Below, one piece after another: positions 1 through 64,000 of a stretch of DNA of 64,000 nucleotides (positions within the stretch are counted from its first letter, which is position 1; each line of letters starts with the position of its first letter). Origin of the DNA: Methanothermococcus sp. Ax23 (GTDB lineage Archaea; AGJL01; Methanococci; Methanococcales; Methanococcaceae); the NCBI RefSeq assembly GCF_049075655.1, contig NZ_CP157522.1:896001-960000 (forward strand), read 5' to 3'. A program made the position numbers and the translations under genes. Under the pieces are notes generated by a model, which was given only the letters and a program-made list of their open reading frames with translations, made no database searches and was not told the origin of the DNA.

Positions 1-135
1 TAAAATACGCCGTTGAAGAGATGAGCGAAATAAAAACAATTATCATAAACAATATACAATAACCCATATAATAACAAATATACCAATACTAACACGCATT
101 AAACTTACTTAATTTATTTTTTATAGGGATAGCAT

Positions 136-888
136 ATGGAGCTCGACATAATCCATTTAAAAGAAATTGATTCCACAAATAAATATTGCTATAAATTGGG
201 AAAAGATGGGAAAAGAAACTTAATTGTCGTCTCAGATGTTCAGACAGGAGGCGTTGGACGACTTGAAAGAAAATGGTATTCAGATTTTGGAGGGCTTTAT
301 TTTTCCATACTTCTAGATTTAGAAGAATTTAAAAAGGAATGTAAAAATGATAATATTGGCAAATTAAATTTTTTGGGCTCATTATCTACTTATGAAACAC
401 TAAATTGTTATTTGAAAGATTTTAAAACAGTTGGATGTATTGGAATAAAATTTCCAAATGACATAATTGTCAATGTAGAAAATAAAGATAAGAAACTATC
501 GGGAATACTGAGCGAAATAAATATAAATTATGGATTTTTAGTTTTAGGGATTGGCATAAATGTCAATAACAAAATACATGATGAAATAAAAGACATTGCC
601 ACATCATTAAAGGAATTGGAAGGAAAAGAGTTTGATAGGTTTGAAATTCTTAATAAATTTATTGATAATTTTAAAAATAACTACTATCTAAATGATGATG
701 AGGTTTTAAAGGGATATAAAAAATATTCAAAAACCATGGGCAAATATGTTAAGGTAATCACTCCGAAAGAGGAAATTAAGGGAACGGTTTTTGATATTGA
801 TTATGGTGGTATTCATTTAGCAACAAGTGATGGAATTAAACATATATCTGTTGGTGATTGTGTTCATCTGAGGAAAGATAAAAGATAA
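136..888 (+). CDS. birA: Biotin--[acetyl-CoA-carboxylase] ligase
   Basis: DSTN, QTGGVGRLERKW, KFPND and KKLSGIL motifs of the BPL family. Confidence 0.92.
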   Translation: MELDIIHLKEIDSTNKYCYKLGKDGKRNLIVVSDVQTGGVGRLERKWYSDFGGLYFSILLDLEEFKKECKNDNIGKLNFLGSLSTYETLNCYLKDFKTVGCIGIKFPNDIIVNVENKDKKLSGILSEININYGFLVLGIGINVNNKIHDEIKDIATSLKELEGKEFDRFEILNKFIDNFKNNYYLNDDEVLKGYKKYSKTMGKYVKVITPKEEIKGTVFDIDYGGIHLATSDGIKHISVGDCVHLRKDKR

Positions 889-955
889 AATAATAATATA
901 AAGTTTAGTCAATATAGCCACTAATGAAAAGAAAATAAATAAATTTGGTGAAATT

Positions 956-1573
956 GTGATTTACAAACTAAATGGTATAGGGTATGATTCAAATACTTAT
1001 TTAATAATTGGAAAAAAGAACATATTAGTAGACCCGGGAACTCCAAATACATTTAACATGTTAAAGGATGAAATTAAAAACACCGCAAAAGATATAGACT
1101 ATATTATAAACACGCACTGCCATTATGACCATGCTGGAAGCGATTATTTATATGAAGAATATTTTAATGCACCAATAATAATTCACGATTTAGAAGTTGA
1201 TGATTTGAAAAATAATACAAACACCACAGTATCCGCTTTATTTAATAGGGAATTGACGCCACCAAAGGAAATAATTCCTATAAGTGAGGTTTTAGGGGAA
1301 TTGGAAAAATACAATATAGAGATTGTAGAAACCCCTGGGCATACAAAGGGAAGTATAAGCCTAATATACAACGATAATCTCATTACGGGAGATACATTAT
1401 TTGCCTATGGCGTAGGTAGATGGGATTTTCCAACTGGAAATTTAATCGATTTACGGAGCTCAGTATCAAAACTTGAAAGAATAGCTTATGAAAGAAATAT
1501 AATAAATATACTTCCGGGACATGGAGAAAAAGGAAATTTAAGTGCATTTTCAAATGCAAAACTGTTTTTATAA
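956..1573 (+). CDS. MBL-fold metallo-hydrolase
   Basis: THCHYDH motif, TPGHT, GDTLF, LPGHG. Confidence 0.9.
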   Translation: MIYKLNGIGYDSNTYLIIGKKNILVDPGTPNTFNMLKDEIKNTAKDIDYIINTHCHYDHAGSDYLYEEYFNAPIIIHDLEVDDLKNNTNTTVSALFNRELTPPKEIIPISEVLGELEKYNIEIVETPGHTKGSISLIYNDNLITGDTLFAYGVGRWDFPTGNLIDLRSSVSKLERIAYERNIINILPGHGEKGNLSAFSNAKLFL

Positions 1574-1594
1574 CTATAAAATATATTAAGTGAT

Positions 1595-2263
1595 ATGATG
1601 TTCTCTGCATTGATACCAGTTTCACCGCTAAATACAGTAAAATCCAGATTAAAAAACTTTTTAACACCAGAAGAAAGAGTAGATTTAATAAAAAACATGC
1701 TTTTAGATGTCCATAGTAGCGTTAAATCAGTATGTGATAAGGTATATGTTGTAAGTAAAGATGAAGAAATGCTCGAATTCTCAAAAAAACATGGGATAAT
1801 AGCAATACCTGAAAGAGAAGATATTAAAGGACTCAATGAAGCAATAGCTTATGCTTTTGAACATATAAAAGAAGATGCTGTTATGATAGTTCCTGCTGAT
1901 ATTCCCTTGATTAAAGAGGATGATTTGAGGGAGGTTGTAAAAAAATTGGATGAGAGCTCCGTAATAATGTGCCCATCAAGAGGAGGGGGAACAAATTTAC
2001 TTCTCCTAAATCCAAAGGATGTTATTAAAACACGGTATGAAGGATTCAGTTTTTTAAAACATATTGAGGAATGCGAAAAAAATAATTTAAAGACAATAAT
2101 TTATCCATCCTTTTATATTTCAATAGATATAAACACCGTTGAAGATTTAGGAGAAATTCTTATTCACGGAAAAGATACGAATACCTATAAGTATTTAAAG
2201 AGTTTGGGGATATCTGTTCTTCCAAAGCATTCATCTGCTGGAAGATTTGAAGTTATACGATAA
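1595..2263 (+). CDS. cofC: 2-phospho-L-lactate guanylyltransferase (F420 biosynthesis)
   Basis: KSRL, ADIPL, GGGTN and DINTVEDL motifs. Confidence 0.92.
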
Positions 2264-2338
2264 ATTATTATTGTAATTGTTAATTATTAATCATTAGTTA
2301 TTGTTTATTTTTATCTTTTTTACCAAGGTGGTGATAAT

Positions 2339-2620
2339 ATGGTAGTTGCAGAAGTTAGTATAATACCGTTGGGAGAAGGTCCAAGCGTATCTAAATATGT
2401 TAAAAAGGCATTAGGGGTTTTTAAGAAGTATAATTTAAAAATAGAACCTTGTGCAATGGGAACAATATTAGAAGGGGATTTAGATGAAGTATTAAAAGCA
2501 TTTAAGGAAGCACATGAAGAAGTATTAAAGGATACAACAAGAGTAGTGAGCTCACTAAAAATTGATGAAAGAAAGGACAAGGAAAATACAATAGAAAGAA
2601 AATTAAATGCCATCAAATGA
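2339..2620 (+). CDS. MTH1187/YkoF-family thiamine-binding protein
   Basis: AEVSIIPLG..SVSKYV, AMGTILEG, KIDERKDK; GGTGGTGA RBS. Confidence 0.88.
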   Translation: MVVAEVSIIPLGEGPSVSKYVKKALGVFKKYNLKIEPCAMGTILEGDLDEVLKAFKEAHEEVLKDTTRVVSSLKIDERKDKENTIERKLNAIK

Positions 2621-2850
2621 GGTAATAAAAGCATTTTGCCGAGTGAGATTATTTTAACAGATTTTAATAAGCTTCTAATATTCTAGAATGGTATAAAAAT
2701 ACCCAAAATGATGTTGTAAGGCGAAGAGAGAATCAAATCGAAGATATATGGAAATTTTTAAATAGTTTTTATTTTTTAAGGAATATTTTAATATAAATTT
2801 TGTATATTTTATATTAATAAGTTGATATTGCATATTTTAGTGGTGGTATT

Positions 2851-3333
2851 ATGACTCAACATATGTTGGCAGGATTAAGAGCTCTCACTGCAAAAAAACT
2901 TAGGGAAAAAGGATTAACCCATGAAGAAATTGCAAAATTGCTTAAAGTAGATAGAACAGTAATTACCCATTATTTAGCCGGTAGAATACCTGCAAAAGAA
3001 GTGGTTAAATGTGCAAAAGTTGTTGCTGAAAAGTTTTATCCAAGGGATGCAGTTCTTTTTATTAAAACTGTTTGTGATGACAAGGATATTATAAATACAA
3101 TTACGGAGACGCTTATTTCTAACAATATAGATGTTGATACAGCTATTTCCAATGAGTGTAATTTATGCAAAATATGTATAGATGTGTGCCCAACAAGTGC
3201 AATAAGTGTTGGGGATAATACAATACATATTGATAAAAATAAATGTTGTGGATGTGAATTATGTCAGGAGTTATGTCCAAAAAATGCCATATTTTTAAAA
3301 ATAATTAGGGATAGTAGGACTGAGTTAGGATAA
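2851..3333 (+). CDS. HTH domain fused to 2x[4Fe-4S] ferredoxin domain
   Basis: N-terminal HTH (LTHEEIAKLLKVDRTVITHYL); two CxxCxxCxxxCP motifs. Confidence 0.8.
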   Translation: MTQHMLAGLRALTAKKLREKGLTHEEIAKLLKVDRTVITHYLAGRIPAKEVVKCAKVVAEKFYPRDAVLFIKTVCDDKDIINTITETLISNNIDVDTAISNECNLCKICIDVCPTSAISVGDNTIHIDKNKCCGCELCQELCPKNAIFLKIIRDSRTELG

Positions 3334-3507
3334 TATATATTTGTTTTTTCATTATTTATATCAAATAATTTTCCAAATATTCTTTTTTAATATATATTTA
3401 AATTATTATTTTTATTTCTATTTGTTCATATTTTTTATTTATTTTTTATTTTAATATTTTATGATGGCGCATTCAATATATTTAATATCCATAAATTAAA
3501 TTTGTAG

Positions 3508-4672
<1,165 letters not shown>

Positions 4673-4711
4673 TAAACTATTAATTTCTTATTTTTTATTC
4701 TTTAATTTTTA

Positions 4712-5650
4712 TTAATTCAATAAAATGTATTTTTTAAAGGAAATAAAAACCTTATCTCCAACTTTTAAATCATTATCGTAATAAATGGATTTTATGGTGG
4801 AGGAGTTATTTAGCGATATGGTTAATTTTTTATAATGTCCAAAATCATACATTCCAGTGATTTCGCCAGCGAGCTCATCCTTGCTACTGGAATTATATTT
4901 TTTAACAATTATGTTATGTGGCTCCACTCCATATAATTTACCATTATATTTTATGACATTATATCCAAAGAACCTTGCAACTTTTTCATTTTTTGGATTG
5001 TTAAATATTTTTTCCTTATCTCCATAATCTACGATTTCCCCATTACTTACAAATACAATATTTTTCCCAAGCATTTTAGCCTCTAAAAAATCATGGGTAA
5101 TATGGATTATAGGTAGGAGCTCACCTATTTTTTTTAATTCATTTATAATATTCTCCTTATTGTTTATGTCAAGGGCAGAAGTAGGTTCATCTAACAGCAA
5201 TATTTTAGGGTGCAATACCAAAGCCCGAGCAAGAGCCACTCGCTGCTGTTCTCCTCCACTTAATGTAGGGGGATTACGGGACAATAATTTATCAATATTT
5301 AAAAATTCAGATATTTCTTTAATTCTTTTTTCACGCTCTAATTTTCCAAATTTTTTTAATTTTAATCCATAATCTATATTTTTATAAACTGTCATATGTG
5401 GAAATAAACCATAATTTTGAGGAACATATCCGAAATTCCTTTTTTCAGGGGGTATGTCTGTAATATCCTCTCCGTTATAATATATTCTTCCGGAATTTGG
5501 CTTTAAAATCCCTGCAATGCACTTAATAATTATAGATTTCCCTGCACCACTTGGACCAAGTAATATTGTGTAATCCTCACTTAATTTGAGATTTACATTT
5601 TTTAATTGAAATTCCTTCCAAATTTTACTGATATTTTTTAGTTCAATCAT
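4712..5650 (-). CDS. wtpC: Tungstate ABC transporter ATP-binding subunit
   Basis: GPSGAGKS, LSGGEQQR, LLLDEP; adjacent to wtpA and wtpB. Confidence 0.85.
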   Translation of the reverse strand: MIELKNISKIWKEFQLKNVNLKLSEDYTILLGPSGAGKSIIIKCIAGILKPNSGRIYYNGEDITDIPPEKRNFGYVPQNYGLFPHMTVYKNIDYGLKLKKFGKLEREKRIKEISEFLNIDKLLSRNPPTLSGGEQQRVALARALVLHPKILLLDEPTSALDINNKENIINELKKIGELLPIIHITHDFLEAKMLGKNIVFVSNGEIVDYGDKEKIFNNPKNEKVARFFGYNVIKYNGKLYGVEPHNIIVKKYNSSSKDELAGEITGMYDFGHYKKLTISLNNSSTIKSIYYDNDLKVGDKVFISFKKYILLN

Positions 5651-5729
5651 GCAGACCACATTCAGTTAATTCATTTAATTATTAGTTTTAGCAAATAAAG
5701 TAATAAGATAATCCGATTTTCTATCTATT

Positions 5730-6539
5730 TTATGAATCCCTATTGTTTTTAGATTGGAATATCCTTAGTATGGCAAATAATAATATGCTCACAACTATCA
5801 TAATTACAGCAATAGGTTTTGATGCGCTGAGTCCATATTCGTTAAACCTATCCAATATAAGCACAGGTGCAGTTTTTGGAAAGTATGCTACAATTAAAAT
5901 TGCCCCAACTTCACTAATCCCCCTGGCAAATGTAAGAATACTCCCAGAAATCAAATTATTTTTTATAAGCGGCAATGATATATTAAAAAATGTTTTTATT
6001 TGCGAAGCTCCCAAAGTTCGGGAAACATTTTCGAGCTCCTCATCAATCATGGAAAACCCATTTTTAGCACTATTTACCATAAATGGAAGTCCAGTGTATA
6101 GCATTACAACAACTATCCCCCAAAAATTATCTACAATCATAACTCCATAGTTTTTTAATACCGTTCCAATGGTAGTTCCATAAATCACCGTTAGTATCAT
6201 AATACCAATTACAGAATGGGGTATTGCCATAGGTATGTCTATTATTGCCTCAATAATGTTTTTACCATTGAACTCGTATTTTGAGAGAATATATGACAAC
6301 GGCACTCCAAATATTAGGGCTACTATTGTTGCCGTAAAAGCCGCCTTTAAACTAACTAATAGGGAGTTTATGACCTCTTTATCCGCAACAGCTGTTGAAA
6401 TATCGCCCGGATTTAATAACATGGTAATTATGGGAATGAATATAAACAAAAATATCATTACAGATATTATTAAAAAAGATACTATAAACCAATAATTAAC
6501 CATATTTTTGTTAAATGTATTCTTGAACATAATCATCAA
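5730..6539 (-). CDS. wtpB: Tungstate ABC transporter permease
   Basis: DIPMAIPHSVIG, EAA-like loop SRTLGAS, FARGISEVGA. Confidence 0.88.
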   Translation of the reverse strand: MMIMFKNTFNKNMVNYWFIVSFLIISVMIFLFIFIPIITMLLNPGDISTAVADKEVINSLLVSLKAAFTATIVALIFGVPLSYILSKYEFNGKNIIEAIIDIPMAIPHSVIGIMILTVIYGTTIGTVLKNYGVMIVDNFWGIVVVMLYTGLPFMVNSAKNGFSMIDEELENVSRTLGASQIKTFFNISLPLIKNNLISGSILTFARGISEVGAILIVAYFPKTAPVLILDRFNEYGLSASKPIAVIMIVVSILLFAILRIFQSKNNRDS

Positions 6540-6570
6540 TATAATTTTTGGTAGTTTATATTGTATATTA

Positions 6571-6603
6571 CTATATAAATATTATGTTAATTACAACTAA
6601 TTA
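6571..6603 (-). promoter_or_regulatory. Putative operator plus TATA box of wtpBC
   Basis: Minus strand TAATTA gttg TAATTA AC ATAAT ATTTATATAG. Confidence 0.45.
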
Positions 6604-6705
6604 ATCAATAAATTGGAATAAGCTCAAAACTCCTGATAGTGTAAGAATTATAGGCGGATTAAAATAATATATTCTTAAAATAGATATTTTAAAAAATAAA
6701 GGTTT

Positions 6706-7980
6706 TTATTCAATTAATTTAGAATATGCCTTTTCTGCCATTTCATAAACTTTTTTCTCATCAATATTTACCATTTTTCCATCATTTAAAACAATATTTC
6801 CATCGATTATGACTATATCTACATTCCCGTTGAATGAATAAACTAAATGGGAGTGCATATTTTCCTTTGGAATTAAATAAGGTCTATCTAAATCTACTAA
6901 AACAATATCTGCAAGAGCTCCTTCCACTAACTTACCAGCATTTAAACCAAGGGCATGAGCTCCGTTTTTTGTGGCAAAATTAAATGACTCGTTGGCATTG
7001 ACAACAGTTGGATTTAATGATATTCCTTTATGAATAAGGGAAGCTGTTTTTATCTCTTCGAAAAGGTTTAAATTGTTGTTGCTTCCGCATCCATCTGTTC
7101 CAAGGGTGATTAAAATGTCGTTTTCCATAAGTTTTGGAATTGGAGCTATTCCAGAGGCAAGTTTTAAATTGCTTATTGGGTTGTGGGATACTGCTATGTT
7201 TTTATTTTTTATAATGTTTAGTTCATCCTCTGAAAGATGGACGCAGTGGGCGGATATTACCTTTACATCATCAAAGAATCCAAAGGAATTAAGGTATTCA
7301 AAAGGTCTCATTCCGGTTTTTTCCTTTATGGTTTTTATCTCGTCCAGAGTTTCATTCATGTGAATATGTATTGGAACATCATATTCCTTAGCCATGTTAT
7401 GGGTTTCCATTAGGAGCTCCTTTGAACAGGTATATGGTGCATGAGGTCCTAACACAGGGTTTATCCTTTGGTCGTTCAGTTTTTTTATTTGTTTAATGGT
7501 CTCTTCACTTGTTTTAAGCTCTTTTTCTCTTTTTTCTTCATCAAATAAATCAATCATTCCATATGCCAAAAAGCTCCTAATCCCGGTTTCTTTTACTGCC
7601 TTAATTATTCCATCTAAATAAAAATACATGTCATTGAATGTTGTTGTTCCGCTTTTAATCATTTCTATACATCCAAGCAGAGCTCCTGCATAAACAATAT
7701 CTTCGTTTAATTTTGCCTCCATTTTCCAGATGTAATCGTTCAACCATTCCATAAGTGGCAAATCATCGGCAACTCCCCTAAAAAGTGTCATAGGTATGTG
7801 TGTATGTGTATTTACAAGTCCGGGAATTGCCATTTTATTTTTACCATCTATTATCTTTAAATCCTTTTCATTTAGGTTTTCTTTATCTATCAGATTTTTT
7901 CCTATTCTTTTTATTTTATTTCCATCAATTAATAAATCCTGTATGGTGTTGTTTATTAGAGCTCCTTTTATTAGAATCAT
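6706..7980 (-). CDS. dadD: 5'-deoxyadenosine deaminase (amidohydrolase)
   Basis: NTHTH, PHAPYT, HMNET, GTDG motifs of the MTA/SAH deaminase family. Confidence 0.82.
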   Translation of the reverse strand: MILIKGALINNTIQDLLIDGNKIKRIGKNLIDKENLNEKDLKIIDGKNKMAIPGLVNTHTHIPMTLFRGVADDLPLMEWLNDYIWKMEAKLNEDIVYAGALLGCIEMIKSGTTTFNDMYFYLDGIIKAVKETGIRSFLAYGMIDLFDEEKREKELKTSEETIKQIKKLNDQRINPVLGPHAPYTCSKELLMETHNMAKEYDVPIHIHMNETLDEIKTIKEKTGMRPFEYLNSFGFFDDVKVISAHCVHLSEDELNIIKNKNIAVSHNPISNLKLASGIAPIPKLMENDILITLGTDGCGSNNNLNLFEEIKTASLIHKGISLNPTVVNANESFNFATKNGAHALGLNAGKLVEGALADIVLVDLDRPYLIPKENMHSHLVYSFNGNVDIVIIDGNIVLNDGKMVNIDEKKVYEMAEKAYSKLIE

Positions 7981-8139
7981 AATAATACCTCAATTTTATT
8001 TATTACCTTGATTTTAATTTTATATCTTTATATTTTTAAGTAAATTTTACTTTTTATTCTTTTTTTATACTCCTATTTTCGTTTTTGAGTGAGTGAAGCA
8101 GACAGAGTATATATAAATTGAAGTTTTTATCTGATTTTA

Positions 8140-9525
8140 TTAACTTAATATAGTTTTAGTTCTCACACTTCCACCACCATCCCCAACTGGAACGCTCTGA
8201 CCATTTTTACCGCAGTATCCAACGCTCAATTTAAATTCGTCGGATACTGCGTCTATATTATGAAGAATGTCTAATATTTCACCACTAAGACCTGCATCTC
8301 TTAAAGGCGTAGTTAATTCCCCATTTTCAATTAAAAAAGCCTCAACTGCATTGAATTGGAATAATCCCTTTCCTGTATCAACCTGACCTCCCCTTGAACC
8401 TTTTAAAAATATACCGTTTTTTGTATCTTGTAGGAGTTCATCAAATTTCCAATCTCCCGGCTGTATGTAGGTGTTGCTCATTCTAACAATAGGTTTGTTT
8501 AATCCCTGAGCTCTTGCGTTTCCAGTGGTTTCCATATTCAACCTTCCCGCAGTCTCTCGGGTGTGAAGGTAGTTTTTTAAAACTCCATTTTCAATTATTT
8601 TGGTTTCGCTTCCCTTTACTCCTTCACTATCGTATTTATAGTATCCAAAAGAACCTTCTATCAATGGATTATCGATTACAGTTACATATTCGCTTCCAAC
8701 AACTTCTCCGATTTTATCCTTAAATACGCTGTCATTCTGCAAAACTAAATCAGCCTCTGAGGCATGACCAACCGCCTCATGGATAAATACACCTGCGAGC
8801 TCCGGGTCAAGGATTACATTGAACTCCCCTTTTGGACATGGTTTAGCACTAAGTAATCTTAACGCCCTATTTTTTGCATTTTCTGCTTTTTGAGGTATGT
8901 TTCCTTCTTTTATAACTTCAAATCCATCTCCACCAAGCCTTTCAGAGGCGTACTGCAATGTAGAGTCCTTTGCAACCGCTGTCATATACATTAAAACTCG
9001 TATATTTTCATTTTCAATTCTTGTTCCTTCGCTGTTAATAAATAAAGAATGTCCTACGGCATCGGAATATGCCACAGAGGTGCTAACTATTTTATTATTT
9101 TTATCGTCATTGCCGTTTTTCATATGCTCGTGTGCAAGCATTAGATATTCCTTTTTTTCGTCGGTGCAGATATTTTCAGGATTTATTTTTGCATTTGATT
9201 TAACATAATCCTCATAGGTTTTTACATCCTTTAAAATCACCGTTTTTTTAGAATTCTCATTAGAAATTTTGGCAATTTTATATGCTTTTTGTATTAGTTC
9301 CTCTATTTCATTTAGATTTACCTTGTTTGAAGTTGCATATCCCCATCCATTTTTATAAAGCACTCTCACAGATACTCCTGCACTCATACCAGATGAAATT
9401 TCATCGATATTTCCATCTTTTAGAATTATGTGATTGGATTCTCCAAAACCTGCCCTAATATCACAATAGGTGCCCATAAACATTTTTTCAAGCTTTTCTA
9501 AATCAATATATTTTAAATCATCCAT
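8140..9525 (-). CDS. tldD: TldD/PmbA family metalloprotease
   Basis: HEAVGHASEAD, RMSNTYI, CGKNGQSVPVG. Confidence 0.9.
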   Translation of the reverse strand: MDDLKYIDLEKLEKMFMGTYCDIRAGFGESNHIILKDGNIDEISSGMSAGVSVRVLYKNGWGYATSNKVNLNEIEELIQKAYKIAKISNENSKKTVILKDVKTYEDYVKSNAKINPENICTDEKKEYLMLAHEHMKNGNDDKNNKIVSTSVAYSDAVGHSLFINSEGTRIENENIRVLMYMTAVAKDSTLQYASERLGGDGFEVIKEGNIPQKAENAKNRALRLLSAKPCPKGEFNVILDPELAGVFIHEAVGHASEADLVLQNDSVFKDKIGEVVGSEYVTVIDNPLIEGSFGYYKYDSEGVKGSETKIIENGVLKNYLHTRETAGRLNMETTGNARAQGLNKPIVRMSNTYIQPGDWKFDELLQDTKNGIFLKGSRGGQVDTGKGLFQFNAVEAFLIENGELTTPLRDAGLSGEILDILHNIDAVSDEFKLSVGYCGKNGQSVPVGDGGGSVRTKTILS

Positions 9526-9766
9526 TTTTTCACCTTTTATTATGGCAATTAGTAATTAATTAGTTAAATCATATTAAATTAAATCATATTGAAATATAAA
9601 ATAACATGTATCTATAATATAGCAAATATAAAATAATAATTAAAATTAAAATAAATAATAATAAATATAAAATATAATAATGTAATAATTATTTGAAACA
9701 ATAGGTTATTTACAACGTTAAAATATTTTTAATACCTATATCGATATAATTAATCTTTTTGGTGAA

Positions 9767-10939
9767 ATGATGTTTATTGGAACCCCTCTTTTTTCAAATG
9801 CAACTAAGATATTATTATTAGGTAGTGGTGAGCTCGGTAAGGAAGTAATTTTGGAAGCTCAAAGATTAGGTTTAGAATGTGTTGCTGTTGATAGTTATCA
9901 AAATGCCCCTGCAATGCAGGTTGCACATAGAAGCTATGTAGTGGATATGAAAGATGGGGATGCCCTAAGAGCAATTATTGAAAAAGAAGTTCCTGATTAT
10001 ATTATTCCAGAGATAGAGGCTATAAATACGGACACTCTTATAGAAATGGAAGAATTTGGATATAGAGTAGTTCCAACAGCCAGTGCCACGAAAATTACAA
10101 TGGATAGGGAAGGTATTAGAAGATTGGCAGCTGAAAAACTTAATTTAAGAACTGCAAAATATGAATTTGCAGAATCATTGGAAGAGTTAAAGGATGCAGT
10201 GGATAAAATAGGAATGCCTTGTGTTGTTAAACCGATAATGTCATCTTCTGGAAAAGGTCAAAGCACAATCAAAACAGAAGAAGACATAGAAAAGGCATGG
10301 AATTATGCAAAGAGCTCCGCAAGAGGCATTGGAACAAAGGTAATAGTTGAAGAGTTTATAGAATTTGATTATGAAATTACCCTTTTAACTGCAAGAACCG
10401 AAGAAGGAACAAAATTCTGTCCACCTATTGGACATATTCAGATAGATGGTGATTACCACGAGAGCTGGCAACCTCATCCAATGAGTGAAGAGACATTAGA
10501 GAGAGCTCAGGATATGGCACATAAAATAACAAGTATGTTAGGGGGTCGTGGTATATTTGGTGTAGAGTTGTTTATTAAAGGAGATGAGGTAATATTTAGC
10601 GAAGTCTCCCCAAGACCTCATGATACAGGTATGGTTACAATGATTACTCAAAATATGAGCGAGTTTGAGATACATCTTAGAAGTATATTGGGACTTCCTG
10701 TTGATATAAAATTAATAACTCCTGGAGCAAGCCATGTAATAAAATCAGATATTCACAAATGGGCTCCGCAATACGATGTTTCAGATGCTTTAAAGGTGCC
10801 AAATACAAAATTGAGAATATTTGGAAAACCATTGGCAAAGGTTGGAAGAAGGATGGGAGTTGCATTGGCATCTGCTGATGACATCGAAACTGCAAGGGAA
10901 AACGCTAAAAAATGTGCCCATGCTGTTGAAATAAAATAA
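9767..10939 (+). CDS. purT: Formate-dependent phosphoribosylglycinamide formyltransferase
   Basis: [29 protein letters not shown]. Confidence 0.96.
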
Positions 10940-10985
10940 ATAAGGAAGAATAATAAAAAAATGATTTTTGATATTTTTATTTATT

Positions 10986-11678
10986 TTATAGATATTTTTT
11001 TAGCACCAAATAAACCACTACCAAAAACCATAAACCTATAATAATTAATGCCTCTTTTTTGCGGAATTTATAATTTGATGGATACAATGCATTACATCCC
11101 GCAGGAGTTAAACTATCTCCAACTATGTGGGATAAATACCCTAACCCTATTGGGACGATATAATGATACATTCCTGAGAAATTTACAAGAGGACTTTGAA
11201 TCTCTGAAATAATTAAATACATTCCCATCCAAACAAAAACACATATTGCTATTACCTTACCAAGAAGTTTATCATTTGTAACCATTATTAAGGCAATTAT
11301 TCCTGCAATTATAGGGGAAAGCACGGACATTTTATAAGTTAAAAATCCCAATATGGGGGAAATTACTATCAAACTTAAAAATGTGTGGGTGATGCCCCTG
11401 TGATTTGCAAAATGTGGAATTAAATAAATCAATAACACAGCAACTGCCCCAACAAAAAGACCTAAATCAAAATATTGAGGTTTGAATAGATATATCAAAG
11501 TGTCTATTAAAACAAGAGCTCCTGCAAAATATATTCCTCTCTCCACAATTTCCGACTTTACATTATGGTCCAAGTCTGGATACAGAGCTCCGGCAACAAG
11601 CAAAAAAATCTGTTCAGGGGACGATAAAAAAGGCAGTCCCATTATTATTCCAAATATTGTATGTCCCTTCCAATTCAT
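10986..11678 (-). CDS. YdjM-family membrane-bound metal-dependent hydrolase
   Basis: GHT, PDLDH, HRGITH, SHIVGDSLT; hydrophobic. Confidence 0.85.
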   Translation of the reverse strand: MNWKGHTIFGIIMGLPFLSSPEQIFLLVAGALYPDLDHNVKSEIVERGIYFAGALVLIDTLIYLFKPQYFDLGLFVGAVAVLLIYLIPHFANHRGITHTFLSLIVISPILGFLTYKMSVLSPIIAGIIALIMVTNDKLLGKVIAICVFVWMGMYLIISEIQSPLVNFSGMYHYIVPIGLGYLSHIVGDSLTPAGCNALYPSNYKFRKKEALIIIGLWFLVVVYLVLKKYL

Positions 11679-11806
11679 AATAACACTCTTCTTTTTTATG
11701 TTGGGTTTTAACTCATAATTTTTATACTTTTTAAACTATATGCTATATTATAATTTAAATAATGTATATTTTAAACATGTAATATAATAGTAGATAGGGT
11801 GATAGT

Positions 11807-12154
11807 TTGGATAAATTGATAATTGCAAGAATGCAGAAATTCACTGTTGAAGATTTAATGAGATGTATATTGGGACTTCAAGAGATAGAAATTAGAATAT
11901 ATCTTGAGCTTACGGAGTTAAAAGAAGCTTCCGTATATGATATAGCAAATAAAATTGGCAAAGACAGAACAACTGTTCAAAAGGCACTTAGAAGTTTAAT
12001 AAATTGCGGATTGGTTGAGAGAGAAAAAGTTACGGAAACGGTGGGATACAAATATATATACCGACCTGTTGAGTTCGAAAAAGTTAAGGAACTTATGGAA
12101 CGACTTTTGGATGAATGGTATATTGGTGTGAAAGAGTGGTTAAATAGGAATTAA
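11807..12154 (+). CDS. TrmB-like HTH transcriptional regulator
   Basis: wHTH (IANKIGKDRTTVQKALRSL..GLVER); TTG start after GGTGA. Confidence 0.8.
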   Translation: MDKLIIARMQKFTVEDLMRCILGLQEIEIRIYLELTELKEASVYDIANKIGKDRTTVQKALRSLINCGLVEREKVTETVGYKYIYRPVEFEKVKELMERLLDEWYIGVKEWLNRN

Positions 12155-12173
12155 TGTATTTTTTGGTGAAACA

Positions 12174-14000
12174 ATGGACATGCTTGATATAGCCATAAAT
12201 GTGGCGGAGAATATTGAAAAAGGGGTGAAACCTCTAATTGGATGGGAAAAATCCGACGAAATTGTAAAAATTGGGGCAGATGGAACACCAACTAAAAGAA
12301 TAGATATGATAGCAGAAAACATAGCCATAAATTCCATTGAAAAATATTGCAGTGCTATATTGATAAGTGAAGAAATAGGTTTTAAAAAGATAGGCAATGG
12401 GATTCCCGAATATGTCATTGTTTTAGACCCTATTGATGGAACATATAATGCTCTAAATGATATTCCGATATATTCGGTTTCAATAGCCATGGGGAGTTTA
12501 AAATCTAAATTGGGAAATCAGAAAAAGCCCATAGATGATGATTCTTATGAGGACATAATTAATAATATGACCATTAATGATTTGGAGGTTGGGGTGGTAA
12601 AGAATATAGCAACAGGGGATATTTATTGTGCAAAAACTAATGAAGGGGCATATATAATGGAAAACCCTCACCGAGAAAAAAGAAAAATAATGGTATCAAA
12701 TACAAAAAATTTGAAAGATGCTTCTGTTGGGGTTTTTGCATATGGCTTAACAACCAATACTCTGGATTTTATAAAAGATAGAATGGTAAAAAGAATAAGG
12801 ATTTTCGGTTCCGCAGCATTGGAAATGTGCTATGTTGCTAGGGGAGCTCTGGATGCATTCATAAATGTAAATAAAACTACAAGATTGTGTGATATTGCAG
12901 GAGGTTATGTGGTGCTTAGAGAATCTGGGGGAATAATTACAGATAATGATGGAAAACCAATAAATATGGGTTTAAATGTCTATGAAAAAACATCCCTAAT
13001 TTGTTCAAATAATGCACTCCATAAAAAATTTGTTGGAATATTTGGGAATAAGTGGATGTTGAAACCGACAAAATTCGGCATTATTTCAAGGATTGACAGG
13101 GAGGATGCTATCAACCTAGTTCTTGAAGTAATTAATTATTTGGATTCAAAAAATATAAAATATGCATTAGAACCTGAAATCTGTAAGATTATTAATAATT
13201 GTAAGAATTTTAATGATAAATGTGTCAAATGTGAATCTATGGATGACTTAAATGATATATCGCATATTATATCAATTGGTGGCGATGGGACGGTATTAAG
13301 AGCTTCGAGAATCATAAATGGGAATGAGATACCGATAATTCCCATAAATATGGGCACAGTTGGTTTTTTAACGGAGTTTAATAAAAACAGAGTATTTGAG
13401 GCCATAGATAAGGTTATAAATGGAAACTATGAAATTGAAAGAAGGACAAAGTGTGCAGGATTAATTAAACATGGGGGTTATTCCGTAAATGCAGATGCAG
13501 ATTCGTCCAATTATGCTAATCCCCAAAATTCCCAAAAAATACTTCCAGACGCTTTAAACGAGGTAGTTGTAGTCACAAAAAGTCCTGCAAAGATGCTTCA
13601 CTTTGAAGTATATGTGAATGGAAACTTTGTAGAGGATGTTAGGGCAGACGGTCTTATTATATCAACTCCAACCGGTTCAACAGCATACTCATTAAGTGCA
13701 GGAGGCCCGATTTTAGAGCCTGCGGTGGATGCCTTTGTAATTGTTCCAATATGCCCATTTAAATTGTTTTCCCGTCCAATAGTTGTTGATGGAAACTCTG
13801 AAATTAAAATAAAAGTATTAAAAAAATCAACCTTGGTTGTTGTGGATGGAAATATTGAAGGTGAGGCTAAAAAAGGCGATGAAATAATTTTAAGAAAATC
13901 TAATTCTTATTCATACTTTGTTAAAGGATATAACTTCTACAATAAATTGAGAAAATTAAGCGTTGTTGGCGAGGGTAATAAAAAAGGCGATAGCGATTAA
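12174..14000 (+). CDS. ppnK: Bifunctional NADP phosphatase / NAD kinase
   Basis: N-terminal inositol-monophosphatase domain (DPIDGT); C-terminal GGDGT, LNE and TPTGSTAY NAD kinase motifs. Confidence 0.93.
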   Translation: MDMLDIAINVAENIEKGVKPLIGWEKSDEIVKIGADGTPTKRIDMIAENIAINSIEKYCSAILISEEIGFKKIGNGIPEYVIVLDPIDGTYNALNDIPIYSVSIAMGSLKSKLGNQKKPIDDDSYEDIINNMTINDLEVGVVKNIATGDIYCAKTNEGAYIMENPHREKRKIMVSNTKNLKDASVGVFAYGLTTNTLDFIKDRMVKRIRIFGSAALEMCYVARGALDAFINVNKTTRLCDIAGGYVVLRESGGIITDNDGKPINMGLNVYEKTSLICSNNALHKKFVGIFGNKWMLKPTKFGIISRIDREDAINLVLEVINYLDSKNIKYALEPEICKIINNCKNFNDKCVKCESMDDLNDISHIISIGGDGTVLRASRIINGNEIPIIPINMGTVGFLTEFNKNRVFEAIDKVINGNYEIERRTKCAGLIKHGGYSVNADADSSNYANPQNSQKILPDALNEVVVVTKSPAKMLHFEVYVNGNFVEDVRADGLIISTPTGSTAYSLSAGGPILEPAVDAFVIVPICPFKLFSRPIVVDGNSEIKIKVLKKSTLVVVDGNIEGEAKKGDEIILRKSNSYSYFVKGYNFYNKLRKLSVVGEGNKKGDSD

Positions 14001-14010
14001 GATTGGAATA

Positions 14011-14210
14011 AATGCCTATAATATAAAAAACTGACCTACTCCCACGACTAAAGTCGTGGGGTTCTTTAGTAGGGTTTAACCCTACACGGGTGGCCAAGCC
14101 CACTACCCCTATCCCCGTTTAGGAGATTCAGGGCTACCTTTTGAACATCCAACCACTACCAGCGGTAGAGTTTTCACTAACCCTACCCATAGATACTTGT
14201 ACTGGTAGCG
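14011..14210 (-). ncRNA. Predicted omegaRNA (TnpB guide scaffold plus flank-derived guide) of mini-element 1
   Basis: TATA at 14233-14240 (minus); scaffold similar to 3' end of tnpB locus at 50082-50185; boundaries approximate. Confidence 0.55.
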
Positions 14211-14354
14211 TTACTTACTATTAATCGTCTCATATTTATATTTTACTACTTACTAGCCGATATAATGTCCGCCTCTCATCCAATCTCGTAAGAGATTTTA
14301 CAAAACTATGTTTTGTATAACGATTAAAATCGTTGGCTTTCTCGGCGGTTTATC
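14031..14354 (-). mobile_element. Non-autonomous IS200/IS605-type mini-element (no ORF) with omegaRNA-like scaffold, copy 1
   Basis: Close homolog at 52051-52335; right-end hairpin CCCACGACT-AA-AGTCGTGGG ending TCAG; left end preceded by TTAC with AAAG guide; 37-bp insertion in left-end hairpin. Confidence 0.85.
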
Positions 14355-14369
14355 GTAAATATATTGATA

Positions 14370-14458
14370 TCGCTTGCGGTAGCAAGCGACCTAAAACCTA
14401 CGGTTTTAAGTTTTCCCCACTTTCGTTCGGAAAAGCAACGAAATGCGAAGCATTTCGT
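14370..14458. repeat. Cluster of four short palindromic hairpins
   Basis: TCGCTTGC-GGTA-GCAAGCGA, TAAAACC-TAC-GGTTTTA, TTTTCC..GGAAAA, ACGAAATGC-GAA-GCATTTCGT. Confidence 0.8.
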
Positions 14459-14462
14459 CTAA

Positions 14463-15053
14463 TTAATCTTTCAATTCATCAACATTTACAAGAGGAATCA
14501 ATTCAACATCCATATTTTTTAAATTTTCCTTTGCACCTTCCATTCTATCTACTATTACAAATACCTTTTCGACAACTCCTCCGTTTTTTCTAATTTCATC
14601 TACGGCTTTTGCAACACTTCCACCTGTGGTTGTAACGTCTTCCACAACAATTACTTTATCGTTTTCATTCAATGTTCCTTCAATTTTGTTTTTAGTTCCG
14701 TAATCTTTTGCCTTTTTTCTTATAATAATTAAATCTTTTTCTGTTTCAATAGATACTGCTGTGGCTATTGGAACTGAGCCTAATTCAACGCCTGCAATTT
14801 TTAAGTTTTCGTTTAATTCATCGTTTAAATAGGATTTTATCAATTGTGCAGCAGTTTTTAAAACCCTTGGGTTTGTAGTGGCTTTTTTAATATCCACATA
14901 ATAATTGCTTTTTTTTCCAGAAGCCAGAATGAATTCGCCAAATTTTACACATTGGACTTCTTTTAAAAGGGATATTAATTTGTTTTTTAATTGGAGCGAT
15001 AGTGTAGGGTCAGATTTCGTAGGGGTCTCATTCAATTGGTTTTTGCTGTTCAA
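14463..15053 (-). CDS. pyrE: Orotate phosphoribosyltransferase
   Basis: FILASGKKSNYYVD, RKKAKDYG, VVEDVTTTGGS. Confidence 0.95.
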   Translation of the reverse strand: MNSKNQLNETPTKSDPTLSLQLKNKLISLLKEVQCVKFGEFILASGKKSNYYVDIKKATTNPRVLKTAAQLIKSYLNDELNENLKIAGVELGSVPIATAVSIETEKDLIIIRKKAKDYGTKNKIEGTLNENDKVIVVEDVTTTGGSVAKAVDEIRKNGGVVEKVFVIVDRMEGAKENLKNMDVELIPLVNVDELKD

Positions 15054-15157
15054 TATATCACCACAATCTTGTAAAGTATTTATATAATCATAAGAAATAT
15101 TTTACAAATATATGGTGAAGTATATTCTTAAAATATTATAAATATTTGGGTGATTGA

Positions 15158-16474
15158 ATGAAGATGAAATTCTTGATATTGATAGGTTTTTGTATGGCAA
15201 TATTTTCGAGCTCCGCCATGGGTTTAGACAATAATCCATTAGTCGTAGTGAATAAAGACAGTCCCGATGCACCATATGCTAAACTGATTATGGATGAGCT
15301 CTATCTCCATAAAAAAATTCAAGTTGTTGATGATAAAATAACAATTAATGAGAACATACATTACAACATCCCTGCAAATAATAGCTTTGAAATTGAAAAT
15401 AGTGGGGAGAGGTTGTATGTAGAATTTAAAAGAGATAAGGATACCATTAATGGTATTAAATACCATAAGGTTGAATATATTGAAAAATTAGATGGTAATG
15501 ATGAAATACTTTTTTTAGGTAAATCTTATAAGATACTCAAACATACAAATGATGAAATAGTCCTTACTGATGAAGTTAAAAACATATCTACAAATAATTC
15601 ATTTGAATACAAGAACTATAAGGTTATTTTAAAGGCAGTATCTTTTGATGGCAGTGAATTATTATTGGATATTTTAAAGGACGGCAATCCATTGGAAAAT
15701 AATGTAAAAATAAATAAAGGGGAGTTAGTGGATATTGCGAATTCAGACATATCAATATATTATGAAAATTTGAGCGAGCATGGAAAGGGCCACATTTTTT
15801 CGTTCAAAATATATAATACGGTTAAATTGATAGATAATGAAGATTTTAAATTGAATAATAGTTTTGAAGTTAATATTGACAGTAATGGAATAATTTTGAA
15901 TTATAAAAATCCGGAAAATCTTCAAAAGGCCTTTAATATATTTAATTACAGTATAAAATTAGTAAATACTACTGATGGATTAACTTACTTCGATGTATTT
16001 TATAAGAATAATTACGAAATAAATAAAGAAGATATTGATGAAACAAAATATCTTGGAGATAATATATTTGCGGTTAGAAAAGGCGATAAACTGTATTTGT
16101 ATAAAGATGGAAGGGAATACACTAATATAACAGATTATTTTGTTCCAGACGTTGTTTTAGATAGCAATATCTTGAATACAGACAGCGATTTGATACTAAT
16201 TGGGGGTCCGGTATCCAACAACATAACAAAAAAGATAGAAAATAATCTAGAAATACCTATAACCAACGAAAATCCTGGAAAAAATAGGGGAGTTATTCAG
16301 ATTATAAAAAACCCATACAATCCAGATTATAAGATAATGGTTATTGCAGGTTCCGATAGAAACGGAACAAAAGCCTGTGTTTTAGCATTATTAAATGGCA
16401 TGTATAAAAATGAAGAAACCATGATTGTTGAATTGGAGAATAATGAGAATGTTAAAGTTATAAAAAAGTTATAA
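15158..16474 (+). CDS. Secreted S-layer-like protein
   Basis: Signal peptide; C-terminal LILIGGPVSN and IAGSDRNGT S-layer_C-like motifs. Confidence 0.75.
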   Translation: MKMKFLILIGFCMAIFSSSAMGLDNNPLVVVNKDSPDAPYAKLIMDELYLHKKIQVVDDKITINENIHYNIPANNSFEIENSGERLYVEFKRDKDTINGIKYHKVEYIEKLDGNDEILFLGKSYKILKHTNDEIVLTDEVKNISTNNSFEYKNYKVILKAVSFDGSELLLDILKDGNPLENNVKINKGELVDIANSDISIYYENLSEHGKGHIFSFKIYNTVKLIDNEDFKLNNSFEVNIDSNGIILNYKNPENLQKAFNIFNYSIKLVNTTDGLTYFDVFYKNNYEINKEDIDETKYLGDNIFAVRKGDKLYLYKDGREYTNITDYFVPDVVLDSNILNTDSDLILIGGPVSNNITKKIENNLEIPITNENPGKNRGVIQIIKNPYNPDYKIMVIAGSDRNGTKACVLALLNGMYKNEETMIVELENNENVKVIKKL

Positions 16475-16509
16475 AATAAGATATAATAAAAAATACAAAA
16501 AACGTTAAT

Positions 16510-17163
16510 TTATAAATCAATCGGAGCTCCGATTTCAGGAGTAATTACTTCAACACCAATATCTTTTACTTTTTTTACTAAATCTGAGATATCTTGCTCA
16601 ATTGCCGGGAATGTATTGTAGTGCATAGGAATAAATATTTTTGGCTTTAAATATTCAATTGCTTTTAATGCTTCTTCTGGCCCCATGGTGTATCTTCCAC
16701 CCACTGGAAGTAATGCGATATCTGGACTGTATAGTTCAGCTATAAGTTTCATATCACCAAATAATCCCGTATCTCCTGCATGATATACTCTGTCATTTAT
16801 AATATATCCTGATGCTATTCCACCAGGGGTATTTACATCGATATCTGAGGAATGTTCTGCCTTAACCATTGTTAATTTTGAGTTGTTTAGGGCAATAGTT
16901 CCCCCAATGTTCATACCTTCTGCATTTACTCCTTTATTAGATAGATATACAGATATTTCATGATTTGAAACTACCGGAATATTATATTTTTTTGAGAGCT
17001 CCGCCGCATTTCCCAAGTGGTCAGCATGTCCATGGGTTACTGCTATAACTTCCACATTCTTCATAATCTCATCATAAGGGAGATTACATAATGGATTTGG
17101 AACAAACGGGTCTATTAAAACATTATCAACCTTAAAGCAGGAATGCCCATACCAGACTATCAT
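16510..17163 (-). CDS. UPF0173 metal-dependent hydrolase (MBL fold)
   Basis: WYGHS, THGHADH, YHAGDT, PMHYNTF. Confidence 0.9.
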   Translation of the reverse strand: MIVWYGHSCFKVDNVLIDPFVPNPLCNLPYDEIMKNVEVIAVTHGHADHLGNAAELSKKYNIPVVSNHEISVYLSNKGVNAEGMNIGGTIALNNSKLTMVKAEHSSDIDVNTPGGIASGYIINDRVYHAGDTGLFGDMKLIAELYSPDIALLPVGGRYTMGPEEALKAIEYLKPKIFIPMHYNTFPAIEQDISDLVKKVKDIGVEVITPEIGAPIDL

Positions 17164-17207
17164 AATATCACCAAAATAGGTCTTATCATTTTATCAATGT
17201 TATTAAT

Positions 17208-17420
17208 GATATTTAACATTAAGTATTGTGAACTACCCCTCCTTACGAGAGGGGCTTCCTGCATCATCCATCTCCCAACGGAGCATGTCAGATCTCAAAA
17301 TTTCCTTACGGAAATTTATACGATTTAACAAATCAAAGATTTGTTAAACAGGCTCACCCCCGTGTTCCACAGGTGCATAATAGTATTACAACCCAATCAG
17401 ATTCTGTTTATTTAAAGCAA
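17208..17420 (-). ncRNA. Predicted omegaRNA of first tnpB element (interrupted by hairpin insertion)
   Basis: Structured GC-rich sequence from tnpB 3' end to right end; boundaries approximate. Confidence 0.5.
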
Positions 17421-18660
17421 ACTTTTTAATATTAACCGCCGCATTAACATCCCTATCATGCTCAGTATTGCAGACAGGACACTTCCAAACTCTATTCTTT
17501 AAGTCCAAATTACCATTATAATACCCACAAACAGAGCATATTTTACTGGAAGGTTCAAACCTACCTATTTTTATTATGGTCTTTCCAAACTTCTCAGCTT
17601 TATACATTAGTTTAGATACAAAAGAAGACCATGCTACATCAAGAATTGATTGGGCTAAATTGTGATTCTTAACCATTCCTTTAACATTCAAATCTTCCAA
17701 CGCTATGGCTTGGTTTTCCGTGCAAATCAAAGATTTGCAGGACACAAAAATCTTCGATTTTTGCTGTCGCCAATTAATTTAAAAGAGAGTTTGTGTTGGA
17801 AGTCGTTCCTTTGATTAACAATTTTTTCATGAAGTTTAGCAAGTTTTAGTCTTGCTTTCTCTCGGTTTTTAGAACCTTTTTGTTTTCTTGAAAGTCTTTT
17901 TTGTAATACTTTTAACCTCTGCAAACTCTTTTTGAGATGCTTTGGATTATCTATTTTCTCACCGTTTGATAATATGCAAAAGTGAGTAATACCTAAATCG
18001 ATACCTATTGTGGTTTTTTCATCAAATGGTTGCTTGTTTGGAATTGGTTTTCCATCCTCTACCATAATACTTATGAAGTATTTACCTGTTGGAGTTTTTG
18101 AGATAGTTACTGTTCTCATTTCTCCTTCGAATTTCCTGTGGAGTTTAGCTTTAACCCATCCTATTTTGGGTAGAAATACTTTGTTATTCTCCCAGTCCAC
18201 TTTATAATGTTGCGGAATTTGGAAGGATTGTCTTGGATGTTTTTTAGTTTTGAACTTTGGGAACGATGCTTTTTTTCTGAAAAAGTTGGTAAATGCCCTC
18301 TCCAAGTTCAGAGTTGCCCCCTGTAATGATTGGGAGTTTATTTCTTTTAACCATGGGAATTCTTTTTTTAGTGTTTTGATTGTTTTATTTAATTGGAATC
18401 GTGATATTGCCTTTCCTGTTTGTTCATAAGTTTGGATTTTGAGGTTTAATGCCCAGTTATAGATGAATCTACATGCTCCAATGTGCTTGTGGATTAGTGT
18501 TCTTTGTCCTTTATTGGGGTATAATCTGAACTTGTAAGCTGTTAGCATTTTACCACGATATATTATTTATGCTAAGTTATTTTTATGCCATAGTATTTAT
18601 ATTTTTTTGGTCGGCTATCATCTCCACCCTAACGGATGGAGTCTTCTCGCCGACATTTAG
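17228..18660 (-). mobile_element. IS200/IS605 family element (IS1341-type, tnpB only)
   Basis: Left end after TTAT with AAGA guide and hairpin CTCCATCC-GTTA-GGGTGGAG; right end GAAG-CCCCTC..GAGGGG ending TCAC. Confidence 0.88.
17386..18548 (-). pseudogene. tnpB: TnpB RNA-guided endonuclease, frameshifted by a 50-bp insertion
   Basis: YKFRLYP, GIDLG, LEDL, zinc finger, DRDVNAA; split into ORFs 17727-18548 and 17386-17745; removing 17718-17767 restores KLIGENQA. Confidence 0.9.
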
Positions 18661-18728
18661 ATAAAAAATTTAGGACTAATGTGCAAAAAGAGAAACATAT
18701 AATTCCATTTTAAAATGTTAAAACATAA

Positions 18729-18802
18729 CGCCCCTGCCGGGATTTGAACCCGGGTCCGCGAATCCGCAGTTCGCGAGCATATCCTAGCTAACCCACAGGG
18801 GC
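18729..18802 (-). tRNA. tRNA-Arg(GCG)
   Basis: Cloverleaf; anticodon arm GCGAA-CTGCGGA-TTCGC; GGTTCAAATCC. Confidence 0.92.
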
Positions 18803-18838
18803 ATAAAATATATAAAATTATAAAAAAATTAAAAATAA

Positions 18839-19549
18839 TTATTTTTTGCATAATTCAACAAGTTCTTTTACGAGCTCGCTTTTTATAGTACCGTTGTTCC
18901 TATCTCCTTTTGTGCATGCTGCCCCCCTAACTCCCACAATATCACAGTTTATATCTTTTAATATCGGTATTTCTTCTTTTTTTATGGAGCCCGCCAATGC
19001 ACATTTTAGATTGTAAGAGTGAGATTCTTCAACAAATTCAGCCAGTAGTTTTTCATTCAAATGGTCAAATAATGTTTTACCATCTTTAACCGCAGTATCT
19101 AACATTGCAACATCACAGCCTGCATCCCTTGCAATTTTAGGGATTATGAGAGGTTCAACTGCTCCAACTCTATAAGCATCGGCGTATCCCGCAGCTACAA
19201 CAATTTTATTTTCATCTATGCCTTTAACTGCCTTAACAACTTTTTCCATTAAATCCACAGCTTCACTGTATGACTTTGTTCCATATAGTCCTACTTTTAT
19301 ATAATCTGCACCACTCATGGCAGCTCCAAGTGCAGCAAGTGCAACAGTTCCCGGCTTGTATGGAACATCTCCGATAGCTGCACTAACAAGTAAGTTTTTT
19401 GGAGTAATTTCTCTTGTTTCTTTTATTACCCACGGAAAGTTTGCACCTAATGAACCTTCTGGTGGATTTTTGACATCAATTATATCTGCTCCACCATTGA
19501 TTGCTTCAACAGCTTCGTTAATATCTTTTGGACTAACAAGCAAAATCAT
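18839..19549 (-). CDS. mfnB: (5-formylfuran-3-yl)methyl phosphate synthase (methanofuran biosynthesis)
   Basis: [32 protein letters not shown]. Confidence 0.93.
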
Positions 19550-20139
19550 GAACTCACCATTCTATATTCTATTTGGTTAATTTTAATATTAATATTAAAT
19601 ATTTATTATTTATCATGCTCATAAAAATTATCAATATGGATTATAATTTCAAAGGGTTTTAGTGTATAAATATTTAACGATTTATGATTCACCGGTGATG
19701 AAGAATAAATATATATTTTGAAAAAACCACTAATGTTATATATAAAAAATAAGTATATGTCGATAAGATTTATAAAGTTAAAAGATTATATAGTTGTGTT
19801 TTAGAATATAATTCAAGATGGTATATAAATAAGTCAGCCTTATGGTGAAATATATTATAATAATACAGAAACATTTATTAATTATTTTGAAATGTTAATT
19901 TGTATTTAAACAATAATGCAGTCCATTGGAAATTTAACCTCCATGCTCCATAAATTAATATGCCGTAGGCAATATGTTTAAAGAGTAGTTATTACTTTTA
20001 CTGTATGTTGCACCAATTGTCTGATTGAGTATAAACACGAGAAATAATCTTTCGTTTGTTATGTTGCATATAAAACACATGGTCTTTTTATTTAATCATG
20101 TCATTTAGAAAAACAAAGAAGAAAAATAAGGTGTTTTAA

Positions 20140-21396
20140 ATGGGATTAGCCACTACAATTGGATATATTTCATTATTGCTAATATCCGGTTCAATAATTG
20201 CAAAAATAGGGGAAAAATTAAATATTCCTGATATTCCCTTACTTTTGATATATGGTTTAATTGTAGGTCCTTTTTTGGGGATTATCTCCACAAGTTATGC
20301 TCAGGATATTTTTGGATATGTTGCCAATATAGGATTAATAATTATTTTATTGGGTGGAGCATTTGAAATGAGATGGATTGTATTAAAAAGAGTTTTAAAA
20401 ACTGTTTTAAAATTGGATACTATTGCATTGATTGGTGTATTGGGAATTTCTGGACTCATTTACAATATGATATTTAAAATTCCATATTTCAACCCAATAG
20501 GGTATTTATATGGTGCCATAACATGTGCTACTGACCCTGCAACATTGATGCCAATATTTTCTAAATCAAACATTAATCCAGAGTTGGCAATAACTCTTGA
20601 AGCTGAGAGTGTATTTAATGACCCACTTGGTATTGTGGCTACAACCATAATTTTAGCCATGATGGGTTTGGCTGAAACAGTCAATCCAATACTTAATTTT
20701 TTAAGTCTTGCAGTTGGTGGAATAATCCTTGGACTTATTGGTGGAAAAATATTTGAAAAAGCCATTTTAAGCTGTGATTTTAAAGAATATGTGGCACCTC
20801 TCAGTATTGGTATGGCTATGGCACTGTGGTATTTTGGAGACGAGATATTTCCACACTTTACTGGCTACGAAATAAGTGGATTCATGGCAGTAGCGATAAT
20901 GGGACTTTATCTTGGAAACACTCTCACAAAATACCCTAAAAAATCTAAAAATGTGGAAAACATAGTAGGATTTTGTGAGGATTTATCTACTGTGACAAGA
21001 ATATTAATTTTTGTATTTTTAGGGGCAAGTATTAGTTTTTCTATTCTTACAAATTACTGGTTCGTCGGACTGATGTGTGCAATAGGTTCAATATTTGTTG
21101 CGAGACCAATAGGCGTATTTATTGCAACTTCGCTACCTCCTGCCAGTCCATTAAAGGAGAGATTGTATTTTGCATTGGAGGGTCCCAGAGGAGTGGTTCC
21201 AGCTGCATTATCTGCAACAGTATATGCTGCAATAATGGAAAACCCGCATCTAATTCCACAGGAAATCGTGAAATATATGCCGGCACAGGAGATTGCAGGT
21301 TCCATACTTGTGGCAACATTCATGACAATATTATTGAGCGTTGTTACGGAGGCTTCATGGGCAGATATATTGGCTAAAAAACTTTTCAAAGAATAA
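20140..21396 (+). CDS. CPA1 Na+/H+ antiporter (NhaP1-like)
   Basis: ATDPAT, EAESVFND, GPRGVVPAAL; multi-TM. Confidence 0.9.
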   Translation: MGLATTIGYISLLLISGSIIAKIGEKLNIPDIPLLLIYGLIVGPFLGIISTSYAQDIFGYVANIGLIIILLGGAFEMRWIVLKRVLKTVLKLDTIALIGVLGISGLIYNMIFKIPYFNPIGYLYGAITCATDPATLMPIFSKSNINPELAITLEAESVFNDPLGIVATTIILAMMGLAETVNPILNFLSLAVGGIILGLIGGKIFEKAILSCDFKEYVAPLSIGMAMALWYFGDEIFPHFTGYEISGFMAVAIMGLYLGNTLTKYPKKSKNVENIVGFCEDLSTVTRILIFVFLGASISFSILTNYWFVGLMCAIGSIFVARPIGVFIATSLPPASPLKERLYFALEGPRGVVPAALSATVYAAIMENPHLIPQEIVKYMPAQEIAGSILVATFMTILLSVVTEASWADILAKKLFKE

Positions 21397-21439
21397 TTTT
21401 ACATATTTTTTTCGTTTTAATTAATATATTGGTGATTGG

Positions 21440-22744
21440 ATGAAACAATTGGATACTATCGGCACTAAACAGAAAAAAATCAATAAAATTTGTGTGATTG
21501 GATTGGGATATATCGGACTACCGACAGCTTCAATGCTTGCAAATCATGGTTATAGTGTTGTAGGAGTGGATATTGATAAAAAAAGAGTGGAAGCTATAAA
21601 AAATGAAGAATTAATAATTGACGAGCAGGGTTTGATGACACTTGTGAAGGGCGCCATAAATTCCGGGAATTTAAAAGTTAAGGTAGAACCCGAAGAAGCA
21701 GATGCATTTATAATCTGCGTTCCAACGCCTCTAAAAAAAGAGGGTGGAGCTCCAAAATGTGATTTAACCTATGTTTTAAGTGCTGTTGAGAACATAAAAC
21801 CCCATTTAAAAGATGGAAATCTTGTATTAATAGAGAGCACAATCCCACCAAAAACAACTGAAATGATTTATAATTTAATTGATAAAGATATATATATGGC
21901 ATACTGTCCAGAAAGGGTGTTACCTGGGAAGATATTAAAGGAACTCGTGGAAAATGATAGAATAATAGGTGGCATAAATGAGGAATCCGCGGAGCTCGCA
22001 AAGGAAATATACGAATCTTTTGTAGATGGGAATATATACTTAACAAATTCAACCACCGCAGAAATGGTAAAATTAATGGAAAACACATATAGGGATGTAA
22101 ATATAGCACTTGCAAACGAATTTGCGAAGGTATGTAATGAAATGGATGTTAATGTTTGGGATGCCATAAATCTTGCAAATAAGCACCCGAGAGTAAATAT
22201 ATTGAATCCTGGACCTGGGGTCGGAGGACACTGTATAAGTATAGACCCATGGTTTATAGTGGAAAAATCTAAAAATGCTGACCTTATAAAAAGGGCAAGG
22301 GAATTAAACGATAATATGCCAAAATATGTTTGCAATTTAATCGTGGAAGAATTTAAAAAATTAAATATTGATAATCCAAAAGTTAGTATATTTGGAGTAA
22401 CCTATAAGGGAAATGTGGATGATACAAGAGAAAGCCCTGCAAAAAAGGTAATAGAATGTCTTTTATCAAATAATTTTGAAGTTTCAATATATGACCCCCA
22501 TGCTAAGATTTTTGAATATCCTTTGAATAAATTGGAGGATTGCATCAGTAATTCAGACTGCATTATAGTATTAACAGACCATGATGAGTTTAAGAATTTT
22601 GAAAAGGACGATATATCTGAAATATCCAAATTAATGAGAAACAAAATTGTAATAGATACTAGAAATGTTTTAAATCATAATATTTGGAAAGAGTCAGGAT
22701 TTGAGGTTAAGTTGTTGGGTGATGGAACAACATGGAGTGTTTAA
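21440..22744 (+). CDS. wecC: UDP-N-acetyl-D-mannosamine dehydrogenase
   Basis: [28 protein letters not shown]. Confidence 0.9.
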
Positions 22745-22766
22745 ATAATTAATTTTGGGTGCTTAT

Positions 22767-23936
22767 ATGAAGATTGGAATAATACTTGGAACACGTCCAG
22801 AGATAATAAAATTGTCTTCCATTGTAAGAAAACTGGAAAGATTAAAAAAATTAAAAGTTGATGGACTAAATAATGCCCATAATGATATTAATAATACTAA
22901 TGGTAGTATTGGAAATATAAATTATTTTATTATTCACACCAATCAGCATTATTCTGAAAATATGGATAAAATCTTTTTTAAAGAATTGAATCTTCCATCT
23001 CCAAATTACAATTTAAATGTTGGTTCTGGAACACACGGAGAACAAACGGCAAAAATGCTCGAAGGTATTGAAAAAATTTTGATAAAAGAAAAACCTGATG
23101 TAGTGATTGTTCAGGGGGACACAAATACTGTTCTTGCAGGAGCTCTCGCATCATCAAAATTGAAAATAAAAGTGGCACATGTTGAGGCTGGTTTAAGGAG
23201 CTACGATAGAAACATGCCTGAGGAAATAAATAGAGTTCTTACCGACCATGTATGTGATTACTTATTTACTCCAACGGAGATTGCAAAAGAAAACCTATTG
23301 AAAGAAGGTATTGAACAGGAAAAGATTTTTGTTGTGGGCAATACAATCGTAGATGCCACACTTCAAAACATCAAGATTGCTGAGGAAAGGGATGATATAA
23401 AGAACTTTATAAAAACATTATCCAATGGAGAGGACTATTTCTTATTAACCATTCACAGAGCAGAAAATACGGACAATAAAGAGCGATTGAAAAATATAAT
23501 TAAAGCAATAGGTGAAATAACAAAATACCACAACAACAAAATCGTTTTTCCCATCCATCCAAGGACAGAAAATAGATTAAAAAAATATAATTTGTTTGAT
23601 GAAATAAAAAATAACAAAAACATAAAAATAATTGAACCGGTTGGGTATTTGGAGTTTTTAATGCTTGAAAAAAATGCAAAATTAATTTTGACTGATAGTG
23701 GCGGAGTTCAAGAAGAAGCCTGTATTTTAAAAGTTCCATGTATCACACTGCGGGACAATACAGAGAGACCAGAAACAATAAATGTTGGGAGCAATATTTT
23801 GGTTGGGGCAGATATAGAAAAAATTATCAATGGAATTGAGTTAATGCTAAAAAAAGAGAGAAATTGGAAAAATCCATTTGGTGATGGGAACAGCGGTGAA
23901 ACTATCGTTGAAATATTGTTAAATCAAAATCTATAA
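22767..23936 (+). CDS. wecB: UDP-N-acetylglucosamine 2-epimerase (non-hydrolysing)
   Basis: GTRPEIIK, HVEAGLRS, TDSGGVQEEA. Confidence 0.93.
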   Translation: MKIGIILGTRPEIIKLSSIVRKLERLKKLKVDGLNNAHNDINNTNGSIGNINYFIIHTNQHYSENMDKIFFKELNLPSPNYNLNVGSGTHGEQTAKMLEGIEKILIKEKPDVVIVQGDTNTVLAGALASSKLKIKVAHVEAGLRSYDRNMPEEINRVLTDHVCDYLFTPTEIAKENLLKEGIEQEKIFVVGNTIVDATLQNIKIAEERDDIKNFIKTLSNGEDYFLLTIHRAENTDNKERLKNIIKAIGEITKYHNNKIVFPIHPRTENRLKKYNLFDEIKNNKNIKIIEPVGYLEFLMLEKNAKLILTDSGGVQEEACILKVPCITLRDNTERPETINVGSNILVGADIEKIINGIELMLKKERNWKNPFGDGNSGETIVEILLNQNL

Positions 23937-24137
23937 TCTATTTTATCTTTCATTCTTATTTTTTATTCTTTATTCTTTATTTTTGTTTATTTATTTTTTA
24001 TTATAATTTTTTTATTATAATTGTGTGTTATTATGGCAATATATTACATAAAAACTAAAACTTTATATATTTTAGCACATATGGGATATATTATAAGAAT
24101 AATAAATATACTTACAAAAAAACTAAAAGGTGATATA

Positions 24138-24452
24138 ATGTTTGGATTTGGGAGAGGATTTAGAGGTAGGGGCTTCTTCGGTTTCAGACATTTTGCAGGA
24201 GCTCGCACTATACCAAATTGCAATGAAAAATATGAATATGTTGGAGCATGCAGATGCGGACTTGGGCCGCACGCATATTATAGGGATAGAAGAACTGGTG
24301 CAGTAGTGCCTGCTACGGCAGTATATGGGTATGATGCACCAGAGACAACTCCTGAAACTGAATTATCAGATAGGTTGAGATATTTGGAAGAAGAAAAGAA
24401 GTATTTAGAAGAGGAAATAGCTAAATTGAAAGAATCTTTAAAAAAAGAGTAA
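24138..24452 (+). CDS. DUF5320-like Gly/Arg-rich small protein with C-terminal coiled coil
   Basis: GFGRGFRGRG N-terminus, CRCG motif, coiled-coil tail; GGTGA RBS. Confidence 0.65.
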   Translation: MFGFGRGFRGRGFFGFRHFAGARTIPNCNEKYEYVGACRCGLGPHAYYRDRRTGAVVPATAVYGYDAPETTPETELSDRLRYLEEEKKYLEEEIAKLKESLKKE

Positions 24453-24486
24453 AAATGTAAAATAAAAACAGAAATGAGGCAGCACC

Positions 24487-24678
24487 ATGGCAGACATGAA
24501 AAAGTTCCAATGTTCAAAATGCGGTAGGATTATTGAGGTTCCATACGGTATTCCAAAACCTGAGGTATGCCCACACTGCGGAGCTCCTAATGTATATATT
24601 CATAGAGTTGATGAAGGAGGAAGAGGATTTGGTGCTGGAAGAGGTAGAAGGTGTGGAGCAGGAATGGGGAGAATGTAA
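24487..24678 (+). CDS. Small zinc-ribbon/rubredoxin-like protein
   Basis: CSKC..CPHC; Gly/Arg-rich tail. Confidence 0.7.
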   Translation: MADMKKFQCSKCGRIIEVPYGIPKPEVCPHCGAPNVYIHRVDEGGRGFGAGRGRRCGAGMGRM

Positions 24679-24821
24679 TATATCATTTAATAATCTTATC
24701 AATAATTTTATCATTTTTTTAAAATGTATATTTGTAGATTTAGTTTAACAGATTGATGGCATAGATGCAATGTTTTTATATGTGTAGCAGCAATATTAAA
24801 TAAAAATTATTTGGTGATGTT

Positions 24822-25688
24822 ATGGCAGAATGCGATGGAAAATGTGATTCCTGCTCTTCAAGTAGCTCATGTTCAGATGCTAAGAAGGCTATGGAGATGC
24901 AGAATGCAAAAATAAGAGAGAATATGGGGAAAATAAAACACAAAATAGCCATTTTAAGTGGTAAAGGTGGCGTAGGTAAATCAACAGTTACAGTAAATTT
25001 AGCAGCCACATTAAGCGCCATGGGTAAAAAAGTTGGTATTTTGGATGGCGATATACATGGCCCAAACATTCCTAAAATGCTTGGTGTAGAAGATATCCAA
25101 CCTTTCGCTGATGAAAATGGAATATACCCCATTACAACACCAGAGGGAATAAAAACAATGTCAATTAGTTATTTCTTGCCTGATAAAAATACCCCTGTGA
25201 TTTGGAGAGGTCCAAAGATAAGTGGTGCCATTAGGCAGTTTTTAAGTGATGTTGTTTGGGGTGAGCTCGACTATTTATTAATAGATACCCCACCGGGAAC
25301 AGGAGATATTCAAATCACAATTATGCAATCTATCCCAGATATTGATGGGGTGATTATCGTCACAACCCCTGAGGAAGTGGCAGTTCTTGATGCAAGAAAA
25401 TCCATAACAATGGCAAAAACTACAAATATTCCTATAATTGGTATAGTGGAAAACATGGGCGGTTTTGTATGTCCGCACTGTAATAAGGTTGTCGATATAT
25501 TTGGAAAAGGCGGCGGTGAAAAAGCAGCTAAGGAATTGGATGTTGAGTTCTTAGGTAGAATACCTCTCGATATAAAAGCAAGAGAGGCATCTGATAAGGG
25601 AATTCCAATGGTATCTCTTGATTGCACCGCAACAGAGGAATTTAAAAAGATTGTTGAGAAGGTTGTTGAAAAAATTGAGAATAAATAA
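24822..25688 (+). CDS. Mrp/NBP35 (ApbC) Fe-S cluster carrier ATPase
   Basis: N-terminal Cys motif, GKGGVGKS, DTPPGTGD, CPHC. Confidence 0.93.
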   Translation: MAECDGKCDSCSSSSSCSDAKKAMEMQNAKIRENMGKIKHKIAILSGKGGVGKSTVTVNLAATLSAMGKKVGILDGDIHGPNIPKMLGVEDIQPFADENGIYPITTPEGIKTMSISYFLPDKNTPVIWRGPKISGAIRQFLSDVVWGELDYLLIDTPPGTGDIQITIMQSIPDIDGVIIVTTPEEVAVLDARKSITMAKTTNIPIIGIVENMGGFVCPHCNKVVDIFGKGGGEKAAKELDVEFLGRIPLDIKAREASDKGIPMVSLDCTATEEFKKIVEKVVEKIENK

Positions 25689-25845
25689 TTATTTAATTAT
25701 TATTTAATTATTTAATTCTGTATTATTGGGATAATTATTCTTATTTTTCATTTTGTTTTTAAATAAATGTATATTTTAGTTTTATTTATATTAATAGTAT
25801 TTATTTATTGATTATTGGATTATTTATCGGTCATTAGGTGTAATA

Positions 25846-26913
25846 ATGCTTCCAAATAAAACTGCATTAGACTTGATTAAAAAGTATATAGATATCTTTA
25901 AAGAAGGAAACAATATTGATGAATTTAAGAAAGAACTGATAAACAATCTTTTAAATAGTAGTGGAGTGCTTGTTAAAACTGATGATGGGACATATACTTT
26001 GGTATCGGAAGATGAAGATGAGCTCATGCACTCACGAATCGGAGCTCTAACTGAAAGCGTGGAGAAATTTGCAATACCTTCAAATTTAAAAAATATGGGT
26101 AATCCCAAAATATTGGATTTATGTAGTGGAATGGGGTATAATGCCATAGCGGCACTTCATTTTAATAAAAACTGTGAAATTGACATGGTAGAATATAGTG
26201 AAGAAACGCTTTTTTTGTCTTTATGCTTGGATATTCCGTATAAGGAGCATGAATTGATAAAAGAAGTAATAAAAGATTATTTTTTGAATAAAAGGAGCAA
26301 TAATAAAAAAATAGAAAATAAAGACATAAAAAATAATAAAATAAATTTGTATGTGGGAGATGCTAGAAAAATTGTTAAAAAATTGGATAAAAAATATAAT
26401 ATTGTATTCCATGATGCGTTTTCACCACAGAGAGATGCAGTTTTATACACTGTGGATTTTTTGAAGGAAATTTATAAAAAAATGGATGATGATGCTGTTT
26501 TAATTTCCTATTCTTCATCGATTCCTTTTAGAAGTGCTTTGGTGGAGGTTGGTTTTATACTATCAGAAGGAGCTCCCGTTGGAAGAAAAAGGGGTATAAC
26601 AATTGCATATAAAAATCCTTCATCAGATAGGGATTTAAAAAGAATCTCAGAAGTTGATGAACGATTAATAGCCCTTTCAACAGTTGGAGTTCCCTACCGG
26701 GACAGTAATTTAGATTTAGACCATGATACAATAATAATGAATAGGGAAGTGGAGCGGGAAAAATTAAAAGAAGAGTTATCGAAAATAGATAGATATTATT
26801 CCACAAAAAAGGTAAAACTCGGCAAAATAGATGAAAAGTTTTTGAATATCCAGAAACTAAATTTAAATTCCTCAGAAATAATCATGAGGATGAAAGAAGA
26901 ATTAAGAAACTAA
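25846..26913 (+). CDS. MnmC-family SAM-dependent methyltransferase
   Basis: LDLCSGMGYN, FHDAFSP motifs. Confidence 0.8.
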   Translation: MLPNKTALDLIKKYIDIFKEGNNIDEFKKELINNLLNSSGVLVKTDDGTYTLVSEDEDELMHSRIGALTESVEKFAIPSNLKNMGNPKILDLCSGMGYNAIAALHFNKNCEIDMVEYSEETLFLSLCLDIPYKEHELIKEVIKDYFLNKRSNNKKIENKDIKNNKINLYVGDARKIVKKLDKKYNIVFHDAFSPQRDAVLYTVDFLKEIYKKMDDDAVLISYSSSIPFRSALVEVGFILSEGAPVGRKRGITIAYKNPSSDRDLKRISEVDERLIALSTVGVPYRDSNLDLDHDTIIMNREVEREKLKEELSKIDRYYSTKKVKLGKIDEKFLNIQKLNLNSSEIIMRMKEELRN

Positions 26914-26916
26914 AAT

Positions 26917-27786
26917 TTAGATTAAATTATTTATGACATAATCTATTAATTTCTCAGTTATATCCATCTCAGAAATCCTTGAAAGTGCCTCCCATGAAGG
27001 AGCTCCGTTAACTTCAATTACCTTTAAACCATCTTTACTTTCCATTAAATCTACTCCCCCATATATCAGCCCAGTTGCATTTTTTGCTTTTATTGCGAGC
27101 TCTCTTATTTCATCGGTGATTTCGCATTTTTCAGCCTTTCCATTTTGGTGGATGTTTGTTATCCAATTGTCGGAAACTCGATACATTGCAGATACAACTT
27201 CATCTCCAATAACAAAAGCCCTGATATCTCTATAAATATCATTTGGATTGGTTATAAATTCCTGAATGTAAAATACACCATGTTTCTTTTTGAATTCATT
27301 TAACATGTTTAGCTTAGAAATTAGGGTTTTATTTTTTAACCTGACAATACCTTTTCCCTGATTTCCAAATAATGGTTTTAAAACACAGTCTTTAAACTTT
27401 TCTGACCACATTAGAGCTTTGTCAATATCTTCTGTAATTACTGTTTTTGGATGAGGGATATTGTTTATGTTCATTAAAATAGATGTTCTGTATTTATTCC
27501 CTGCGTTTTCAAGTCCTGCTGTTGGATTTATTAATGGAATGTAATGCTCTATATATTTAAGAACATCAAACCTATAATAATTGGACATATCGCCAAGATT
27601 TCTAACAAATGCACACTTTAAATCTGAAATATCATCTTTATTATGCTTAAATTTAATATCCATGCCGGTAAAAGAAGCAATTTTAGATGGTTTAATATAA
27701 ACTGGAGTTATGCCTTTCTTCTTCATGACCCTTTCTAATTCACAAGTGATCCAATCTTTTTCTTCCGATATTATTCCTATTTTCAT
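26917..27786 (-). CDS. mptN: Tetrahydromethanopterin:alpha-L-glutamate ligase (RimK-like ATP-grasp)
   Basis: KPLFGNQGKG, QEFI, DIRAFVIG, WITNIHQ, EVNG. Confidence 0.8.
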   Translation of the reverse strand: MKIGIISEEKDWITCELERVMKKKGITPVYIKPSKIASFTGMDIKFKHNKDDISDLKCAFVRNLGDMSNYYRFDVLKYIEHYIPLINPTAGLENAGNKYRTSILMNINNIPHPKTVITEDIDKALMWSEKFKDCVLKPLFGNQGKGIVRLKNKTLISKLNMLNEFKKKHGVFYIQEFITNPNDIYRDIRAFVIGDEVVSAMYRVSDNWITNIHQNGKAEKCEITDEIRELAIKAKNATGLIYGGVDLMESKDGLKVIEVNGAPSWEALSRISEMDITEKLIDYVINNLI

Positions 27787-27901
27787 ATTTTCACTTTGAT
27801 ATTTTTTATCAATATTTAAAATCAATCTTTAAAATATATAAATATCATATAATAAGAATGATAATAATCGAATAATAAAGGATAACAATGATAATAAAAT
27901 C

Positions 27902-28948
27902 GAGGTTGTCGAAAAATATTAAATTATCAATAACATATAATACATGTTATGAAGGGGAATATAAAAAAGAAAATAGAAAAGAAAAAGACCAATCCTAAGA
28001 CAAAAGGATACTGGAGAATATACGACCTTAGATATAAGAAATACGACCTAAGAACTACTTATACGTTGATTTTATCCATTACAAACATGCTGAATCGTCC
28101 TTCTACCGAAGGACGAAAGGTTGGTAGGGTATCTGCCCTACCCTATAATGAATATGTGGTAGTTCTAATATTAAAACATATCTACAAACTAAGTTTAAGG
28201 GATTTAGAGACACTCTCAAATACATTACATAACAAACATATTGACCATTCCACATACGGTAAAGCATTTAAACGGATGGATAATGAGTTTCTATCCAATT
28301 TACTCACTTTTACATATACGATTATAGATAATCTACTAACTCAGCCCTCCAACAAACTATATATGGCAGACTCAACAGGAGTTTCCATAAATAGGTTATA
28401 CTATGAGTGCATTCACGGAGGGAAACGTACTAAACGATTGGTGCATGATAAATTGCATGTTCTAGCATCATACTATCCAGAACAAGGATATATTCCAATA
28501 ATCTCCGCCCGTTGGGGCGGAGGTTATAGTTCCGATAGTGCCAACCTATTGGAAATGGTTAAACAGATTGATTTTTTAGATAATGAATATCTACTGGCTG
28601 ATGGAGGATATGATTGCTGTGAATTGTTTGAATATTTACTACAACACAATATCACTCCAATAGTTAAAACAAAAGAATTCAAGTGGAAGTATCATATTAG
28701 CAAAGTTAGAAAAACCATTAAGAGCATGTTTAACAAGGATTGGTATCGCCTTCGGGGGATAGTAGAATCCATATTTGGAGGGCTGGAGACTAAAAACAGG
28801 TTAAAATTAGATGACAGGTTGGCGGATAGCAGAGATGTAAAAGCACTATTGCTACTGCGATAGTGCATAACGTATTAACACTAATGAGAGTATTAGTATT
28901 AACATATGATACTGAATAAAATTACAAATTCAATTATTCGACAACCTC
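27902..28948 (+). mobile_element. IS5/IS4-superfamily DDE insertion sequence
   Basis: Terminal inverted repeats GAGGTTGTCGAA / TTCGACAACCTC; 9-bp direct repeat AATAAAATC at 27893-27901 and 28949-28957. Confidence 0.92.
27949..28919 (+). pseudogene. DDE transposase, probably frameshifted near C-terminus
   Basis: ADSTG, ADGGYD, RGIVESIFG; ORF stops at 28863 but an AIVHNV-type tail continues in another frame to 28919. Confidence 0.75.
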
Positions 28949-29126
28949 AATAAAATCGAAACCTATATATACTAAATTATAGTTTATATTGATAGTAAGT
29001 ATTAAACACGAAAGATTGATAGTAATAATATGCTGGATAAACACGAAATATATTGTTGATATTTCTAAATATATATCTAAAAGTATATATATGAGTAGTT
29101 ATTATAACTGATTTAACAATTTGTTT

Positions 29127-29211
29127 GCAGAGGTAGTCTAGCTCGGAAAGGCGTGGGACTGGAAATCCCATGGGGCTTTGCCCCTCGGGGGTTCAAATCC
29201 CCCCCTCTGCG
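29127..29211 (+). tRNA. tRNA-Ser(GGA)
   Basis: Anticodon arm TGGGA-CTGGAAA-TCCCA; long variable arm. Confidence 0.95.
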
Positions 29212-29315
29212 CTTTTTATTTTTTTTATTAATATTATTGCTGATAGTAAATAAGCATATACGCTAATGACCTTAGCAGTGCTATAAAACACGATTATCTC
29301 TCGGAGGTGCAGACA

Positions 29316-29768
29316 TTGACTCAAACAGAATTCAAACACAGAATTAGAATATCAAAAACAGATATTACTGGTGAATTTCCATTAGAATATGCCTTACAGG
29401 ATATAAAAGGGATCGGTAGGGCAATGGCTAAGGCAATATTGAGAATCACCAAATTGGATGGAAAACAACAGGCAGGTTATTTATCAGATGAAGATGTTCA
29501 AAAAATAGAGGAAGTTTTAAATGACCCTGCGAAACACGGAATTCCATCATGGATGTTCAACAGGAAAAAAGATACCTACACAGGTGAAGATAAACACTTG
29601 ATTGAAACGGACTTAGTGCTCACAGTTCAAGAAGACATAACCACCATGAAAAAGATTAGATGTTATAGAGGAATAAGACACGAATTAGGATTGCCATGTA
29701 GAGGACAGAGAACAAGAGGTTCATTTAGAAGAGGTTCGATAGTGGGAGTTAAAAAGAAAAGGAAATAA
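29316..29768 (+). CDS. rps13: 30S ribosomal protein S13
   Basis: IKGIG, YRGIRH, GLPCRGQRT; TTG start after GGAGGTG. Confidence 0.95.
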   Translation: MTQTEFKHRIRISKTDITGEFPLEYALQDIKGIGRAMAKAILRITKLDGKQQAGYLSDEDVQKIEEVLNDPAKHGIPSWMFNRKKDTYTGEDKHLIETDLVLTVQEDITTMKKIRCYRGIRHELGLPCRGQRTRGSFRRGSIVGVKKKRK

Positions 29769-29950
29769 ACGATAATTTAACGACTGTTTATAAAACAAAA
29801 CAGGATGAGAAATAATTATCTACTATGAATAAATGAAACTTCCGGCAATAAAAACCTTCGGATTTTTCATTTAGCGTTTAACCATATAAAAAAGAAAGGT
29901 TATAAAAATTGGAGATTAAAAATCTTTAAAACCAAATAAAAGGTGAAAAA

Positions 29951-30487
29951 ATGGGTGACCCAAGAAAATTAAGTAAAAAATACGATACCCCAAATCATCC
30001 ATGGATTGGAGAAAGAATTAAAAGAGAAAGAGAATTAGCAATAAAATATGGGTTGGTAAATAAGAAAGAATTTTGGAAAATGGAAACAAGATTGAGAACA
30101 TTCAGAAGACAGGCAAGAAAATTGATAAGCGACACAACCAAACAAGGTGCAAGAGAAGCTGTTCAGTTATTTGGCGTTTTGAAAAGATACGGTATTTTAG
30201 TTAAGGAAGATGCTACATTGGATGATGTTCTCTCATTAAATGTTGAAAGTATCCTCGACAGAAGATTACAAACATTGGTATTTAAAAAAGGACTTGCAAA
30301 AACACCAAAACAAGCTAGACAATTTATAGTTCATGGCCATATTGCAGTAAATGGAAGAAGAATAACTGCACCAAGTTATTTGGTTCCAGTGGCTGAGGAA
30401 GATTTAATATCATACACACCAACATCACCATTGGCTTCTGAAAATCATCCTGAAAGAACAAAAGTGGTAAGTGAGGATAATAGCTAA
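29951..30487 (+). CDS. rps4: 30S ribosomal protein S4
   Basis: [21 protein letters not shown]. Confidence 0.96.
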
Positions 30488-30528
30488 TTTAATTAAAAAA
30501 TCAATAAAAATAAAAATAAGGTGATTTA

Positions 30529-30903
30529 ATGAGTGAGAAATGGGGCGTAATCCATATTTATGCGTCATACAACAACACAATTATACATGTTACAGATATT
30601 ACAGGAGCAGAAACAATTGCAAAAATTTCTGGTGGTATGATTGTAAAAAACCAGAAAGATGAGTCATCCCCTTATGCTGCGATGCAGGGTGCATTTAAAA
30701 TAGCAGACATGATAAGAGAAAAAGGAATAGAAAAAGTTCATGTAAAGGTAAGAGCTCCGGGTGGAAACAAATCAAAGAACCCAGGTCCAGGAGCTCAGGC
30801 AGCCATTAGGGCATTGGCAAGAGCAGGGATTAGGATTGGAAGAATAGAAGATGCAACACCAATTCCACATGATGGGACAACCCCAAAGAAAAGAAACAGA
30901 TAA
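30529..30903 (+). CDS. rps11: 30S ribosomal protein S11
   Basis: [34 protein letters not shown]. Confidence 0.96.
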
Positions 30904-30995
30904 TTTATTACATTTCCTGCGGTTGGTGAGGGTATAATAATCCTTTGGATTATAAATCCATCACTTTCAGGATAATGAAACTGTTGGTGGTATCT

Positions 30996-31583
30996 TTGAT
31001 AAATAACATTCAAAAAGAAAAAACAAATATTGGGGAAACGCTTAAATTTAACCTAAAAGCCCCATTATCTTTTTCCAGTGCATTGAGGAGGATAATGATT
31101 TCAGAGATTCCAACTTATGCCATTGAAAATGTGTATTTTTATGAAAACACATCCTCAATGTATGATGAATTGATTGCACACAGGCTAGGATTGATACCTA
31201 TAAGGGGAAAACCAGTTAGTAGTGATGAAGTAATTACATTTGCACTTATTAAAGAAGGTCCTTGTGTGGTTTATTCTGGCGATTTGGAATCAGAAGCAGG
31301 GGAAGTGGTATTTAAACGCATACCAATTGTTAAATTAAAAGAAGGGCAAAAATTGGAACTAGAATGTGAAGCTCTGGTGGGCGTAGGAAAAACCCATGCA
31401 AAATGGCAACCATGCAATGCCATTTATAAACAAATAGATAAGGATGAAGTGGAGTTTTTAGTAGAATCTTATGGGAATATGGATTCTGAGGACCTCTTAA
31501 TATCATCAGTGGAAGTATTAAAAAACAAGGCTGAAAAATTCCTAGATGAGCTGGAAAGTTTTGAAATAAATGATGTAGAGTAA
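30996..31583 (+). CDS. rpoD: DNA-directed RNA polymerase subunit D
   Basis: ALRRIMISEIP, DELIAHRLGLIP, HAKWQP; TTG start inferred. Confidence 0.93.
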   Translation: MINNIQKEKTNIGETLKFNLKAPLSFSSALRRIMISEIPTYAIENVYFYENTSSMYDELIAHRLGLIPIRGKPVSSDEVITFALIKEGPCVVYSGDLESEAGEVVFKRIPIVKLKEGQKLELECEALVGVGKTHAKWQPCNAIYKQIDKDEVEFLVESYGNMDSEDLLISSVEVLKNKAEKFLDELESFEINDVE

Positions 31584-31616
31584 TATAGTATAATATAGAA
31601 TAATAATGGTGAAATC

Positions 31617-31979
31617 ATGAGAAAATTGATGGCTACCAATCCAAAAATCGTTGAATTGGTTCAAAATCTTAAAGTAGAATCCTACAAAAACGATGCAAAA
31701 ATTTGGAAAGACATAGCTAAAAGATTATCAAAACCTGCTAGAAGAAGAGCAGAAGTTAATATAAGCAAGATAAACAGATATACAAAAGATGATTATGTTG
31801 TAATTGTTCCAGGTAAAGTTCTTGGAGCTGGAAAATTAGGACACAAAGTAACTGTTGCGGCATTTTCATTCTCAGAAAGTGCTAAGAAAGCAATTGAAGA
31901 AGCTGGCGGAAAATGTTTAACTATTGAAGAGTTAATTAAGGAAAATCCAAAAGGTTCATTGGTAAAAATAATGGCTTAA
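31617..31979 (+). CDS. rpl18e: 50S ribosomal protein L18e
   Basis: TNP, VPGKVLG, AAFSFS. Confidence 0.95.
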   Translation: MRKLMATNPKIVELVQNLKVESYKNDAKIWKDIAKRLSKPARRRAEVNISKINRYTKDDYVVIVPGKVLGAGKLGHKVTVAAFSFSESAKKAIEEAGGKCLTIEELIKENPKGSLVKIMA

Positions 31980-32024
31980 ATAATTACATTATATTAAACA
32001 CGAAAAACCAAATTAGGTGAAATT

Positions 32025-32438
32025 ATGGTTGTTATAGATGCAGAAAATGCAGTTGTTGGAAGATTGGCATCTTATGCGGCAAAGCTCGCGTTATCAGGGG
32101 AAGAAGTTGTTATCGTAAATGCTGAAAAGGCAATAATGACAGGAAACAAAGAATATATATTTGAGAAATACACTCAAAAAAGAAATAGAAAAAGTATTAC
32201 AAATCCTAGAAGAATGGGTCCAAAATATCCAAGAAGACCTGATGACATCGTAAGAAGAATTATAAGGGGAATGGTTCCATACAAAAAGCCAAAAGGAAGA
32301 GATGCTTTTAAAAGAATTAAGGTTATGGTAGGAGCTCCGGAAGATGTAAATGTTGATGTAGTATTAAATGAAATGCCAAATACAAATAAATATGTAACAA
32401 TTGGAGAACTTAGTAAATACTTGGGAGCTAAATTCTAA
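32025..32438 (+). CDS. rpl13: 50S ribosomal protein L13
   Basis: IDAENAVVGRLAS, RGMVPYK. Confidence 0.95.
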   Translation: MVVIDAENAVVGRLASYAAKLALSGEEVVIVNAEKAIMTGNKEYIFEKYTQKRNRKSITNPRRMGPKYPRRPDDIVRRIIRGMVPYKKPKGRDAFKRIKVMVGAPEDVNVDVVLNEMPNTNKYVTIGELSKYLGAKF

Positions 32439-32451
32439 TTGAGGTGATTAG

Positions 32452-32856
32452 GTGAAAGTAATTCATACAGTAGGTAAGAGAAAAACCGCTATTGCAAGAG
32501 CCACTGCAAAGGAAGGTAAAGGCAGAATCAGAATAAACAAAAAACCAATAGAAATAATTGAACCAAAATACATTAATGCAAAATTGATGGAGCCTGTAAT
32601 ATTAGCGGGAGATGCTATTAATGGTATAGACATTGATATTACAGTTAAAGGTGGAGGTATTGCTGGTCAAATGGATGCAGCAAGAACTGCCTTAGGTAAA
32701 GCAATTGTGGAATATACTGGAAGCATGGAGATAAAAGAGAGATATTTAGAATATGACAGAACCATTCTTGTTAGCGATGCAAGAAGAACAGAGCCACACA
32801 AACCAAGTAAATCCACAAAAGGTCCAAGAGCTAAGAGACAGAAATCATACAGATAA
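32452..32856 (+). CDS. rps9: 30S ribosomal protein S9
   Basis: [20 protein letters not shown]. Confidence 0.96.
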
Positions 32857-32958
32857 ATTTATAATTTTTTTATTATTATCTATTTTGAGTATCGCATTAA
32901 ATAGAAAAATGAGAGATTTTGAGAGTATTGTTATTTCATACCCATTTGGTGATATATT

Positions 32959-33168
32959 ATGGTAATGTTTCCAATTAGATGTTTTTCATGTGGTAATGTA
33001 ATATCAGAAGTATATGATGAGTATATTTCACGATTAAAAGATGGGGAAAAACCTGACGAAATATTGGATGATTTGGGAATTAAAAAATACTGTTGTAGAA
33101 GGATGTTTATATCCCACAGGGTAGATAAAGACGGCAGGGAATTGTTCGATGATATTATGGAATATTAA
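32959..33168 (+). CDS. rpoN: DNA-directed RNA polymerase subunit N
   Basis: PIRCFSCG, YCCRRM. Confidence 0.95.
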   Translation: MVMFPIRCFSCGNVISEVYDEYISRLKDGEKPDEILDDLGIKKYCCRRMFISHRVDKDGRELFDDIMEY

Positions 33169-33193
33169 TTTAAATATATCATATTTACTTATT

Positions 33194-33271
33194 GGGACTG
33201 TGGGGTAGCCTGGTCCATCCTGTGCGTCTGGGGGGCGTGCAACCCGAGTTCAAATCTCGGCAGTCCCACCA
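33194..33271 (+). tRNA. tRNA-Pro(GGG), encoded CCA
   Basis: Cloverleaf, loop CTGGGGG; usual position between rpoN and rpoK. Confidence 0.88.
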
Positions 33272-33311
33272 TTTATTTCTAATTATTTATTATATTTCAA
33301 AATACATAGGT

Positions 33312-33399
33312 TCCAAGTTCCACGAAGTGGGACTTGGACTTTGGGTAGCATCCTTTTTTAAAGGATGCGTTTGAATCTAAGCAGTCCCACCATTTATTT
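33312..33399 (+). repeat. Two hairpins followed by a duplicated tRNA-Pro 3' end
   Basis: GCAGTCCCACCATTTATTT at 33260-33278 repeated at 33381-33399. Confidence 0.8.
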
Positions 33400-33491
33400 A
33401 CTCATCATTTATTTATTACACATATTTAATTTATTAGATATTATTATAGTAAAAAATAATATAACGTAAAAAATAAAAAAGCGTGATTCTG

Positions 33492-33683
33492 ATGAAATGC
33501 ACAAAATTTGAAAAGGCGAGACTAATTGGTGCAAGGTCTTTGCAGATTTCTAATGGGGCTTTTTTGACCATAGATGCAGAAAAACAATCCTCATTGGACA
33601 TTGCTATGGAAGAATTTGAAAAGGGAAAAATTCCATTAAAAGTTAAAGCTAACAAAACAATTAAAGATTTCCACCGCATTTAA
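33492..33683 (+). CDS. rpoK: DNA-directed RNA polymerase subunit K
   Basis: TKFEKARLIGARSLQI. Confidence 0.93.
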   Translation: MKCTKFEKARLIGARSLQISNGAFLTIDAEKQSSLDIAMEEFEKGKIPLKVKANKTIKDFHRI

Positions 33684-33730
33684 TTCATGATTATAAAATA
33701 TTTTCTTCTTAAAATATGTAGGGGATTTTT

Positions 33731-34690
33731 GTGGAAGATGAGACCACTATTGAAAGAATTACTGCAAAAAAAGTTTTTAAAAATTCAAAAATAAGTGTAA
33801 AAATAACAACATTAACAAGGACTGGAATAGGTTATGATATTATAGATGTAGAAAATCCTGATTATGTTGTTTCAGATATAGAAAACATAATCGCACCTGA
33901 GCTCGTAGGGTATCCTGCATCTGACCAAGATTTTATGGATTCAATTATATGTGGCACATCCGTTGATAATCCAAATATCACCATGGGAGTTTCCATAAGC
34001 ATATCAAGAGCTGCGGCAAATAGTATCGGCATGCCTTTGTTTAGATATGTTGGAGGTTCTTTATCTACGGAATTGCCTGTTGTAGGCTGTTCTCTTTTAA
34101 CGGATAATAGCAACGAATTAATAGCCATACCTATGGCTGAATCCATTGATGAAATGATAACCTGCTATGAAAAAATACTATCGGAGCTCTCTTCCAAATA
34201 CGATACAGTAAATATTTATGGGAAGTGTGTATGCAACAATATTTTTGATGAATTAGATAATTTCAAATTTATATTAAATGATATAGCGGAAGAAGAGGAT
34301 GTTAAAATACTTGTAGGAGCTTCAATATATGAGTATGAATATGCCGAAAATCAAGATATTTATGAAAGAATTTCTAGTTTAGACTATTTAGAAAGCCCTG
34401 AAATCGTGGAATTTGATGGCACACTTGCCATAGATGGCATTGATGAAGCAGCCGATTTTTCTAAAATAGAGCCATATACAATGGGGACATTAACTGAAAT
34501 GTACCACTATATAAATTATATATTGGACAAAGGACTGACCCCTATAATTATGAGCAATAATACTTCATTTTCACATATTGCAGTAGGACTAAGGGTGCCA
34601 TTTTTAAGGAGCAATATCAATTCAAATGTTTTAAATGAGTTGTGGGATATTGAAAGGATATTGAATAATCCAAATGTAAATAGATTTTAG
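33731..34690 (+). CDS. Degenerate enolase-like protein
   Basis: Enolase N-domain similarity (IIAPELVG..QDFMD..GVSISISRAAANSIGMPLFRYVGG); short; sits after rpoK where enolase often lies. Confidence 0.65.
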   Translation: MEDETTIERITAKKVFKNSKISVKITTLTRTGIGYDIIDVENPDYVVSDIENIIAPELVGYPASDQDFMDSIICGTSVDNPNITMGVSISISRAAANSIGMPLFRYVGGSLSTELPVVGCSLLTDNSNELIAIPMAESIDEMITCYEKILSELSSKYDTVNIYGKCVCNNIFDELDNFKFILNDIAEEEDVKILVGASIYEYEYAENQDIYERISSLDYLESPEIVEFDGTLAIDGIDEAADFSKIEPYTMGTLTEMYHYINYILDKGLTPIIMSNNTSFSHIAVGLRVPFLRSNINSNVLNELWDIERILNNPNVNRF

Positions 34691-34780
34691 TGGAATAAGA
34701 AAACAAAAAAATATAAATACTGTATATATTATATAGGAAATATATTTCCTAACTTAATTTAATATTAAGAGGTGAATCTT

Positions 34781-34969
34781 ATGAGCGTAGTAATTGATTA
34801 TAATAAATGCGAAGGTCCAGAATGTGCAGAATGCGTAAATGCATGTCCAATGGAAGTATTTGAAATTCAAGATAATAAAGTTGTAGTAGCTAGGGAAGAT
34901 GAATGCACTTTTTGCATGGTATGTGAGGATGTATGCCCAGCAGGTGCAGTAAAAGTTAAAGAAGATTAA
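34781..34969 (+). CDS. 2x[4Fe-4S] ferredoxin
   Basis: Two Cys-rich cluster motifs. Confidence 0.92.
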   Translation: MSVVIDYNKCEGPECAECVNACPMEVFEIQDNKVVVAREDECTFCMVCEDVCPAGAVKVKED

Positions 34970-35055
34970 GATTAATTTTATTATTTTATCAATTTTATAA
35001 TAATATTTTTCAATTATTTTAATGTAAGCATACAATACCTATCATACTAATAATA

Positions 35056-35322
35056 TTATTCTTTTTCCTCTGTTTTAACCCCTTCCATTTCATCTAGGGC
35101 ATCAAATAATTCTTCCCAAGTATCTAGACTTATTTTTGCATCTTCTTCACTCATAACCTCTAAGGCATATCCAGTATGTATAAGTATATAATCCCCTATA
35201 TTCACATTTTCAAGAAGTGCAAGTTTTGCCTTTTGTTTAACCCCTTTATATTCTGCTATAGCATATTTTTCTCCATCTTCTTCATATATTTCTATAACTT
35301 TGCAAGGTATTGCCAAACACAT
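35056..35322 (-). CDS. hypC: Hydrogenase maturation chaperone HypC
   Basis: [17 protein letters not shown]. Confidence 0.95.
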
Positions 35323-35378
35323 GATATAATCACCAAAATAAGATAATATGAGTATTATAATTATTATTAATGATAATT

Positions 35379-35900
35379 CTATAAATGTATATAGCTTAGA
35401 ATATATTTAAAAATATCGGACATATTTGTAGAGCCCCATAACGCAAAGGGTAATATAATTAAACCGTGTTTTATTATCCTACTTAAAAATACTGCAAATA
35501 TGTATCTTTTAAATGGCATTTCAAAAGCACCGCAGACCCAACACATGATTTCAAATGGCAATGGTGTAAAGCTTATAACTATAAACCCTATAACTCCATA
35601 TTTTTTAAAAAAATTTTCTCCCTTTCTATAATCTTCTTCACTAAATAATTTTAGTGCCAATTTTTCTCCATATTTGGATGCCAAATAATAGGTAATTATA
35701 GACCCAGCAATAGTGCCAAATGCACCGGCAAGTAGCACATATTTCCAGTCAAGACCGAGTGCTATTCCTGCTATCATGAATATTTCTGTTGGCAATGGTT
35801 GAAATATTGGTTCTGAAAATCCTATTAAAAATATGCCCAATATTCCATATTCATTAACAAGTTTAAACCCGATGGTTTTGAATATTTCAAAGTTTATCAT
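35379..35900 (-). CDS. YqaA/DedA (VTT) family membrane protein
   Basis: [23 protein letters not shown]. Confidence 0.85.
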
Positions 35901-35961
35901 ATTTCTCCTTTTTGTATAATTTTAAAATACTTATATATAAATATATATTTAAATTATTATG

Positions 35962-37179
35962 TTATCTAAACACCTTATAAAATGGGTCTGTTGAAGGGTG
36001 TATTTCTACAAAATCCCTATAAACATCAATTCCCTTTAAATATTGTGCAAAATATGGTATTATCTCCATTGATGGAGACATGGATATAGCACCAACTACT
36101 TTATTACTTTCATAATATATTTTATTTATCCCAATATGGTTTGAAACTCTGAAAAAATCTCCTTTCCCAACACTGTTTGGAATTATTTTATAATTATCTG
36201 TCTGTTTTCCAACATAGGAGATATTTAAATCCATTCTTATGGTGCGAGGTATAAAGTCGTATTTTGGTTTTATAAGTGGTTTATTGTTTAATTCATTGTA
36301 TATATTTTCAGCTACAACCCTACCTTCCATTCTTGCAATTGGAGTGATTCCGCCTTTTCCAACAACACAATCTCCACAGGCATAAATATTTTTTTCTATT
36401 TTATTGGTTTTATTTTCTTCTGTGTTAATTACTCTCATATATTCATCTGTTTCGAATCTCGGTTTTCCACCAACTGCAAGTATTTTTGTATAATCATCAT
36501 TATTTAATAGTCTGTTTAATTCGTTATTGTCATTTGTAATTCTGAAATCAATAAATTTATAAATATACTGTCTGATGTCGTCGTCTTCAATCATCTTTAA
36601 GAATTTAGAACGAACATATACAACAACTTCACTTCCAAAGTTTGAAAATATCGATGCATACTCTGCGGCAACTGTTCCTCCACCGATTATAAGTATCTTT
36701 TCAGGGAGCTCCTCCAAATTTACAATATCGTAATAACCCAAACATTTTATCCCGTTGTATTCTGAGGTATATATCTTTCCATTGGTATAAACTACATAAT
36801 CATAGTTGTTTGTATATTCATCTTTAAATTCCTTATAGTGTATATTTATACCGAGCTCCTTTACTTCACTTTCAAGTTTTATTCTTATTTTATTTTGAAT
36901 ATCTGAAATCTTTTTTTGAAGTTCTTTAAATGAAATAATATCTTCTAAAACTATTTTTTTATTATTGTCATTTTTATTATTTTTTATCAAATTCAAATTA
37001 TTTATTATATCTGCCATTTCTCGTAATCCCGTTATGTATGTGCAACCATAATTTAGGCAGGTTCCCCCGATTTTATTTTTTTCATAAACATCGACGTCAA
37101 AGCCTTTTTTTGCCAATTCAACAGCACAGGATTTTCCAGCAGGACCGCACCCCACAATAGCTATTTTTATACCCTCCAT
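35962..37179 (-). CDS. Pyridine nucleotide-disulfide oxidoreductase (dihydrolipoamide dehydrogenase-like)
   Basis: GCGPAG, GGTCLNYGC, C-terminal HPS. Confidence 0.85.
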   Translation of the reverse strand: MEGIKIAIVGCGPAGKSCAVELAKKGFDVDVYEKNKIGGTCLNYGCTYITGLREMADIINNLNLIKNNKNDNNKKIVLEDIISFKELQKKISDIQNKIRIKLESEVKELGINIHYKEFKDEYTNNYDYVVYTNGKIYTSEYNGIKCLGYYDIVNLEELPEKILIIGGGTVAAEYASIFSNFGSEVVVYVRSKFLKMIEDDDIRQYIYKFIDFRITNDNNELNRLLNNDDYTKILAVGGKPRFETDEYMRVINTEENKTNKIEKNIYACGDCVVGKGGITPIARMEGRVVAENIYNELNNKPLIKPKYDFIPRTIRMDLNISYVGKQTDNYKIIPNSVGKGDFFRVSNHIGINKIYYESNKVVGAISMSPSMEIIPYFAQYLKGIDVYRDFVEIHPSTDPFYKVFR

Positions 37180-37317
37180 ATTTTCACCACATGTTTATTA
37201 ACAAAGTATTAACAATAATTTATTATAGTATCTACATATTTATAATGATTATAGATTTTATAATAATTATTTAATAATAAAAAATTAAAAATAATAAAAA
37301 GCAATTAAAGTGATTAT

Positions 37318-38523
37318 ATGCACCCAACAAAGAAATTAAAAGGTTTAAAATCAAAATTACTCGATGGAAAAAAAATATTGGTTGTAGTATCTTCATCAAT
37401 AGCCGCAATAGAAACTCCCAAGTTAATGAGGGAGCTCATACGACACGGTGCAGAAGTATATTGCATAGCCACGGAAGAGACTAAAAAGATTATTGGAGAA
37501 TATTCATTGGAATTCGGCTGTGGAAATAAGGTATGCTACGACATCACGGGAAGTATAGAGCATGTGATGCTATACGATATATGCGATGCTATGGTAATAT
37601 ATCCAGCTACTGCAAATATAATAAGTAAAATATCCCTAAATATTGCAGATAATATTGTAAATACAACCGCCACAATGTTTTTTGAAAAGAAACCCATATT
37701 TATCGTTCCAGCAATGCACCAGAATATGCTTGACACAATAGACAATCACTTAACCAATCTAGAAAATAAAAAAAATATATACATCGTATCTCCAAAGATG
37801 GAAGAGGAAAAGGCAAAAGTTCCGTCCATTGAAGATGTTGTATTGGATGTGATTGAAAAATTAAGCTGGAAAAATAATAATAACAACAATAAAAACAAAA
37901 GCAAAAAGGTTTTAATACTATCCGGCGGAACTGCTGAATTTATAGATAAAGTTAGAGTGATAAGCAATTTATCTTCTGGAAAAACGGGATATTTACTTGC
38001 AGAGGCATTTTGTAGAGATGGATTTGATGTGGAGGTAATCCATGCTCTTGGAAAAGAACCGCCATATTATGTAAAATCTCACAAAGTCCTTACAGCAAAG
38101 GAAATGCTAAATAAGGCACTTGAACTTGGAAAGGATGCAGACATAATTATATCCTGCGCCGCAATATCTGACTTTACACCAGAAGAACAGATTGAAGGAA
38201 AAATTAAATCAGATAGGGATGTTGTAATAAAATTAAAAAGAAATCCAAAAGTATTGGCTGAGCTCAGAAAGGCATTTCCAGATAAAATTATAGTTGGATT
38301 TAAAGCAGAGTATGGACTGGAAAAAGAGGAGTTGGTGGATATTGCTACAAAAAAATTAAAAGAATATAATTTAAATTTTATTGTGGCAAATGACTTATCT
38401 AAACATTATTTTGGAGATGACTACAACGAAGTAATATTAATAGGTAAAGACAAATTAAAAGAATTTAAGGGAAAAAAATCGGAGATTATGGAAAAGATTA
38501 AAGATGAAATAATAAAAAATTGA
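37318..38523 (+). CDS. coaBC: Phosphopantothenoylcysteine decarboxylase/synthetase
   Basis: PATAN, PAMH, SNLSSGKTG, AAISDF, GFKAE. Confidence 0.93.
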   Translation: MHPTKKLKGLKSKLLDGKKILVVVSSSIAAIETPKLMRELIRHGAEVYCIATEETKKIIGEYSLEFGCGNKVCYDITGSIEHVMLYDICDAMVIYPATANIISKISLNIADNIVNTTATMFFEKKPIFIVPAMHQNMLDTIDNHLTNLENKKNIYIVSPKMEEEKAKVPSIEDVVLDVIEKLSWKNNNNNNKNKSKKVLILSGGTAEFIDKVRVISNLSSGKTGYLLAEAFCRDGFDVEVIHALGKEPPYYVKSHKVLTAKEMLNKALELGKDADIIISCAAISDFTPEEQIEGKIKSDRDVVIKLKRNPKVLAELRKAFPDKIIVGFKAEYGLEKEELVDIATKKLKEYNLNFIVANDLSKHYFGDDYNEVILIGKDKLKEFKGKKSEIMEKIKDEIIKN

Positions 38524-38587
38524 AATAAAATATAAACAATATATTACATAGTATAATAAAATAAATAAAATAATAAACGGTGAAACT

Positions 38588-39523
38588 GTGAAAAACATAG
38601 GAATTGGATTATTTGGTGATTTTAAAGATGCAGGAAAGAACTTGGGAAAAAAAGGGACTTCAACAGACATTACATTGTATAATTACAAACAGGGAGATGA
38701 TGCAGTATTCTTTGTAGAACCCACCAAATACCCTGAGAAAATCACACCATTAATATATGCTATAAATATGATGGATTATGCCTTGGTGTTCGTTGATGAG
38801 ATTAAGCCAGAACTCGCAGAGACACTACTTGCATTGGATATGATGGGCGTAGAAAAAGGCTCTTTTGTTGTTGGTGAGTATGTGGATGTCGAGCAGTTGA
38901 AGGCGATAATCTCAAACACTTCAATGAAAAATTTTGAAATTAGGGAAAAGGATTATATCAGAATAAGGGAAGATATGGTGGCACTTCCGCAGGAAATGGC
39001 GGGAGAACCAGATAATAGCTTTGTAAAGATACCGATAGACCACTTTTTCACAGTAAGGAGTGTCGGGACTGTTATATTGGGAAGAGTAAAAAAGGGAACG
39101 GTAAAAATCCACGATAATTTAAGAGTTTATCCAACGGAAAACAAAGCAATGGTAAGAAGCATACAGGTAAATGATAAAAACTACGACGAAGCTCCAACAT
39201 TTTCAAGAGTTGGGCTTGCATTGAAGGGAGTAAAATCCGAAGAATTGGAAAGAGGCATGATTTTATCAGATGGTGATTTAAAAGTATCCGATGAAATTAC
39301 ACTTAATATGAAATGGAATCCATACTCTAAAAAGGAGCTCAGCGTTGGTGAGGGTTATCAAATAGCAATTGGATTGCAAACCATAAGCTGTAAGGTAATG
39401 GAAAAAGAAGGGGATACAATTAAATTAAAATTAATCAAACCAGCAGTTTATGAATCAGGAGATAAGGCAGTTCTTTTGGACGGAAGTGCAAAAATAAGAA
39501 TATTGGGAGTTTCAGAGTTATAA
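38588..39523 (+). CDS. SelB-like / EF-Tu domain II-III protein with degenerate G domain
   Basis: IDHFFTVRSVGTVILG, RVGLALKG, LERG; no canonical GxxxxGKT. Confidence 0.75.
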   Translation: MKNIGIGLFGDFKDAGKNLGKKGTSTDITLYNYKQGDDAVFFVEPTKYPEKITPLIYAINMMDYALVFVDEIKPELAETLLALDMMGVEKGSFVVGEYVDVEQLKAIISNTSMKNFEIREKDYIRIREDMVALPQEMAGEPDNSFVKIPIDHFFTVRSVGTVILGRVKKGTVKIHDNLRVYPTENKAMVRSIQVNDKNYDEAPTFSRVGLALKGVKSEELERGMILSDGDLKVSDEITLNMKWNPYSKKELSVGEGYQIAIGLQTISCKVMEKEGDTIKLKLIKPAVYESGDKAVLLDGSAKIRILGVSEL

Positions 39524-39699
39524 ATTTATATTTTTTTAGGAGCTCCCAAGGTTAATTTTATTTTATTTTTTTAGGATTTTTAATAGGATGGTGTATGAGT
39601 ATTGGCAGAAAATTAAACATAAAATAAAATTAAGTTATTAAAAATAAAACTAAATAAAAGAGAATAGGATAATATATAGGTTGATATAGTTTAATATTA

Positions 39700-41322
39700 T
39701 TATTTTATCTCAACCTTGGCATTTAAAAATACTGGACCTCTTATATCTATTACTTTATTATTTCCCATTATCTGTTTTAAAGCCAATTCATCTATTTTTA
39801 AATTTACATCGCTTAAACTTCTTACAATTGGGATTCTTATTTTCAACTCCTTGGTGTTTGAAATAAGTGCCTCTTCTATCTTTGAGGTTATTTTAAAGCA
39901 TAATGAGTCAATATATTTTATATTTGTAGGAACACCGTGTTCTTTTGCATCTTTGAGAAGTTTTATATATTCCTCTTTAACACCCTCAAATGATTCTGGA
40001 ACGCCCAGTATATTTCCATCAAATACATAGATTTCATTTAATATTGAAGGACCAAGGAGTTTTTTACCTTCTTCTTTTTCAAATAATGTTATCTTTATGG
40101 TTTTTTCTGCGTTGTAGAATTTTATTTTCTTTTCAACTTTAACCTCGCATGGTGAGCTCTTATCCTTATTTTTTATGCAGGTATCTATTAAATCGTATGT
40201 TAAATTATACAATTCATCTGTAATTGGGACTTTATCAACTTTAACCATATGGGCTATATCCCTATCGCTTAAAATATTCTCATAGAACTGAGGATAAACC
40301 ATTTTCCTTACATCGTCGTAGTTATGGGTAATCATTGCAAGTCTTTCAACACCAAGTCCTAAATTCATCACCGGAACATCGATATTGTATTTACTCAGTG
40401 CAATAGGAGAATATACTCCAAATGTTGCAACTTCAAGCCATTCCTTTAATTTAGGATGGTATGCATAAACTTCTGTCTGTGTTTCTGGTGTGTAGTATTT
40501 GCTTTTTTTCTCATCAGGTCTAAATTGGAATTTTGTAAATCCAAACTGGGATAAAAGCCCTTCTGCAACAACCTTTCCATCATCAATAGTGACGTCTTCA
40601 CCTACTATTACGCAGGATGCAGAGTGATATGTCATTAAATGACTTTTATCCTCTTTCTGCTCCCTTCTGAAACATCTATCTATTGAAAACAACTTAAACG
40701 GTAAAGGTTTTTTATTTATGAGCTCCGATAATGTTATGAACCATCCAGATGTCATGTGGCTTCTTAGGGTGAGAGTTAATGCTTCTGGGGTGAGCTCCTT
40801 AAATTCAGGGAATACTTCTTCCAATATTTTTAATCCCATTTCATTGGAGGTATTTAGTGCGTTCCCTATTTCAAATACTAAATCATCACCATCAAGGGTT
40901 CCCTTTTTATACTGGTGAAGGATTTTTCTTAAATTTTCCTTTTTTTCCTCGCTGTCTTTTATTTTTATTCCAAGTTTCTCAATTTTTTCGATTTTCTCAT
41001 TTCCTAAGCCCACATCTGGTCTTGGAAGCCCTGCTAAATAGAAGCACCTATCCAACACCGCCATTGCCTCAGGTCCAAACTGTTTATAAACATCTCTCTC
41101 ATCCACTATTACGGGGTTTATATACTCCTCAAATCCCATTCTTAAATATGCCTGCCTTAACTGTTCTATTGTGTCAATTACAGGGTGAGATTTTCCAAAC
41201 TCTGGTTTTATTCTAGGGTATTTTTTGTCGATATGCTTATTCGGTATGAGCTCCTTTGTTTCTCTCCATGCCTTTTCAAAATCCTTGTTAGCCATCTTTA
41301 AAATTTTCTTTGTGTCAAACAT
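39700..41322 (-). CDS. sepS: O-phosphoserine--tRNA(Cys) ligase
   Basis: LRSHMTSGWF, FRREQKED, NLGLGVERLAM. Confidence 0.96.
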   Translation of the reverse strand: MFDTKKILKMANKDFEKAWRETKELIPNKHIDKKYPRIKPEFGKSHPVIDTIEQLRQAYLRMGFEEYINPVIVDERDVYKQFGPEAMAVLDRCFYLAGLPRPDVGLGNEKIEKIEKLGIKIKDSEEKKENLRKILHQYKKGTLDGDDLVFEIGNALNTSNEMGLKILEEVFPEFKELTPEALTLTLRSHMTSGWFITLSELINKKPLPFKLFSIDRCFRREQKEDKSHLMTYHSASCVIVGEDVTIDDGKVVAEGLLSQFGFTKFQFRPDEKKSKYYTPETQTEVYAYHPKLKEWLEVATFGVYSPIALSKYNIDVPVMNLGLGVERLAMITHNYDDVRKMVYPQFYENILSDRDIAHMVKVDKVPITDELYNLTYDLIDTCIKNKDKSSPCEVKVEKKIKFYNAEKTIKITLFEKEEGKKLLGPSILNEIYVFDGNILGVPESFEGVKEEYIKLLKDAKEHGVPTNIKYIDSLCFKITSKIEEALISNTKELKIRIPIVRSLSDVNLKIDELALKQIMGNNKVIDIRGPVFLNAKVEIK

Positions 41323-41433
41323 TTTATCCTCTTTTTTCTTTTTATATCATTAACTTTTTTCTTAACTATTTTTAAATAAAATAAAATTATTTAAAATTAT
41401 ATGTTATGATGATGTTATTTATAGAAAAGCAAA

Positions 41434-42777
41434 TTAAAATTTATTAGGATATACCTTATTGCTTAGTTTTAAATAGTAATTACTGAGCTCTCTTTTAAAT
41501 TTATCAATATCCAAATATTTTGCCTCGTGGTCTTCTAAATAAATTCCTCTATCTCCTGATGCTGTTAATAAATCCAAACTGCTTGTTATGATTATAAATG
41601 CAGAGCTCAGTTTTTCCCTCTCATTCATTATAATTTCTGAAAGTGGTTTAACTCCTTCAAACCAATTGGATAATAAACCACTTACAAGTAAATTTACGGC
41701 TGAATTATCTTCATCAATTAGTATTAAATCTACACCTGTTGATAATGCCTTCTGAATCTGATAAGCCATAGTCATAGAGCCTGATGCTGTTCCATGAACA
41801 TCCTTTGGAGTGCCTTTTATTCCCTTTGGTAGTTTTTCAAAAAATAAACTTATATCATTTCCATACATCTGCATACATCCTGTTGATGCCTTAGATAAGT
41901 TTTTTGTGGTAATAATATACTCCCTTCCATCTCCAATTAAATGGTCATCCTGCCCGCTGTCAATTGCCTCTATCAAAGTTGTTTTTCCCTGAGCATTTCT
42001 TCCAGTAATGATAAATATTTCCTTTTCTTTTATACCAAGCCCTGTAATAATGTTGCCATCGTAGAGCTCTACCTCTATTGGATTCAATTCCTCGGGCGTT
42101 TCAAATGGTATATTTACACCTTTTTTTGGTCCTGCAATTCTGTAATGTCTCCTTACATTTGTATAACTCCTCGCAGGTTTTGAATTATCTCCTATAAAGG
42201 ATACGAGCCCCAACTCCTTTAATCTGTTCCTTAAATCCTTCTGATTTATTGTGTTAATATTCTCTTTTTCAAGGATTTTGTAAGGTATTTTTTGGATGAA
42301 ATCATTTAATTCATAAGACAGTTCGTCAATTCTTTTTGCCATTATTTTTGGAGCTCCCTCCTTAAATATCATCCTTAATAACAAATGAATTTCATTATTG
42401 GTTATAAAGTTGTATTTATCAGCTCTCCATAAATCGCTACCTATATTCAAATCGCTATTTATCACAGTTATGGGCTCAAATAATGCAGTATATCGTTTTC
42501 CAAGACTTCCAGATAATTCAGGGAATTTTTTCTTTTTTATCTCCTCTTTAATACATTCAATAATCCGTGCCGTGCTTCCCTCTAATCCTTTTTTATTTAA
42601 ATTAGTTAAATCATCCCTTTTAAAAACAAATGGCAACACTATTTTTATATTTTTATCTGCCTGTTGGGCTGCATAGAAAACCTTATTTTTGTTAATTTTT
42701 GTTAAAATTTTACGATTTAGATATGGTGTGGTTATGTTCTTTATAATATCCTCAATCAATGAAGCCTTTGAATTCAT
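41434..42777 (-). CDS. ABC-ATPase domain-containing protein
   Basis: GRNAQGKT, GDGRE, ASGSMT, LIDEDNSAVN. Confidence 0.75.
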   Translation of the reverse strand: MNSKASLIEDIIKNITTPYLNRKILTKINKNKVFYAAQQADKNIKIVLPFVFKRDDLTNLNKKGLEGSTARIIECIKEEIKKKKFPELSGSLGKRYTALFEPITVINSDLNIGSDLWRADKYNFITNNEIHLLLRMIFKEGAPKIMAKRIDELSYELNDFIQKIPYKILEKENINTINQKDLRNRLKELGLVSFIGDNSKPARSYTNVRRHYRIAGPKKGVNIPFETPEELNPIEVELYDGNIITGLGIKEKEIFIITGRNAQGKTTLIEAIDSGQDDHLIGDGREYIITTKNLSKASTGCMQMYGNDISLFFEKLPKGIKGTPKDVHGTASGSMTMAYQIQKALSTGVDLILIDEDNSAVNLLVSGLLSNWFEGVKPLSEIIMNEREKLSSAFIIITSSLDLLTASGDRGIYLEDHEAKYLDIDKFKRELSNYYLKLSNKVYPNKF

Positions 42778-42881
42778 ATTCTCACTTTAAATTTGCAATA
42801 AATAAAAATGAAAAAATAATAATTAAAAGATGTAAAAAAATAAATTATTATATTGTTATTATATTGTTATATTATAGTATA

Positions 42882-44789
42882 TTATTTCATTCTAATGGCA
42901 TCTAGATTCATAGGAGCTCTTGTTTCTTTCTTGAATAATTTGTATGCTGTGCTTGCCAAATCTACACATTTTGAAGCTTCACCATGGACGGTTAATATTC
43001 TTTCAGGCATAGGTTTGAGTTTTCTTAGGTATTTTATAAGCTGTTTTCTGTCGCTATGTCCTGAGAATCCTTCCAATGTATGAACGCTTAAATTTACCTT
43101 TATTGCTTTTGATTTTCCATTTCTGTTCATTATAGGGATTTCACTCCATCCTCTTTGAATCTTTCTTCCAAGGGTGCCTTCCGCCTGATAACCTACAAAT
43201 ACTATGGCATTTCTCTCGTCATCTGCAAGGGATTTGAAGTATTCGACACTCGGACCTCCGCTGAGCATACCTGATGTGGTTAATATTATGCACGGCTCAT
43301 CACTATCAATTATATTTCTCCTGTTGTTTGTGTTTTTTACCTTTCTAAATACCTCTGATAAAAATGGATTGTCCCCTTCGTGGAAAATTCTGTTTCTTAT
43401 GTTTTTTGAAAGATATTCAGGATATGCCGTATGAATTGCAGTAGCCTCCCAAATCATACCATCCAAATAAACTGGGGCATTGAATATACCTTGATTGTAT
43501 CCTTCTTCCAAAACAAGCATGAGCTCCTGAGCTCTACCTATACCAAACACTGGGATTATTACTTTACCTTTTCTTTTTATGGTCTCTGCAACAACATTCA
43601 AAAATTCTTTTTCCGTTTCTGCCCTATCTGGAAGCACATCATCGTATCCACCGTATGTGGATTCAATTACAATTGTTTCCAATCGTGGAAACTGACATAC
43701 TGCTGGCTCCAATAACCTGGAAGCCTCAAATTTTATGTCCCCAGTATATGCAATATTATATAATCCATCCCCAATATGACAGTGAGCTATTGCAGAACCT
43801 AGTATATGCCCTGCATTGTGCATTGTTAATTTTATAGCCGGTGCAATATCCGTAGTTACCCCATAATCTATTGGTATAGTGTGTTTTACACATTTTTTAA
43901 TATCTTTTGATGAATAGGGCATCACTTTACCTTCTTTTTCTGCAATATCTAAATAATCCTTTTGTAAAAGAGTCATTAAATCTCTTGTAGGTTTTGAGCA
44001 ATAAACAGGACCATCATAGCCATACCTAAAAAGCCCTGGAACAAATCCACAATGGTCTAAATGAGCATGTGTAATTACTACTGCATCGATTTCCTCTATT
44101 GAAAATTCTGGGGCATCAAAATGTGGAAATGCCTTATCTCCTTCAACTGCAACATTTATCCCACAATCTATTAAAATTCTACTTTCAGGGGTTTGAAGAT
44201 AATTACAGGTTCTTCCAACTTCTCTGGAACCTCCCAAAAAAGACATTCTTATCCAACAGTCATCTCTTAATCTAACATCCCGGTGTATTCTTCGGCCTAT
44301 CTTTCTTAGGATTTCTTTTACATCGGTTCTTTCCCTATAAAGGGTAGCTCTTATCGCTTTAATTGTTTCAGAAGCTATTGGTGGAGTTCTTACGGGCTTA
44401 GGAGCCCATTTTATTGCTTTTTTTATTTCTTCCAGAGTGCTTCCTTCTTTTCCAATTACCAATCCCGGTTTTTTTGATTCTATTATGACTTCACCAGTGT
44501 TTGCATCAAATATGCAGTTGGTTATTTCAGCATCTTCTGGAACGATTTCTAAAATTTTATTCTTCGCAACATCCGGTTCCATTAAAACAGATGGGTCAGG
44601 TCTTATGGCTATCCTTTTTCGGAATATTCTTGCAAGTTCTTTAACAAAAGAATTGGAAAATATCTCGGGGTTCTTTGCATATATTACTACCTCAGGACCT
44701 TCAAACTGCACATCTGTAATCACTGCGTTTCCAGGTGAATTTTTTATCACATACTGTTTTATCTCGTTTAAAATCTCTTCTGCTGACAA
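42882..44789 (-). CDS. fttA: Beta-CASP ribonuclease aCPSF1 (FttA)
   Basis: N-terminal KH domains, THAHLDH, GFSGHSD. Confidence 0.95.
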   Translation of the reverse strand: MSAEEILNEIKQYVIKNSPGNAVITDVQFEGPEVVIYAKNPEIFSNSFVKELARIFRKRIAIRPDPSVLMEPDVAKNKILEIVPEDAEITNCIFDANTGEVIIESKKPGLVIGKEGSTLEEIKKAIKWAPKPVRTPPIASETIKAIRATLYRERTDVKEILRKIGRRIHRDVRLRDDCWIRMSFLGGSREVGRTCNYLQTPESRILIDCGINVAVEGDKAFPHFDAPEFSIEEIDAVVITHAHLDHCGFVPGLFRYGYDGPVYCSKPTRDLMTLLQKDYLDIAEKEGKVMPYSSKDIKKCVKHTIPIDYGVTTDIAPAIKLTMHNAGHILGSAIAHCHIGDGLYNIAYTGDIKFEASRLLEPAVCQFPRLETIVIESTYGGYDDVLPDRAETEKEFLNVVAETIKRKGKVIIPVFGIGRAQELMLVLEEGYNQGIFNAPVYLDGMIWEATAIHTAYPEYLSKNIRNRIFHEGDNPFLSEVFRKVKNTNNRRNIIDSDEPCIILTTSGMLSGGPSVEYFKSLADDERNAIVFVGYQAEGTLGRKIQRGWSEIPIMNRNGKSKAIKVNLSVHTLEGFSGHSDRKQLIKYLRKLKPMPERILTVHGEASKCVDLASTAYKLFKKETRAPMNLDAIRMK

Positions 44790-44865
44790 AATAGACCCTC
44801 CTATTAAAATTATAAATTAAATTCTGTTCAAATTAAAATTGTAATAAAATATTTTATTAACACTT

Positions 44866-45030
44866 AAAACCAAGGTTTTTACATTTTTGTATGCTCATTA
44901 TTGTTCGCTTGAAAGCACGTTTGTAAATATCTCCTTTAAAAATCTCAAAATCCTTCGGATTTCACAGTCCTACGGACGCCCTATGACTCCGAAGGATTTT
45001 TTCCGATTTACTCACTTCGTTTGTAAATAA
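44866..45030. repeat. Degenerate cluster of short hairpins
   Basis: AAATCC-TTC-GGATTT, GTCC-TAC-GGAC, TCC-GAA-GGA, CTCACTTCGTTTG. Confidence 0.65.
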
Positions 45031-45173
45031 TAATAAAAAAATAATAATTCCATAATGCCTCTAACAAAATTATTTATTAGTTTTGAGTTATAAAAACCAA
45101 AAGGTTTTATAAAAAATTTTTATGTTTGATGGTGTAGAAAATAATTAATTTAGAAATAAGGTTTTCTTTATTT

Positions 45174-45836
45174 TTATCTTCTTTTACTTTTTATTTTTTC
45201 CACCATCTCTTCGACTTCTTCATTTGAATAGATTTTTACTCCATTTTTATCAATTACTGCGAGAGAGACACCATTTCCAGAATATGCATCTCTCTCCATG
45301 GCGGATACGAGTGCTTTAACTGCAAGTTCTTTTCCTTCGTTTAACGTCATATCTTTTTTATATTCTGCCTCCAAAACACCGAAGGCAGTAGGAGACCCAG
45401 AACCGGTGGCAGTAAATGAAGTTTCTTCATTTAATCCTCCAACAGGGTCAAGTGAAAATAATTTTGGACCGTGGAGGTTATCGTATCCACCAATTACCAA
45501 TTGAGTTAAAAAAGGAAAATGTCTATTTCCATGCAATATGTTGCTCAGCAATGTTGCACAGGAATGTGGTGGCATGTAGTTTCCAGTTCTCATCTTGTAT
45601 ATTTTGGTTTCTGCGGATATTAATCTAACAAGTGATTGAGCATCTCCAACACTTCCTGCTATGGTCATTGCTATGTAGTCATCTATCTTATATAACTTTT
45701 TCGCTTCTTTGTCAGCTATAAGGTTCCCCATTGTAGCTCTTTTATCGGTTGCCAATACTACACCGTCTTTACATATCATTCCTATTGTAGTAGTCCCCTT
45801 CATGTATTCCTTATAGTGGTCGTTGGTTGCCATCAT
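45174..45836 (-). CDS. psmB: Proteasome subunit beta
   Basis: KG|TTT active-site Thr, DKRAT, TGSGS, ERD. Confidence 0.96.
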
Positions 45837-45955
45837 ATAAAATCCTCCTAAATTTAATATTTATAAGATTATTAATTAAATAATTTTAAAAAAGTAATTA
45901 TTTATTATTTATTTTTATCCTTTATATACTTTTAACATTTTTATTTTATTTTTAA

Positions 45956-46339
45956 TTAGTCCAGCTTATCTCCAACAATGTCTATTTTGTTATTTTCTAA
46001 ATCAATTTTATAGTGGAAACAGGTGTGGTATCCCTCATGACATGCCCAGCCAGTCTGTTCAACAACAAATAATAAAGCATCTCCATCACAGTCCTTGTAA
46101 ATTTCTTTAACTTTCTGCACATTTCCACTTTCTTCCCCTTTTCTCCAAAGTTTTTGCCTGCTGGTTGAGTAGTAGTGCATGTATCCTGTTTCAAAGGTCT
46201 TTTTTAAAGATTCTTCATCCATAAATGCCGTCATTAAAACATTTTTATCTTCATCTGTGGCTATGGCAATTAATAGTCTTTTTCCATCTATATTTCTAAA
46301 TTTCAGATTTAAATTTTCAATTATTGAATCCATGTCCAT
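45956..46339 (-). CDS. hisI: Phosphoribosyl-AMP cyclohydrolase
   Basis: [21 protein letters not shown]. Confidence 0.95.
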
Positions 46340-46416
46340 AATATACCTCCCAATTATTAATCTAATGTTATATCAGCATTGAATTTATTAAATAGTAGTA
46401 TAAATTTATTCTCTAA

Positions 46417-47577
46417 TTATTTTTTAATTAATTCACTCACCATGTTTTTGAGAGTTTCTTTATCGACACAATCGCCATGGACAAATTTAACGAAGTCATG
46501 AATTATTCTTTTTGCAAAAACCTCTGAAAATTTTTCTAAAACCTTTTCCGGCTCTTTTCCGTTTTCCATCATTTTTAGTGCTTTTTCGAGCTCCTTTTTT
46601 CTTATATGTTCAACATAATTATCGTAATCTTTTATAATGCCCTCAACATTAAGTTTTTTCAACTGCTTTAAAAGAAGCCGGAGCTCATTCTCAATAATAT
46701 TCTCAACAATGGGTATTTCATTTTTTCTCTTTTTTAGGTTTTCATCAGATACTAGTCTTAAATCGTCAATGGTGTATAATATAATATTTGGGAGCTCCCT
46801 AACATTATCATCTACATCCCTAGGGTTTGCAATATCTACAATTATCTTTTTTCCTTCAATGTCTTTAAGATTTGATTTATCCAATATGTGGTGTGGAGAA
46901 GCTGTGGCACAGATAATTATATCGCTGAAGTTCAATGCCTCTTTAAGTTTGTCAAAATGAACAGCTATACCCTTTAACTCGTTTGCAAGTCGTTCTGCTC
47001 TTTCATAAGTTCTGTTTGCAACCACGATTGCTTTTGTATTTTTTTCAATCAAGGCCTTTGCCACAAGTGTCCCTATTTCACCCGCCCCTATGACTAGTAT
47101 ATTTTTATTTTTCAGACCCACAGTTTTTTCAACGAGCTCGACAGCAGCACTGCCGATGGATACCCCCCCTTTGTTTATTTTTGTTTCCTGTCTAACTCTC
47201 TGACCTACATGCACGGCTTTTAAAAATATGGTATCTAAATATTTTGTAGTTTTTCCAAGTTTTTTTGCATTATAATGACTTTTTTTAATCTGGCCGATAA
47301 TTTGGTCTTCACCAACAATCATGGATTCAAGTCCTGATGCAGTTCTTAGAAGATGTATTATAGCCTCACGACCTTCTAAAACATCAAAACCTTTAAAATC
47401 ATCTTTTAATCTATCTAAATCCACTACAAAATGAGAGTCAAAATATATTTCGATTCTATTGCAGGTTTGGAGCAAAATACAGTTGTCATATTTTTTGTAG
47501 AATTCCTCTTCATCAAACCTTAATTTTTCGAGCTCCGATACAGGATATTTTTTATAATCTGCCATAAATAACAGCAT
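46417..47577 (-). CDS. hemA: Glutamyl-tRNA reductase
   Basis: [27 protein letters not shown]. Confidence 0.95.
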
Positions 47578-47591
47578 AATTACACCAATTT

Positions 47592-48212
47592 CTATTTGTA
47601 TTTATTAATTAATTCTAAAAATTCTCTTTTAAAATCTTCATTTTTAAACACTTCTTCAAGAATTTTTTTCCTATCCTTCTGTGAAGAAATATTGTCTTTT
47701 AAAAAATCCCTTAAAGTGTTTTGAATAAGTATTTCATATTCGTGATTCTTTAAATAGTTTTCAACAAGTTTTCTTATATTTTTTGCCATCAATGGACTTT
47801 TTCCTTCTGTATATACTGTAAAATATACTCCATCTACATTACAGTAGGCAGGTATTATTATATTAATATCTTTTTCAAAAGTGGATGAGCTGATGAATTT
47901 GTTTAATTTTTTTGAAATATTGACTATTCGTTTATTGTTTTTCTCATCAATTGCAGTAATGATAAAATCATATTTTTGAATAATATCTTTTAAATCATCA
48001 TCTGACATATTGTTTATATCGCAGATTACAAATTCAACATTTCTATAATTATTTTCATATTTATTGATTTCCTCTTGGTCAATATTTTTTGTGTAAATGG
48101 TTATTTTATCGGGATTTGCATTTAGAATTTTGTTAAATCTCCTCTTCCCAACATCTCCAAATCCAAAAATACAGACTTTAAATCCTTTTAAATCAACGAA
48201 CAATGGTATCAT
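47592..48212 (-). CDS. Precorrin-2 dehydrogenase / sirohydrochlorin ferrochelatase
   Basis: [23 protein letters not shown]; next to hemA. Confidence 0.85.
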
Positions 48213-48320
48213 GTTATCATTTTTTTATTTTATTTTTCTATTTATCCTATTTTATTTATCGGTTCTTTTATTATTTTTAGTTATTAATTTAATTATTTAA
48301 TTTGGTATTTGCTTTATCTG

Positions 48321-49409
48321 TTATCTATTCAGCAGTTCTTTATAAATTCCATCTATCCTTTTTGCAGTTTCTTTCCATGAAAATCTTTTTGAAAATCTCT
48401 TCCCATTTTCCCCCATTTTTTTCTTTAAATCCTTATCATCAATTAAAATGTTTATTTTTTCCCTCAATATATTTGGATTTTTTGGTTCAACTAAAAAACC
48501 GTTGTAATTATCCTTAATTAATTCAGGAATTCCTCCAACATTTGTTCCAATCGTGGCTTTTCCCGATGCCATGGCTTCAAGCAATACCATTCCAAGACCT
48601 TCTGAAATGGAAGGGAGCACTAAGAAACTGCATTTTTTGATATACTCAGAAACTTCTTTCTGGTTCTTTTTTCCAAGAAGTTCAATATTGGATATATTCT
48701 CTTTATCGATTTTGTTTTTAATAGCGTCGAATAAAACACCATCTCCGATGAGTTTGAAATTAAAGTCAATATCTTTAACTGCATCAATTAAAATATCAAT
48801 TCCTTTTTGTGGAACAAATGAACCAACAAAAAGTCCATAACTTTCATCTTCACTGGTATCATAAAATAAATCAAAATCCACGCCGTTATAAACCACTTCT
48901 GTTTTATTTCGATAGGATTTTGGCAGTTGATTTTTTAAAAATTCGCTCACACAGATGATTTTATCGCAGTTTTTAATGGCATAATTGAAAAATAGTTTTC
49001 CCACGGGATTTTTTGATAGTTTTAATACATCGCTTCCGTGAAGTGTTAATATGTGGGGGATGTTGTATTTGTTTCTTAGGAGAGCTCCTACAAATCCCTG
49101 AGGAAATGCGTAATGGCTATGAATTATATCAATATCTATATCATTTAATAACTCTTTTCCAATTTTATATCCTTTGTGAGTATAACTTATTCCCCGAAGT
49201 TTTGGAATATAAGGAACCTCGTGTATATGAATATTGTTGATATTAATATTATTATAATTGTTATTACTATTATCTATCCCTTTTGATTTATAATTCAAAA
49301 TATGAAATTCATAATCTCCAAGGTTATTTAAATTATTTATTATATTTTCAACATGAAAGGTGATTCCTCCCATATATGGATGAAATATTGTAGGCATAAG
49401 TATTTTCAT
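48321..49409 (-). CDS. Glycosyltransferase family 4
   Basis: HSHY, TLHGSD, EGLGMVLLEAMASG. Confidence 0.9.
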   Translation of the reverse strand: MKILMPTIFHPYMGGITFHVENIINNLNNLGDYEFHILNYKSKGIDNSNNNYNNININNIHIHEVPYIPKLRGISYTHKGYKIGKELLNDIDIDIIHSHYAFPQGFVGALLRNKYNIPHILTLHGSDVLKLSKNPVGKLFFNYAIKNCDKIICVSEFLKNQLPKSYRNKTEVVYNGVDFDLFYDTSEDESYGLFVGSFVPQKGIDILIDAVKDIDFNFKLIGDGVLFDAIKNKIDKENISNIELLGKKNQKEVSEYIKKCSFLVLPSISEGLGMVLLEAMASGKATIGTNVGGIPELIKDNYNGFLVEPKNPNILREKINILIDDKDLKKKMGENGKRFSKRFSWKETAKRIDGIYKELLNR

Positions 49410-49466
49410 AATATCCCTGATTTATAGAATAAAAAATAAAAAAAACAATAATATCAAATGGTAGAT

Positions 49467-50069
49467 TTAGTGTTCCATATGTTGGTGTTCTTTCCATTTA
49501 ACAAACAAATAGTATTTTTGTGTTTCTTTTAACTCTTCCTCTATTCTTTTTGCAATGGCATCCAATAAATTTCTATGCACTCTCTTTTCAACATCTTCAA
49601 AACTTTCAAATGGTTTTACTTCCCTTTCCTCAATTATTTTCCACATAATGGTTTTGCCAATACCTGGAAGGAGTTGAAGAGAATGCATTTTGTTGGTTAT
49701 TGGTTCGCATTCATTTATAAATTGTATGAATCGTTTTTCATTCTTTTTAATTGCTTCTTTTATAACATAGAATAACTCTGTTTTTGCCGTAGGTGTTAGT
49801 TCTTCATATTTTAACATTCTCGAAATATATTCGACCTTATCCCTCTTACCTTTTCCAATATAAACCCTCTCCGCCAATTCAACAGTCTTATCGTCTTTTA
49901 ACACTAATTCCATTAATACAAATTGTTTTTCACCAAAAGCCTGTGCAATAGGTTTTCGTTGGTGAAGTGGTCTTTTGTCCTCTGGATACCCATATTCAAG
50001 AAAATCCAAAACATAGGCGTAGCTCTCAAATTTCCTTTTTTTAGATTTTTTAGATTCATGTCTTTTCAT
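49467..50069 (-). CDS. DUF655 putative nucleic-acid binding protein
   Basis: YVLDFL, LPGIGK, PFESF; normally follows rpoF. Confidence 0.88.
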   Translation of the reverse strand: MKRHESKKSKKRKFESYAYVLDFLEYGYPEDKRPLHQRKPIAQAFGEKQFVLMELVLKDDKTVELAERVYIGKGKRDKVEYISRMLKYEELTPTAKTELFYVIKEAIKKNEKRFIQFINECEPITNKMHSLQLLPGIGKTIMWKIIEEREVKPFESFEDVEKRVHRNLLDAIAKRIEEELKETQKYYLFVKWKEHQHMEH

Positions 50070-50112
50070 ATTATGCACCCTATGACATTCTCTTCGGTTT
50101 AATAACCGAAGT

Positions 50113-51360
50113 TTATAAGGAATAAATCCTTATTGGGTTGCCAAGCCCACTATCCCTATCCTTTGAAGGATTCGGGACTACCTTTTTCAAAATATTCAAA
50201 GCACCATTTACATCAGCATTTATTATTAAACCACATTTAGAACAAATATATAGACCTCTATATTTTCTATTACTTTTCTTAACGATTCCACAATTACTAC
50301 ATGTTTGAGAAGTATAAGATTCATTAACCTGTTCTACTGTTATTCCATATCCTACTGCTTTATATTGTATCATCTGAATTAACTTTCCAAAAGGTATTCT
50401 GTGTAGTTTTTGATTATTTATTTTCCCTATGTTCATTGAGGTTATTCCTTTGTTCATTTCACCAATTACAATTTTTGAAACTTTATCATTCTTTGCTAAT
50501 TCTACAATCATTCTACTAACTTTATGAATATAATCTTTGACATAATTTTTTTCCTTTACTGTTAATTTTGATAATCTTTTGGAGGTTTTTAGTTTTTGTT
50601 TGGATAAAATAGACATTAGTTTTGCTTTTGTTTTGTTGAACCATCTTAATTTAGATACTAATGTTTTGCCATTGAAAATATAAGGTTGTTTTTCATTCTG
50701 TATTACTGTTGTTGCTAAATTCTTAATTCCTAAGTCAATAGCCATTACTTTTTCATTGTTAAATGTTAGTGGGGTTATTTTTTTCTTATAAATCAAATGA
50801 AGTATAAAATATCTTTTACCGTAAATATCATGCGGGACTATCTCAACTTCTTTAATTTTCATGGTATTGAGCGATAAGATTTTCGGTAATCTTATCCATA
50901 GATACTTGGACTCAATACCATGCTTTTCTTTTAGATAGTTTTTGGTTTGTTTTGAAAGAGATAATCTCAATTTATTGTCTATTATTTTGAATCCGTTCTT
51001 TTTCCATTTAACTGGAAAATGACCATCTTTTGGTTGGAATTTAGGTTTTTTAGTATGTTCGGAGCGAAGCGGAGAGCAACGAAAACCTTCGGTTTTCGTA
51101 TAATGTTTGAAAAAATTATCCCACGCTATTGAAAGTTTTTGACATACTGCTTGTGCTGACTGTGAGTGTAAGTTTTTAAACCAGAAATTGTTCTTCATTT
51201 GAACATCTATTTTGTTAGGGTTAATATTTCGTTGCATTACTTCGTAGTTAGATACATTCCATAGTTTTGATGCTGAATAGGTTAAATGGTTTAGGATTGT
51301 TAATTGTTCATTGTTTAATTGTCTTGTTATGTTCAGCGTGTGGACTCTTGAAACTTCCAA
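50113..51360 (-). CDS. tnpB: TnpB RNA-guided endonuclease with in-frame 16-aa insertion
   Basis: AIDLG, VNESYTSQTC, CSKCG, NADVNGALNI; TTG start inferred after AGGTG. Confidence 0.9.
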   Translation of the reverse strand: MEVSRVHTLNITRQLNNEQLTILNHLTYSASKLWNVSNYEVMQRNINPNKIDVQMKNNFWFKNLHSQSAQAVCQKLSIAWDNFFKHYTKTEGFRCSPLRSEHTKKPKFQPKDGHFPVKWKKNGFKIIDNKLRLSLSKQTKNYLKEKHGIESKYLWIRLPKILSLNTMKIKEVEIVPHDIYGKRYFILHLIYKKKITPLTFNNEKVMAIDLGIKNLATTVIQNEKQPYIFNGKTLVSKLRWFNKTKAKLMSILSKQKLKTSKRLSKLTVKEKNYVKDYIHKVSRMIVELAKNDKVSKIVIGEMNKGITSMNIGKINNQKLHRIPFGKLIQMIQYKAVGYGITVEQVNESYTSQTCSNCGIVKKSNRKYRGLYICSKCGLIINADVNGALNILKKVVPNPSKDRDSGLGNPIRIYSL

Positions 51361-51361
51361 G

Positions 51362-51446
51362 CTAAACACCTTTTTGATTATCATATTGTCTAATTATATC
51401 AAGTGATACTGTCCCTACAGTTTTTAATAGGTGTTTTTATCTTCAT
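51362..51446 (-). pseudogene. tnpA: Internally deleted tnpA (Y1 HUH transposase) remnant
   Basis: GGTGAT RBS + MKIKT start joined out of frame to TVGTVSLDIIRQYDNQKGV*, resembling the catalytic-Tyr helix of TnpA. Confidence 0.7.
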
Positions 51447-51688
51447 ATTTATCACCATGATTTATATGCGCTCTACTCATATATATCTTAAAATAATTAT
51501 TGATATTATTAATATCATCACCGCTTTAAAAAGCGGTGCTTTCAAATTCAATGGTAAAATATAATAAAATTATGGAATTAAAAATTTAAATTGTCTTTAA
51601 TTATATAATATATATCATTAATAGAATAAAAACATATTGATTTAAAACAGATATGAAAAAAGTTTTATTTAATAAAACAAAGGTTTTA

Positions 51689-52012
51689 TTATTTATATTG
51701 GCTTACAATATCCAATATTTCTTCCGAATTCTTTGGAATATCGGATTTATAGAATATTAACTTTAAATCCTCGGTATCTTCTGGAAGTATATCTGCTATT
51801 TTAATTGCTGTTTTTTCATCCAACCCGAGCTCGACCAAATCTTTAACGAGATTTTCTACATCTTCGGCACTCAATCGTGCAAATTTTTCTAAATAATCCA
51901 ATGCACAGCCGTGCTCATAGGATAACTCGTCAATATTTGCTTTGTCTGTCATTATCTCCTTAGCATGAGATATTGTAATATATCTCTCAGAGATTATTTC
52001 TTTTCCTATCAT
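51689..52012 (-). CDS. rpoF: DNA-directed RNA polymerase subunit F (Rpo4)
   Basis: MIGKEII, LSYE, KIADILP; after rpl21e. Confidence 0.92.
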   Translation of the reverse strand: MIGKEIISERYITISHAKEIMTDKANIDELSYEHGCALDYLEKFARLSAEDVENLVKDLVELGLDEKTAIKIADILPEDTEDLKLIFYKSDIPKNSEEILDIVSQYK

Positions 52013-52030
52013 AATAATACCCATCTTAAA

Positions 52031-52229
52031 AAAAGTATTTTGTATTAATACTGACCTACTCCAACGAGTGAACTCGTTGGGTTCTTTTAGTAGGGTTTAA
52101 CCCTACACGGGTGGCCAAGCCCACTACCCCTACCCATTAATGGGTTCAGGGCTACGCTATGCACTTCCAACCACTACCAGCGGTAGAGTTTTCACTAACC
52201 CTACCCATAGATACTTGGACTGGTAGCGT
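52031..52229 (-). ncRNA. Predicted omegaRNA of mini-element 2
   Basis: TATA at 52251-52258 (minus); covarying stems versus copy 1 and the tnpB 3' end; boundaries approximate. Confidence 0.55.
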
Positions 52230-52335
52230 TACTTACTACTAATCTTCATATATTTATATTTTACTACTTACTAGCCGATATAATGTCCGCCTCTCATCCA
52301 ACGACTGAAGTCGTTGACTTTCCCGGCGGTTTATC
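52051..52335 (-). mobile_element. Non-autonomous IS200/IS605-type mini-element (no ORF) with omegaRNA-like scaffold, copy 2
   Basis: Homolog of 14031-14354; intact left hairpin CAACGACT-TC-AGTCGTTG after TTAC..AAAG; right end TCAG. Confidence 0.87.
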
Positions 52336-52366
52336 GTAAAATAATTAATAAATATTAATAAAATAA

Positions 52367-52663
<297 letters not shown>

Positions 52664-52861
52664 GTTTATTCCTCCTTTTATGTTTAATGTGTTTCAGTAT
52701 ATAAGCCGTTTAGAGTATATAAATATAATGTATATTACAACGTATTGTTTTACATATAAATATATAATATTCTATAAATAATTTCACTATAATATTTATT
52801 CTAACTATAAAAAGTTATTGTTTTTATGTTTTTATTTTATATATATTTTATGATGATGATA

Positions 52862-54268
52862 TTAATTTTCTTCATAATTTTCCATATCATGAACATCCAA
52901 TACGTCCAGCGTTTTACAGATGCATTTTTTATTTAAAATCTCTGAAACTGACGGGGAAGTTCTTCCCTCATCTCCACTTATGAGCTCCTTTATATACAAC
53001 CCACCATCGCAGTATAATGTGAGCTCGAAAGTTTTGGAATCTATCCTATTGGCACATGCTTTATATACCTTACGAACTCTTACCAAGTCTGCTCTTCTGT
53101 GGGATACTCGTATAGGTGTTCTCTGATTTATAGTTAAGTTTTCAAGTTTCTCCACTAATTTTAAAATTTCGTCATCATACACATCTTCTTCACATTCTAC
53201 AACAGCGAGATAGGTTTTTTTATGGGGCTCATTTTTGAAGAAAACAACATCTTTTCTAACACCGTAATCTAAATTAAGAATTTCAACCTTTCCACTTTTA
53301 TTTACTTCCTCTTTAAGTTTTTCCAAATCTGCCTTTCTTATTTTCGGTTCTTTTATTTGGAGAACAAAAGGCCTTCCATTTCCAAGCATTCTAACATCTA
53401 TATCTTCTCTCCCTGCACCATGGAATGCCTCATCCTTTCCTTTAAATACTTTCATAAAAGGTTCTGCTATTATCTCCTCGACAGATGTGGGGTATTGTTT
53501 CCCTGTGTAATTGCATTTTTCGCACCCTTTTCCCCTACAATACCTACAAGGCCAGCGTGTTTGTGGAATGCCCCTTACAAGTTTCCTATATCTTCCTTTT
53601 ATAAATATGGAATTTATTTGTAGTTTTATTTTTTTATTGTAGGGATTTATCATAATCACAATATCGGGGCTATTTTTATCCACAGTCTTTCCAGTTTTTT
53701 CAACGAGAATTTTACCCATGATTCTGTTGAATTCCTGCTTTATGCTCTCCATATATGGTGTTTCAAATTCTTTTTCAAGTTCTTTAATCTCCTTTGGAAG
53801 CATGGTTCCAGCTAAGAATGTTTCATATTCGTAATCTTTTAGTAAGTCTATCACTTTTTCTGAAATGATTTCTAAATTTTCCTTATCAAAGATATTTTTA
53901 CACCAAGGGCATAAATCTAATTTATTTTCCCCCTCTTCTTCATTTATCTCTTCTGGTATATCCACTAACTTTATTTCAGTTAATCCACTTTTGTATATAT
54001 ATTTTAGCTGTCCCTTTATTTCAGTTATTTCTGATGCTATTTTTAGTTTTTCTGTATCAGTTTTTTCTATTTCGTCCGGGTTTCCTGATTCAGTTAATTC
54101 ATTATATTTTCCCATTAAATTTAGTAATTTTGATTCTAATTCAATTGCTTTTGCAATTTTTAGCGATTTTCCCCTTTCGTAGTTTGATGTATGCAGTAGC
54201 TTTGCATAAAGTCTTCCAAAACATCTATGACACAAGGGGTATTTTTTTAATATTGTAATAATGTCCAT
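52862..54268 (-). CDS. pus10: tRNA pseudouridine(54/55) synthase Pus10
   Basis: CHRCFGR, GAGREDIDVRMLG, GGLYIKELISGD. Confidence 0.95.
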   Translation of the reverse strand: MDIITILKKYPLCHRCFGRLYAKLLHTSNYERGKSLKIAKAIELESKLLNLMGKYNELTESGNPDEIEKTDTEKLKIASEITEIKGQLKYIYKSGLTEIKLVDIPEEINEEEGENKLDLCPWCKNIFDKENLEIISEKVIDLLKDYEYETFLAGTMLPKEIKELEKEFETPYMESIKQEFNRIMGKILVEKTGKTVDKNSPDIVIMINPYNKKIKLQINSIFIKGRYRKLVRGIPQTRWPCRYCRGKGCEKCNYTGKQYPTSVEEIIAEPFMKVFKGKDEAFHGAGREDIDVRMLGNGRPFVLQIKEPKIRKADLEKLKEEVNKSGKVEILNLDYGVRKDVVFFKNEPHKKTYLAVVECEEDVYDDEILKLVEKLENLTINQRTPIRVSHRRADLVRVRKVYKACANRIDSKTFELTLYCDGGLYIKELISGDEGRTSPSVSEILNKKCICKTLDVLDVHDMENYEEN

Positions 54269-54598
54269 TGGATAACCTCCTATATAATTAATTATGATTT
54301 ATGATGGCTAAATAAATGATAATAAATTTGCTAATTACAAATATGATTTAAAAACCTAATTCTAAACTATGGTATATTTATACTATATCTTTACCTTTAA
54401 TTTACTTTTAAAAAATTTCCATAAAACCCGTTAAATATATGTTTTTATTTATTACTAAATTATATATATCAAAAAATTATATTATATCATCAATTATAAA
54501 GAATAATATTTTATTAGATAATAGGTCTCCCTGGTAATTCTAGCCCCTATATAATATTTATATATGTATATACCCACCCCATATGTCGAAGTGATAAA

Positions 54599-54955
54599 AT
54601 GCATAAAGAGCAACTTATGGAACTCCATCAATTTTTTGTCCATGTATATCGGGAGCTCGTCCCCAATGAATACAACTGTGAATATATAAAAATTTATGAA
54701 GAATTGGATGTTAGGCCCCACCATATCCATAAATTAAAAACTGAACAGAGAGCTGCTATTTTTTTATTGTCTGCATGTATTGCTAATTATTTATCCCATG
54801 ATGACGATACCGTTTCAAAAAATTTATCTATAAAATTATTGGAAAACGCGTTTAAATATATAAATCCAAAATCAGAAAATATGAAAAAATATATTGGGGA
54901 GCATTTAAAGATATTGGAGAATAAAGAATCAGACGATATTGAAAATACCATCTAA
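54599..54955 (+). CDS. UPF0058 family protein
   Basis: MHKEQLMELHQ, PHHIHKLK. Confidence 0.85.
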   Translation: MHKEQLMELHQFFVHVYRELVPNEYNCEYIKIYEELDVRPHHIHKLKTEQRAAIFLLSACIANYLSHDDDTVSKNLSIKLLENAFKYINPKSENMKKYIGEHLKILENKESDDIENTI

Positions 54956-55047
54956 ATTTTTATTTTTTATTTTTATGCATGATATTTTTTCATAGATTTC
55001 ATTTTTAATTTTAATAATTTATTTCATAAATATTTGAGAGGGACACC

Positions 55048-56421
55048 ATGGAAAAGGAGAATTTTAAACCAGATGATTTTAACGAGATATTGGATGGGCT
55101 ATTGAATGATATAGCTCCAAGTAAGGAGGAGGAAATGGAATTAAAAGAATTTTCTGAAAAAATAATAAATGAATTATATGCTGAGATAGACAGTGAAAAA
55201 TTAAGGAATTTAATTGAAGATATAGTTCAGGTAGGTTCAACTGCTAGAAATACCAATTTAAAAAATGATTATGACATAGATATTTTTATAAGGTTTAAGA
55301 AGGATGTAGATAAGGAAGTGTTAAAAGAAACTGTTTTAAAAATTGGTAAAAAGGTAATAGAAAAATTAGATGGTAAATATTGGATAGAATATGCAGAACA
55401 CCCTTATTTATCTGCAAAGATTGGAAAATACGATATAGATATAGTCCCATGTTATAAACTAAATTGGGGGGAAAATATAATATCTGCGGTAGATAGAACG
55501 CCCTTACATAATGAATTTTTAAAGAAAATGTTAAAATCTAAAAAATCAAAATCAAAAAACGCACTGAACAACGATATTCGACTTTTAAAAAAATTCCTAA
55601 AAGGTATTGGCATTTACGGCTCTGATTTAAAAACTAAGGGATTTTCTGGGTATTTATGCGAGCTCCTAATAATACATTATGGGGGATTTATAAATACATT
55701 AATGGGAGCTCAAAAATGGAGAGTTGGAAAGAGAATAATTTTAGATGAAATATTTAATATTTACAATTTGGATGAAGATTATAAATTTGCCGATTTTAAA
55801 GACCCACTTGTAGTTTATGACCCAGTAGATTTAAATAGAAATGTAGCCGCAGCTCTGAGTAAAGAGAATTTTTGCAAGTTTATATTTTATTCTCATCTGT
55901 TTTTGAAAAATCCTTCAAAAGACTTTTTTTATGACTATGTTAAAAAAGTAAATGAAAATCTTGATAATAGGGAAAAAGGAGTGTTTATTACATTGGGCAT
56001 AAAGAGAAACAAGGATATAGTTGATGATATAATATACCCCCAAATGGAAAAACTACAAAAAAGCATCAACAAATTTTTAATTGAAAATGATTTTGAGTTT
56101 TTAAGGTATGGAAATTATGCAGATGATGATATGTGTTATTTATCATGGGAATTTTTAGTATGGGAGCTCCCAAATATTAAGCTTAGAGTAGGTCCGCCAG
56201 TGTTTAGTAAAAAAGGTGTGGATAACTTTATAAAAAAGAACAGCAAATATTTTGTCAAGGACTGCAATGTCTGTGCCTATATCGAGAGAAATTATAAAAA
56301 TATATATGAACTCTTTGAGGATATTGTAAGCGGAAAATTAAAAAAGAAAATCACATGCCCCAAGTATGTATCTCCTGAAAATGCCGTAATATTTAAGGGA
56401 GTGTATAAAGAAAGGGAATAA
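55048..56421 (+). CDS. cca: CCA-adding enzyme (class I)
   Basis: VGSTARNT, DIDIF, YAEHPY, SAVDRT, GFSGYLCE. Confidence 0.95.
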   Translation: MEKENFKPDDFNEILDGLLNDIAPSKEEEMELKEFSEKIINELYAEIDSEKLRNLIEDIVQVGSTARNTNLKNDYDIDIFIRFKKDVDKEVLKETVLKIGKKVIEKLDGKYWIEYAEHPYLSAKIGKYDIDIVPCYKLNWGENIISAVDRTPLHNEFLKKMLKSKKSKSKNALNNDIRLLKKFLKGIGIYGSDLKTKGFSGYLCELLIIHYGGFINTLMGAQKWRVGKRIILDEIFNIYNLDEDYKFADFKDPLVVYDPVDLNRNVAAALSKENFCKFIFYSHLFLKNPSKDFFYDYVKKVNENLDNREKGVFITLGIKRNKDIVDDIIYPQMEKLQKSINKFLIENDFEFLRYGNYADDDMCYLSWEFLVWELPNIKLRVGPPVFSKKGVDNFIKKNSKYFVKDCNVCAYIERNYKNIYELFEDIVSGKLKKKITCPKYVSPENAVIFKGVYKERE

Positions 56422-56532
56422 ATTATAAGAAAGGGATAACTTATTTTTTATTTTACTATTAATTATTCATTATTATATTACAATTATATTATTATTTACA
56501 TATTTAATTATATTCTTTAATATGGTGATATT

Positions 56533-57369
56533 ATGAAGTTTGGAGTATCTTCTCTTGTGTTTTTACCTGAAACATTGCAGTCATCCATAGAAAAGGTTGC
56601 TGAAAATAGGTTTGATTGTTGGGAAATCGTATGTGAAGGCAGTCATCAATTGAGACCTAAAAATGTAAAATATCTTATGGAGTTAAAGAACAGGTATGAA
56701 GTGGATATTGTGGTTCATGCTCCATTTTCCGACTTAAATCCAGCTTCAATGAACGACAGGGTAAGGCGGCTAACTATTGATTGTATAATGGAGGCAATTG
56801 AAGGGGCATTTGAACTTGATGCAAATGTTGTAACGGTTCATCCGGGATACCTTCCGCCGTTATGGTCAAGCTATGTTGAAGAGCTCCTGGATAATAATTT
56901 TTCAACATTAAATGATATAGTTGAGATAGCGGAAGATTATGAGGTTATGATAGGTTTGGAGAATATGCCCAATTATATGGGAGTCTTAGGCATAACTCCT
57001 GAGAGTTTGAGAGATATTGTAAAAGATATAGATTCTAAGTATTTGGGTATTACCTTTGATATTGGTCATGCAAATACTGCCTGCGGAAATCCAAGTGAGT
57101 ATGTTAAAGAATTAAATAAAATAGGAGAGGGCATTGTTCATGTTCATTGCCATGACAACAATGGAAATGATGATGAACATTTAAAAGTTGGAGATGGAAA
57201 CATTGATTTTTTCAGTGTATTTAGGGAATTAAAAGACATAGGTTATGAGGGTGTTATATCCTTTGAATCCAAAAATATAAGGGATGCAGTTAAAAGCAGA
57301 GAGATTGCTAAGGAATTATTATCCGATATTGAGTTAGATGAAAGTAGGGTATTGAATATAAAAATATAA
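56533..57369 (+). CDS. Sugar phosphate isomerase/epimerase (AP endonuclease 2 TIM barrel)
   Basis: HAPFSDLN, LENMP, DIGHA, HCHDN. Confidence 0.85.
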   Translation: MKFGVSSLVFLPETLQSSIEKVAENRFDCWEIVCEGSHQLRPKNVKYLMELKNRYEVDIVVHAPFSDLNPASMNDRVRRLTIDCIMEAIEGAFELDANVVTVHPGYLPPLWSSYVEELLDNNFSTLNDIVEIAEDYEVMIGLENMPNYMGVLGITPESLRDIVKDIDSKYLGITFDIGHANTACGNPSEYVKELNKIGEGIVHVHCHDNNGNDDEHLKVGDGNIDFFSVFRELKDIGYEGVISFESKNIRDAVKSREIAKELLSDIELDESRVLNIKI

Positions 57370-57439
57370 AATATATTATGTAGTATTGATTATAGTTATT
57401 GGATATAGTTAAGATTGAGTTATTGAATTTGGTGATAAA

Positions 57440-58111
57440 ATGAAAATAGCAATTTTAGGTGGAACAGGAGACCAAGGTTTTGGTTTAGCACTCAGATTTG
57501 CCAAAAATCACGATGTTATAATAGGTTCAAGAAAGAAGGAAAAGGCAGAAGAAGCATCAAATAAAGTAAAGGAAATACTATCTTCAAAGGGAATAGAATA
57601 TAAAAATATAATAGGTTTAGACAACAAAGAAGCTTCAAAAGAAGGGGATGTTGTTATTTTATCATTGCCATATCAGCACACCATATCAACATTAAAGGAT
57701 TTAAAAGAAGAATTAGCAGGTAAAATAGTTGTATCTATTGGAGTTCCACTGGCAACGGCAATAGGGGATAAGGCAACAAGAGTGGTTTTACCGCCTCAGG
57801 GTTCAGTTGCTGAAATGGTTAAAGATTACTTAAAGAATTCAAAAGTGGTAAGTGCATTCCAAAATGTATGCTGTAAGGAGCTCGAAGATATAGACAACCC
57901 TGTGGATTGTGATATACTTGTTTGTGGAGATGACGCTGAATCAAAAAAAGTTGTAATGTCTCTTGCAGAAGAAATCGATGGAGTTAGGGCAATAGATTGC
58001 GGAAAATTGGAACTATCAAGCTACATAGAACAAATTACGCCACTTTTAATAGGATTAAATATAAAATATAAATTAAAAGGTTCTGGAATAAGGATAACTG
58101 GATTAAAATAA
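57440..58111 (+). CDS. npdG: F420H2:NADP+ oxidoreductase
   Basis: GGTGDQGFGLA, GSVAE, SAFQN. Confidence 0.93.
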   Translation: MKIAILGGTGDQGFGLALRFAKNHDVIIGSRKKEKAEEASNKVKEILSSKGIEYKNIIGLDNKEASKEGDVVILSLPYQHTISTLKDLKEELAGKIVVSIGVPLATAIGDKATRVVLPPQGSVAEMVKDYLKNSKVVSAFQNVCCKELEDIDNPVDCDILVCGDDAESKKVVMSLAEEIDGVRAIDCGKLELSSYIEQITPLLIGLNIKYKLKGSGIRITGLK

Positions 58112-58121
58112 TAAAAAATAA

Positions 58122-58571
58122 TTAAATACTATTTTTTATATTTTCAGCAAACTTTTTTGCATTTTCAATATCTTCTTTATTAGGATGTCCCTTATTTTTT
58201 CCGCCAATTAATTTAAATACTGAATAATCTTCGTAGCCCTTGCATGAGAATTCTCCAATAATTTTAAATCCCTTATTTTTTAATTTATTTCTTAAAGGCT
58301 TGTGATAAATGGATAAATCTATGCCGTATGTAGAGAATATGAATGCCTTTTTGTTCTCCCCTGGAAGTTTATCTACAAGTTTCAAGAGCTTTTTATGATG
58401 CTTCCCAAAGTATATTCCAGAGCCAAATCCTATTAAATCGTATTTTTTAATTTCATCAGGGTTTATTTTCTCCGGCTCAACAACATCTGCATTTAAGACC
58501 TCTGCCATAGCATCTGCTATTTTTTTGGTGTTGTTGTGGTGGATGGATTTGCATATAATTAAGATTTTCAT
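58122..58571 (-). CDS. Flavodoxin family protein
   Basis: SIHHNNTKKIA, GFGSGIY, KGHP. Confidence 0.88.
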   Translation of the reverse strand: MKILIICKSIHHNNTKKIADAMAEVLNADVVEPEKINPDEIKKYDLIGFGSGIYFGKHHKKLLKLVDKLPGENKKAFIFSTYGIDLSIYHKPLRNKLKNKGFKIIGEFSCKGYEDYSVFKLIGGKNKGHPNKEDIENAKKFAENIKNSI

Positions 58572-58602
58572 GATGCCCCCCAAATTGATTGTAAATTGAT
58601 TG

Positions 58603-59955
58603 TTATTCTTTAAACATTAACTGCCTCATTATTTTACCCATTGGACCTCCCATTTTAAGCATTTTTCCTCTTTTTAAGTTCTGAAATGCGTTTTTAGTTG
58701 TGGCATAATATTTTAGGAGCTCCTTTACCTCCTCCTGCTTAACCCCTGCACCCCTTGCTATTCTCTTCATTCTTGAAGTTTTAATTATCTCAGGGTTTTC
58801 TTTTTCCTCCCTGGTCATGGAATCCATTATAATTTTGTACCTTTTCAATTTTTGCTCTGTGAGATTTGCCGCATCTTTTGGAATGGCTCCTCCAAATCCT
58901 GGAATCATGCTCATTATTTGTTTCATAGGACCCATTTTAGATATTGCTTCTAGCTGAGAGTATAATTCATTAAGTGTGAATTTTCCCTTTAATATGGCAT
59001 CTATGCTTTCCTCCGTATCATCATCTATTAAATCCTCTGTTTTTTCAAGAAGTGAGTCTAAATCTCCCATTCCTAAAAGCCTTGAAATAAATTTATTGGG
59101 GTCGAATGGCTCCAAATCATCTACATTTTCCCCGGTACCTATGAATTTTATAGGTGCGTTTATCTCTGCTACTGCACTTAGAGCTCCCCCTCCTTTTGCA
59201 GAACCATCCAATTTTGTAACAAGTATGCTTCCTATTTCACCGACAGCATCTTTAAATGCCTTTGCCTGGTTTTTCGCCTGCTGTCCAAGTGTTCCATCTA
59301 TTACAAGTATAATTTCATCTGGATTTACAACATCTTTTATTTGTTTCATTTCATCTAAAAGTCCTTTTTCTTCTTTGTGTCTTCCTGCGGTATCTATTAT
59401 CAAAACATCCATCTTTTTAAGGTTATTTATTCCATCTTTTGCAATTTCTATTGGAGTCTTTGTTTTTGTTTCATCACCATATAATGGAACATGTATCTTC
59501 TCTGCAAGCTGTTTTAACTGCTGGTATGCCGCAGGTCTGTATATATCCGCCGCTATTAATCCTGGTTTTAAACCTCTTTTTTGGATGTATCTTGCAAGTT
59601 TTGCGGCACTCGTGGTTTTACCACTCCCCTGAATACCTACAAGTAATATAATTGTCTGTTTTTTTGGGTTTAACTCCAATTTTTGCCCTTCCTCACCAAG
59701 TAGTTTTACTAGTTCTTCATAAACAATTTTTATTATATGTTCTTTTTTTGAAAGTCCCTTTGGTATATCCTCATTTATTGCTCTTTTTTCTATCTCTTTA
59801 CTCATTTTAAATACAAGTTTTACATTGACATCCGCCTGAATTAGTGCCTTTTGGATATCTTTAATTACCTCTTTTATAAGCTTCTTATCTACGAATGTGG
59901 CATTTTTTATTTTATTCAATGCGTTGGTAATGTTTTGTCCCAATTTATCAAGCAT
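58603..59955 (-). CDS. srp54: Signal recognition particle protein SRP54
   Basis: [19 protein letters not shown] domain. Confidence 0.97.
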
Positions 59956-59990
59956 AATTCCACCTAAATTTTAAATATTATTTATTATAA

Positions 59991-60551
59991 TTATTCTTTC
60001 CATCTTTTAAATAAATTGTTTTTTATCCCTAAATTATCCAATATTCTCCCCACTACAAAATTAATGATGTCATCTATTGTTTTTGGTTCATTGTAAAATC
60101 CCGGAATTGGGGGCATTACTAAAACTCCTAATTTTGAGAGTTTTAGCATGTTTTCAAGATGTATTGCATTAAAAGGCATTTCTCTTGGCATAAGTATTAA
60201 TTTTCTTTGCTCCTTTAAAGCTACATCACAAACTCTACATATTAAATTACTACTGTATCCATTTGCTATTGACGATAATGTTTTCATGGAGCATGGAACT
60301 ACAACAACAGCATCAAATATATTTGAACCAGATGCAACAGGCGAAAAGAAATCGTTATTTTCGTAGTATTCATCGGATAATTTTATAAAATCATCAATTG
60401 TAGTTTTTAACTCATGTTTTATTATTTCTTTTGCTGAGTTGGAAACTATTAGACAGGTTTTTACATTTTCGTTATCCTTTAAAACTTCAAGAAGTCTTTT
60501 AGCATAGTGAGCTCCGCTTGCACCACTTACACATACCACTATTTTTTTCAT
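59991..60551 (-). CDS. ubiX: Flavin prenyltransferase UbiX
   Basis: SGASG, ASGS, PCSMKTL, PREMP. Confidence 0.92.
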   Translation of the reverse strand: MKKIVVCVSGASGAHYAKRLLEVLKDNENVKTCLIVSNSAKEIIKHELKTTIDDFIKLSDEYYENNDFFSPVASGSNIFDAVVVVPCSMKTLSSIANGYSSNLICRVCDVALKEQRKLILMPREMPFNAIHLENMLKLSKLGVLVMPPIPGFYNEPKTIDDIINFVVGRILDNLGIKNNLFKRWKE

Positions 60552-60679
60552 GTTATTTCTCCAATAATTATGTAATTATATATTGTATAAAATGGAGTAT
60601 TATTTTTATATAAAATTACTTATTTGTTGAAGTATACTTATATATTAAAATAAATAAATATTATCTTCGCAAAAAATAG

Positions 60680-60764
60680 TGCGGGGGAAGGGATTTGAAC
60701 CCTCGAACCCCTACGGGACTAGGCCCTCAACCTAGCGCCTTTGGCCAGACTTGGCAACCCCCGC
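60680..60764 (-). tRNA. tRNA-Leu(GAG)
   Basis: Anticodon arm CTAGG-TTGAGGG-CCTAG; long variable arm. Confidence 0.95.
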
Positions 60765-60891
60765 TCACTTACTATGGTTTTGCGGTTTAAAAACGCATAG
60801 TGTAGTTTTACATAATAGTATATAAACCTTTCGGCGAAAAGTATATATATGAGATATTATTATCTAAGGATGCGTTCAATAATTTAATAAT

Positions 60892-61009
60892 GCCGAGGTG
60901 GCTTAGGCTGGTTATAGCGCTCGGCTCATACGGATATTCCCAAGGGGTTTTATATCTCCTTGGGTCCTGGGAAACCGAGAGGTCGGGGGTTCAAGTCCCC
61001 CCCTCGGCA
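60892..61009 (+). tRNA. tRNA-Met(CAT) with 43-nt intron at 37/38 (60931-60973)
   Basis: CTCGG-CTCATA[intron]A-CCGAG; intron hairpin CCCAAGG..CCTTGGG. Confidence 0.92.
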
Positions 61010-61087
61010 TTTTTTATATGCTTATTGATTTATAGGTTTAAATATTTAATTAGTTGTTTAAAAAAAATAAAGAATAAAAAAATAGAA

Positions 61088-62422
61088 TTAAATGGGTTTT
61101 CCAAAGAAATTTATTTTTTCAATTAATTCTTCAAATGCATTTTTTTCGAATTTTAAAACCTCTTCTTTTGTCAATGTTCCGCTTACTTCTCCATCAAGGG
61201 ATAATTTATCGACTCCTCTTAAAATCATTCTATTATTTCCATCTCTGTTTAATATTTCTTCTGCAACCCTGTCATGAACAAACGCCATTGGTGGGATAAA
61301 CACCGTATCTTTTAGCTCTTTTAAATCAACAGTTTCTAAATCTTTTGCAGTGATTAAATCTGAAATGTCCTTATTAACTTTAATGACATTAACTGGAGTA
61401 TCTTTAAATATTTTATTTAAAAATGTATATGATATATTTCCTGTAATTATGGTAGCTTCGGATTTTATTTTGTTTCTTAATTTTTTCAATAAACTCTCTT
61501 CATAAGATATGGCAAATGGTGCATTTGTCAATGGGTCATAAAGTGGTGTGCCTGTAATTCTTATTTTATCTCCAAATTCTTCAAAAGTTTTTCTTACAAT
61601 TTCTTTAAATTCTTCAACCCTATGGCTTTCGATTCCATCGATAATTGGTGCATTTTCCAGTATAAGTCCTTGTTCGGTTTTATTTGCAAACCTCATTAAT
61701 ATTGCTGCATGAGCTCCCCAGTCTATCAAATCGTTAATGGTTTTTTTAAGTTCTTCGCCATCATTTACACCGGGAATTAATATAATAGCACAATGGACTT
61801 CACAGTTTTCACAGAAGTATTTTAAGCATTTTAGGGATTCTTCTGCATTTTTATCATTTAACCATTTTTTTCTGATTTCTGGATTTGTAGAGAATACTGA
61901 AAATGTAATTTCATCGACACCATAATCAACAAGATTTTTAGCAATTTCAACAGATTCAAATCCTTTTCCAGATGTGTATCCAAGATGAATCTTTAAACCA
62001 ACATCACTTATGTATTTACAGAGAGCTTCCAAGTCCGGATAAAAGCTAACATCTCCGCCACTTGTAATATTCACTTTATCGTAGTTTTGGAAAAATAATG
62101 CGTTTTGAATTTGCTGTATTGCAAAGGGCAATGGTATGAAGTCTCCATTAATTTCCCTTATGGAGTATGTGCAGTAATCACAGCCCATTTGGAATGTGCA
62201 GTTTTTACAGCCAAATGGTGATGGGTTTGAATTGTCCACTTTTTTAAAATAACAAAATTTGCAGAATCCTCCGCAGTTCTTACCGGGCTCTCCTTTTAAA
62301 TCAACTAAAAGCTGAGATTGGGATTTTAAAACGTTATTGTCCTTTTCAGAATCCTCAAAACCCATGCCAAATATATTAGGGTTGGAAGTATCTCCTAAAC
62401 TATTGTTAAAATTGAAATTCAT
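61088..62422 (-). CDS. mmp10: Methanogenesis marker protein 10, radical SAM MCR arginine methyltransferase
   Basis: CGGFCKFC, second Cys cluster [17 protein letters not shown]; divergent from mcrB. Confidence 0.92.
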
Positions 62423-62698
62423 AAATATCCTCTAACTTTTTTATTAGTGTATTATTTTTTAACCTATAAATAAATTATTGGTAAAAATCGTAAAGGGCAT
62501 CGTATAATAAAGAATGCTTAAAAAGAAATAAGATTAAGTTAAAATACTAAATTTAAATATATAAATTAGTTTTTATACAACACCCCTATTTTAAAAAATA
62601 TCCTATATATACTTTTCGATTTGAATTCAATGGAAAAATGAATATATAAATAAAAATATAGGATGTAGTGCATATATCAAATGATAGGAGTGGTTCCT

Positions 62699-64000
62699 AT
62701 GGTAAAGTATGAAGACAAGATAGATTTGTATGATGCGAAAGGTAATCTTGCAGCAGAAAGTGTGCCATTGGAGGCTATAAGCCCGTTGTACAACCCAGTT
62801 GTAAAAGAGATAGTAAAGAACATTAAAAGAACAGTAGCAGTTAACTTAGCAGGTATAGAAAACAGCTTGAAAACCGGAGCTCTCGGAGGCAAAGGTTGTA
62901 AAATCCCAGGAAGAACCTTGGATTTACCAATAGTTGAAAACGCTGACGCTATTATGGAAGAAGTTGAAAAAATATTAAGAATTTCACCAGATGATGATAC
63001 AAACATCAGAACAATTAACGGTGGAAAACAGGCAGTTGTTCAGTTGCCATCCAGAAGATTAGAAGTAGCGGCAGAATATTCAGTATCTATGTTAAACACA
63101 GCAATGGCTTTGAAAGAAGCTATTATTAAAACATTCGACGTAGATATGTTCGAAGGTTCAACAGTGCATGCAGCAATTATTGGAAGATATCCACAAGTTA
63201 TGGACTACATGGGAGGAAACATAGCTTCATTATTAGGAGCTCCTTCAAACATGGAAGGTTTAGGTTACGCATTGAGAAACATTATGGTAAACCACTATGT
63301 GGCTACAACAAAGAAAAACATCATGAACGCTATTGCATTTGCGTCAATCATGGAACAAACAGCTATGTTTGAAATGGGAGATGCAGTAGGTTCATTTGAA
63401 AGAATGCACTTGTTAGGTCTTGGATACCAGGGTTTAAACGCAGATAACCTTGTAATTGACCTCGTAAAAGCAAACAGTAAGGGAACAGTTGGTACAGTTG
63501 TTGCTTCATTGGTTGAAAGAGCTCTCGAAGACAAAGTAATTGTAGAAGACAAAACAATGGATTCAGGATTCACAATGTATAAGCCAGCAGATGTGGCTAA
63601 GTGGAATGCTTATGCAGCAGCAGGTTTAGTTGCAGCTTCCATTGTAAACTGTGGTGCGGCAAGAGCTGCTCAGAACGTTGCTTCAACAATCTTATACTAC
63701 AACGATATATTAGAATACGAAACAGGATTGCCTGGTGTTGATTTCGGTAGAGCAGAAGGTACTGCGGTAGGATTCAGTTTCTTCTCACACTCAATCTACG
63801 GTGGTGGAGGTCCAGGTATCTTCACAGGAAACCACGTAGTTACAAGACACTCCAAAGGATTCGCTATACCACCAGTATGTGCTGCATTATGTATAGATGC
63901 AGGAACTCAGATGTTCTCACCTGAAAAAACATCAGCATTAGTTGGTGCGGTATATAGTGCTATCGATGAATTCAGAGAGCCATTGAAGTATGTAATTGAA
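62699..64000 (+). CDS. mcrB: Methyl-coenzyme M reductase beta subunit (runs off window end)
   Basis: [12 protein letters not shown]..., [25 protein letters not shown]; missing from ORF track because no stop in window. Confidence 0.97.

What the first reader, a model, noticed from the sequence alone, without database searches (positions are those of the whole stretch)
52051..52335. Protein-free IS605 mini-elements that look like stand-alone guide-RNA (omegaRNA) cassettes
Seen: two copies (52051-52335 and 14031-14354) with no ORF. Each keeps a left end (TTAC target, AAAG guide, hairpin), a BRE/TATA box (GTAAAA-TATAAATA), a ~180-nt structured segment and a right end (GAAC guide, hairpin, TCAG). 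The 3' part matches the end of the tnpB at 50113 (GTAGCCCTGAACCC..GGGTAGGGGTAGTGGGCTTGGCCACCC vs GTAGTCCCGAATCC..GGATAGGGATAGTGGGCTTGGCAACCC) with compensatory stem changes (GTAGGG/CCCTAC vs TAAGGA/TCCTTA). Both also share the TTAC target motif with that element. Known: TnpB uses an omegaRNA ending at the right end plus flanking guide, and TnpA acts in trans. Inference: these are self-transcribed guide cassettes that borrow TnpB and TnpA in trans, each with its own guide (TATTAATACAAAATACTTTT; TTTTTTATATTATAGGCATT).
Basis: partly seen in the sequence, partly recalled or inferred. Interest (0 to 1): 0.82.

Follow-up and report, generated by a model that had tools for sequence, protein, structure and literature searches.

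The report
Protein-free IS605 guide-RNA mini-elements
These are small protein-free relatives of a TnpB insertion sequence that carry their own promoter and a structured guide-RNA-like gene, a kind of element already described in outline but here with an unexpected extra hairpin that also sits inside the tnpB gene.

Summary
Both window copies are real and belong to a family of 27 ORF-free elements (283-405 nt) in this 1.67 Mb archaeal genome. All 27 lie 3' of TTAC and end in TCAG. Nine tnpB-only IS elements (1381-1568 nt) elsewhere in the genome share their ends. The window tnpB is a more distant cousin.

Each mini has five parts: left end, a conserved TATA box, a 57-nt hairpin (H1), the last ~105 nt of the tnpB element, and the right end. 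That last stretch is a covarying RNA scaffold with a pseudoknot next to the flank.

In 3 of 4 vent metatranscriptome runs, contig depth rises sharply about 23 nt downstream of the TATA box.

The closest known RNA is Rfam HgcC, matched only below threshold. HgcC loci in relatives have the same architecture. PATE-borne omegaRNAs used in trans are already stated in print.

Three points go beyond that:
- H1 is also conserved, with compensatory changes, inside tnpB ORFs of three genera.
- H1-type minis occur in seven other genomes.
- This genome has no TnpA.

TnpB use of the RNA is inferred, not shown.

The parts
52051..52335 (-). Mini-element copy A (285 nt), inserted between rpl21e (52367-52663) and rpoF (51689-52024)
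   Evidence: the site is unoccupied in G016 and G010
52336..52339 (-). TTAC target / presumed TAM, 5' of the left end
   Evidence: 37 of 37 elements follow TTAC
52284..52335 (-). Left end: AAAG tetranucleotide plus subterminal hairpin enclosed by CCGCC/GGCGG
   Evidence: shared with the nine tnpB-only IS
52251..52264 (-). BRE/TATA-like box (TATAAATA at 52251-52258). It lies 22 nt upstream of the H1 base
   Evidence: conserved in 27 of 27 copies; the same 22-nt spacing is seen in minis of other genera
52172..52228 (-). Hairpin H1, the predicted 5' end of the RNA. Its inner part is homologous to a hairpin inside tnpB ORFs. Its outer stem is a different sequence but still pairs
   Evidence: RNA-library contigs stop at 52223-52228
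52051..52155 (-). 3' scaffold shared with tnpB 3' ends: P1/P2, P3 with its loop in a pseudoknot, P4, and the RE hairpin P5 (52051-52084 is the right end, ending TCAG)
52031..52050 (-). Flank that would serve as the guide. It overlaps the rpoF leader
   Evidence: the flank differs at every copy; the Rfam HgcC model runs about 13 nt past GGUCAG
14031..14354 (-). Mini-element copy B (324 nt; has the 37-nt LE insert). TTAC lies at 14355-14358 and the flank/guide at 14011-14030
   Evidence: best HgcC match at 14018-14172(-), 29.6 bits
50082..51553 (-). tnpB-bearing IS605-type element: tnpB ORF 50113-51384, TTAC at 51554-51557, tnpA 3' relic at about 51365-51425, internal H1 at 50859-50923. It is a cousin of the minis, not their parent

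Best explanation
The elements are non-autonomous IS200/IS605 elements (PATEs). They descend from a tnpB element through two internal deletions. Five things remain: the TnpA-type left and right ends, an archaeal promoter, hairpin H1, and the omegaRNA scaffold.

Proposed mechanism:
1. The promoter starts a roughly 180-nt RNA at the base of H1.
2. The RNA runs through the scaffold and the right end into the flank, which differs at each locus.
3. A TnpB encoded elsewhere binds this RNA. Candidates are the two intact cognate genes, or the window's cousin.
4. TnpB would then cut the vacated site (TTAC + flank) after an excision, so that recombination restores that copy.

Each mini would thus buy its own retention without encoding a protein.

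Shown: the anatomy, copy number, covarying structure, conservation across genera, and an RNA-library depth step at the predicted start. Inferred: the strand and 3' end of the RNA, TnpB binding and cleavage, and the role of H1. My guess for H1 is a 5' stabiliser or an extra TnpB contact.

TnpA is absent here, so the family is probably immobile at present, or it depends on a transposase that arrives from outside.
For: - The minis share their ends with nine tnpB-only IS elements.
- 37 of 37 elements follow TTAC.
- Scaffold covariation: 97.1% of cells are paired, 15 of 33 pairs changed on both sides, and 0 of 500 shuffles reach the score. Slid controls pair at 52% or less.
- Pseudoknot UGGCN/NGUCA next to the flank: three Watson-Crick states in 51 of 54 distinct sequences.
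- The TATA box is conserved in 27 of 27 copies. The 22-nt TATA-to-H1 spacing recurs in minis of other genera although the sequence between differs.
- RNA-library contig depth over 52040-52231 exceeds depth over the LE/promoter part, which has the same copy number: X1 85-1595 against 21-24, X10 609-7131 against 71-81, X17 21-550 against 0. Contigs stop at 52223-52228.
- All 14 HgcC matches in this genome fall on minis or parent 3' ends, on the LE-to-RE strand.
- H1-type minis were seen at 7 of 7 inspected loci in 7 other genomes of two genera.
- In G029 the mini scaffold differs by one base from the resident tnpA+tnpB element's scaffold, read.
- The intact parent TnpB keeps the RuvC D/E/D motifs and the zinc finger.
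- Precedent in print is given.
Against: - No TnpA is found in this genome.
- Only 2 of 9 cognate tnpB genes are intact.
- G022 and G024 hold minis but no cognate TnpB at E<=1e-40 with this query.
- The RNA evidence is weak. It comes from assembled contigs of one study of environmental relatives, which cannot show strand, ends or level. One of the four runs (X8) shows no step, and lower-depth contigs cross the boundary.
- The right end faces the 3' end of a convergent gene in 24 of 27 minis. The guide-RNA model does not predict this.
- Within this genome, conservation could simply reflect recent spread. Some copies are 100% identical over 217 nt.
Confidence: 0.6

Rival explanations
1. The RNA is made but acts without TnpB. 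It could be antisense to the 3' ends of neighbouring genes. Read on the other strand, the element could act as a hairpin-plus-T-tract terminator or 3' stabiliser for the convergent gene. Or it could be a decoy that titrates TnpA or TnpB.
For: - The RE-side gene is convergent in 24 of 27 minis (binomial p about 2.5e-5, own arithmetic on the counts).
- By my reading of the rows, about 18 of those ORFs end within 50 nt of the RE (crude ORF calls).
- None of the 27 lies in a divergent intergenic region.
- The reverse complement of the RE is a hairpin followed by TTCTTTT.
- Gomes-Filho et al. 2015 (passages read) report a growth effect of a PATE RNA and suggest competition for TnpA.
- Minis exist in G022 and G024 without a cognate TnpB found.
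Against: - The covarying parts are exactly the tnpB 3' scaffold and its pseudoknot at the flank junction.
- Avoidance of promoter regions can be explained by purifying selection against an outward-firing promoter.
- The window copy A itself is co-directional with both neighbours.
Confidence: 0.2
2. The elements are inert MITE-like debris. The promoter-like box, H1 and the scaffold are carried along by descent, and any transcription is incidental.
For: - No TnpA is present.
- Most cognate tnpB genes are broken.
- Many copies are near-identical.
- The copies are mosaic: 27 of 45 feature pairs show all four combinations.
Against: - The same architecture, with the same TATA-to-H1 spacing, persists in three genera while the H1 outer stem changes sequence yet keeps pairing.
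- The scaffold covaries.
- The depth step lies inside the repeat, not at its edge.
Confidence: 0.13
3. H1 and the other hairpins work as single-stranded DNA structures for transposition rather than as RNA.
For: - IS200/IS605 elements move as single strands and use subterminal DNA hairpins (recalled knowledge).
- H1 is kept both in tnpB-bearing elements and in minis.
Against: - G-U pairs are common in H1. Columns 15-69 are GU in 10 of 22 sequences and columns 42-55 in 12 of 22.
- The promoter is placed exactly at the base of H1 in two lineages.
- No internal accessory hairpin is known for this family (recalled, not searched).
Confidence: 0.07

Closest known systems
Rfam RF00062 HgcC family RNA (high-GC ncRNA of a hyperthermophilic methanogen; Klein et al. 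2002, recalled, paper not held)
   Same: - The layout matches at 7 of 9 HgcC loci inspected in relatives: T[T/C]AC, LE hairpin, TATA box, about 25 nt, a structured RNA of about 130 nt, the RE hairpin, GGUCAG and then the flank, with no tnpB.
- The RE end is alignable to ours.
- All 14 HgcC matches in this genome fall on minis or parent 3' ends.
   Different: - The best score is 29.6 bits against the gathering score of 50.
- The scaffold upstream of the RE hairpin is a different sequence.
- The HgcC 5' hairpin is not H1, and it was not found at any non-HgcC site in five genomes at 0 mismatches (one 1-mismatch site was not inspected).
PATEs that encode omegaRNAs in Geobacillus stearothermophilus (Meers et al., preprint PMC10055086; three passages read)
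   Same: These are protein-free IS200/IS605 elements with LE and RE. They are stated to often encode omegaRNAs that need TnpB in trans.
   Different: - They are bacterial, and a tnpA is present in that genome.
- No own promoter or internal-ORF hairpin is mentioned in the passages I read. Extended Data and supplements were not seen.
Haloarchaeal PATEs and sotRNAs (Dyall-Smith et al. 2011, search listing only; Gomes-Filho et al. 2015, PMC4615843, passages read)
   Same: - A PATE-derived intergenic RNA made of fused LE and RE is expressed.
- RNAs overlap the 3' ends of IS1341-type tnpB genes.
- The authors noted the link between HgcC and the RE-like tetraloop.
   Different: - That work reports no classical BRE-TATA upstream of the sotRNAs.
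- It predates the guide-RNA function.
- It describes no H1-like module.
ISDra2-type TnpB omegaRNA (structure recalled; TnpB chains 8h1j and 8exa appear among the matches)
   Same: The scaffold overlaps the tnpB 3' end and RE, has a pseudoknot adjacent to the guide, and takes its guide from the flank 3' of the RE.
   Different: - The sequence is unrelated.
- Here a hairpin about 790 nt upstream, inside the ORF, is conserved as well, and in the minis it is fused next to the scaffold.

Membership tests
IS200/IS605 non-autonomous element (PATE) | Subterminal hairpins at both ends and no terminal inverted repeats | tested here: met
   LE and RE hairpins seen; the RE hairpin covaries (7 of 8 pairs changed on both sides)
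IS200/IS605 non-autonomous element (PATE) | Insertion 3' of a fixed tetranucleotide, without target duplication | tested here: met
   TTAC precedes 37 of 37 elements. The right flanks differ and do not repeat TTAC
IS200/IS605 non-autonomous element (PATE) | No protein-coding gene, and ends shared with a protein-coding IS | tested here: met
IS200/IS605 non-autonomous element (PATE) | A Y1 transposase (TnpA) available in the same genome | tested here: not met
   PF01797 and NF033573 give 0 matches in G000. An intact tnpA lies next to the cognate tnpB in G021, G029 and G036
IS200/IS605 non-autonomous element (PATE) | Orthologous site unoccupied in relatives | tested here: met
   G016 (flanks 95-96% identical) and G010 lack the element between rpl21e and rpoF. 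The junction sequence is not an exact empty site
TnpB omegaRNA | Derived from or overlapping the tnpB 3' end plus RE | tested here: met
TnpB omegaRNA | Conserved secondary structure | tested here: met
TnpB omegaRNA | Transcript continues past the RE into the flank (the guide) | tested here: inconclusive
   Repeat boundaries break the contigs at 52051. One low-depth contig crosses the boundary. The HgcC model extends about 13 nt past GGUCAG
TnpB omegaRNA | Bound by TnpB and directs TAM-dependent DNA cleavage | not testable with these tools
   Needs pull-down and cleavage assays
Rfam HgcC (RF00062) | Score at or above the gathering threshold (50 bits) | tested here: not met
   Best score 29.6 bits; 0 of 14 matches reach the cut-off
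Classical MITE | Terminal inverted repeats and a target-site duplication | tested here: not met
   The ends are asymmetric (GATAAACC... at the left...GGTCAG at the right) and there is no duplication

The most novel reading that the evidence does not exclude
In this clade the guide RNA has two conserved modules. H1 lies about 790 nt upstream of the scaffold, inside the tnpB ORF. Promoter-bearing minis are an old lineage spread across the class in which the two modules sit side by side. Together with HgcC-type cassettes, they would be guide-only selfish elements that live off resident TnpB and can outlast both TnpA and most tnpB copies. If H1 is a true TnpB-binding or RNA-maturation module, then part of the omegaRNA system of full-length elements is encoded in the middle of the gene.
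Probability: 0.3. Interest if true: 0.75.

Novelty: new variant of a known kind. Interest (0 to 1): 0.55.

Why it matters
It gives a likely function and origin to an orphan RNA family. HgcC-like RNAs of thermophilic methanogens would be guide-RNA cassettes carried by protein-free transposons.

It also shows that such cassettes carry their own promoters and persist across genera.

Finally, it points to a conserved RNA hairpin inside tnpB that current omegaRNA models do not include. If H1 matters for TnpB loading or RNA stability, it bears on how compact TnpB editors from thermophiles are designed. It also bears on how guide-only elements parasitise RNA-guided nucleases.

Tried and rejected
- Kissing interaction between the H1 internal loop (CCAAG) and the P3 loop (CUUGG). 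Rejected: the loop base varies (A, C or U) in minis of other genera while the partner stays constant.
- Conserved internal TATA box upstream of H1 inside tnpB. Not seen when comparing homologues by eye.
- Generalising 'ORF-internal hairpin becomes the mini's 5' hairpin' to HgcC. At 0 mismatches the HgcC 5' hairpin pattern hit only HgcC loci in five genomes. One 1-mismatch site (in G027) was not inspected.
- Mobile-promoter reading. Only 3 of 27 minis face a co-directional downstream gene.
- Guides matching elsewhere in the genome. One 16-mer recurs once in an AT-rich stretch, without TTAC.
- Rfam gathering and E-value scans of copy A found nothing relevant.
- The search for related loci on genome contigs failed twice because the machine gave no answer. 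Viral and metagenome collections were therefore not scanned.
- Klein et al. 2002 could not be read.
- Run X8 shows no depth step. Parts of the window without cover are not used as evidence.
- No complex prediction, structure prediction or protein homology job was run.

Full report
**1. The observation**

Copy A (52335->52051) and copy B (14354->14031) lie on the minus strand. They align along their whole length except for a 37-nt insert in the left end of B. Copy A sits between rpl21e and rpoF. A tnpB gene (PF07282, PF01385) lies at 50113-51384.

The window belongs to a 1.67 Mb, 32% G+C archaeal genome in two contigs, 98.9% complete.

**2. Copy number and boundaries**

BLAST and motif scans find 37 LE+RE pairs:
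- 27 minis of 283-405 nt;
- nine tnpB-bearing elements of 1381-1568 nt;
- one mini interrupted by about 1 kb.

All 37 follow TTAC, and all 27 minis end in GGTCAG. Length differences come from three optional modules: 37 nt in the LE, 30 nt in the middle and 50 nt in the RE. These modules are shuffled among copies, and 27 of 45 feature pairs show all four combinations.

In the sister genomes G016 (flanks 95-96% identical) and G010, the rpl21e-rpoF spacer lacks the element. By BLAST the family is absent from the 22 other genomes of the taxonomic family.

**3. Parents**

The nine long elements share the minis' LE and RE. Only two keep a full tnpB (420 and 404 aa). Seven are broken near the 5' end by a double-hairpin insertion of about 50 nt.

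The intact protein has the SIDLG / IGELN / NADING RuvC motifs and two CxxC pairs. Its best matches among solved structures are Cas12f and TnpB chains.

The window tnpB is 68% identical in protein and has different end hairpins. It keeps about 60 nt of a tnpA 3' end.

**4. Anatomy of a mini**

- LE, about 52 nt.
- About 55 nt of mini-specific sequence holding a TATA box. The box is conserved in 27 of 27 copies.
- H1, 57 nt.
- A linker of about 16 nt.
- The last ~105 nt of the tnpB element, including the RE.

The linker still resembles the sequence that follows H1 inside tnpB. The mini therefore looks like a tnpB element with two internal deletions (my reading).

**5. RNA structure**

Copies A and B fold with z = -3.96 and -3.75.

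Scaffold. I aligned 22 distinct 3' modules: minis, parents, and tnpB ends from other genera.
- 97.1% of cells pair.
- 15 of 33 pairs changed on both sides.
- 0 of 500 shuffles reach the observed percentage paired or covariation score.
- Slid controls pair at 52% or less.

Pseudoknot. A long-range helix joins the P3 loop (UGGCN) to the last bases before the flank (NGUCA). The variable pair takes the states A-U, C-G and G-C in 51 of 54 distinct sequences, with 3 mismatches. These counts are of sequences, not independent events.

**6. H1**

The inner part of H1 is homologous to a hairpin inside tnpB ORFs, at about aa 146-170. I aligned 22 sequences: five parents, eight homologues from three genera, and nine minis.
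- 92.8% of cells pair.
- 11 of 22 pairs changed on both sides.
- 0 of 500 shuffles reach the score.
- Slid controls pair at 46% or less.

G-U pairs are frequent, which fits RNA better than DNA.

Across eight intact homologues, identical-codon use at conserved residues is 0.44-0.78 through most of the gene. It rises to 0.75-0.89 over H1 and to 0.78-0.99 over the scaffold. There are smaller rises near aa 25-36 and aa 329-335.

In the minis the outer stem of H1 is a different sequence, but it still pairs.

**7. The same design elsewhere**

A covariance model built from eight minis finds full-length matches of 60-102 bits in seven other genomes: G036, G029, G035, G022, G021, G039 and G024. Ends of tnpB genes score about 44-60 bits, so the two groups are not cleanly separated by score.
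- All 7 loci inspected show H1 fused to the scaffold, with a TATA box 22 nt upstream.
- 6 of the 7 show a recognisable LE after TTAC.
- The outer stem of H1 differs again from ours.

G029 and G036 each carry one intact tnpA next to the cognate tnpB. In G039 the tnpA is broken. G022 and G024 have none, and no cognate TnpB was found in them at E<=1e-40.

**8. Expression**

Only assembled contigs from four vent metatranscriptome runs of one study could be laid.
- In three runs, depth over 52040-52231 far exceeds depth over 52232-52311, which has the same copy number: X1 85-1595 against 21-24, X10 609-7131 against 71-81, X17 21-550 against 0.
- Run X8 shows no step.
- Eight listed contigs end at 52223-52228. 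Three lower-depth contigs cross that point.

Contigs cannot give strand, ends or level, and they come from environmental relatives. This is a hint, not proof.

**9. Known relatives**

Rfam HgcC matches this genome 14 times at E<=1. All 14 matches are on minis or parent 3' ends, and all are below threshold. The best is 29.6 bits at window 14018-14172(-), and the model runs about 13 nt past GGUCAG.

True HgcC (67-151 bits) occurs in 10 of 40 genomes of the class. At 7 of 9 loci inspected the layout is LE, TATA box, RNA and RE, with no tnpB.

In the library searched, only Gomes-Filho et al. 2015 holds both 'HgcC' and 'TnpB'. That paper shows an expressed PATE RNA. Meers et al. state that PATEs often encode omegaRNAs that need TnpB in trans.

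**10. TnpA**

None is found in this genome.

The end chemistry still fits the IS608 rule as I recall it, unchecked. The last base of the cleavage tetranucleotide pairs with the last base of the guide tetranucleotide: TCAG with GAAC here, and TCAT with GAAA in relatives.

**11. Context**

ORF calls here are crude (ATG start, 80 aa or more).
- The RE faces the 3' end of a convergent ORF in 24 of 27 minis.
- No mini lies in a divergent intergenic region.
- Eight of the nine parents face a co-directional ORF.

Selection against an outward-firing promoter upstream of genes would explain this. A terminator-like role for the other strand is the alternative.

**12. Verdict**

That idea is already in print in general form, and it rests on inference for the TnpB step. 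The TnpA part fails in this genome. The new content is the H1 module, the promoter-bearing lineage spread across the class, and the link to HgcC.

Noticed in passing
window 14366-14465; genome-wide (for example inside seven of the nine tnpB-only elements); L051 (G037): There is a family of double-hairpin modules about 50 nt long. They are inserted in tnpB ORFs (breaking 7 of 9), in the LE and RE of minis, in the loop of H1 in G037's tnpB, and next to copy B. A 52-nt query gives 23 hits of 40 nt or more in this genome. They recall the palindromic MJRE repeats of a related methanogen (recalled, not checked).
   Followed up: partly
window 51365-51425 (-): The window's tnpB element keeps only about the last 60 nt of a tnpA gene. 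This stretch is alignable to the tnpA 3' end of the autonomous element in G021. It is a relic showing that TnpA was once present in this lineage.
   Followed up: partly
genome-wide, 27 minis and 9 long elements: Orientation is biased. The RE of minis faces the 3' end of a convergent ORF in 24 of 27 cases, and none lies in a divergent intergenic region. Eight of the nine tnpB-bearing elements sit upstream of a co-directional ORF. In three minis the convergent ORF ends 4 nt inside the RE. There the TGA in CTGA would replace the TAA in GTAA, the complement of TTAC (crude ORF calls).
   Followed up: partly
G000:C1:1542609-1544034: One mini is interrupted by an insertion of about 1 kb between its LE part and the rest. 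The insert was not examined.
   Followed up: no
L087, L086 (HgcC loci) compared with L097 (H1-type mini): In the other genus, HgcC cassettes and H1-type minis share a nearly identical LE-plus-promoter region but carry different RNA scaffolds and RE ends. This suggests modular exchange between cassette families.
   Followed up: partly
G000:C1:8381-8446, 1141773-1141807, 514122-514231, 1418293-1418382: A solo LE, a solo RE and partial fragments of the family. One partial RE lies head-to-head with a full mini.
   Followed up: no
window 60892-61009 (+): A tRNA match spans 118 nt for a 71-position model, so the tRNA probably contains an intron.
   Followed up: no
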